A stretch of DNA of 58,772 bases, filler included, from Dugesia japonica (Eukaryota): NCBI GenBank assembly GCA_001938525.1. It is 5 parts of 5 records of this genome, joined end to end, with 100 filler letters (N's around TTAATTAATTAA, not from the genome) between each part and the next. Parts side by side here need not be neighbours in the genome. Positions count along the whole stretch, not along the records: positions 49,810 to 58,772 come from MQRL01626501.1; 4 more parts are not named here. One strand, 5' to 3'. The notes beneath the pieces are model-generated. The model ran no database searches, was not told where the DNA came from, and saw only the letters and a list, made by a program, of their open reading frames with translations. The first letter of the stretch is position 1. The number at the start of each line of letters is the position of its first letter. Position numbers and translations under genes: made by a program. This document shows, one piece after another, positions 1-58,772 of this stretch.

Positions 1-12984: not shown

Positions 12985-13339
12985 CATTAAATCTACTTAC
13001 AACGAGATAAAGTGAGCAATTAACTTTATTTACATATTGTTTGGAATCTAAGTTACATATTTGCTCAATAATTCAATTTGTAAATTGAACAAAATCAACA
13101 AATATACAAATGATCTCAGAAATGAATAAACAGAAGTTATGTTTTACAAATGGTTTCCTGTTAAATATGATTAATTATATTCTCACAGAGATGAACAAAC
13201 ACAAGCTATGCAAGGTCATGTTGTGGGTAAAAATTAACAGTTTCTATGTTAGAAAATACTTTTTACAAATAACAAATCAGAAAATTAAAAAAAATTGTTT
13301 CCTGTTAAAAATGGATAAAATAAGAATCGATTTAGGTTA

Positions 13340-15760
13340 TTAAATGTGAAATTCGTAAACACGATTTCCAGTTATCTGCGGATACGTGTCCTTTCATTTC
13401 ATAACGTCCGCATCTGGGATTATCGCATCTTCGATTCTCTTGCATTATTCTGTTTATTCAGTCTATTTTCAATTATAGTTAGATCATTTTTTAGCTGAAA
13501 CTTTCAGTTTTTAATTCAATATTTACTCTTAGTAGTTTTGCTGCTGATAGGCATGTTAAATGATTGAAGACACATCTAATTTCACTAATTATTATTCGCC
13601 TTGGATTTGTTATACAATTATTACACCATTTGTTATATTTCTCCCTGGACATGTTTAATTTTTTTACTACTCCCATACATTGTGTACATGCTGATCTTTA
13701 AATATCAGTTTTTTCTCTCCACACTTGTAATGATACTCGATTAAGTTTTCTATCTACATGTACGATTTTATCTTGTATCGTTCTCAAGCTTGATAACACA
13801 TTTTTAGCAATTGACTTTTTATCAAAAGTACTATTTCTGGTCTCATCTCTTTACAAATTTTGCATAGATTAGTTTCTTTGTTTGGTTCTTGAGACACCAA
13901 AATTCCTTCTCTTGGTTTTGCGGTCAACACCATTGCACAACGTTTTGATCTGATCGGATATCTCTGTTCCTCATTAAGCTTATCTACGATCTTTTTACTC
14001 GTATACACGTCATTATTCCTTGTATGTAAAGTTTCTCTTGATCCAGTTATCTGTAATGTGGTCATATCCAATACTGCATTTTTCATTATTAATGGCATCA
14101 AATCCGTGCCGATAACACATTTTTCGCTCATTTTTAATATGGTTATTTCATGCTCTACTTTTTTACTTTGAAATTCCACTTCACATCTCAGTTTTCCAAT
14201 TATATTTAATTATCCTCCATCTGCTGCTAATACTTCCGTATTTGATGTCGTAACATGAGGCTATTTCAATCTTGGTACCAAATTGCAATTTAATACTGAT
14301 ATCGTTGCGCCAGTATCTAATAATGCTGAAACTTCTCGTCCATCTACTATGATATTGATCAATCCTCTTGATCCTACTTCTGCTCTATTGTAGTATATAT
14401 ACTCTCTTTTGACTACTCTCTCTGATTTACTCATTATCGGACTATCTCTTTGTAGTTTCTCCATTTTCTCCGTTTTAATTTCAAATGGTTTTGATTTACT
14501 TTTTCCTATGCACAAATACTTTTTATGTCCACTTTTTTGACCTAAATGACATTTTGGTTCATTTTCACACGTTTCAGCTGTGTCCTTTTTCTCCACAATT
14601 AAGACAGTATTGTATCTTTTTGATGGTTATCTTTACCACAATGTATACATCTCGGATGCCTAAATTGAGTTTGACGTATTCTAACACCATTGAATTGATC
14701 CAAATCTATTTGTCCACTTGGGAATACTATTGGCATTATGTCTAATCCGATAATAAATTCGACCATTATATTATCCATTACTTTCATTGTATGTGTAAAT
14801 CGTCCTCGTGACGTATGTATTAAACATTTTATTTTGCCCACAGCTTTTACTGATTATTCAGTTATCAGTAATAGTTCACCTGATGATTTTTCGATTCTTG
14901 GTTTATCCGCTTTACATATTACTTGAATTTATTATTGAACTACTTGCTCCAGTATCAATCATACAATCAAACGTTTTACTATTTATTGTTATTCTTTGCA
15001 TCAATACCTTGAATCCTGTAGTTAGCACTGGCGCTAAACTACTCGTTTCACCTTTTCTGATATTTTCTTCGCTTTTTGATACAATACTAAAATTTGTTGA
15101 TCTTAATTGTGTCGTTCGATTATCTTGCTCGTCTTTTTTTAAGTAGTTGGTGGAAGTGCGGTTGTAATTCTTTATTTGGATAATACACTGTATTTAATCT
15201 TCACTGTCTCTGTCTTGGGTACCATCTTAATCTCCATGACGATTTCGTCCTTTGTGTTCTGCCCAGTCTTTCTCTTGTTCTGCCACTTCCTGTGATAATT
15301 CGTCTCCTTGATTTTTCTTGTCATAATAAGCTGCTTGCCACTGTGATACAGGCAGTAAACCCTTTGACTGATTCAAATCATTGATCAAATGCTAGTGCAG
15401 ATGCTCATTCAATCCTTTTTGGTAATTTTTCATACACTTCCTCATCGATTACTGCATTATATCCCTTTTAATAGCCATTGGACAATTGTCGTCCTTGTTG
15501 TAAATTTCTAATTTGTTCTCTAGTTTGTTGATTTTGAGTTATAATTGCTTCTCGAATCCTTGGTTGATTATTGTGTGGTCCATCGCTGTCATCAATACTG
15601 CTGTCTTGTCCTTTTCATGGTTTGAATGCATCAAATATTATCGTTTTTCTTTCTTTTCGTTTCCTCATATCCTTACATATTGCTTGAATTTGATTGATGA
15701 TTTGTTCATATGTTCCCCCAATTTGACTCATATATCTTAAAAATCTCCTCGTGTTGTGTA
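13340..15760 (-). pseudogene. Polyprotein C-terminal part: retropepsin 1 - two CCHC-like knuckles - retropepsin 2 - Cys-rich tail
   Basis: CMIDTGASSSI...IIGLD (~14990-14730), CIHCGKDNH, CHLGQKSGHKKYLC, ALLDTGATISV...AADGG..IIG...VIGTD (~14370-14100). No RT motifs seen before the reading frame ends. Confidence 0.85.
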
Positions 15761-15769
15761 AATTATTTT

Positions 15770-17390
15770 AATGACTATTTAATACTACCGACCTTGCCCA
15801 TGGTGGAAATATTCCCATTATCATTGACCAAGATATCTTTCTTTCTTTCTTATACAAATCAAAGCATGTCAATAATTGTGTCAATATCACTTTGATTATC
15901 TGTATTATAAATATTATTCCAAGTAATCCAGCTATTGCTTGTCCAAAAACTATAAATCAACCCCACATTTTGTTCATTACACTCATTGTTGCTGACTGAA
16001 AATAATCTGGTGGTAATAAAAACTCGTAGTTTGGTCTGCAATCTGCTGTAAATCCTCCTCATGTTATTTGCACAAGATTCGAAAGAATTTGCATCCTATT
16101 TACTGGAAATAACATATGTTCTCTTGCTTTGTCCAAATCGTCTTGTGGATAGATTCCACCTTCCGCTACATTTAACGGTGTAAATTTTGCTCCACCTTTG
16201 AATTGTAATCGTGAAAAGTTTCTGACTCCTGTTACTGGAAGTCTCTCCAGAAATGGTACCCATTTATTGTTATGTAGTTTAAAGTAAGGTTCAAATAAGT
16301 TTGAACAGTTTATCATGTTTAGGATGAATGATATCACTGTAGTGATTGGCTGCACAAATCTTCTTTCCGTTTGATATATGATTTACACTTCATTATAACA
16401 TTTATTATGTTCTTTTGGTGACAACGTTGCATCCACTTTTCTGCATTGATATAAACATTATCTCTCACACAATTCGTCCAAATTGTCCTTCTTCTATCGG
16501 TAGTAATGGCGATACATTATTTGGATTTGTAGTTACTGTTGCCAATTTTGTCTTTAATATTTTGTTATTTAATGTACAATAATTCCACACTAGATCATGA
16601 TATATTTGCTCTATTGAGGCTTGTGTTAGATGAAACAAATAATCTACTTTATTATTAATATAGAGATGTAACTGTGTATTTTTCGGTGTGATTCCTGCTT
16701 TAGCCTTTTCTAATCTCGTTTTCGATACCCATAAACCTTTGTAATTGGTTTCATATACTAACTCTCCACATTTCGATTTTGTTTTCTTTTGTATCAAAAG
16801 AATCATATCGTTTTTGTCAGTTGACATTAATACTACTGGTGTCTCGACCCAAAGTGTTTCGCTTGTTTTTGGCTTTATGGCTTCATCTACTTTACCTACT
16901 TTTGAAATCCTTTCCTTTTTGTCTACTTTGATAACCTTTTTCCCTTGATATTTGTCGAATGTTGTTTCCTTTAGAAATGTCATTGTAGATTCTTGGTGAT
17001 TAACATTATAGACTAAAGTTGATATCCCCGTATTATATGAAAATTCTGACGCTTTACACATAATATACATTTTCATCATTTGTATTCTTGTATAAAATAA
17101 TGCATCATATTCCTTTTATTCAACTCGATAACTTTCTACTGCTACCACATATTTAGTGACTACTTCTTTTACAGTATGAGTGCCTCGGGTACATGTTCCA
17201 TGTTCATCTGATATACTTCCTGCTGCGAAGATTCTGGTTTGAACGATCTGTCAACTTTTTGCATTAACAATTTTTCCTTCAGTTACTCGTATCTTCTCAA
17301 ATCTTTATTCGCATTGTTGTCCTGTTAGATAAATCTATCTTACTTCTGGTCCGGTTTCGATAATTGCCGTATAACTACTCGTTTCATAGT
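15770..17390 (-). pseudogene. Chuvirus-like (class III, gB-fold) envelope glycoprotein, N-terminally deleted
   Basis: AAGSISDEHGTC, KCGELVYETNYKGLWV, LYINNKVDYL...YHDLVWNYCTLN..GQFGRIV(G)EIMFIYQC..V..KCYNEV, CSNLFEPYF..KW, GGIY, and a TM segment KMWG*FIVFGQAIAGLLGIIFIIQIIKVI. The pattern matches my recollection of chuviral G and retroelement-borne G proteins. Confidence 0.8.
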
Positions 17391-20390
17391 AGTATTTAAT
17401 AATACTTGATGCATTTTCTTTTCTGTTGATGATTCTACTTGATTGCATCTCTCCATGATTTCCTGCAATACTGCTGCTAATTGTTCATCATGTGTTGGTT
17501 TTCGTCGTGTTACTCCTTTTCTCGTAATAGCTCCTCTTGGCCGCTCTCGCGCCTTTCGTTTCATTTTTGTTTCCGCATCGTTCATTATTTTCTAATTAAT
17601 CTCTTGATCTGTCATTTCCTCTTGATTATCCGTAGTTTTGATTAGCGTTCAATTTTTCGTTATTTGCTCTTCAAATTCTATTGCTGGGCATATATTTTCT
17701 CCTCCAAACTCATATTCTAATGGATTCGGTTTCTCTCATTTTGCTCGAATTCTATCAATGAAGGTCATTTTTTTATAAATAAAGGTGACTTTTGTCTTGT
17801 TAACTCTGGTATTCTTGGTGACACAAGTAATTTGTCTTCTATATCATAGCCTACTTATCTAGGATTAAATTTACTTTTTACTGTTCTCTCCTGTTTCACT
17901 GGCATTTGCCTCATTGTTGCTGGATCAATTCAAGTTATCTGTAACTCCTCTTCATCATCGTCACTTGGTTATCTGAATAATTGTTCGATAACATCATCCT
18001 CTTCTGTAGTAATTTCTCTTGACGATACATATTCTTTAGATTTTACTGATTTACTCTTCTTTGACTTTGATTACGTATTACTTATACCCTCTTCACTATC
18101 AATTACGATTGTTTTTGTATACTTTGTGATCTGCGCTTGAATCTGTTTCCAGGTGGTAACGTTTTACCTTTCAATAATTTCTTTTTCATTAATCTTTTTC
18201 CTACTTCTGGTTTAATATACAATTTAACTGTCAGCGCCTATCGAACTTTCAATGTTCCAATTATGTCATCGTTCAATAATTCTCTCTCATTCAATGTCAA
18301 AATATATGGCAGCTCAAATGGTATTTTTTCCTTTATATCTCCAATTGTTTCGTAAGCAAACCCAGCTATCATGGTTTCATAACCTTTCGGATCGGTTACT
18401 CGAAAATGATATTGTCTTTTAATGATTGTTTATTCACATATTTTAGTATATGTTTTATCAATTTTTTCCATTTTTTCATCATTTTCACTTCAAATTCTTT
18501 ACTCGATTTATCTGGACAGTGTGCTATAACTTTTACTACTTGATTCGGCGTTTGTAATGCCTGTAAATAAACTATTGCTCTCACTGCTTCATTAAAATGT
18601 TCTGCAAATATAAACCCTAGTTGATTCATTCGTCCCATTACCTCTTTCATCTCTCCACTTTTATTATAATGAAAGTTATTCAAAATTACTACTTCTATTT
18701 TTGCTAAATTCCACTTTAACGTTTACCAGGGTTCTATTTCGTTTCCTGCCGTCGCCGTTAACTCAATTTGATCATCATGTACTAACTTTAAATACTCGGA
18801 TTGGTCTATTTCTTCTTGATACACTTTTCTGAGTAATAATTATAAACTGAGTGATAATTTCTCAAATTCTATTGGTTGTTCATCGTCGTATTCTAATGTT
18901 AATTCTATAATCTCTACAGGTCTATAAACTGAAGTCAATTAAATGTATTCCTCGGTTAATCAATTTGTCTCGTTCAATTATCATATAATCACATAATATT
19001 CTATATCGCTCTAATCCATATTCTAACGGTAATTCACTAAGAATATCTTTTAATTTACCAATCATTGTCGTCTCAAATCTTTTAATCGCTTTTATTTGCA
19101 TTGTTGTTACTAAATCATCATATATCGTCGGATAATTAATTTTAACTCCATAATTTGCTCCAACTGATCCTTTTAATATTCCTTCTTTATACATTTTGAT
19201 TAATTGTGGACGAGCATTCCACTTTGTTCTCCTCATCATATGTATATAATGTTCATCCCACGCCAAATTCATCATTTTCTAATATGACTGCTTTGGAATT
19301 TTGTCCTTTCAAAATAAGGTTTCTTTAATGTAATGCTCTATCGTTGCCATATTTTTATAATCTTCCTTGTCTGAATCGTCGCCTGCTGCTACCGGTATCT
19401 CGCTTAATTCACTTATGCTAATATTGTTTAGACTCGCTGTTTGTTTTGGGATCTTTATACTCGAAACTCTCGGTACATAACCTGCCGTATCTTTAACAGG
19501 TTTAGATGGTATCACAGAATAATTCTCGAAATACTCTACTTTTTCACTTTCTAACAATTCACCTTCGTATTCTTGTATTTGGGGCTTCCATTGTCATTTT
19601 GTTTCAGCATCTACATAGCCAGGTTCAAGTGATTCTCGGAAATGATTTATCGTCTTCCAATATTGTCGTCTATTCAATTAGTCTTTCAATCCCTTTGTTA
19701 ATGCGATCACTTCCTCGATAGTATTTGTGGTGGTCGTTCCATATTTTATGGGTGGTCTTTTTACCTTTAGTAGGACTTCTATTGTCTAAATTTCCTCTTT
19801 GATTGTATTATTGGCTTCCTCTTCAGTCTCAGATATCCCTTTAGCTGTCATCATATTTACTTATGCGATTAATCTTGGATTGCTTTGTGGAACTTTGATT
19901 GCTAATCTTGTCATCATCTAATTGATTTCTCTTTCAATGTCGCCCTTTTTGGGCGACATATATAGCTGATCTGTTTGATGATAGTTTTGATGGTTCAAAA
20001 TTGAATTCTTTTACGGGTTGTCCATCTCGTGTAGCAGTTGTTAATGATTTTCGTACTTCAGTTGTATATCAGTAGAATTTTTGTTCGAAGAATTTCATTA
20101 TTTCCTTCATAGTTCCAAATAGTAAATAATGCCACACCGGTTGCTTTGTTTTATAAATTTCCGTTAAATATAAGACTTGTAATATCTGTTTACGTCCAGG
20201 TCGAATTCCATAATTCGTTATATGCACATCAGTATCATCTTGTTTGATTACTCTCGTCTTGAAACATAGCACATAACCATACAGCGGTATTTCCAGCACA
20301 TTTTTTTCTCTTAATAGCGCACAATAGTCCTCCCACCGTATCGTTTTGCAAAGTGATCTGACACGGCACTATTTCTCCTGTTGGTTCTCT
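17390..20390 (-). pseudogene. Long (~1000 codon) degenerate ORF of unknown function upstream of the glycoprotein
   Basis: Track ORFs 20069, 19309, 18922, 18396 and 17340 appear to be pieces of one co-oriented frame broken by stops and frameshifts. Composition is coding-like. Confidence 0.55.
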
Positions 20391-21904
20391 AAATTTGATA
20401 TTTTATTTCGATCGAAGCTTTTTCTTTATTTTAATACAAAGGTTAAATCTAACAATACAACATCCCCCTAACCATCCATAAAAATTGGATTTTAAAGCTC
20501 AGCAATCAATCTACTAGCATTATTATACGGATAAATAAGTCGACAGCTATTACTCAATTAAAATGTACAGAAATTACTTGATTTCATTCGAATTTTTTTC
20601 TTGATTGACTATTTATGATTCCAATATCCAACTTGGTTTTTCGTAACCATGCTATTTTACATAGTATTGTTCATTCTTTACGGCTCCCTTCGATTTGATG
20701 ATTTTTCTATTCTATATATCACTGGTAGTAAAATAACTTGTATTTCTTGTTAAAAGAATTTTCCTTGCACGAAAATTGTTATCTTCATAATCTTTAATAA
20801 TATACGAATTTTGTAAAGTAAGAAACATAAAGAGAAATAATTTTATCAGATATTTAAGGATCAAAATTAAGCCAAATAATTAAAAAATTAAAACACGTGT
20901 AGATTCAATTTGGAATAAAATCTAGATTTATAAATTAAGAAATTAAAACATGGAATTTCAAATTGTCCTATTCTTAGAGATTATTTTTTCCAGATGAAAT
21001 TAAATTGTTAAACGAGAAGTTAATGATTAGAAACGCAATAAGATCTAGTTGAATATTGAGCCGCATCTAATAAATTAATTGATTTAAATGAACTCATCAA
21101 TGAGGATACGAAAAGGAATGGTGTAAAAATTTAATTCATCTTATGTCACAATTGCAGAAACTTTCAAACTGGAACTACACTATGCAAAATGCTGACAGAT
21201 CCTAATTAAATATTATTGAAAATTTCCCTTTTGCTTCGAGCTAACAATAATCTTAACTAAAATTTAATTTAAAGTTCAAATAAAATCCCACAAAAGTTAT
21301 TTTTAAAACAACAAAAATAAATTAAGGTAATAATAACTCGTTAAAATAAAATTTGTCACAAAACGATTTAACAAATCGACAATCCTTTATTATTAATAAT
21401 TATTATAATCGATCATTAAATTACTATCAATTGATCTCATAATGCATAATACCGGCGTTTTCGATTTTAATTAATAACTTTAAGAACTGTCAGGCATTTA
21501 TAAGATTTCTTTATATTTCAAGTAAATTTGGTAAGGAAAATTGAAAATTCAACATTTTATTCATGTATTTGATGAAAGAGTATAAATTTGTTTATAACAA
21601 TTGAATTATTTTTATCTAGAACTGATGAGAATAAAATTTCTCAAAATGCAAACATTTTTTACAATTATTTTTCATTCGTGCATCAGAGCCAATATCCTTA
21701 TTATTATAAATATTGACATTTATTTATATTTTTCATTATATTATTCAAAAAAATAATTTTATTTTATNNNNNNNNNNNNNNNNNNNNNNNNNNNNNNNNN
21801 NNNNNNNNNNNNNNNNNNNNNNNNNNNNNNNNNNNNNNNNNNNNNNNNNNNNNNNNNNNNNNNNNNNNNNNNNNNNNNNNNNNNNNNNNNNNNNNNNNNN
21901 NNNN

Positions 21905-22572
21905 GATGGAGTATGTTATTATGATATTGGAATAATGGGAAATAAAGCAAATAATAAAGTTTATGGAAAAATGACAAATAATTTAACATTGTTTAGAATA
22001 ATTGCTGGCAGCCGGATGAATAGTTATCATTATTATTACTTTGCGGGCAATTATTCAGATTCAATTGATATTAATAAACAATTTAATAACACGAATTACA
22101 AAAGTAAATTATTGAGTAAATGGAATGTGACAAAACCGAAGATGATAAATCTTATCATGAGAAATAATAGCGGCAATGTGGTTGTTTCAATTTTATTTCA
22201 GGTGAATGCAAATGATAATCTTTTATCTTGGTTTCAAAAATCAAATTTGTTATCAACGTTTTCTTGGAAACTGGAAATGTGTTGTCATACACTTTTATTA
22301 CGTTTAGTATTAGAGGAGAAGGATCAAGTAGTATGCGGCGTACATTCCAAGTCAAACACTATGACGGCAGAGATTGCCTTGGTGATATGGGATTAATAAC
22401 AATATTTGAAATCGTGCTTGAACAGTGCAGCTATGTTAATTCTACCGTGGTTCCGACAATTACATTTACAATAAACGGTGATAATTTGGGATATTGGTAT
22501 CAATCGGTACATTATATGTATTCAATGGAATTGATTGGTATTTATGAAGTGAATATCGACATTTATGGTTGA
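21905..22572 (+). CDS. Probable host extracellular protein with an uncharacterised lophotrochozoan-type domain; one frameshift near 22265
   Basis: LFRIIAGS...YKSKLLSKW...SWFQKSNLLSTFSW / FSIRG...RRTF...DCLGDMG...C...P. The 5' part is hidden by an N gap. Confidence 0.55.
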
Positions 22573-22828
22573 AAATAAAATAAGAAAAGTAAATTTTATA
22601 TTTCGATATAATGAATATAATATCTTCTAGTTGACTGGAAAATTAATTTATTTAGACTTTTTAAACTTTTTTGAAAATTATTGAAATTTATTTTAATTAA
22701 TTTATTTAATATAATTACTTAAATTTCTAATTAAATAAACATTCTAATGAAACAAACATTAACCTTTGTGCAAAATAAATATGGTAAATTTATTTTTAAA
22801 TATCTCCGCTCACGCCTCTTTTTACAGT

Positions 22829-23520
22829 GGACATATTTTACCATGAAGTAGTAATACTACCATCAGACAGAAAATTAGAACAATCAATGGTGAAAGAATA
22901 AGAGCTGAAAGACTATCTTCAAATGCAGAAATGAGACTAATTTCCTTCAGGTTGATACAAATAAATTTCTAAATAATGGTTATCCAAATAGAATTGTATA
23001 TAAATATCTATCCTCAAATACAGAATTTAATAAAATCAAACAAAAGACAAATACAGTAATTAAATTACCTTTTATTTATGAGAAATGTAGCTAAATCATA
23101 CAAAATATAATAAAAAATCACATCTCAAACCCAATCCAAGAATTATATTCAAAATGCAAGCACCTTTGGGCATCCAATTACAGAAACCAAAACAGAATTT
23201 TATGTCCCAAATGCATTTGTGATGGTAGAAAAATATGCAATAAGAAAATATCACTTACAAAATAACATGCGCCTTATGTAAGGATACATATATAGGAGAA
23301 TCATTCAAAACCATCCGTACAAGAATTAAAGAACATCTCAAACAGAAAGAAAATGAAGTCTTCAAATACTTTAAACAAAAACATAATGTGTTACCAGAAA
23401 ATCATCATATTACATGGAAAACATTAGGAACAGGCTACATTTCTACACTACATAGAAAAAACATGAACAAATTTTAATTAAAGAGGATAAAAATGAGATT
23501 AACGTGATTTACAATAATTA
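22829..23520 (+). mobile_element. Penelope-like retroelement 3' fragment (RT thumb, linker, GIY-YIG)
   Basis: HILP*SSNT, NGYP, KLPFI, CPKCICDG, IRTRIKEHL. Homologous to 42150-42910 and 34945-35830. Confidence 0.85.
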
Positions 23521-23857
23521 CAATAATTAGAATTTTTTTCAATAATTAAAATAATTTAAATTTTAAAAAAATTAGTAAAAAATTAGAGTTTTAATATTGT
23601 TATATTTTAATGTTAATAAAATTTTAATATTTTAATACTTTAATGTATTTATATTTTTAAAAAACATTTGAGAGATTTTCAGTTCAATTTAAATTAGTCA
23701 AATTATCTCTAAAATTAATCTAAAAAAGAAATTTATCTCAAGGATAATATATTTCATTAAATGAATTTCAAAAAAAGTAATAAGTTCTGCTAAAATAATA
23801 ACAAATATTCCCAATTAAATTGAAGTTTTCAATTACAATTTTCCATTTAAATGAGCA

Positions 23858-24402
23858 TTATAAAAACTTATTATTTGATGGAATATATGGAGATGTTGTT
23901 CTTGGTTTTGAGATAATTTTATCTGGCTCAAATACAGGATTAGNGNAGAATCCAGAAGATTCAGGAAGTTTCTTTGGAGAATACATTTTGTTTGATGAAT
24001 AATTATTCAATTGTTGTAGAGTTGAGTTGGTTTTTGGATAATTATTAACTCTCAAATTTGTATTGTCATTCATTTTTCGTTGATTGGCATTTTTATAATT
24101 TATTTGATTGTTATTATTAGTTTTTATTTTTTCTGCACAAAAACCATTTTAGAGGATAATAAATGAGAATTCTTTTGAATATTTTGAAAACTTTCATGTT
24201 TTAATTGTTCTTTATCAAGAATCAAAGATTTCTCTTTCAATATTCGAGCATTCTTTCTGCGTTTTTTCATTCGTTTCAAACATTTGAAAATATTAACCAA
24301 AATCGCTGGAATTAAGAAACTGCTACCAACAATGAAAATAAAAATACCAGCTGTATATTTATTATTATCATCCTTGTCCCCAGAGACATTCACAATGAAC
24401 AT
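23858..24402 (-). CDS. Possible single-pass membrane protein fragment
   Basis: Hydrophobic stretch AGIFIFIVGSSFLIPAILVNIF followed by a basic KRMKKRRK and a polar tail in another frame. Confidence 0.3.
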
Positions 24403-26690
24403 AAGTCAAATAATATTGGATCACCACCACAAAATAACATTGTTAAAAATATCCAATTATAATACACTAATTGAAATTATTTTCAAATAAAAAAAACTTC
24501 GATAAAAATCGAGGAAATTGAAACAGCATACATTTAATTTATTGATTGATACTAATTATACAAATAATTTGAAATCGAAACAATTATTATTGATTGAAAT
24601 ACGAACAAAATATTTCAACCAATCAGCATTCAACAAAACTATATGAAATGTAACATTTCATTAACGTTGATTTCATTTGAGATTTATTTTTCTATTTATT
24701 GTAACAAATCACACCTATAAAATTATTTTGTGGAAAATTAAGTAAACATAATTTTATCAATGATAACCGATTTTCCTTTAGTTTAAATTTAAAATTGCAA
24801 AATATAAAAGAAATTTTATATTCTAATTAATTATTTAAAAATTTTTCTGTATATTAGATATCCAGTTGACAGTGCCTTTATGAGGGTATGAAGCGCCTTA
24901 TATAAGTGAATAATTGGCGTCTTCCGGTAACCCAATAATGACAAACATTTTAATGTAACAAGTTAAATTTTGCTAAATGTAATATTTGCTAAATGAGTTG
25001 CCTCTATATATAATAATGTATTTGTTTGAATAAATTATCTATAACATAAATAAGAACAAATTGTTATTAGTATAAAATGTCGGAAAAATGAAAGAAATTC
25101 GAAATGCGGGTAAATGTTAAAATAATATAATTAAAACAGAATATTTTTTAAAGTAATTTTTTTGATTTTTCATTTGCAAACACATGTATTATATAATCAT
25201 TGTATGAATCATTCATAGATTTAAATATCTGAGGGATTTAATTATTATACATATAATATTAAAATTTATTTTTGAAACATGTTCAATAAAATATTTCATT
25301 AAATTAAAATCGATATTTTTAAAATATTTTTTTGAAGAATTTTTCTGACTATTTGTTTGAATACAATGAACTATTCTTAATCTTTCTTTTTTACTTTAAT
25401 CATAAACACTTGTAATAATAAATAAACATTTATGTAGAGTTTTGAGGTTTTGAATCTAACTAATAGTATTAAATTTAATGTTTTGGCAACATGTTTTTCA
25501 ATTGATATTATAGACATTATTGTTAATCATTCTTGTCCAAAAGAAGAACGAAGGTATGATTTTACAAATTTTAATTTGCTAAATGAACATTCGCATGAAG
25601 GTGTTGTTGTTAAATATGATGTTATTTTAATGCATATCGTTTATTTTTATAATATAATTTCGATATAAATTTTTTATTTTTTGATTTTTAACATAAGATT
25701 AAATTTGTTACCATATAAATTATAACAATCATAATTGGTGAAAATAGTTGATAATAATTATATTAATAATAATATTACTGAGGAAATGTATGATTCTTGG
25801 ATGTTTTAAGTGCTTTTATTTTATTATGAGTGTGCAATTTATTAAATCTTATTTGTTATTTTATAAATTTTAGACACTTTTGTTTGAATAATATATACGA
25901 CAGACGTTTAAAAACTGAGTGAAATTTGGAATTATTTTTTTAGTAAATTTAAGCAATACATAAGTTTTGTAGTTTTATATTAATTAATAATTGTGTAACG
26001 AATAATATTTTTTACAATTATTTTCTTGGTTAATTACTTGCAACATTTCAATATAATACTGTGTATTATTATTTTAATTTTTTAAATAGAATTTTAATTC
26101 ATTTATTTGTTGTAAGCCGATTGTTTTAGGAAAAAAATGTTATCTTTAGAAGAAAGTGTTCTTAATGTAGGGTATGTCGGCCCAACTCTTAATAATTACT
26201 AACAATAATAATAATTTCAATACAAATTAAGAAATCAACAGAATTATAAGACTGTATTTGCAGATTAAAAAATAATCACTAATAATGTCAATATAGTAAT
26301 ATTTATTATAATAAGATTCATATTATCAAAGTTTTATTTAATATTCCATAAGTAAATATATACTTACATACTAAGTACAAAAGTTAGTTATAAGTTTATG
26401 TAATTATCACATTATAATACCATAATAATTATTATGATAAATTAGAAAATTATTGCTTAAGTTCAAACTTTGAACTTTATTGATAATTTATTATTATTAA
26501 TATTATAATTAATTAATTTTATAACACAATTATTATAATAACTTAATTAATATTTTTAATAATATTTTTTAATTTATAACCTTTTATTTATGAAATTATA
26601 ATTTTATTATTATAATAAAAAATTATTAATAAAGTTTGTTATTTTAATATAAATATTTTTATGTTTTTATTAATATGTTTATATTAATAT

Positions 26691-27180
26691 GTGTCGTTAT
26701 TATTCCGTATTTAAAAAATTTGGAATACATTACCTTAAACATTTTTCATAAACTTTAATAAAATGTATAATAGTTATTATTTTAATAAAAAAATATTAAT
26801 GAAGTTTGTTATTTTAATAGTAATGGCTTTTTTAATACTGTAGTCTAACAGCTCTTATAAATATTAATACAATAATAATAATGATGTTAATATTATTCTA
26901 TAATAATATATATTTATTGACGAAATATGTTTACATGGAAAATGTTAAATTAAAAATAACAATCAATAAGAAGTTTTAAATACATATATTTTTAGGAATT
27001 ATTTAGTTTTTATATTTATATAATAATGTCTATTTGTATAATTAGATTATATTGTATACAATTATTTAATATTATACTTTGTTTTTTGGTGTCGTTATTA
27101 TTCCGTATTCAAAAATTTGGAATACATTACCTTAAACATTTATCATAAACTTTAATAAAATGTATAATAGTTATTATTAC
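26691..27180. repeat. Local ~90-bp direct duplication
   Basis: GTGTCGTTATTATTCCGTATT...TAATAGTTATTATT occurs at ~26691 and ~27088. Confidence 0.85.
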
Positions 27181-27309
27181 TATTATTGTAAATATTATTA
27201 ATTATTTTATTGACATTTCATAAAATATTTTATTATTACTGAAATTTTTATCTCAATTTAACCTTTATAAAGCCACAGAACACCAAAGAAGACTAAACAA
27301 ATATTAAAA

Positions 27310-27655
27310 GTGATGTTTTCTTATTGCATGTATTTCTACCATCACAAATGCATTTGGGACCACAAAATATTTTTCATGGTTTCTGTAATTGGATGCCGAA
27401 AGGTGCTTTAGTTTTGAATATAATTCTTGAATTGTGTTTGAGTTTTGAATTTTTTATTATATTTTTGAATGATTTGGTTACATTTCTGGTTGTGTTTGTT
27501 TTTGGTTTGATTTAATGATATATTGTATTCAAAGATAAATATTTTGATAAAATTTTATTTGGATAGATGTTATTTAAACATTTATTTTTATCAACTTGAG
27601 AGAAATCAATTTCATTTTAACATTTGAAGATAGTCTCTCAACTCGAATTCTTTCA
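27310..27655 (-). mobile_element. Penelope-like fragment
   Basis: Nucleotide homology to 35220-35560 (e.g. CCATCACAAATGCATTTGGGACCACAAAAT). Confidence 0.8.
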
Positions 27656-27689
27656 CTTGAAAGAAATATGAAAGAATTTAAGCTGAGAG

Positions 27690-28667
27690 ACTATTTGAAT
27701 CTAGAATTCGAGGTTAATTGATATTTGTAAATATTCACTATGTGCGAGCAGATAAGAATATCTCACTACTTTATATTGATATAAACAATCTATATGATTG
27801 GGTATTATTGCAGCCTTTGCCATATAAAGATTTGGAAATGATTGCAGAAGACCAGTTGAAAGAGAAATATCAAAAGATATTATCAGCCTGTTACAGTGAA
27901 ATTGGATACCTGTTAAAAATTGATCTCAAAATACTTATAAAACATCATGATAGTTTTAACCAATTACCTTTGGCCATAGAGCATAAATGCTCGCCAGGAT
28001 CAAAAGTGAAATATAGCTGCTAACATATGAGACAAAACGCCATTATGTCATCTATTGGTGATTGTTGGATTTGTATTTGTCTAGATAGATCAAGTTACAT
28101 TAGCTAAGTTGTGCTGGATCTTAACAAGTAGCGGATGCACAAGTTACAGTATGAAGAGTTGGAAAATTTTCAAAATCAATTTTGCTGCAAAATCGATATT
28201 ATTCCTCGTGAAATGAAAAATCTTTTCTTGACTTACACGAGAGTTGATAAAACCTTCTCTTGAGAGAAACGAAATCTGATGGTCTGCTGGATACAAACAA
28301 GTTATCCAAATGATTATCCTCTCTACTCAAGTGAAGTGGCTAACAAGACCGGGATATTTAAAAATGAAGGCCAATTTGAAAATTATCAAAAATTGGAATT
28401 TTCAAAACCCAAATGTTATAGAATGAAGAAGGAATATGGCAGCACAACAATGAAGGATAAATGAGTTGGTTTGAAACAAAAATTGACATTCGTCACTTTA
28501 ACTTTCTTGACGTATATATCGGTGGTGACAATGATTTAGCAAGAAAAATAAAGAAAGTAAATCAGAGCACCTTTAGGTCAATAGATCATCAGATTTATAC
28601 GGTAGAAACAAAAAATGCTCGTTATCATTCATGGACTATTAGCGCTTTTGGAATTAGTCGACATTGA
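27690..28667 (+). pseudogene. pPolB polymerase-domain remnant, copy 2, internally deleted
   Basis: LLYIDINNLY..LLQPLPYKD, QLPLAIE, TSYP..YPLYS, FKNE, KPKCY, FRSIDHQIYTVE. Confidence 0.85.
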
Positions 28668-28906
28668 AGAAAAACATCCTTTTTTAAAATTTTAATTTAA
28701 TTATTAATTTTACAATGGCTGTAGCACTTATCTGATAACTGGCCCGTGCAATACCTTTATCTTTTAACAGCAACATCACTATTTGAAGAATCACTATTGA
28801 ATAATTAAGGAACACTGAAACAAAAATTTTTGGAATATTTCGCTTGTATATGTGATGTAGATTTGATTGATATTAAACTGTTTATTTCTTAACTTAGAAC
28901 ATTTGT

Positions 28907-28960
28907 AGTAGATAGATAGTAGTGGTCAACACTAACATACAATCAGTATCCCCCAGGTTT
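28907..28960 (+). mobile_element. Polinton-like left terminus
   Basis: AGTAGATAGATAGTAGTG followed by a C-rich patch. Confidence 0.5.
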
Positions 28961-30649
28961 AGTGATGTAACAAAACATAATTCTAATGCATTTAGTTGGG
29001 AATTTAAAAATTGCATAATATTAGGTGATATTAATTATTTTGGTTTGATTTTTCCCTGTGTATTTAGTTTGTGAAATTTTTTAGGCTTTTTAAGCAGCAA
29101 TATAATTTCAAGCTTTTTAGTTGTGAAAAATTTTTTATGGGAATTTTTTGTAGTAACACGGGCAAACTGTTAATGTTGTTTAAATAATATGAAAATTTTT
29201 TTAAATGAAATTTTTCATAGAAATCTGGGTGAACAGTCGAAATATTTGAAAAAATATTTTCTATATATCAAATTTCAAAGAATTTTATACCAAACTGCTT
29301 AAATTTTATAGCAATCACTATTCACAAAACAAAGTTTTCGAAAATAATTTTCTTCTTAAATATGTCAACAAAGTGTCAATTAGATGGAGACTTTTTGCTG
29401 ATTCCAAATGTGTTAATCTAAAATCGTCAAAGTTAATACTCGATTAAATAAATGAGATTTTGTTGTGAAAAAATCTCAAAAATCAGATTTTAGCACTCAC
29501 TGCTCTGTGCGCAAATGTCTGATATCGATTCAAATTCGATATTATTTTACTCAAGAGGAAAAAGTTACTGTGCAAAGTTAAAATATCATCTCAGGAAAAA
29601 TATTTTCTAACGAATATGTACACCTGTTCTCTCAGATTTGGTAACAGTTTTCAAAAATATCAAAAGTTACTCAAAGTTTATCGACATTTATACTATTCGA
29701 TTGGCAAATTTACGGTTAGTAAGAATAACACGGTTAAAAATCAACAAATCTTATACAAATGAAATTAGAAAAACCAGTAAATTTAAATAATATAATTCAA
29801 ATTAATTAAATTTACTTTTTAAATAATTTCAATAAGTTCTAGAATCAATTGTTTAAACGTATCAATGTATTTAGTTAATACACACCTGTTTTAAAACCTA
29901 TATAAACTGAATCTTTAATTCATTTTTCATTATTTCAAAACAGAAGACCTTCAAGAAAAGCCCTGATGAAATCGTATTTTGGAAGAATATTAGCAGAGAA
30001 AAAAGTTACGAAACAGATACTCAAAATGTGCACAAAAAGCAAGATGAAGTGAAACTGACCAAAAGACAATTCGAGGTCTTAGTGAGAGTTGAAACAAGGA
30101 ACAAGAACCAAGGTCGTTTGAAGGATCATACAAGTTCAAGAGGAAGGTTCACGACAGACGTTACATCTTGGAAGATACAAATGGAAAGTATTGAAAGAAA
30201 CTTAGTGAAGATCAAAGAATTCCTTAAAATGGGGGGTGAAATTTAGTTTTTAATATCAGATTTGATTTTTTGTATTTTGAGGCGGAATTTATTGAAATCA
30301 GTTTGTTAAATATTTAAATAAGAAAATAAGATAAAATATAAATAATGTATTTTTAAATTTGAAATTTAATAAATTGAGGATAAATTAAAATTAGATAAAA
30401 TATTTAAAATGTATTTTTAAAATTTGACATTAGATAAATTTTAAAATATTTTGCAAATACTAATATTTGATGTTTTCCGTTTTGAATATAAAATTTTGAT
30501 TTTGTTTGAATAAAACAAATTGATATGTATAGTTTTTATTTTAATAAATCTTGTAATGAATTCGAGTTCTGATATTAATGATCTGATGAGTTTTCCAAAC
30601 TCAACTAATAGTTATAATAATAATCGAAAAGTCTTAGTAAATTAATTTA

Positions 30650-30786
30650 AAATGTTTACTAAAGACCGCACAATATTTAGTTCTAATAATCCAAAAGTAG
30701 CATTAACAAACACAGACGATAAAAGAGTATGAATAGAACAGAATAAAAGTTTACCATATGGTCATTGTGAAATACCATTCTTCTAA
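30650..30786 (+). pseudogene. pPolB extreme C-terminal fragment
   Basis: PKVALTNTDDKRV*IEQNKSLPYGHC. Confidence 0.8.
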
Positions 30787-30789
30787 TGA

Positions 30790-30960
30790 ATACCATTCAC
30801 ATTAATCTTATTACCAGTATCAAGTAAACAATCAACATTTAATTCGTTATTTAATTTTAACTGTAAACATGGTCTTCCAGATATTTTATGATACACAATA
30901 TTATCTTCATAATAATTTATTAAATTTACATTATTTAAATCCTTATTTAAAACTGTAACA
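30790..30960 (-). pseudogene. Retropepsin N-terminal fragment (LTR retrotransposon)
   Basis: GRPCLQLKLNNELNVDCLLDTGNKINV. Confidence 0.65.
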
Positions 30961-31657
30961 TCATTAGAAATTAAAATGTTATGATTATTATTATTAATAC
31001 ATTTATTTAATTTTTCGCAGGAAATTTAAATTAAAAGGTTTTTGCCAGTAAACATTGTATTTGTTTAAAATGTATGAAAAGGCTTGGTAGGATATTCAAA
31101 TTACTAAGTTTTTATTTGTTTTAGCGTTATTTAAAAGGCAATTATTTTAAATTAATTTTAAGTAAGTGAAATTTAAATTTTAAGGGCAAACATGTCTAAG
31201 TTTACGAATTTTAAGTTTAAAAATCTTATTTAAAGATTGTAACTTTTATTTTTAGATGAAAAATTTATTTTTGAATTTGGTTTTATGATATTTTTATTTT
31301 GTATTGTTAATTTATTTTTATTAATAAATTTTACTATTGAAAATTATAAATTTACAAAAATAAAAACAAATTCTGATTATAAATATTTATTAATAAAAAA
31401 TTAATAATTATACACGTTTTTATAGTTTTCTTTGGGAACATATTTGAATAAGTTAATGGTTAGTAAGTTTTAAAATAATACAACGTATATTTACAAAAAG
31501 TTCCTAGTGGCACATGAACTGCATTTGTATGGCTTTGTTGGGGTGAAACACCCACTAAAGGAGAAGAAAAGAAATAAAAAGAAAAGCAACCGTAAAAAAA
31601 AAGAAGAGAAAATAAAGAAGATACAAGGAAAAGAGAAACAACATAGGATCCGTAATC

Positions 31658-31757
31658 NNNNNNNNNNNNNNNNNNNNNNNNNNNNNNNNNNNNNNNNNNN
31701 NTTAATTAATTAANNNNNNNNNNNNNNNNNNNNNNNNNNNNNNNNNNNNNNNNNNNN
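31658..31757. other. Artificial contig-join spacer
   Basis: 44 N + TTAATTAATTAA + 44 N. Confidence 0.95.
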
Positions 31758-32109
31758 ATATTCTTGTGAATTTATTTTGGAATAGTTTTTATTTGTGAAA
31801 TTTATCAGTTGTATAGATTGTAGACATTTGTGTCTATTTTTTTCAGTAAAAATATTTTGTAATTCTTGGTTAAATTAACCTTTGATAATAAATAAATTTG
31901 TGAAATTATTATTGTGGAATAAAATTATAATTCTGCGAAAATATAGTTTAGAATTTGAGGAATGCATGTCTCACAATCATAATACTTTTCTTCCAAAATT
32001 TGTTTCATATATTCCTTAGGTTCTTTAAAGTTGTGATATTATATTTGCGCTACTTCTTGTCATTCTCAGTAAAACCAAACTGCCATTTTTCAATAATCAA
32101 TTATATTTT

Positions 32110-32562
32110 GTGCATTTATGTAACGCGGTATTTATATATTATGCACAATTAGGTATCGTGGTATTTATCTATTATAAGCAATTAGATATTGCGGTATTTA
32201 TATATTATGTGCAATAAGATATTGCGGTATTTATCTACTAAGTGCTATAAGATCTTGCTGTATTCATCCATCATTTACAATCAGGTATTGCGGTATTTAT
32301 ATATTATGTGCAATTAGATATTGCGGTATTTATATATTATTTCAATTAGGTATTGCGGTATTTATCTATTATTTCAATTAGGTATTGCGGTATTTATATA
32401 TTATGTGCAATTAAATATTCAGGTATTTATCTATTAAATGCTATAAGATCTTGTTGTATTCATCCATTATTTACAATCAGGTATTGCGGTATTTATATAT
32501 TATGTGCAATTAGATATTGCGGTATTTATATATTATATACAGTCACGTATTGTGGTATTTGT
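32110..32562. repeat. 33-bp minisatellite
   Basis: About 13 head-to-tail units of AG(G/A)TATTGCGGTATTTATATATTATGTGCAATT, with a recurring variant unit. Confidence 0.9.
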
Positions 32563-32899
32563 TCTGCTTTTATTTACTTTTGTATAAAAATATACATACG
32601 TTATTTATTATTTACTGTTTTGTACATTTTAGATACAAAATCAAATTATAGATTCGAGCGACTGCTATACTTTAGATATTTTGGATATTTTCATACTATT
32701 ATAATTACTAACATAATAAAATAATTTTANNNNNNNNNNNNNNNNNNNNNNNNNNNNNNNNNNNNNNNNNNNNNNNNNNNNNNNNNNNNNNNNNNNNNNN
32801 NNNNNNNNNNNNNNNNNNNNNNNNNNNNNNNNNNNNNNNNNNNNNNNNNNNNNNNNNNNNNNNNNNNNNNNNNNNNNNNNNNNNNNNNNNNNNNNNNNN

Positions 32900-34636
32900 T
32901 TCATAGATATTATGTTTATTCCTTTCATTTCTATTAACCAAATCTGATTTCTTAACACCAGAATAAGGACTCTTTTCTATTGGTTTAATATTTTTTTTAG
33001 AATTTTCATAACAAATATAAAGTTTACTTGTAGAAATCTTAATTAAAATTGCCCCGAGTGACCAAACATCTGCTTTTGAATCGTATATTTCCATGAAAAT
33101 TATTTCTGGAGCCAAATATTTAATTGGAAGTCCCTTTAATTGAGGATTACGTACATCAATAGAACTAGTAGTGTGAAATTCCGTATATTTCGATAAGTTG
33201 AAGCTTGATAGTTTAATATTACGATGAGAATCTAACAACAAACTTGACGCTGAATAAAAATGTTTTATTTAATAAAACAATATTTATTTCATAAATATTA
33301 CGATTTAAATCTCGATGAATAATATTGTTTTTATGAAGATAACTCAGTCCTTCTAGAATTTGATCCGTCCATTTAGCAACAACATATAAATCCATCTCAT
33401 TATTTGAATGTTTTTTCAAAAACAATTTCAAGGATTCCTAATATTATTATTATTATTTTTAAAGTTTTGATTAATGAAAAGAATTTTCACTTCTTTCATA
33501 TTTTCCATTGAAACAAATACATAATCTTTATTTCTATAAATACCAAATAATTTAACAAATCTCTCCTGAGATTTTGTGATTTGAAATGTTTTCAGTTCTC
33601 TTATTATGTGTTTACAATCCTCAAGTTTTTCACACACGCGAATATCATATTTCTTTATTAAAATATCTTGATTTCTTTTTGAAAATTTCCCTCTGTAAAG
33701 TTCAGAAAAGCATCCCATTACTAAAGCAGTTTGTTCGATTTCAATGTCTGCATCGACAAAACTGTAGAAATCATAAAACTATAAAACAATTCAAATGAAC
33801 CAATAATTTACTTTATCAATCTGCAATATTTAACTTGAAGATTTTTCTCAGATAAATATTGAAATGCAAACATTTTCTCATCTAATTTTATATTTTTAAC
33901 AAATAAAATAATATCATTCGATGAACAATTGAATTTTTTAGCGACGATATTTTTTATTTCTGAAATTTTATCAGTGTTTGAAAATTCAATACCGATTGTT
34001 TCTTTTTCAAATATTGATTCCAAAATACATTCTTCAATGTTTCTAAGAAGAAAATAAATTAAATAAAAAATCTTTAATAAAAGAAATAGTTAAAATACCG
34101 TTTGATAACACATACGGTATCGTCATCTTGTAATCCATTTTCTTCTATTGTTTTTTCTATTTCTAATTCTATAAACGTTTCTCCATCATTCTTATCATTA
34201 TTTTTTGCCATGAAATAAGTAAAATCTTCAAAATTTTCAATTCCAAAACTTGAAATCGTTTTATTTTTTTCCACTTGAATTAATTTTGTTAAATTGAAAT
34301 CTGTTTCGATTTTGAGAACTAAAATGTTCCTAGAAAATTGTCAAGATTTTTATTAAAAAAATTTGAAAATTATTTTTACGATGCATCAATTGTTTTATCG
34401 AATTCACCAGAAACCTCCCAATTGTTAGATAAAAGCTCAGGAAAAGGCAAATAACCATTATCATTCAGTAGTTTACCATTAATATTTAATTTCAAAATTT
34501 TATAATCACTAGGATTACATCTAGGCAATTTAGAACAAATTTCTTTTTTGATTTGGACAATATCGTCTTTCTCTTCAACTTTGATTTCCAGTGGTTTCAT
34601 GTGTCCATTAATACGTAATTTTATTTTCTGTGTTTT
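32900..34636 (-). CDS. Host protein with N-terminal ubiquitin-like domains and a Ser/Thr-kinase-fold (pseudokinase) domain; spliced, ends hidden by gaps
   Basis: Five GT-AG introns of ~50 nt (approx. 34330-34379, 34043-34097, 33762-33811, 33437-33490, 33251-33301). QILEGLSYLHKNNIIHRDLN|PSSLLLD..IKLSSFNLS, YLAPE, KADVWSLG. Ubl-like segments such as DKISEIKNIVAKKF..DIILF..IKLDE. Confidence 0.8.
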
Positions 34637-34944
34637 TTTCTCTAATAAATATTTTTTNNNNNNNNNNNNNNNNNNNNNNNNNNNNNNNNNNNNNNNNNNN
34701 NNNNNNNNNNNNNNNNNNNNNNNNNNNNNNNNNNNNNNNNNNNNNNNNNNNNNNNNNNNNNNNNNNNNNNNNNNNNNNNNNNNNNNNNNNNNNNNNNNNN
34801 NNNNNNNNNNNNNNNNNNNNNNNNNNNNNNNNNNGCTTTTTGATTCATTCAATATTTATTTTTACAATATTAATTTTCTTTAATTTACTTTATTTTTACT
34901 AAATTTTAATTGGTTATTTTTAAAATTTTCTTTAATTTTATAAT

Positions 34945-35830
34945 TTAATTATTATAAATTAGATTGATTTTAGGATTATTTTCTTTTATAAGTAATTCTT
35001 CATGTTTGTTTCTACGAAGTGTAGAAATGTAGTCTGTTCCTAGTGTTTTCCAGGTTATATGATGTTGTTGTTTTGGTGAAATTTCATGTTTGTGTTGAAA
35101 GTGTTTGAAGTCTTCACTTTCTTTTTGTTTCAAATGTTCCTTAATTATTGTTCGGATGTTTCTGCATGTTTCACCTGAATATGTTTCTTGACAAATGGTG
35201 CATCTTATTTTATAAGTGACATTTTTCTTATTGCATATATTTTTACCATCACAAATGCATTTGGGACCACAAAATGTTTGTATTGGTTTCTGTAATTGGA
35301 TGCCCAAAGGTACTTACATTTGGAATATAATTCTTGGATTATGTTTAAGTTGAGCATTCTTTATTATATTTTGTAAAATTTGGCTACATTTCTCATTAAT
35401 AAACGGTTATTTAATAACTGTGTTTGTTTTTGGTTTGATTTGATTTTGTTTTGTATTTAAAGATAAATATTTCGATATAATTTTATTTAGATAGCCATTA
35501 TTTAAAAATTTATTTTTTATCAACTTGAGAGAATTTATTTCATTTCTTCAATTGAAGTTCAAATTTTTTAACCTTTAATTATACCAATTTTCTGGCTCAT
35601 GGTAGTATTTCTACTCCAAGGTAATATATATTTGCAAAATGGTTTCATATATAATTGGGTAGTTATTATTTCACCAGGTTTCTTTTGGATCAGAAAAGTT
35701 TCCAGGATAGGAATCTGAAAGTCAATTAGTTTCTCTAAAGTACGTTTAATGTTATCATTTGTAATAATTCTAAAATGTTCTCTAAAGGAGAATTGGTTAT
35801 AAAGAAAATATTAACTATGTATCTAAATCA
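34945..35830 (-). mobile_element. Penelope-like retroelement fragment with GIY-YIG endonuclease
   Basis: NVTYKIRCTICQETYSGETCRNIRTIIKEH...EELLIKENNPKIN, with the RT thumb upstream. Confidence 0.9.
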
Positions 35831-35949
35831 TAGATGAATTTTCTTGTTTGATTTAAGAATTATTTGATTTTCAATGAAGTTCGTGAAAATTGATTTGGTT
35901 TAATTTTAATTTGTTTTTCGATATACTTAGTGAAAAAAGAATACCTCCT

Positions 35950-36771
35950 TTGAAACAGAAATATAAAGAAAGAAAACGGATACCGGTTTGTTTACAAATC
36001 CTGACAGTTTTTGTGACATAATATAAAATTAATATAATTACAGGACTAATTTATCGTTCTTGATTCTTCTCTTCTACTTTTATCAAAGCAGATAAGGGCA
36101 AAAAAAAGTTAATTGAATTACTTCATAAAAATGGGTATTCTAAATTGTATGAAATTTGGTGTAAATTAAATAGTAGTTTTTCTCGTGCTGACGTATCTGA
36201 GGTTGTAGAAACCACAGTTTTATTTTAATCTTATTCTGAAGGCTTTAAAAATTCCCACTTTCAATTAAAAATGCTATTAAGAATATTTTAAAAATAAAAG
36301 TTGTACCTTAATATCATAAGATTATAAATATGTTCAATAATAAATCTATAACCCTTTTAGGCTTGCGCTCTGATTTGATCTATCAATTTGAATGTAATGG
36401 GTGTAATGCCACAAACATTGATGAGACTTCTCGTCATCTCTGCACCAAAATTCAAGATCATAGTCAAAATAATGGAATTAGAAATATTGTTGAGCATCGA
36501 AAATAATGTATAAATTCAATAAGGTTTCCTGATTATAAAATCTTGTTCAGTGGATTTAATAATTATTGGGAGCCAGTGATGAATGAAGCTATGTTGATAA
36601 GAGTATTAAATCATAAAATTAATCTTCAGTTGAAGGATTCAACATCGCTCTTAAAATTATTTTATTAATTATTTATTGAGATTGTATAGTTGGAATTATA
36701 TAGTCATTTAAATCTTTTTTATAGTTTGTATTAAAGATTATTAATTGGCTGGAGATGACAGTTATTCTGTC
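35950..36771 (+). mobile_element. Second Penelope-like family, 3' fragment
   Basis: RKKTDTGL, NGYS, LIYQFECNGCNATNIDETSRHL...EAMLIRVLNHKINLQ. Followed by a hammerhead-like motif at 36749. Confidence 0.75.
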
Positions 36772-37443
36772 NNNNNNNNNNNNNNNNNNNNNNNNNNNNN
36801 NNNNNNNNNNNNNNNNNNNNNNNNNNNNNNNNNNNNNNNNNNGTGTTTTGAATTTTTAAATGGTAAAATAAATATTTGCAGATTTGATTTTATTGTTATA
36901 TTATTCTAAATATTTTAAAAAATGATCAGAATGTAATAGATATTGTCATGAACACAATAATTCGATATTTTAAAACTTTATCCGAATAAACTTTATAATT
37001 TCATTTTTACAAATTAGAAAAGAATTGTAAACAACATAAAATAAATTTACCAAAAGATATGTTAAGACGGTCGAAGAACTTCCCAAATTTTTCATCCATT
37101 TTATTTTCTAGGAATATCGAAAATTAAGAAAATTATGATATTAGTAATAATATTAATAAATTTCATTTCAAAATTTGTTTTCTAAAAATTTTTTTCTATT
37201 TATCTTTAAATTAAGCAATTATATTGAAAAAATAATTCCAATAAGTAGAATTTGTTTTTCAAAATATTTGAATAATAATAANNNNNNNNNNNNNNNNNNN
37301 NNNNNNNNNNNNNNNNNNNNNNNNNNNNNNNNNNNNNNNNNNNNNNNNNNNNNNNNNNNNNNNNNNNNNNNNNNNNNNNNNNNNNNNNNNNNNNNNNNNN
37401 NNNNNNNNNNNNNNNNNNNNNNNNNNNNNNNNNNNNNNNNNNN

Positions 37444-37444
<1 letters not shown>

Positions 37445-37488
<44 letters not shown>

Positions 37489-37726
37489 TTAATAATAATA
37501 ATAATAATAATAATTTTTTTTGTTTATTTTGAAAATTACACTTTGTGTAATTATTCATTTTTTAAAGATTTTTAACCATTGATCTGTGAATTAAAAAAAA
37601 TTAAATATTTTCAAAATTTTGAAAATAAAATAAGGTGTAGATGAAAAAGTTTCAAAAAAATGTTTCTTTTTAAAATTTTTATTAAAGTAACAAAAACGTT
37701 TTTTATGTTTTTCCAAATTTTCGATT

Positions 37727-37794
<68 letters not shown>

Positions 37795-37844
37795 NNNNNN
37801 NNNNNNNNNNNNNNNNNNNNNNNNNNNNNNNNNNNNNNNNNNNN

Positions 37845-37905
<61 letters not shown>
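37445..37905. repeat. (AAT)n microsatellites flanking gaps
   Basis: Seen directly. Similar tracts occur at ~1085, 12929, 40669, 47055, 48660-48940 and 52520. Confidence 0.95.
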
Positions 37906-37909
<4 letters not shown>

Positions 37910-39769
37910 CAATAATTAATAATAACATGTAATTAAGTAAAAAATCTTGGATTTTATTCAAAATTTTGGAACAAGGAAAAAGCAATACATTTATTAGAAA
38001 TATGCATTAAAACTCTCAACACAGTTCTGCTTGAAAATTATTTTTCTTTTGATTTTATTTATTTTTAATTTTGAATTTGGTGTCATTTGATAAAGAATTA
38101 AAAACTGTTTATTTATTGACTAAAGGACTAATTCAATTCTTATTTACGAGAAATTCTAAAACCAAAGAAAAACGAACTCCTCTTAGTTGATGGACAGAAA
38201 AATATTATGAGTACAAATTGGTATTATTAAATGCATTTTAAAATGAAAACCAATTATAGTCAAGTCAAATCTTCTTCAAAAATATCTTTGTCCCAGTGTG
38301 GTACTATCTGCCTGTGTTCAGAAATAAATTTCGTATATCAAATGGATTTGTTCTGAGTATATGAATGCAATTGTTGCAATGAGACATTTACTTGTGGAAC
38401 TTTTAGTTACGTTTCTATTACTGATAATTATAGATCAATCGATATATTGAATTTTCCAAATATTTATTTCCAAATAAAAATTAACCAATTAAATATAATT
38501 TAAAATTTACCAATTGTTTTGACAATTTCATCCACACTTTTTTTCATAATATCTTTCAGTAATTCACTGTTTTCTGTGCAAATAATAATTAAATTAAAAA
38601 AATATTAGTTAAATAACAAATTAATAAATTCATAACGCCTCTTGAATCAATAGAGAAATATTTGTCATAAAAATGTTTTTTACTCCAGTAAAGTAGTGGG
38701 ATAGTGGCGCATGTAACCAGCACACGTACAGTAACTTAATGTAATAGAGTAAAACCAATTCATAAGCATATTAGTACAATAATCCAATGTGATAGAGTAA
38801 ACTCATGTGTAACAGTGAAAGTGATGGTCATAGTAAAGCCCATGTGTTACAGTAAAACCAGTGTAATATAGTAAAGTCAATTAATATCANNNNNNNNNNN
38901 AGATAGAATCAAATTGTTCAAGTAAATTATTTGAGTTCTTACTAATTTATCAATTGAATATGCATCAAGACTAATCATTTATATACCAATTGTATTAAGT
39001 CATGAATAAATTGTAGTGACCTACAAGCAAATTATCACCACCTATGTACTAATTACCACAACATATGATTAAATTGTAATCATATATAGCAAATTGTCAA
39101 CACTTATGTGTAAAATATAGTAAACTATATACAAAATGTTGCCAGCCATGTGTAAATTTTAACTACCTACGTATCAATTGAGACATTCGTTTGTAGCTTT
39201 TCAAGTAAAGATTTTTTTGGATAACCAGATTTTATAAATTCATACAGATTTACCGAAAATATTACTAAGTATATAAGTAATTTCATTAAAATTTATAAAC
39301 CCACGCTTAAAATATAGACTAAATTTATTAAGATTTGTTGAATTTCCAATATTTTTCTTAAGTTTCATAGATTTTAGTTATTAAGTTATTTAAAATTAAT
39401 TAATTGCATTAAAATTAATAGAATCTAATAGGTTTAATAGATTTATAGTGCTTATTAGAGTTCAGCAGTTGTATTTACACAGTATACCATTGGTTATTGT
39501 ATATGGATAAGTAAAAATATAAGTTTATCATATGGACATTATAGGACTTTATTCCTAGATGATCATTATACAAATCAAGAATAGTTACAAGTAATGATTT
39601 TATTTCGATATTTGATTATAGTATAATTGTAACATTTAGTAATTTCAATCAAGATAGTAATCAATNNNNNNNNNNNNNNNNNNNNNNNNNATTTTAATAA
39701 ATGTTATTTATAAAAAATATCATTGTATTGTTATTTTGTTATTTAATTGGTATTTTATAATAATATAGA

Positions 39770-40380
39770 TTTGTTCAGTGAGTAATCCATAAAAGTACTT
39801 GTTTTTCAATTTATTTCAACAGGAATGAATATTGTTGATTTGTAACCATATTTTCCTTACTCAACACCAAATAATCTATCGAATAGATAATTTGATGTTC
39901 AAATTTGAGTTACTCTTTTCAGAGTTCATAATTTCCTCGGGCGTCACTCTCAAAGAAAGTAATTGTTTTTCTACATAACTTTTTATGTAAAAGGGTTGAC
40001 TATTTTAATGTTTTTCTGATTTACTATAAAATTATCTATAAAATAGACACCTCATTGACCAATTTTGAGATACTTTTTAATTTTTGTTGGTAACATAAAT
40101 TCGTCAAATTTAATCCTTGGTGATATAAATAAGGTTTTGTGGTGAGTTTAGCGCTCAGCGCTCTGTGCGCAGAGAACTGTTAACGTCCAAAACTGATCCA
40201 AATTGACTATTCCTGAAGAAATTATTACCACAAACCATAGGAAATTGACCCTTGTGAGTAAATAATTAATCAAGATTACCCTAAATGTGGAAATTTCTTA
40301 CCAAATCATCCAGAAAAGTTAAAACGTTAAATAATTCGGTAAATAACCCGATGATTCGGTAAACTTTTCAAAATACTAGC
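39770..40380. repeat. Unclassified interspersed repeat
   Basis: Shares GCTCTGTGCGCA and AAATTCGTCAAA blocks with 29380-29520, and GAGTAAATAATT units with 50700-51870. Confidence 0.5.
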
Positions 40381-40568
40381 ATAAGTTACGTACTTTTTTC
40401 CTCGACTAAATCATATACATTTGTAGCCACTATGTAATACATTACGTTATACACACCAATGTGTGTCTTCGGGTATTTACATTAGAAAAGTCATGTAATC
40501 ATTTTTTACACACGGGTGGTACTGCATGTATGCTGGCTAAATAATAATAATGCTGGCTTAATAATAAT

Positions 40569-40668
40569 NNNNNNNNNNNNNNNNNNNNNNNNNNNNNNNN
40601 NNNNNNNNNNNNTTAATTAATTAANNNNNNNNNNNNNNNNNNNNNNNNNNNNNNNNNNNNNNNNNNNN
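40569..40668. other. Artificial contig-join spacer
   Basis: 44 N + TTAATTAATTAA + 44 N. Confidence 0.95.
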
Positions 40669-40724
<56 letters not shown>

Positions 40725-42149
40725 TAATTAATTAATTTTAAAAATTTATTATTATGGTAAAATATATTAAAATATACGAAATATCATTTATTTTCTTATA
40801 ATGAAAATTATAGAAATATTAAGTTAGTTATTATTTCTAAATTTTTAACACAATTTATATCTGTGGTTAATAAAAAATTCATTTTAATTATAGATTGAAT
40901 CTTTCTCTAATTGATTATCAATGATGATGCGATTTTATTTCAGTAGCAGCGTTCTGGAAATTAATATTCATAAACTGATAAAGAAATACTAGAAACAATT
41001 CATATGTAGAATTTCCCATAAAATGCTTGATATATATATTCTGTGTTTTAAATTACAAAATATATTTTTTGTTTGTATTTTGTATAATATTAATATTTAA
41101 TTAATTTTAATTTAACATAATGATTAAAATAATGATTATGATTATGATANNNNNNNNNNNNNNNNNNNNNNNNNNNNNNNNNNNNNNNNNNNNNNNNNNN
41201 NNNNNNNNNNNNNNNNNNNNNNNNNNNNNNNNNNNNNAATAATAAATTTATAGATACGAATAAAAGAAATTTTTGTCAGCGCATATTTGTTTTAAATCTC
41301 ATATATTTACCAAATTGATACATTTATTAATTTAATATGCATACAATAGAAATGCGAACGATAGGACAAATAAATTATCTAACAAAATAATTGAGCAACG
41401 TTCAAACTGGGCACGGATGTTTGTTGTGGATAGAAAAATAATGTGTTTGATCAAGGAAACACAAAAGGTCAATTAGCTTTCCACGTGTCTTTTTCAATTT
41501 AGAAAATTAAATATTTTAATTTTGTTGACTATTCAAATAGTTTTTTGCATTAAAATAACAAAAAGAACGAGAAAACATAAAAAAAAACTATATTTTTACT
41601 ATTTAAAATTATGAATTATTTTCATTTGTGTTTAAATTCTTTGCAATTTCTGGATATTTTGAGGGAAATTTTATTTCAATTTGTTTGCGAATGGAGTTTA
41701 CAAATTATTTTTTGATATATAATATTATCATTTGTATTTAAACATTGAAAAAATGGCATATTAAATTAGCTAAGAAACACTATAATTAAATTAGAATTTA
41801 ATATTTTTCGAAAAATCAATAATTTAGAAAAATTAAAAACAAAAAAGAAAATTTAAAAATTAAATATTTGAAGAAACAAATGAAATTTTAATTTGATATA
41901 GAATTAAAAGTAAAGTTGTTTGTATTTAATGTTCGACAGCAGATTGCATATTTTAATATTTTAATAAATAAAGCAACGTTATGATATTACAAAGAATAAA
42001 TTTAATTATCATGAAAGAACTGATATTATTAAAATTTGTCCAAATTATACAAATGAAATTTTACATTTTGAAGTGACACGATAAATCTCTTTTAGCCTTT
42101 TCTTTTCTTAAACTTGTTTGTTTTTATAGAGAGAAAGTATAGTTGGAAG

Positions 42150-42910
42150 ACAGCATGATCCTAATTTATTTGGAAAAAAATTAGGAATGTATATCGCATA
42201 TGTAAACAATTTACTTTTATTCTCAAAGCTAAGAAGAAGATACTTCTTTGTTTCAGATATATAGACGATATTTTCTTTGTTACTAATTCATCTTTAGAAA
42301 ATATTTTAGAACTAGCTAATAGTATCAATGATAACATTAAATTCCCTTTAGAGAACTCAATCAACGTTCAGATTCCTTTTCTAAACATTTTAATCCAAAA
42401 GAAACCTGGTGAAGTATTAACTACCCAGTTGTATATTAAACCATTTCCCAGTGAACATATATTACCCTGGAGTAGTAATACTACCACCAGACAGAAAATT
42501 GGAATAATCAAGGGTGAAAGAATAAGAGCTGAAAGACTATCTTCAAATAAAGAAATGAGATTGACCTCCCTCGGGTTGATAAAAAATAAATTTCTAAATT
42601 ATGGTTATTCAAATAGAATTTTATCTAAATATTTATCCTCGAGTGCAAAATTTAATAAAATCAAATAAAAGACAAATACAGTAATTAAATTACTTTTTAT
42701 TAATAAGAAATGCAGCCAAATCATGCAAAATATAATTAAAAAGTCGAAACTAAAACACAATCCAAGAATTATATTTAAAACGCAAGCACCTTTTTGGTAT
42801 CCAATTACAGAAACCAAGACAAAACCTTTGTGGTCCCAAATGTATTTGTGATGGTAGAAATTTATGCAATAAAAAAATATCTCTTACAAAATAACATGCA
42901 CCTTATGTAA
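42150..42910 (+). mobile_element. Penelope-like RT fragment
   Basis: FRYIDDIFFV (RT YxDD), IPFLNILI, LYIKP..HILPWSSNT, NYGYS, CGPKCICDG. Confidence 0.88.
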
Positions 42911-43335
42911 TTTACAAGGTCACTGATACAGCATACTTGATTCTGATTGGTCCGTCATCTAGTATACTCAGTTCTGATTAGTTGAAAGTTTGAAGGTAAA
43001 AATGAAATAGTATCTAGTATTCTGATTGATGGAATATTTCAAGGTCGAATTTCTTTTCTATGACAACTATTTGTAGGTCAATGTCAATTATCATTCAGAC
43101 AGGCTTAATAATAATCCACGTGCAGTTAATCCTCATGCTGCGTAATATTATTAATCCCCGCGCAGACTTAATATTAATAATCCCCGTGCGAATATTAAAT
43201 TTAATATTAAAAATTAATATTAAACTTCCCCGGCAAACTTACTAGTATCAATCCACATGCAGACTTAATATTATTAATCTCAGAACAGAATATATTTTAT
43301 TAATCCCTGAGAAGACTTAATATTAAAATTCCTTG
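42911..43335 (+). repeat. Polinton-like subterminal repeat block
   Basis: CAAGGTCA / CTGATTGG units and GCAGACTTAATATT units homologous to 46500-46795. Confidence 0.6.
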
Positions 43336-43838
43336 TTATCTAATTCTTTTTCTAATTAATTTCTCGAAATCAATCATTTCCCCAATGATTCACATTTCTT
43401 TTTAAAAAAAGAAATTTGATTATAAAGAATATGTAATTTTTAATGTCTTTATTTATTATTTTAACCAAATTAAAAAATAATATTATTTTACTATCCTATT
43501 CATACCACATACATGTATTGTAAATTTAAAATATGAATGAAAAAAAAATTTACTAAGAAATACTAGTAAAACATATTGATCTTTTTTTATAACAGAAGTG
43601 AAATAATTTCCTAAAAGAATAATAAAAATATCCAAAGTAAAGAGTTATAATAAATTAAAATGATAATCGTTCAGAAATTAAATTGAAAATTGTGTTATCG
43701 TTAAATATTATTAAATTTGAGGTATAATGAATTTCTAAAGTTTGAATAAATCAATAATGGAAAAAGATATAATCAAATTAAACAGATAATCAAGTAACTA
43801 TATCAATTTCATAAATATAAAATTTTGAGAATTATTGA

Positions 43839-43878
<40 letters not shown>

Positions 43879-43902
43879 AGTAATTTCATAACTATATAAC
43901 TA

Positions 43903-45350
43903 CACTGGTAAATATTCGTTTAAGCGCACTTAATATATTGTCTATATTTCATTTTATATGTGACTTATAAATATAACTTTGATTAAGAGGCATTATTGCT
44001 ATCAAAATAAGCACGAAAAACTCTTTCTTTATGTAATTAATTTAATAATAGCTTAAATAAATTGAAAAATTCAACAGAAACACACTAAAATTCGTATGTT
44101 TTCTTTGAGGTTTTACTAAATGAAAAATCCTTCTAGAAATTGAATTGGATAAATTTTTTATTGTCGGTTTGTGATTGTCCCTCCAGCACTCCTTGATGCA
44201 TTGTTGCAAATCGAAAGTAGTCTTAAATTGTCTCCAATTGCCATACACATTTGATGATAGTACGCCCAAAGGTTTTCTAGAAAATTTAAATTGAAACCGC
44301 ATGACTGAAAATCAATTAGAAAAATTCCTTTCGAGAAAAATCAAAACTTTGTCAGACAAAAAACAAGTATGGAAGCGTTATACCCCTGGTAATCGAAACT
44401 AATTCCAACTGTGTTATTCAAAGATGAAAGCAGAGCACTTTCTAACAATTCTGTAAATAAAATGGGAGATTTTCGTGTTTATACTGTGTATATTAGCAAC
44501 TTTCCAAAGAAACTAAAATCACTCCAAACCAAGACACTTAAATTTCAATTAGCCCTCATTTTTTGATTTGCCTTTAAATCCTTCCAATAACAAGAATAGC
44601 AATCAGAGGTTAAACTTTTTTTTTCAGAAAAGATTACTTATTGCCATTTATCTGTTCAATGCATGTAGCTTTGGGCAAAGTTCAACCACTTTTCAATATG
44701 AACTAAAGTAAGTCTTGGCTTTGACTTCATTTTCTTCTATTTTCTGTTAGGTGATGACAGTAATATATAACCAATATGCTTGCTAGTGACTGGAAAATTC
44801 AGTTTTCTTTTAATCTGAATACTATTCAAATGGTTCTTCGTAGCTTCGCACTTTATTTTATTCTTTTGCTTTGTCGTCAGCTTTTAAATCTCTCGTGTTT
44901 TATTTTTTTTTCATATGTATTAACTTTTTTAGAATATTTCGTATTGCACTTTCCGATCTTTCAATTTACTAAAGTTATTTTCCTGTTTGATAGATTATTC
45001 TCTTTGTAACATCGGAATTTCGGTAATTTCTTTGATAGTTAGGTAGGTACCCTATATCATGATTAAAAACTAGAAAAATTGACGATAATAAAATTTCATT
45101 TTTAAATAATACTAATGTACTTAATCTAAAGTACAAAATATTTAGATCATTTAAATTGATTTAAATAAATTATGCTTATTATATGTGGTTTTCTAAAACT
45201 GCTCTCAAAGAAATATTAGGCTATTTTATCATAAAATTACTTTGAATCAAATTATTTTTTTATTTTTAAGAAATCCTCCGAAAATATTTTTAAGGAGCAA
45301 CTTTGAATCTAAAATAATTATAAATTAAATATCAATTACAAAAAAAATGG
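43903..45350 (-). mobile_element. Tc3-like transposon, copy 2 (transposase remnant ~44090-45060)
   Basis: TA|CACTGGTAAATATTCGTTTAAGCGCAC left TIR. Colinear with copy 1. Right outer TIR is missing. Confidence 0.9.
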
Positions 45351-45591
45351 AATTTGTTTTTTAAAAATTTAACATTTATATGTTTAAGAAAATTTGTGAA
45401 TCTGTTTCTTTGTTTAACTTGCATTCTTATTGCGCACCTACATTACTCATGCTCTTTGTATACTTGAATTTCAGTTATATTATCTTTGACTCATGCTCTT
45501 TGTTCAAGTTGCAATGTCTTTGTTTAATTTGCAATACATATTACACATAATAAATAGATTTATTTAAACAGAGCGCAGTAGATTATAAACA

Positions 45592-46242
45592 ATGTATTCA
45601 ATTATATATTTTTATAAAATTGAGTTGAGAAATGATGCTGTTTATCAAATTTTTGATCCAAGCGGTAGCGGGAAAACCTTATTTTTATGCCAGTTAATAA
45701 AATCAAATTGATTTAAATCAAATTTAACAAAATATATTGTCATAGAGGTGCAGATAAAGAGCTTGGATTAATTCAATCAGAATTTTGCAACATTAAAATG
45801 ACAATTATAAAGGGATTTGATTCTAATTGAGCAAACTATTGAAACCAGGAGATGTAATTATANNNNNNNNNNNNNNNNNNAAGGCTAATAAAGAAAAGAA
45901 TTTGAATAACTTATTTACAAAAATAAGCAGATATTGTTATGTGATTGTTATAAGCATTACTTAAAATTTATTCCATTAAGGAGAAAGTCATAGGAACCTT
46001 AATTTAAATGTACAATACTTGATTCTATTAAACTTCCAAGAGATCAAACAGTTGTTGATTATTTAGTAAGACAAGCCTATCTATATAATAGACAATTTCT
46101 TTTTTAATCATTTCAAGATGCAAAAATAAATCCACATATTTATATTTTTCTCGACTTTACGCAACAATGTTCAGACGAACTGAGATTGAGAACCGATATT
46201 TTCAATCCTGAAGGTGTTAGTGTGTACAAACAAACTAAGTAA
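45592..46242 (+). pseudogene. Polinton A32-like packaging ATPase, degenerate
   Basis: YQIFDPSGSGKT (Walker A), NLFTKISR, IT*NLFH, LNLNVQYLIL, RDQ, YIFLDFTQQCSDELRLRTDIF. Confidence 0.88.
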
Positions 46243-46257
46243 GTATTATATTATAAA

Positions 46258-46461
46258 ATGTCGAAATTTAAGAAAATTATAGTTGATCAAATCAAAAGTA
46301 TTCTTAAAGTGAAGAAAGATAAACGATCAAAAAAGCGTATTATAAAAAAGAAAAAAAGTGGAAAGAGGAAACAAAGTAATGAGTTGAATGTGTTTAAGAA
46401 ACTAGCAAAACTATATGGTAAGAAAATGAAGAACACAAACGGAAAATGGACATCGTTATAA
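46258..46461 (+). CDS. Small K/R-rich ORF downstream of the ATPase (putative core-like protein, truncated)
   Basis: ATG lies 15 nt after the ATPase stop and the product is highly basic. Confidence 0.4.
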   Translation: MSKFKKIIVDQIKSILKVKKDKRSKKRIIKKKKSGKRKQSNELNVFKKLAKLYGKKMKNTNGKWTSL

Positions 46462-46478
46462 ACAAATATGGGTAAGTT

Positions 46479-46795
46479 ATTAGATAGATAGTAGCGCACA
46501 AATTTTTTCAAGGTCAAAGTGTTTATGTATACTTGATTCCAATTGGTAGAAAATTTTTTCAAGATCAAAGTGTTTATGTATACTTGATTCTGATTGGTGG
46601 AAAAATTTTTCAATTCAAAGTGGCTCATTATACTCGATTCTGATTGGTTAAAGTTTTTAAGGTCAGTGATACAGTATATTCAGTTCTAATTGGTGAAATT
46701 TTTCAAGGTCGAATAAATGTAGGTCAAGTTAATATCCATAGCAACTATCGTCAAGGCAGACTTCATAATTAAATTTCCCGCGCAGACTTACTATA
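46479..46795 (+). mobile_element. Polinton-like left terminus with ~50-bp subterminal tandem repeats
   Basis: ATTAGATAGATAGTAGCGCAC followed by 4-5 units carrying TCAAGGTCA-like and (CTG)ATTGG motifs. Confidence 0.7.
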
Positions 46796-47048
46796 TAAAT
46801 TTTTTAATGTTTCAAATTATTTTTTGCAGAGGAAAAATAAATATTATTTGTCAATTTATATATGACATTAAGATACCACAACGTAATATAATTNNNNNNN
46901 NNNNNNNNNNNNNNNNNNNNNNNNNNNNNNNNNNNNNNNNNNNAATTTATATATGACATTAAGATACCACAACGTAATATAATTAGTTTGGTTTCTAATT
47001 TATTTTCCAATTAAATTTTTTTTTTAGGATTTTTTAGATTTTACAATA

Positions 47049-47099
<51 letters not shown>

Positions 47100-47113
47100 T
47101 TGGTTGATCAGTA

Positions 47114-47520
47114 TTGGCTGATCATCAATTGGGATTAAATAATAAAAATGCAATTTATCCGATAACAAAGAAGGAAATTGTTGCTTTTGCAATTACTAAA
47201 GATAGTACATCATTTTATAAGGAGCAAATCTTTGGTGATCGTCGTTTACCCAACTTTCTTCTAATTGCATTTCATAAAACCTCTACTTCAACATTTCANC
47301 ATTTAAATGCTACTTTCATATCTTTATCGAAAAACATTGATTATCGAGATACATATATTCAAGATTTTTAAAACAATGATTATAGTATAACATATTTGCA
47401 ATTCGTTGTTCGAAATATGAGATATTTGGATAAAAATATGAATTGTGGAATAACCTTTGAGTAATTTAAAAGCAAATATTATTTTTTCATTTGTACTTGC
47501 TCCAGATTTTGATATCATTT
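47114..47520 (+). pseudogene. Polinton major capsid protein (double jelly-roll) C-terminal fragment
   Basis: AIYPITKKEIVAFAITKDSTSFYKEQIFGDRRLPNFLLIAF and CGITFE*F...FSFVLAPD resemble the Polinton MCP motifs YPI.R..VK.F.I...LF.G..P and F.FDLTPD. Confidence 0.65.
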
Positions 47521-49709
47521 AATTTAAAGATTTATTTAATATTATTCATTAATAATATTAATCTAACAGTTGACCTTTTTACGATTTTGCAAATTTGTGT
47601 CTAGCCAAATATTGGTGTTGAAGACAAACTGTTTTTATCTTATAAATGTTAATCAGTTGTAGCAATGTATATTTGAGATATTAATTTAACTATTTCAGTA
47701 TATTTTCAGCATGCAATTATCCTTGTGCGTCTTTGNTTGCTCTTTGGTTCCTTGCTTGCTCATTGGTAACTCTGCTCGCTCTTTGGGTTTATGGGTTTCC
47801 TTTCTTTCTCGATATCCAATATTCAATTATATTAGAAAATAAGAGTTTGACATAGAAAATGCGGGTCTCATCATTTTCAAGCAAGCAAGTATTCAATTAT
47901 TTCTTATCCAAACTATGTTTCACTATAATATTTAGTATGTTTCTTTGCTTTAAGTTAGATAAATGATAAGTAAGAACAAGACTGAGAAAAATCAAGTGAG
48001 AAAGAATAAGTTCAATAGGTCTAGAGTGAGAGATAATGAGAGATACTATAAATAATAAAAATGACACAAACTTTTTAATTTTCAAAGTTTCTTTCGAAAG
48101 GAATGAGAAAATAATACTAAAATTTACTAAAACATTTTTGAAATAGTTGAAAAATGACAGGAAATTTTCTAATTTTTAAAATTTACAGAAATTTTCCTTA
48201 AACTGGTTAAAATTTCCAAAATCTATTTTATCATCTTTAAAAATTTACAGGAAATTTTCTGTAATACTGTCAAGATTCATATCCTGATAATTCATGCATA
48301 TAATTACTTAGTAAAAATTAATTTCAAATGTTAATATTATCGGGGACAGTATCTAAACATAACCCAATACTCGTTACCAACAGCTTTAACAAACACAATT
48401 TTCTCTATCATTAAGTCTTACCATACACATTACTCGATACCATCAAGTATTAATATACAGAATACTCGCTATAATCATTTACCTATTGATAATTCAGTTA
48501 ATGGTTTAATCTGTTCATCGCTTATCCAATATAATCAACTCTATAATTCACTAATTATATATACTTGACAACTAATAACCAATTAATTGTTTTACCCAGA
48601 AACATACGCTAAATCTAGGTCGTGGTCTGACTATTCTATCAAAATGTCACATTTCTATTTACTAATATTATTAATAATAACAATAACAAAAATAATAATA
48701 ATAATAAAAATAATAATAAAAATAACAATAAACACAATAATAATTATTATAATAATAACGATAATAATAATAATAACCATATTAATACAAATATTAATAA
48801 CAATAATCAAAATAACAATAATCAAAATGATAATTATTATAATAATAACAATAATAATAATAATAACCATATTAATACAAATATTAATAATAATAATAAT
48901 AATATTTATAATAATAATAGTATTAATAATAATAATAATAATCAAACTACTAATGATTAAAAATTTAATGATCACATTTTAAGAACTGAATTCGTACTCA
49001 CAAGTATCTGTCACAATTAGACAATTGAAATAGCGATTCCATATGTAGTCATTTGACTTAATCTTAAGATGACTCTTGAAAACGACGACAACTACTACGT
49101 TTTTAATTAATACTTAACCGTAATGACAACCATTCAAATCCTATCATGAATATTGATGGTATTATATTTTCTCAAAAATTATATGTGATATTATAGTACG
49201 ATCATGTAAACACGATGTCACATATCATACAGACAAATATAAAAATAATTCTATCATTGAGAATAAATTGGCTATTCGTTATAACAAAAGCAGCAATCAA
49301 ATAAAAGATTGCAATTTACTATATTAACGTGTAAACATAATGTAATGAGAATGCCATGAGAAAAGACTATAAAAGATTTTAATACGATTTCTTTTAATAT
49401 TAATTATTATTATTAAGTGAACATTTTGTTATTTTAAATAATTTCTTTAACTTTTGGATTGTGTTGATTTTCAATTTAGATTCCAATTATAATTATTTAA
49501 AAGGATTTATTTCCAATTTCACTAAAATGTCAGCAATCTATGAGAAATGTAAACGAAAATCTCTTAAACTTTCTCAGCATTGTACACTGCCAGTGTTTTC
49601 TGTAGAATTTCCACAAAATTAGAAAATCGAGTAAAATAAACAATATTCAATTAACTGAGAAATTTTCCTAGTTCTGAGACAATATTTTTTGCTTTAAAAC
49701 AATAATTTT

Positions 49710-49809
49710 NNNNNNNNNNNNNNNNNNNNNNNNNNNNNNNNNNNNNNNNNNNNTTAATTAATTAANNNNNNNNNNNNNNNNNNNNNNNNNNNNNNNNNNN
49801 NNNNNNNNN
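49710..49809. other. Artificial contig-join spacer
   Basis: 44 N + TTAATTAATTAA + 44 N. Confidence 0.95.
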
Positions 49810-49855
49810 TATTGATAATTTTTAATTCGTTCGATAAACTCATAACTGCTTATAG

Positions 49856-50480
49856 TTATATAACTGTTAATAGTTTAAATTGAAGTTCCTTAATGTTGTT
49901 ATCTATTTCCATAATATGACAATTATAAGTTTGAATTGTGCGTCTGAATACTTGTAGATACTTGCATTTCGATGAAAAAATTGAGAAATCATAAGATGTT
50001 TCATTTGCTGTATTTTCTGATCTATGTAATTGACATTTTAACTTGTAAATGGAAGCTTTAATCATTGCAATATTTGATGAGTCAGAAACTTTTGAATTGA
50101 CCAGGATATAGCTCGGAACTTTATTAAGTAAATTTATTTGCTTGTCGGCGAATGCATGTTCAGTAAGATTTTTGAAAGGAAGAACAGTTGTATAAGACCT
50201 TTGATTTGGATTTGCTTTGATTTTCTCTTCATTTTTAGATTTTTCATTAAGTAGAATACTTATTTTCTTTTGTTTATTGCAATAACTTATTTCGTTATAT
50301 TTGTTAAACGTTTCTTGATCTACTTTATTAAGAGTAAAAGGTAGAGGTTTATTTTTAGCAGATAATTAATTTCACTACAAAGTTTCTTTCGAATAAGAGT
50401 CATCCACTGAAAACTTTGTCGTTTAGACAATTCTTTAAATTGGCGACAATTAAAGGTGTTCTCAAGTTTGTTTTGAATTC
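49856..50480 (-). pseudogene. Probable Penelope-like ORF N-terminal remnant
   Basis: Long frame with FKNLTEHAFADKQINLLNKVPSY, similar to the NLS..LT..E..LL.KG..F motif upstream of PLE RTs. Confidence 0.5.
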
Positions 50481-50699
50481 TTATCCCAAAATTCAAGAGT
50501 TTTCAAAAGTTTTCAAAATATTTTTGAAATTTGGAATATCCTTGGAATCCCAGAAAAATTTCTTTAAACAATTTTAAAAATTTTCATATTATTTAAACAA
50601 CATTCACCCTGATTTTCACAAAGAATTTTAAATTATCTTTTAAATACTTGAACATTTAAACAAAATCGACTTTTATCATGAATTTCCTTAAAATTCAAT

Positions 50700-51872
50700 C
50701 CAAACTGATCAAACCCGAGGAATTGATCACTGAAATTTACCTAAAACTCTCCCTTGTAAATAATTTACCACAACCAGTCAAAAACCATCCAAAACCAACC
50801 ACTGTGAGTAAATAATTGACCAAATNNNNNNNNNNNNNNNNNNNNNNNNNNNNNNNNNNNNNNNNNNNNNNNNNNNNNNNNNNNNNNNNNNNNNNNNNNN
50901 NNNNNNNNNNNNNNNNNNNNNNNNNNNNNNNNNNNNNNNNNNNNNNNNNNNNNNNNNNNNNNNAAAAAAAACAAATGAACCTAATTAATCAATACAGAAG
51001 ATAAAATTGACCGAATCGCCTAAAAAATACCCATAATAACCATTTCCAAGGAAAGATTTAAGCAACATGTTCTAAACCGACCACGTTTGTCCATTCTCAA
51101 TGAAATATTCAACCAAATCGCCTAAATATTACCAATCCCGATAAATATACGATCAAATCGTCCAAAACCGAGCCAAGTTCATCTGAACCAACCAAAAATT
51201 GACAAAATTGTCCAAATATTCCCCAAAACTGACTAATCCTGAAAACATAATTTACCCAAACTTACCTAAACGGAGTAAATGATTGACCAATATTGCCTAA
51301 ACCAGGGAAATATTCGACACAATCATGCAAAATTTCTTCCAATTGATTATTCTCGAGGAAAAATTCAACCAAATCACTCAAAAATTACCCAAATTCACCA
51401 AACACGAGCAAAGTATTGACAAATATTGCCTAGATCCGGAAATATTTGACCAAATCATCCAAAAATAAACCAAAATTCAACTAAGTTAACCTATTACCGA
51501 CCAAGTTTGTCCAGATCTACTTCACCGATGAAAATTTGACCAATATTACCTAAACCGAGTAAATAATTGACCAAATAGTTCAAAACTGACCCAAAATGAC
51601 CAATCTGGAGGAAATAATAGTCCAAATCACCAAATTGATCAAACTCGCGAAAATAATTAACGAATATTGCCTAAACTGAGTAAATAATTGACCAATATTA
51701 CTTAAACCGAGTAAATGATTAATCAATATTGCCTAAACCGGGGAAAGATTCAACCAAATCACCATAAAAATACCCAAACTAACCGATCGCGAGGAAATAT
51801 TTCACCAAATCTTCTAAAAATTACTCTAAACCAATCAAAAATTAACCTTATTCGACGTCACCGAGTAAATAA
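50700..51872. repeat. Degenerate tandem repeat array
   Basis: Recurrent TTGACCAAATATTGCCTAAACCGAGTAAATAA units of about 33 bp. Confidence 0.85.
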
Positions 51873-51914
51873 TGTATGATTATTTAATGGTTTGATAGTA
51901 AGAATAGAGTAAGC

Positions 51915-51937
51915 CAGTGCTACACTATCTACCTACT
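51915..51937 (-). mobile_element. Polinton-like terminus motif
   Basis: Reads AGTAGGTAGATAGTGTAGCAC on the minus strand. Confidence 0.5.
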
Positions 51938-51944
51938 ATTTATT

Positions 51945-52400
51945 ATAATGATCCTATACCTTTGATATATGACCGTCCAGATAAATAAATTACTAGAGAA
52001 AGTTTCACCATAAAAAATCTCAACTCCAGTATTCTTTTGATTTTCCACCTACTACTTAATTTGGAATACATAGCAATTTCTTTATTTTTTTGTTTTTCTA
52101 CAAACTCTTTTAAATATTCCATGACTTTGTATGACCATGATTATTCCTTAATCTTTTTTTCTTGATCATCTTCCTTTTCGAATTCGGCATGGATTCCAAA
52201 TTGTACTTTACAGATTTGAAATTTCTCGACTTCATCCTACACTTTATTTCTGATATGATCAGGCACATAAACACTTTTCATTTCTCACTGTTTCTCCTTA
52301 AACTGGAGACTAATAAAGGCTCCATTGAAATCTGATTTTCTAGCATATTCATCAATAATTGTTCATATTCTTTTTCTCTTCTCCTTTTCCACATTTTCTT
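51945..52400 (-). pseudogene. pPolB N-terminal region, truncated (not in the ORF track)
   Basis: SDFNG...MKSVYVPDHIRNKV*DEVEKFQICKVQFGIHAEFEK...EKIAMYSKLSSRWKIKRILEL aligns by eye to copy 1 SDF...MKELILPDTLVQKLNKIIEEMKVIKIRFGIYVEFLR...EKIVLRSELGSSWTLSRIIEI. Confidence 0.75.
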
Positions 52401-52519
52401 AAAATTATAAAATAATAATGCTAATAATGNNNNNNNNNNNNNNNNNNNNNNNNNNNNNNNNNNNNNNNNNNNNNNNNNNNNNNNNNNNNNNNNNNNNNNN
52501 NNNNNNNNNNNNNNNNNNN

Positions 52520-52587
<68 letters not shown>

Positions 52588-52961
52588 TCCGATTTTGGCA
52601 TTCTTTCCAATTTTCAATCAATAACATTCAAAATTTTCATTTTAGGACCTGGTAAGTAAAGGTTGCGGAAAAGTTGTTCTTTTAGTTCTATATCATTATC
52701 TAACTGTTTCATTGCTTGCCTCATTTTTTTGAGATCACGTTCACTCATATTTTTGATTAGATACATGTGTTTTTGATTTATCAATTTCTACACTGTCTTC
52801 AGTATTTACAATAATCGGCTTATACAACAAGTAGAAATAGTGATTTTTAAATTTCTGATCAGTTGGTTGATGTTCCAATTCATTTTGTTGTTCCTAGTTC
52901 ATTGTGAAGTTGTAAAATAATAAAAGAAATTTCTACATTTATACATAATATTCTTTAATAA

Positions 52962-53441
52962 TTAATTTGAGTCATTTAGACAATGATGTATATATTTTGC
53001 GATTTCTTTGATAATTTTATGATAATCCAATGACTTTAGTACCAAAATCACCACTTTTCCACTGGCTAAAACATTGACACATAATGGCTTATACTTGTTG
53101 ACTCGTAATGCAGGAAATAATTTTGGTTCGAACCAACAATGTAATACACTGTTCATTCTATATAAATTCACTTCCCGTCCAATATCATATGTTATAGTAT
53201 TTGATTGAATACCATCTATTTGGATATTGATATTTTTACAAGTGATTTGTTTATTCATGATTGCTTTTTTGCATCACATGATTCGACAGTTTACAGATTT
53301 AAAAACAATTACTGAATAATTTTTCATTTTTACTACACACTGTCTGTGTTTCTTCCAGGTATTAAATCAAAGATCTAAAAGTGAATCAATTAGATGACCT
53401 CTGTAATTAATATTTGATTTGTTTAGTAATGAATGATCAAT
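52962..53441 (-). pseudogene. Intronless TATA-binding-protein-like gene (both TBP repeats; two in-frame TGA)
   Basis: Repeat 1: SNINYRGHL...QCVVKMKNYSVIVFKSVNCRIM*CKK. Repeat 2: IQSNTITYDIGREVNLYRM..CWFEPKLFPALRVNKYKPLCVNVLASGKVVILVLKS. Compare TBP ALIFSSGKMVCTGAKS and YEPELFPGLIYRM..P....LIFVSGKVVLTGAK. Confidence 0.85.
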
Positions 53442-53484
53442 AATTATAAACTTATATAATCTTTTGAATAAACAAATCATTTCT
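53442..53484. promoter_or_regulatory. Putative bidirectional promoter between the TBP-like and ATPase genes
   Basis: Short divergent spacer with TATAAA (+, 53445) and TATATAAG (-, 53451-53458). Weak evidence in AT-rich DNA. Confidence 0.3.
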
Positions 53485-54057
53485 ATGGTTTCTGTAAAAC
53501 GTTACTTTAAAACAACGCGGTTTTTCAAATAGTCGGTCCTAGTGGAAGTGGAACAAAGTTCAAACATATTTATTGGCATCATGGTAGTGGTGAGTTTGCA
53601 AGTTGAGAAAGATTACGATTATTGATGTATTCGATGATGATTGGTTAAAGAGAATAAATACTAGGGATTTTATTGTAATTGATGACTTGTTTCAAGAGGC
53701 TAATAAGCAGGCTGATTTAAATAATCTGTTAGCAAAACCTGCTCGTCATGGTAATCTAACTGTCGTCTTTATTTCCGAAAATCTTTTCCATCAAGACAGT
53801 ATGCATCGTCTGCGTAATTTAAATGTCAATTATTTAGTTTTATTCAAAGATCCGTGAGATCAAACTGTGTTTGACTATAATTCTCGTCAAGCATTTCCTC
53901 AACATAAAGGATTTTTATCAGATGCATTTAGAGATGTTACTACAAAACTACATGGACATTTATTTATTGATTTTACACAACAATGTCCTGATTTGAACGA
54001 GTAAAAACTGATATATTCAATTTGGAAGAAATAAAAGTTTACAAACCATTGATATAA
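53485..54057 (+). pseudogene. Polinton A32-like packaging ATPase, degenerate
   Basis: VFQIVGPSGSG, FIVIDDLFQEA (Walker B), ARHGNLTVVFISENLF, LNVNYLVLFKDP*DQ, HGHLFIDFTQQCPD, KTDIF. Confidence 0.92.
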
Positions 54058-54114
54058 AGAAAATTAGAACTTAATAAAAGAAATAAGAAATAAAGCGATT
54101 TAAAAAAGTTGCCA

Positions 54115-54400
54115 TAAAACAAGAGGGTGGCGGTGCTGGTAATTTGAGACTATTTTCTCAAAGTATTCCATACTTTAAGGCAATTTTAAGGGCTCCATCA
54201 AATTATCGATAGCAAATTATGCACTCAATGCCGGCATTTGTAATGAATGATGTCATTAGTGATTTGCAACAAATTATTTTGGGCCGAGTCAATATTAGTC
54301 ACAAAAACGGAAAATATCGATTGAAAAAGTATCAAGAAGCTCTTGTAGATATGGAAAAAGCAATAAATTTGGCAGCAAAGAAACGAATATTTGAAAGACA
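54115..54400 (+). pseudogene. Polinton small basic protein that follows the ATPase
   Basis: KQEGGGAG...YFKAIL.A...R.QIM...IILGRVNI...RLKKYQEAL...KKRIF. The QxGG resembles an adenain cleavage site. Confidence 0.6.
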
Positions 54401-54656
54401 TTTTCCCGTACAAAATAAAACAAGAAGAGCAAAAAACAAGTTTATTTTGAATAAAATGGATGGTGAGCATTGGATTTCAATTCATGTCAAATCAAATATT
54501 ATTCTTGTACTTGATCCAATAGGTATGTTTTATTCACCTTTGTTGGTAATAAAACTGGAGCGTATTCAGCAACATGTTGAATACAATCAAATCATGTATC
54601 AGAATCCATTGACATTTCTATGTCGACAATATTGTAATAAACGGCTTAAAAGCTAA
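54400..54656 (+). pseudogene. Adenain-like cysteine protease
   Basis: FILN..GEHWISI (His), LDPIG (Asp), YNQIMYQNPLTFLCRQYC (Gln/Cys). Confidence 0.85.
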
Positions 54657-54769
54657 CATAAACAATGTTATGTGATTATCAATAAAATTTTAAAATTTTG
54701 TGAATTTTATTGATTATGAAGCCTTTCAGAATAGAAATTGGGACTATTTAATTAAAGAATTATGTAAAA

Positions 54770-55067
54770 ATGGATGTGGATAGTATTCTTCAACCGTTTT
54801 ATTACATGTATGCCATGACGGAATCAATGGGTAGCTTATCACAACCTGCTGAAACAACTAATGAGTACTTATAGCGTCATCTCAGGTGGATTGATTTATA
54901 TTGTAAATTTGATCCAATTCAAATTCTCAATGACAATTATAACTTAAATAAACATGTACAATTATGTATACCAGTTAATATTTCCTGTCCATATTAAAAT
55001 CATGGAAATTATTGTGCATACAAAAAATGTTTAAAACTTTGTGTACATTTCCTTTCATCAAGTAAAT
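54770..55067 (+). pseudogene. Small Cys/His-containing orphan ORF before the TIR
   Basis: MDVDSILQPFYYM...SCPY*NHGNYCAYKKCLKLCVHF, with two stops and AATAAA at the end. Confidence 0.4.
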
Positions 55068-55099
55068 AAATATTTTTCCCTTGCTTTTAGTAATTAATT

Positions 55100-55737
55100 C
55101 TAGTATTATTAATAATAATAATTATTTTATTTGGTAACAAAAAAATTATTTGAGGCTAATTATTTTTAATAAAACAAATTTAAAGTTAAGGGTTAAAGTT
55201 CATGCCAAAAGTGTGAAAATTCACACCCATAAAAAAACCATTTTAGTAATAATAATAAAAAATAATGTGTAAAAATTCACACACCGATAAAAAATATAAT
55301 TGTTTACAAAATTCGCACCTATAAGAACATTTTAAATAATATTAATAATAATAATCATTTTATATAGTAATGTATTTTAAATAGTAATGCTCAATGCACA
55401 ACGCTTTTAATTTTAAATTAAAAAATAATGTGAAATATTTATGTTAATTAAAAGAATAAAAAAATTAATTTGAATTTTTAATGCTCAATTCACGTCGCTT
55501 TTAATTTTAAATAAAAAAAAACAAATAATGTGTGAAAAGTTTTTTTGTTAATTAAAACAATACAAAATAATAATTTGAGGTCAATTGAAGTGGGAAATTT
55601 CAGACCTAATATTGTTTATTGTAAAGGTGTGAAAAGTCCTACCTTGGGTGTCAATTTAAATGTTTATATTAAGGTGTGGAATTTTACACATCTAATAATG
55701 TAAAGATCCTGTTCTCGAGTCCACCTAGCTACCTACT
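55100..55737 (-). mobile_element. Right TIR (type A) of the TBP-bearing element
   Basis: Ends AGTAGGTAGCTAG on the minus strand. Homologous to 11174-11390, with internal GTGTGAAAA / TTCACAC repeats. Confidence 0.75.
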
Positions 55738-55867
55738 AACATGCAACTCAATTCAGTGGTAGAAAAGTTTATGTATGAAAATAAACGAAGAAAATATAAA
55801 GAATCTTGAGACTGAAATAATTTTGCATACTTAGCGAAAAGGAATTGATTAAGGCTAAGAGCATAAC

Positions 55868-56030
55868 AGTAGGTAGATAGTAGCGCACGGGCACAATTTG
55901 CACCCCCTCCCTCCTCCAGGGGTCTTGGAAACTACATAATATTGTAGTGATATTTTTGTGCTGGTTTTCTTTCTAAGTTTTTTGGGATGAAAAAATTTGT
56001 GATTGGATCATTTTTTTTGATCGGATCAGT
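55868..56030 (+). mobile_element. Left terminus (type B) of a further Polinton-like element
   Basis: AGTAGGTAGATAGTAGCGCAC, a C-rich patch, then TTTTGGGATGAAAAAATTTGTGATTGG matching the reverse complement of 8675-8700. Confidence 0.7.
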
Positions 56031-57274
56031 ATTTTTATACTGAAAGTGTGTGTGCATTTTTAATTTTAAAAATTTGTGTGTGTTTGTGGTATTAATTGGG
56101 TTAATTTAAAGTAAGTAAAGTTAAGTTGGTGTGTGTGTGCGTGTGAAAGAGGGAATTAGGACTCGAGGGAAGGTTGGAGATCTTTGAAATAATTTTTTGA
56201 AAGTTTGTAAGATTTAGTTGTGGTTGGACAAAATTCTGTCTATAGATTGTCTAAAGGATTTACGGGTTGGATGGATGGTTTGTCCTAGAAGTATGGTAGC
56301 GCAAAAGCACAGGCGTATTAGTTATCGTGGCGTGTTTTTAGAAGGGTGTAAGTTTGTATGGAGTGGTTGGATTATGGTGGTTAATAAGTTTTTTGAAAGG
56401 TAATGTGATGAGGAAGATTCTGCATGTCGATTCTGCTTAAATTTCTGATTGTTTATAGTTGAATTTGATTGGTTGTTGTTTGTAAGTAGTACAAGTGTGT
56501 TAAAAAAGTTTTTGGGAGGAGGAAAAGTATATAGATTGAAAGAAAATTAATTATCAAAATTTATAAGATTTATTTGAAATTTTTTAATCAGGGTGGGTAT
56601 GAGGTATTAATTTTTTGAAAACTTAATTTTTTTTAAAAATGCTGTGTTTTGCTTAAAATGATGAATTAGTTAAAAATAATGGTATTTTGTAAAAATGATG
56701 TGTTTTTGAGTATTTCTTTGTATTTTGGTATCGTAAGGGGTGTGTTTTTATATTTTTAAAGAGGGTAGCCTTGATAATTCTAGGGGAACAATTTTGTTTT
56801 GCGGGAGATTTAAGAAAATATTTTTTGGCGGGAATTTAAAATTTTATTTTTGTTCGTTGGGAAATTAATTATTTTAGAAGACTTTATATGAGATGGGACA
56901 GTCTCTATATTTTACATGGGATGTGGCAGTCTAAAATTTTAAGGCAAGTGAATTTTAGTGTATGTGTGTTACATTTGTGTTGCATCTGAGTTGCAACACT
57001 TTTGCATATATATTGAATACTTAATGCATTCATTAATAAAAAACTATTTACAATAAGAAACATTTGAGACTGATAAGGAAGAAAAAGTAAACATTACTAA
57101 TAAATTGAACATTGACATACCATATCAGAGTCAGGAAATAATAAACATAAAGATAACAAATGTTAAAATAAAAGCTGAGTTCATTGCATTTGATAAACAG
57201 AGACAGTGCCGTGTGGATAGGTAGAAAAATAGTGGTAATATATATTTTTTATTTATGTTAACTTATTAATTATT

Positions 57275-57351
57275 AGATTTCATTAAAATAAGATAAGGCT
57301 TCGATCGAAGGCTTCTTTTGATCGAAGCCTTATCTTATTTTAATGAAATCT
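57275..57351. repeat. Perfect 32-bp inverted repeat with a 13-nt spacer
   Basis: AGATTTCATTAAAATAAGATAAGGCTTCGATC (57275-57306) and its exact reverse complement (57320-57351). Confidence 0.95.
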
Positions 57352-58099
57352 CAAATCCGATCAATGGTTAAGTCCAACAATTATTCNNNNNNNNNNNNNN
57401 NNNNNNNNNNNNNNNNNNNNNNNNNNNNNNNNNNNNTAATTATTAGTTTAGATCCAGAATGCAATGTCAAACAACCACACCAACATCATGTTTCTTGGTT
57501 GTGAAATACTTTATTTTACTGTTAAGTGTTGTACTTTTATGTGTTTTTCAATGTTATATAATAAATCTTATTTAATCAAAGGCTTTTTTTTATTTTAAAC
57601 ATATAGTTTTTAATTAAATCTTTTTAAATTATTGTCTTCAATTGTTGGTAATATTTTATAGTTCAGATACAAAATAATTTCAATCAATATTTTCCAGCAT
57701 TTCTTCTATAATTAGGTCAAAATTCATTATTAATGGACATTTAAATTAATTTTGTTTATATTTAACATGCATGTGTNNNNNNNNNNNNNNNNNTGTGTTA
57801 TAAACAATGGATATTTGCAATAAAAAACTTAATAAATAATAAAAACTAATAAAAAACTTAATAAACAATAAAAAAAACAAATAATTATAACATCTTTTAT
57901 TCATCAATATACAACAATGTACAATTTTGGTCCTAAAGAACACTGGTAATACGTTCACAAATGTTTCTTTTTTAGAATGGTTTCTTTTTGTAGTCATAAT
58001 CTAAATAAAAACAATTAAAATAACATTTACAAACAAATAAATAAATACCGTATGTTTACCAAACTTGATTGAATAAACGGTTTTATGGGGGAAAAACTA

Positions 58100-58772
58100 A
58101 ATAATAATATAGTGACCATATGGGACACTGGGATTTTCTATTAACCCATACCCGCTTATCGTCCGTATTTGTTAATGCTATTTTGGTTGACTTTATGCTG
58201 TAGAGCTGATGGTTTTTTAATTTTAGATCTAAATTGCTCTACTGAGACCGATTTGTTCTCATTATAACAGTCAAGGTAAGACTGATATAAGTTTTCTTCA
58301 ATGTTATGCCTTTTGCTGTCACGCTATTCTTATTATCGAGCAGGCTATAGCATTTCGACCTCTAAAATACCCATTCCTGGTACTTTTGCCCTTTATTTTT
58401 GTCCTTAAATTTCCCGATTAATTAATTTAATTTATTTGAATATAGTGGATGTTATTTACTGTAGTTTGACGTATCTAGGAGCTTATCTTTAAGCATTAAT
58501 TTAGTAAGTTTCTCTAGGCTTATATTATTTATCTCCAAAACAAAACTGTCTGTTTCGCCAGCTACAATATTAATTTTACATTTTTCTTCCTTTCAATATT
58601 TTTCTAACTCTTAATACAGTAGATAGTACATGCGTAGTTTACTCAAGTCCTGGGTTGATCTAAACAGACTATATCCTTATTGAGAAGAACTGCTATCAAA
58701 TCATCATCAATTTTTGTTATTCTCTTAAATACGGATTTTTGATGTTTATGTAATCAGCTTCTTTGCTGAATT
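58100..58772 (-). pseudogene. pPolB C-terminal part, runs off the window (not in the ORF track)
   Basis: NSAKKLIT, DLIAVLLNK..VCLDQP, DLSKLRMY, IVAGETDSF, LLDTSNY, IGKFKD, RSKCYS, AKGI, KIALTNTDDKRVW, PYGH. Confidence 0.9.

Follow-up and report, generated by a model that had tools for sequence, protein, structure and literature searches.

As described in the portions of the literature drawn on here, the planarian Burro elements (Burro / GYPSM1) are giant gypsy-like LTR retrotransposons whose polyproteins include Gag, ubiquitin-like (Ubl), Bcl-2, ankyrin and dUTPase-like domains, with env in frame between Bcl-2 and the protease (PR) (PMC6431247). The Burro env matches mononegaviral fusion proteins and was called the first in-frame env between gag and pol; decayed Burro copies with stops and frameshifts have been reported in one planarian (PMC6431247). 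The order GAG-ENV-POL is also given for gB-type gypsy elements (errantiviruses) of Platyhelminthes, Nematoda and Bryozoa, and six Schmidtea elements of ~14.5-18 kb have such a gB-type env before pol (PMC13524379). A third system is Anakin, a BEL/Pao element with a chuvirus glycoprotein of the fusogen family PF24664 (PMC7642597), in which env follows the integrase (PMC12440569, PMC13524379). Troyka, as presented in part of PMC12440569, has no bearing on the element studied here.

We have analyzed a locus of Dugesia japonica (assembly GCA_001938525.1) that contains a fusogen of this same family. The window is the whole stretch of 58,772 nucleotides, five parts joined end to end, and the element lies in the part from MQRL01624647.1. 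In order along the minus strand there is a Monjiviricetes/chuvirus-type fusogen (PF24664), a transmembrane (TM) helix, retropepsin 1 (PR1), three partial CCHC knuckles, retropepsin 2 (PR2) and a Cys-rich tail. We consider it very probable that the locus holds a decayed internal part of a retroelement present in many copies, whose gB-like fusogen continues into two retropepsins. Its most likely identity is a Gag-Env-Pol gypsy element of the Burro type, with reverse transcriptase (RT), RNase H (RH) and integrase (IN) likely removed by internal deletion.

The locus resembles Burro in having env ahead of PR, in frame and in one polyprotein, and the relatives that we found share the Ubl, Bcl-2, ankyrin and dUTPase-like domains (PMC6431247). 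It differs in that the present copy is without gag, LTR, RT, RH or IN, and Ubl and Bcl-2 were not detected in it. Moreover, the CCHC knuckles of Burro follow gag, whereas those of the window are placed after env and between two proteases, and in the sections of the review considered a single PR is named (PMC6431247). There was no named Burro sequence among our matches. Most likely the element works in the manner of a Burro-type element; since RT through IN and Ubl/Bcl-2 were tested for and not found, we file it as a defective derivative, not an intact member. As for the gB-type errantiviruses, the Schmidtea env sequences resemble the window env when compared by eye, that of Smed_errantivirus_6 at ~35-40% over ~120 residues (PMC13524379 supplement 2). 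Those elements are, in contrast, intact and RT-bearing, and in the main text the word protease occurs once and several proteases are never mentioned (PMC13524379). The sequence-only reading had taken env to be normally the last gene and had suggested a new lineage on that ground. With env ahead of the protease, between gag and pol, already published (PMC6431247, PMC13524379), this suggestion falls, and we regard the element as probably one more form of a retrotransposon type already known.

Layout, decay and copies of the element

The features are collected in Table 1. Fusogen, two retropepsins, knuckles and Cys-rich tail, with no RT, had all been read from the sequence beforehand, and each was found at its place on the minus strand. 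From ~20400 to ~13700 the sequence reads as a coding-like frame interrupted by stops and frameshifts. Between env and the tail, the best frames (six segments) contain 17 stops in 1,167 codons (1.5%), compared with 8.4% in shuffled sequence. The present copy is dead. Nevertheless the low-stop frames are continuous in the window and the relatives have single ORFs, bearing out the proposed fusion of Env and PR. When the six frames of the window were searched with the RT-RH and IN profiles of the relatives, no match was obtained in or near the element; the sole RT-RH match in the window is to an unrelated scrap at 2462-2626. As no LTR, gag or RT is present, the placement of the element is drawn from env and PR.

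Table 1. Positions of the features of the element in the window
Feature	Position	Strand	Remarks
Upstream coding-like region, ~1,000 codons	17440..20400	-	Same decayed frame system; low-stop frames
Env, gB-like class III fusogen (PF24664)	15726..17400	-	N-terminal ~89 profile positions and signal segment missing; frameshift near 16453
Env transmembrane helix	15882..15938	-	Kyte-Doolittle 19-residue mean 2.6
Env tail and linker, ~300 codons	14993..15881	-	Coding-like, with stops and one frameshift
Retropepsin 1	14690..14992	-	DTG at 14956; frameshift near 14930 splits the domain; one stop
Three partial CCHC zinc knuckles	14510..14649	-	Read by eye from the frames; broken by frame changes
Retropepsin 2, pre-RT (canonical Pol) type	14060..14362	-	DTG at 14317; RVP E 7e-9; two stops in frame
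Post-protease linker to start of dUTPase-like domain, where homology ends	13982..14059	-	Profile match
RYPIRS motif	13946..13963	-	Far side of the inferred RT-RH-IN deletion; six codons after the profile break
Cys-rich tail	13756..13864	-	RING-like spacing by eye only; frameshift near 13790
AT-rich 3' stretch common to the family	13360..13755	-	Shared sequence ends at ~13360

Upstream of env, the coding-like frame reaches ~1,000 codons beyond the feature first noted, to ~20400. Pieces of this region gave no significant match to Pfam, nor any to the N-termini of the relatives (gag, ubiquitin-like and Bcl-2 profiles), and decay may hide Ubl and Bcl-2. The element is distant from its known relatives, because these ~1,000 codons match none of their gag, Ubl and Bcl-2 profiles. 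Ubiquitin-like readings made by eye at 18438-18200 and 20420-20240, and a Bcl-2-like one at 18920-18560, were unsupported by Pfam, PDB or the profiles of the relatives. An N-terminal Gag with CCHC likewise found no match upstream, where the copy is cut at ~20400 by another repeat. This is a very abundant short repeat (20400-20670; summed depth 57,000-79,000) that caps the 5' end, and a 36-bp piece of it recurs at 10824-10858. There is no LTR pair in the window; comparison of one flank with the other gives a single 36-bp match, and both ends of the element are missing.

Elsewhere in the window are features of other kinds. A decayed protein-primed family B DNA polymerase is found at 4300-7700 (+) (PF03175, E 1e-6 at 5821-6600), probably a Polinton/Maverick remnant, unrelated to the element in strand and sequence. 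Two copies of another repeat, 81-86% alike, lie at 9742-10563 and 44090-44911. A 149-codon ORF with a coiled-coil-like sequence at 12431-12880 (-), beside an assembly gap, has no significant Pfam match.

The stretch was found in seven listed sequencing runs from one organism and three studies; one of these runs may be the source of the window, and no RNA run is among those listed. Most matching contigs are 80-95% alike. In three contig runs, at 80% likeness, the summed depth over 13361-19363 was 776-6,614, 4,297-24,900 and 1,243-8,678, where a summed depth is not a copy number; just below 13361 it was 10-86. It is low at 19364-19624, and multi-copy over most of the upstream region. The element thus has many copies, probably hundreds, and the family they form extends over env, the two proteases, the knuckles and the tail. 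From one raw RNA run came 405 reads, of which 390 fitted only in part; most lay on the repeat at 20400-20670, and the reads carry no weight for the element.

These data bear on whether the arrangement is a chimera private to this locus, with the Gag-NC-PR of a second element nested behind an env-last element. Knuckles followed by a protease are the usual NC-PR order, and knuckles in this position are absent from the relatives. However, the multi-copy family covers the whole stretch evenly, with depth continuous over env, PR1, knuckles and PR2, and this argues against a private origin; the relatives carry Env-PR as one ORF, and there is no LTR or capsid between env, PR1, knuckles and PR2. We regard such a chimera as very improbable. 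Neither a conserved stop after env nor a nested element was found.

The fusogen and its relatives

The window env matches PF24664 (Monjiviricetes_fusion) in Pfam in two pieces, 17391-16465 (E 5e-13) and 16460-15850 (E 1e-33), and the env profile built from its relatives with E 4e-80 and E 3e-65. It is without positions 1-89 of the 667-position profile, signal segment included. Among 24 listed of 1,649 loose ends in other copies, some fall at 17373-17391, and together these observations are consistent with an N-terminal deletion of env in the present copy. After the TM helix the frame had been estimated to continue for ~250 codons to the protease; the stretch is indeed coding-like, with a length of ~300 codons, compared with 110-224 aa for the env-tail region in the 16 of 18 relatives where it is measurable.

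The relatives were collected by a HMMER scan with the C-terminal half of env, giving 381 matches at E <= 0.001, of which 150 were listed; full-length relatives were added by cluster look-up and two further searches. The identity of the window env to the long relatives is 28-36% among those 150. In 11 of the best 15 env matches the protein goes on to a retropepsin, and the remaining four stop in or just after env. No match was obtained when the env ORF was compared with longer proteins by a word-based search, and no relative of the element was found in the viral contigs searched.

The plan of the relatives, in one ORF, is Gag (capsid, CCHC)-Ubl-Bcl-2-signal-Env-TM-PR(1 to 5)-dUTPase-like-RT-RH-IN-(PR), with matches to Ubiquitin/Rad60-SLD, Bcl-2, ankyrin and capsid; we call one domain dUTPase-like after the Burro literature and because of where it lies, not on the strength of a Pfam dUTPase match. 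Two metagenome loci, L001 and L003, are single ORFs of 3,703 and 2,693 codons. The structure predicted for the env of one relative, P0010 (71-row alignment, mean pLDDT 80), matches herpesvirus gB with E 4e-14 and TM ~0.3-0.4, the protein folded being that of the relative and not the broken one of the window. The relatives' proteins, the env tree (below), this fold and the locus ORFs agree with the earlier proposal of a gB-like fusogen that shares its ORF with downstream retropepsins.

Two further observations concern the relatives themselves. P0003, P0153, P0158, P0160-P0162, P0164-P0166 and P0168 have two or three hydrophobic segments after the integrase, suggesting a second membrane protein at the end of the polyprotein. 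P0003, an env-PR-RT-IN polyprotein of 2,627 aa, carries the label of a Flavobacteriaceae MAG protein; eukaryotic DNA binned with a bacterium is the probable source.

In a quick env tree of 56 rows, from which rows of <170 residues and most fragments were excluded, the window falls in a group of 29 rows that holds 25 of the 26 env-PR proteins (SH-aLRT 95). The tree bears on the possible capture of a chuvirus G by a BEL/Pao element of the Anakin type, or on an endogenous chuvirus gene. The Pfam family is the same, and a DUF5641-env protein of BEL/Pao type (P0124) is among the env matches. Yet P0124 and the 25 stand-alone G proteins sampled of 66 fall outside the group of the window env, P0124 and stand-alone G score far lower among the 150 matches listed of 381, and Anakin lies elsewhere in the tree. 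An origin of either sort is extremely improbable: the window env groups with env-PR polyproteins, and not with BEL/Pao-type or stand-alone chuvirus-type G.

Number and function of the proteases

Both retropepsins had been read as complete. Both are present, but neither is intact, given the frameshift and stop of PR1 and the two stops of PR2. The first piece of PR1 matches RVP in Pfam (E 0.004), and both of its pieces match the protease profile of the relatives (E 1e-4 and 5e-4). PR2 matches the profile of the pre-RT protease with E 1.6e-20, and the protease tree and class scores also give the pre-RT type. CCHC-like knuckles had been seen too, although two in number where we read three partial ones by eye; in Pfam one piece only matches zf-CCHC (E 0.25). 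None of 22 relatives has CCHC between its proteases.

Multiple proteases are common in the relatives. Between env and RT there is one protease in 5/16, two in 10/16 and five in 1/16 RT-bearing relatives, a set that includes near-copies (e.g., P0005/P0162 and P0164/P0165), and 9/16 have one or two after IN. The total number ranges from 1 to 7, with linkers of 31-419 aa between successive proteases that may contain C2H2 fingers or ankyrin repeats. Of 47 protease domains from 19 proteins, 46 retain the catalytic D[TS]G. A single ORF carries four retropepsin domains in P0004, which ends without RT, and seven in P0155. In the protease tree, where the bootstrap had not settled, PR1 is on a long branch and support values are rough, 12 of 13 pre-RT proteases join both proteases of the window (90/71) and 31 accessory ones stand apart (93/89). 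Independent duplications are seen for the P0014 pair (99/97) and the P0004 pair (100/97).

Could PR1 and PR2 pair within one chain as a pepsin-like protease acting on the fusogen tail, as had been suggested? Two is the commonest count before RT (10/16), DTG is kept in both window proteases, the two are weakly sisters (80/88), and the linkers are long enough for pairing in cis. Against this, no partner is required for counts of one (5/16) and five (1/16) ahead of RT or for single proteases behind IN; the linkers of 31-419 residues carry unrelated cargo; and duplications have recurred independently. We think the single-chain protease improbable. Since linkers vary, counts can be odd and duplications recur, independent homodimeric modules would fit better than an obligate single-chain pair.

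In 17/18 relatives env is preceded by a hydrophobic segment, and in 16/18 a single TM helix separates env from PR1. From these two segments, read through the established topology of membrane proteins, we infer a possible scheme of processing. Gag would stay in the cytosol, and the internal signal segment would send the Env ectodomain into the ER lumen. The TM helix would return the chain to the cytosol, and Pol would be made tethered to the Env tail. Cytosolic proteases behind the Env tail could then release Pol and also process both Gag and Pol. Each would work as a conventional homodimer assembled in trans, probably aided by Env trimers that gather copies. The additional proteases probably stem from successive duplications, and small cargo domains (C2H2, ankyrin and here CCHC) lie in between.

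Probable loss of RT, RNase H and integrase

The match to the pre-RT profile takes in PR2 and the next 40 residues, covers profile positions 1-125 of 242 and ends at 13982. The motif RYPIRS that follows is the single occurrence of RYP[LI]RS in the six frames of the window. Among the relatives, [RK]Yx[LI]R is found behind the IN C-terminus in 10/11, and RYP[LI]RS exactly in five; the looser motif is also present near the start of env. At the RYPIRS site itself the IN C-terminal profile found nothing. In the relatives, ~1,100 residues separate the catalytic Asp of the pre-RT protease from the post-IN motif. As PR2 and its linker match the pre-RT type and are followed by the post-integrase RYPIRS, RT-RH-IN (~1,000 codons) has most likely been deleted, in frame, to judge by the profile break and one six-residue motif. 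Beyond the junction, a RING-like reading of 13864-13756 found no support from Pfam or PDB for either piece.

A stronger claim, compatible with the reading as a deleted Burro-type element, is that RT-RH-IN has been lost throughout the family, leaving a non-autonomous derivative that supplies Env and protease and spreads through an autonomous Burro-like partner. The junction is in frame (ORF 13784-14209), depth is alike on either side of it, and the 24 loose ends listed include the env deletion near 17373-17391 but none at 13960-13990. However, the listing shows 24 loose ends out of 1,649 and 24 pieces out of 11,258, with no listed piece spanning the junction, and an in-frame join is expected one time in three by chance. 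Internal deletions are, moreover, ordinary here, because a gypsy scrap at 2300-2800 (+) also joins CCHC knuckles directly to a piece of RNase H (E 0.009 and 0.001), which is another internal deletion. We hold a family-wide loss to be possible, though on balance doubtful.

Taken further, the family might be a high-copy satellite of Burro-type elements, devoid of RT and integrase but keeping fusogen and proteases. It would belong to a clade where catalytically intact retropepsins have multiplied to as many as seven in one polyprotein, serving as dedicated modules that free Pol from the Env tail and are switched on by Env trimerisation. We offer this fuller picture as a speculation that is rather unlikely as it stands. 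If true, a multi-copy RT-less family that keeps env would be an unusual non-autonomous element, and a literature phrase search found no paper on one.

In the literature covered by phrase searches there was no printed account of several proteases in such an element. Grohme in 2018 reportedly noted several protease domains in Burro. That work and Sacco 2022 may already describe several proteases, making that part of the finding known. The remaining value of the finding lies in the occurrence of 1-7 retropepsins with intact catalytic motifs in single-ORF enveloped retroelements, and these offer a testable case for the processing of a Gag-Env-Pol chain that would cross the membrane twice.

What the first reader, a model, noticed from the sequence alone, without database searches (positions are those of the whole stretch)
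51945..55737. Polinton/adintovirus-like element carrying its own TATA-binding protein homolog
Seen on one contig piece: [pPolB N-terminus] <- [short decayed ORF] <- [TBP-like] | [packaging ATPase] -> [basic protein] -> [adenain] -> [orphan] -> TIR. The TBP-like gene is intronless, ~160 codons, core-only and has both saddle repeats. It is far more divergent than cellular TBP/TRF2, lies head-to-head ~45 bp from the ATPase, and carries in-frame stops like its neighbours. Established: the Polinton core is pPolB, integrase, ATPase, protease and capsids, with reliance on host transcription, and viral TBP homologs are mainly known from large nucleocytoviruses. Inference: a small dsDNA virus-like element with a captured basal transcription factor that could redirect host Pol II/III to its promoters, act as a late-gene switch or TBP decoy, or bend AT-rich origin DNA. 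I am not aware of this as a described Polinton module, but I could not search.
Basis: partly seen in the sequence, partly recalled or inferred. Interest (0 to 1): 0.92.

Follow-up and report, generated by a model that had tools for sequence, protein, structure and literature searches.

The report
Decayed Polinton-like element with TBP-like gene
This is a broken, partly deleted copy of a Polinton-type virus-like mobile element that once carried a shortened TATA-binding protein; intact relatives in environmental metagenomes nearly always keep that gene next to their packaging genes, whose promoters share a TATA-like motif, which suggests these small DNA elements bring their own transcription starter.

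Summary
A minus-strand frame at about 52962-53423 is a TBP-fold pseudogene. Its 103-aa stop-free piece passes Pfam TBP (E 4e-6), and its model matches only TBPs in the PDB. Intact 148-153-aa relatives align to it in one frame (E 2e-32). It lies head-to-head with a decayed A32-type packaging ATPase. Downstream come a basic-protein remnant joined to an adenain remnant and a conserved 160-aa gene. Beyond the TBP-like gene lies a pPolB N-terminal fragment. Every gene is broken, and one deletion removed the integrase-capsid block, so the copy is dead.

The gene is not a one-off host retrocopy. It belongs to a large metagenomic family: 149 clusters at 50% identity and 138 JGI loci. Eighteen of 20 loci of 5 kb or more carry Polinton core genes. 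The family is about 150 aa, a TBP saddle whose first repeat lacks helix 2.

In relatives, virion-module genes share a [T/C]ATAAACA motif 40-50 nt upstream (46 of 73), and the TBP-like gene lacks it (1 of 48). My inference is an element-encoded initiation factor for those promoters.

No animal or adintovirus link was found. Starrett et al. 2021 already label "TBP" on MELD virus maps, so the novelty is moderate. The TIR and the "short decayed ORF" were not confirmed.

The parts
51913..51940 (.). Left arm of a 28-nt imperfect inverted repeat (partner at 55865-55892). It abuts the truncated pPolB fragment. Meaning unknown.
   Evidence: the repeat finder pair I3, 82% complementary. A 14-nt exact core was seen again by blastn.
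51946..52254 (-). N-terminal fragment of a protein-primed family-B DNA polymerase (pPolB), about the first 100 codons. It is cut off at its 3' side and carries 1 in-frame stop.
   Evidence: tblastn of L033 pPolB residues 16-103, E 1.8e-7. Pairwise BLASTP 35% identity over 57 aa, E 3e-10. Stop count. The same protein family has Pfam DNA_pol_B_2 in L067, L091 and L092.
52255..52961 (.). Unassigned stretch between pPolB and the TBP-like gene.
   Evidence: No Pfam hit. No match to any gene of the relatives. Microsatellite.
52962..53423 (-). TBP-like pseudogene. It has a truncated first repeat plus a full second repeat, 2 in-frame stops, no frameshift, and no start codon where the relatives start.
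   Evidence: Pfam PF00352 above the gathering score. PDB hits are TBPs only. One-frame alignment to residues 3-144 of relatives, E 2e-32. Break counts. It keeps 16 of 21 family-conserved columns. The AF2 model of the 103-aa piece has pLDDT 90, and its top 44 Foldseek PDB matches are all TBPs.
53424..53498 (.). Divergent spacer between the TBP-like gene and the ATPase gene. It holds one copy of the clade's promoter motif at 53468-53474, pointing toward the ATPase.
   Evidence: Bounds come from the alignments. Motif position. Motif statistics in relatives.
53499..54054 (+). Pseudogene of an A32/FtsK-type genome-packaging ATPase, with 2 in-frame stops and 2 frameshifts.
   Evidence: tblastn with relatives' 208-216-aa ATPases: 51-57% identity, E to 3e-52, HSPs in 3 frames. 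The window piece has a weak Pox_A32 hit, E 0.042. Relatives carry faint Pox_A32 hits.
54135..54656 (+). The 5' remnant of a small basic-protein gene (the roughly 104-aa family) runs directly into the 3' remnant of the adenain-like cysteine protease gene. One internal deletion removed the genes that lie between them in relatives: integrase, a 346-aa protein, a 103-aa protein and a roughly 410-aa capsid-like protein. There is 1 in-frame stop in the first remnant.
   Evidence: Two sets of tblastn alignments cover this span. The 101-108-aa proteins align over their residues 3-84. The Peptidase_C5-type proteins align over their residues 30-108 only. L002's protease passes Pfam Peptidase_C5, E 1.8e-6, and L002's 104-aa protein has a weak Adeno_PX hit. 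Gene order in relatives.
54658..54664 (+). Second copy of the promoter motif, in front of the next gene.
54716..55066 (+).
   Evidence: tblastn E 3.8e-10, about 26% identity, covering relatives' residues 1-160. No Pfam family.
55067..55864 (.). It is not verified as a terminus.
   Evidence: the repeat finder families D5, D6, D9 and D10. No inverted partner elsewhere on the piece.
55865..55892 (.). Right arm of the 28-nt inverted repeat.
   Evidence: pair I3.
58103..58772 (-). C-terminal fragment of a pPolB gene, about 220 codons, running off the end of the piece. It has 6 in-frame stops and at least 1 frameshift. It belongs either to the same element (the convergent pPolB layout of L015, L033, L091 and L092) or to a neighbouring copy.
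   Evidence: tblastn E 5e-34, 42-47% identity to L033 and L015 pPolB. Break counts. Layout of relatives.

Best explanation
SHOWN. The region is a dead, internally deleted fragment of a Polinton-like (MELD-virus-like) element integrated in an AT-rich, repeat-rich eukaryotic scaffold. Its order is: pPolB N-terminus (minus strand), an unassigned stretch with the gap, the TBP-like gene (minus strand), then head-to-head the packaging ATPase, a basic-protein remnant fused to a protease remnant, and a 160-aa gene (all plus strand). A further pPolB C-terminal fragment lies 3 kb to the right. The TBP-like gene belongs to a large, previously uncharacterised metagenomic family of roughly 150-aa proteins. 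These fold as a TBP saddle whose first repeat is shortened and lacks helix 2, while the second repeat is complete. The C-terminal stirrup E-P-E-x-F-P and the two DNA-inserting Phe positions of repeat 2 are nearly invariant. In relatives the gene is almost always part of a Polinton-type gene set, most often immediately upstream of the ATPase.

INFERRED. In live relatives the protein is an element-encoded transcription initiation factor. It would be made from a promoter of a different class. It would bind the TATA-like [T/C]ATAAACA box that sits about 40-50 nt before the start codons of the ATPase, basic-protein, penton-like, capsid-like and integrase genes. Through its conserved stirrup it would recruit the host TFIIB and Pol II machinery, acting as an early-to-late switch. 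This is analogous to the TBP-fold late-gene activators of beta- and gamma-herpesviruses and to the TBP homologues of giant viruses. In this window the gene and all its neighbours are broken, so nothing here is functional.

CONFIDENCE. The figure given is for the whole statement, mechanism included. For the identity part alone I would put it at about 0.95.
For: IDENTITY.
- Pfam TBP above threshold for the window's piece and for 41 of 41 relatives.
- PDB sequence hits are TBPs only.
- The AF2 model of relative P0004 has pLDDT 96.9. Its top 44 Foldseek matches are all TBPs, query-normalised TM-score 0.67-0.77.
- The window's own piece gives pLDDT 90 and TBP-only top matches.

FAMILY AND LINKAGE.
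- 149 representative clusters with E<=1e-3.
- 1672 clusters at 90% identity with E<=1e-5.
- 138 JGI loci.
- 18 of 20 loci of 5 kb or more, and 15 of 21 loci of 3-5 kb, carry at least one core Polinton gene.
- Gene tables show rve, Peptidase_C5, Pox_A32 and DNA_pol_B_2.
- The TBP-like gene lies just upstream of the ATPase in 28 of 36 loci and head-to-head with it in 5 of 36.

DECAY.
- 8 in-frame stops of all three kinds, facing varied residues in relatives, plus frameshifts, a deletion and truncations.

MECHANISM.
- ATAAACA occurs in sense in 46 of 73 non-redundant upstream regions, against 3 of 73 antisense and 1 of 73 in coding sequence. The median for 7-mers of the same composition is 2 of 73.
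- By gene: ATPase 12/13, p104 9/10, p103 6/6, p346 4/4, p409 8/8, TBP 1/17, and TBP 1/48 over all loci.
- The motif is present in the window's TBP|ATPase spacer.
- Their roles in TFIIB contact and DNA kinking are established knowledge of TBP structures such as 1ais and 1vol.
Against: - No expression or binding data exist, so the factor-promoter pairing is only a correlation within loci that were all selected for having the TBP-like gene.
- The motif contains a canonical TATAAA, so host TBP alone could serve it.
- The first repeat keeps only one of its two Phe positions and has a reduced stirrup, so DNA binding may differ from that of TBP.
- The start codons used for the distance statistics are first-ATG calls of my own.
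- The host is unknown.
- The termini of the window's element are undefined.
- The relation between the two pPolB fragments is unresolved.
Confidence: 0.6

Rival explanations
1. The TBP-like protein is a decoy rather than an activator. It occupies TATA boxes or titrates TFIIB-type partners to shut down or re-programme host transcription. The loss of helix 2 of repeat 1 would help it escape host regulators that grip the convex side of TBP.
For: - The stirrup motif is conserved while the first repeat is truncated.
- The gene has its own promoter class.
Against: - The shared motif sits in front of the element's own virion genes at a fixed distance and in a fixed orientation. That is what an activator's site looks like.
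- A decoy would not need cognate sites in the element.
Confidence: 0.2
2. The TBP fold is used for an architectural, non-transcriptional job. It would bend or mark AT-rich DNA for protein-primed replication or for genome packaging, which would explain why it lies next to the packaging ATPase.
For: - The gene is adjacent to the ATPase in 33 of 36 loci.
- It lies between the replication and morphogenesis modules.
Against: - It lacks the promoter motif shared by the packaging and capsid genes, so it is not co-regulated with them.
- The residues that are nearly invariant are those of the TFIIB-contacting stirrup.
Confidence: 0.12
3. It is a one-off retrocopy of the host's TBP or TRF2 that landed by chance beside a Polinton fragment.
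For: - The gene is intronless and has decayed like a processed pseudogene.
Against: - The best relatives are about 150-aa proteins encoded inside Polinton-type gene sets on dozens of independent contigs.
- Canonical two-repeat TBPs appear only at E>=1e-5.
- Flanking genes are syntenic with those relatives.
Confidence: 0.01
4. It is a chance open frame in AT-rich DNA with a spurious TBP resemblance.
For: - The DNA is 28% GC, and short ORFs are common there.
Against: - Pfam score above the gathering threshold.
- tblastn E 2e-32 over 142 residues.
- Fold matches to TBPs only.
Confidence: 0.01

Closest known systems
Polintons/Mavericks and Polinton-like (MELD) viruses, including the MELD virus maps of Starrett et al. 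2021 (PMC8502044, Fig. 5) that label a 'TBP' and a 'TRAF' gene
   Same: - The gene set matches: pPolB, rve integrase (in relatives), A32-type ATPase, adenain-like protease and a roughly 410-aa capsid-like protein.
- Relative L001 even has MATH/TRAF genes beside the TBP-like gene, as in that figure legend.
   Different: - The paper only labels the gene.
- It does not describe the recurrence of the gene, its truncated first repeat, its position next to the ATPase or the shared promoter motif.
- I did not fetch the paper's records, so I cannot say whether its TBP belongs to this family.
- The window's copy lacks the integrase and capsid genes, and no TIR or TSD could be defined.
TBP homologues of nucleocytoviruses (mimivirus-type, phycodnavirus, marseillevirus, asfarvirus B263R-type)
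   Same: - They are virus-encoded TBP-fold proteins. Foldseek against the viral library returns them with probability 1.00.
   Different: - They are longer (about 190-500 aa).
- They are only 9-17% identical to the model, against 21-26% for cellular and archaeal TBPs.
- They occur in viruses that also encode their own RNA polymerase. These 15-22-kb elements encode none.
Herpesvirus late-gene TBP mimics (BcRF1, ORF24, UL87 family)
   Same: - The proposed logic is the same: a viral TBP-fold protein recognises a non-canonical TATA-type box in front of late (virion) genes and brings in host Pol II (established knowledge).
- They appear as weak fold matches: E 0.03-0.05, probability 0.87-0.92.
   Different: - They are large multidomain proteins with no detectable sequence relationship to this family.
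- They belong to unrelated viruses.
Cellular and archaeal TBP, and the paralogue TRF2/TBPL1
   Same: - The fold and the repeat-2 signature columns are shared.
- Pfam PF00352 is matched.
   Different: - This family is about 150 aa instead of about 180.
- Repeat 1 lacks helix 2, has a shorter stirrup, and is not detected by the Pfam model.
- The family is about equally distant from archaeal and eukaryotic TBPs.
- It is encoded in mobile elements.

Membership tests
TBP (Pfam PF00352) fold family | Sequence match to the TBP repeat model above the curated threshold | tested here: met
   Window piece: 26.9 bits against a cutoff of 22.9, E 4.2e-6. All 41 of 41 relatives match.
TBP (Pfam PF00352) fold family | Two tandem repeats forming a saddle (S1-H1-S2-S3-S4-S5-H2, twice) | tested here: inconclusive
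   The model of intact relative P0004 aligns over the whole TBP core, query-normalised TM-score 0.67-0.77. Repeat 1 has only 4 strands and 1 short helix and no helix 2. In the window both halves are present in one frame but are interrupted by 2 stops.
TBP (Pfam PF00352) fold family | Paired DNA-inserting Phe residues in each repeat | tested here: inconclusive
   In repeat 2 both positions are conserved in the family: one is invariant and the other is at least 90% conserved (aligned to solved TBPs). In repeat 1 only one conserved Phe column is seen. In the window's copy 4 of 21 conserved columns are changed.
TBP (Pfam PF00352) fold family | Binding of TATA DNA and of TFIIB-type factors | not testable with these tools
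   Only indirect evidence is available: the conserved stirrup columns and the TATA-like motif upstream of neighbouring genes.
Polinton/Maverick | Protein-primed family-B DNA polymerase | tested here: met
   The window holds two fragments, 51946-52254 and 58103-58772. Intact homologues carry Pfam DNA_pol_B_2.
Polinton/Maverick | Retrovirus-like (rve) integrase | tested here: not met
   The integrase is absent from the window because it lies in the deleted block. It is present in relatives.
Polinton/Maverick | FtsK/A32-type packaging ATPase and adenain-like protease | tested here: met
   The ATPase is a pseudogene, E 3e-52 to relatives. The protease is only a 3' remnant, E 2e-12 to a protein that passes Peptidase_C5.
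Polinton/Maverick | Double jelly-roll major capsid protein and penton protein | tested here: inconclusive
   Both are absent from the window. Relatives have roughly 410-aa and roughly 346-aa proteins in the expected places. The only family signal is a weak Capsid_N hit, E 0.007.
Polinton/Maverick | Terminal inverted repeats with a 6-bp target-site duplication | tested here: not met
   No long inverted repeat was found on the piece. The only candidate is a 28-nt, 82% inverted pair, and it has no flanking duplication. The piece may not contain both ends.
Adintoviruses (animal-tropic) | Animal host, and adenovirus-like virion genes together with the integrase | not tested
The host is unknown. All relatives are anonymous metagenome or SRA contigs. 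I do not file the element here.

The most novel reading that the evidence does not exclude
A whole clade of 15-22-kb Polinton-like elements may run a self-contained two-step transcription programme. A truncated TBP paralogue lacks the helix that host regulators grip. It would be expressed from a motif-less promoter and then switch on the virion module through a dedicated [T/C]ATAAACA box. That would make these the smallest known eukaryotic DNA elements that bring their own general transcription factor. The factor would have been acquired independently of the giant-virus TBPs, because the family is closer to cellular and archaeal TBPs than to those.
Probability: 0.35. Interest if true: 0.75.

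Novelty: new variant of a known kind. Interest (0 to 1): 0.55.

Why it matters
Polintons are thought to depend wholly on host transcription. Virus-encoded TBPs are known mainly from giant viruses that also carry their own polymerase.

This work shows that a short TBP variant is a standard part of a widespread clade of Polinton-like elements. The clade is seen only in metagenomes and is missing from IMG/VR and from named protein databases. The variant travels with a shared, oriented TATA-like motif in front of the virion genes. That gives a concrete hypothesis for how such elements time their late genes, testable with descriptive evidence alone.

It also adds a data point on how often basal transcription factors are captured by viruses. 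For genome annotation, the family offers a cheap marker. IMG currently names these proteins as ordinary cellular TBP, so they can be mistaken for host genes.

The copy in this window is only a fossil.

Tried and rejected
- **Word-indexed protein search** with the 103-aa piece found nothing. The exhaustive search was needed.
- **PHROGs** gave no useful hit.
- **Pfam and PDB sequence searches** of the 145-aa fused ORF alone found no protease family. The protease was identified only through relatives.
- **IMG/VR scans** with the TBP alignment and with an ATPase alignment returned no relatives. A planned comparison with TBP-less sister elements therefore could not be made.
- **Long-TIR idea.** The mirrored GC skew of the flanks suggested it, but the flanks share no sequence.
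- **Alternative genetic code** as the reason for the in-frame stops was rejected. All three stop codons occur, they face varied residues in relatives, and there are frameshifts and a deletion as well.
- **The 3.6-kb gene-free stretch of L001** as a hidden pPolB: no long frame under any code that keeps a stop codon.
- **Genes downstream of the TBP-like gene in relatives** were compared with window 52255-52961 and gave no match.
- **Rfam and tRNA scans** of the piece found nothing.
- **Literature searches** for the sample and assembly identifiers found nothing.
- **Not attempted.** I did not query the TBP-like frame as one string, because the tools refuse read-through by reference. I searched its pieces apart and let intact relatives align to the DNA instead.

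Full report
**Scope and the gap**

I worked only on 49810-58772. That piece is 8963 nt, 28% GC, and has four N runs. The N run named in the finding (52430-52519) lies inside a TAA-type microsatellite. A perfect (TAA)22.7 array abuts it on the right at 52520-52587, and imperfect TAA-type units abut it on the left. No homology-supported frame crosses it. The ORFs that the ORF listing draws across it consist of N and microsatellite codons. Continuity and frame across the gap therefore cannot be known.

The TBP-like gene, the ATPase and everything to their right lie wholly on one side of the gap and do not depend on it. Only the adjacency of the pPolB N-terminal fragment to the TBP-like gene rests on the scaffold join.

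**Is there a TBP-like gene?**

Yes.
- Its 3' stop-free piece (103 aa) matches Pfam TBP above the gathering score: E 4.2e-6, 26.9 bits against 22.9, profile positions 4-82 of 85.
- In the PDB by sequence it matches TBPs almost exclusively. Archaeal TBPs score best at E about 3e-6, followed by microsporidian, yeast, plant and human TBPs.
- The two short upstream pieces have no Pfam hit of their own.
- Intact relatives of 148-153 aa align to the DNA in a single frame over their residues 3-144. This covers window 52983-53417 with E 2e-32 and 42% identity. Both halves of the gene are therefore present.
- An AlphaFold2 model of the window's own 103-aa piece, built with the relatives as alignment, has pLDDT 90.1. 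Its 44 best Foldseek matches in the PDB are all TBPs.

**What family is it?**

An exhaustive phmmer search of 1.84 billion representatives returned 149 proteins at E<=1e-3. Of these, 35 had E<=1e-10, and the best had E 3e-17 at about 50% identity. Most are 140-180 aa, and the query aligns to their C-terminal halves.

A profile search of the 90%-identity clusters found 1672 proteins at E<=1e-5. The top 120 come only from JGI, ENA and Logan assemblies, and none carries an NCBI or UniRef name. IMG calls some of them ordinary "TATA-box binding protein". Canonical TBPs, about 180 aa with two matched stretches, appear only from E about 1e-5 downward. One such cluster is a Marsarchaeota MAG TBP.

All 41 aligned members pass Pfam TBP, each with a single matched repeat.

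The model of intact member P0004 is very confident: pLDDT 96.9, pTM 0.86.
- Its second half has the full strand-helix-four strands-helix order of a TBP repeat.
- Its first half has one short helix and four strands and no terminal helix.
- Even so, it superposes on whole TBP cores. The query-normalised TM-score is 0.67-0.77 and the probability 1.00, and all 44 matches with E<=1e-3 are TBPs, at 21-26% identity.
- In the viral structure library it matches giant-virus TBP homologues at 9-17% identity. Far down the list it also matches herpesvirus BcRF1- and UL87-type proteins.

The conserved columns of the family include an invariant Phe and an E-P-E-x-F-P stretch in repeat 2, plus a second Phe that is at least 90% conserved. 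In alignments to solved TBPs these fall on the C-terminal stirrup and the DNA-inserting Phe positions. The functional meaning of those positions is established knowledge of TBP/TFIIB/DNA structures and was not tested here.

**Is the gene linked to Polinton genes elsewhere?**

Yes, consistently. Contigs encoding relatives show the TBP-like gene together with several Polinton-type genes:
- an ATPase with faint Pox_A32 similarity;
- an rve integrase, sometimes with a weak chromodomain hit;
- a Peptidase_C5 protease;
- proteins of about 346 and 410 aa in the capsid positions;
- a large protein with DNA_pol_B_2.

A scan of JGI metagenomes found 138 loci, of which 80 were kept. Of the loci of 5 kb or more, 18 of 20 hold at least one core Polinton gene. 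Of those of 3-5 kb, 15 of 21 do.

The commonest order is: TBP-like, one to three small genes, ATPase, about 104 aa, integrase, about 346 aa, about 103 aa, about 410 aa, protease, about 160 aa. The pPolB lies either upstream on the same strand or convergent at the far end. Among 36 loci holding both genes:
- in 28 the TBP-like gene lies just upstream of the ATPase on the same strand, at a median distance of 406 nt;
- in 5 it is head-to-head with the ATPase, as in the window;
- in 2 it is far downstream;
- in 1 it is convergent.

Neither the TBP alignment nor an ATPase alignment found any relative in IMG/VR.

**Anatomy of the window's copy, using relatives as guides**

- **pPolB N-terminus.** 51946-52254, minus strand: about the first 100 codons of pPolB. 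tblastn E 1.8e-7 and pairwise E 3e-10. It has 1 in-frame stop and is then cut off.
- **Unassigned stretch.** 52255-52961: nothing recognisable, plus the gap.
- **TBP-like gene.** 52962-53423, minus strand. It has 2 in-frame stops, no frameshift and no ATG where relatives start. It keeps 16 of 21 family-conserved columns; 4 are changed and 1 is a stop.
- **ATPase.** 53499-54054, plus strand. It is 51-57% identical to relatives (E 3e-52), with 2 stops and 2 frameshifts.
- **Fused remnants.** 54135-54656, plus strand. The front of the roughly 104-aa basic-protein gene runs straight into the back of the protease gene. In a relative the basic protein has a weak Adeno_PX-like tail. The relatives' protease matches only from about its residue 30 onward. 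One deletion therefore removed the integrase, the capsid-position genes and the small gene between them. ORF 54219-54656, which looks intact, is this fusion.
- **160-aa gene.** 54716-55066, plus strand: the conserved gene of about 160 aa, with 3-4 stops.
- **pPolB C-terminus.** 58103-58772, minus strand: a pPolB C-terminal fragment with E 5e-34, 6 stops and at least one frameshift. It runs off the piece.

The aligned stretches of the central block (the TBP-like gene through the 160-aa gene) hold 8 distinct in-frame stops. They use all three stop codons and face varied residues in relatives. This rules out a reassigned genetic code. The element is dead.

**What I could not settle about the element**

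No terminal inverted repeat could be defined. The mirrored GC skew of the flanks is not matched by sequence similarity. A 28-nt, 82% inverted pair at 51913-51940 and 55865-55892 frames the coding block, and its left arm abuts the truncated pPolB fragment. I cannot explain it.

The right-hand pPolB fragment fits the convergent layout of L015, L033, L091 and L092. The left-hand N-terminal fragment then implies either a second copy or a rearrangement. The right fragment is more heavily decayed, which suggests different histories. This is unresolved.

**A promoter motif in the relatives**

I took 120 nt upstream of genes in intact relatives whose start agrees with a homologue's start. This gave 73 non-redundant regions from 20 loci. 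The 7-mer ATAAACA is by far the most enriched word: 53 occurrences against 4 expected, z = 24.
- It occurs in sense in 46 of 73 regions, antisense in 3 of 73, and in the first coding 120 nt of the same genes in 1 of 73.
- The median for 7-mers of the same composition is 2 of 73.
- Its context is T or C before it and mostly A after it. Its first base peaks 40-50 nt before the start codon.
- By gene: ATPase 12/13, 104-aa gene 9/10, 103-aa gene 6/6, 346-aa gene 4/4, 410-aa gene 8/8, integrase 6/11, protease 0/3, TBP-like gene 1/17.
- Over all loci, only 1 of 48 non-redundant TBP-like upstream regions has it, and no comparably strong word replaces it.

In the window the motif survives in the TBP|ATPase spacer at 53468-53474, pointing at the ATPase. 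This is about 30 nt before the point where relatives' ATPases begin to align. It also survives at 54658-54664, before the 160-aa gene. The block holds 5 copies against 1.8 expected, and 21 of 500 shuffles reach that number.

**Interpretation**

Shown:
- a TBP-fold gene family that is a regular part of a clade of Polinton-like elements;
- a dead member of that family in this window;
- a shared, oriented TATA-like box in front of the virion-module genes and not in front of the TBP-like gene.

Inferred: the protein is the element's own initiation factor for those boxes. It would use its conserved stirrup to engage host TFIIB-type factors and Pol II, and it would be expressed from a different promoter class, giving an early-to-late switch.

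The nearest functional analogues are the herpesvirus TBP-fold late-gene activators and the giant-virus TBP homologues. The nearest relatives by sequence and fold are cellular and archaeal TBPs, and the family is about equally distant from both.

Rivals that remain open are a decoy that interferes with host transcription and an architectural role in replication or packaging. A host retrocopy and a chance ORF are excluded.

**Novelty**

Full-text searches combined Polinton, Polinton-like, Maverick and adintovirus with TBP or TATA-binding terms. Only one source mentions such a gene. Starrett et al. [quoted passage not shown] Relative L001 likewise has MATH/TRAF genes beside the TBP-like gene.

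The bare fact is therefore already in print. In that library I found no description of the recurrence, the truncated architecture, the fixed neighbourhood or the motif. Papers outside the library were not searched.

- I fetched no named virus and none of the accessions listed in the adintovirus paper.
- The contigs I looked up or scanned for are anonymous metagenome or SRA contigs found with the finding's own protein family. Their hosts are unknown and nothing marks them as animal viruses. If the operators read the bar more widely, those are the calls concerned.
Queries were stop-free pieces or intact natural relatives.

Noticed in passing
window 58103-58772 (-): A pPolB C-terminal fragment of about 220 codons runs off the end of the piece. 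It has 6 in-frame stops and at least 1 frameshift. The Polinton-like sequence therefore extends well beyond the finding's right border at 55737.
   Followed up: partly
window 51913-51940 and 55865-55892: A 28-nt, 82% inverted repeat frames the coding block, and its left arm abuts the truncated pPolB fragment. It could mark a rearrangement, another element's ends, or chance.
   Followed up: partly
window 50750-51880 and 55800-57000: The left flank is a degenerate tandem array of roughly 31-nt units and is C-rich on the plus strand. The right flank is strongly G-rich (GC skew up to +0.69). The skews mirror each other, but the sequences share no similarity.
   Followed up: partly
window 57275-57351: A 35-nt, 97% complementary hairpin with a 7-nt loop.
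   Followed up: no
L015, L033, L027, L071, L078 and 15 further loci (upstream regions): An oriented [T/C]ATAAACA motif lies about 40-50 nt upstream of virion-module genes (46 of 73 regions). It is almost never upstream of the TBP-like gene (1 of 48).
   Followed up: yes
L001:854-1858 and L001:5476-6447: Two MATH/TRAF-domain genes lie beside the TBP-like gene. This echoes the 'TRAF' and 'TBP' labels in the MELD virus figure legend of Starrett et al. 2021.
   Followed up: no
L033:9125-12391 (-), L067:1840-6597 (+): The pPolB of this clade carries an Endonuclease VII-like stretch in front of the polymerase domain (E 8e-5 and 8e-4, just under the Pfam cutoff). L067 also has an N-terminal C2H2-type zinc-finger hit.
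   Followed up: no
L044:1918-3327 (+): A 470-aa leucine-rich-repeat protein is encoded two genes downstream of the TBP-like gene in one relative.
   Followed up: no
family-wide: The clade is absent from IMG/VR, for both the TBP-like and the ATPase queries. It is also absent from NCBI- or UniRef-named proteins among the top 120 hits. IMG annotates members as ordinary cellular TBP.
   Followed up: partly
L001:1858-5476: A 3.6-kb stretch has no called gene and no long open frame under the standard code. It sits inside an otherwise gene-dense element contig.
   Followed up: partly
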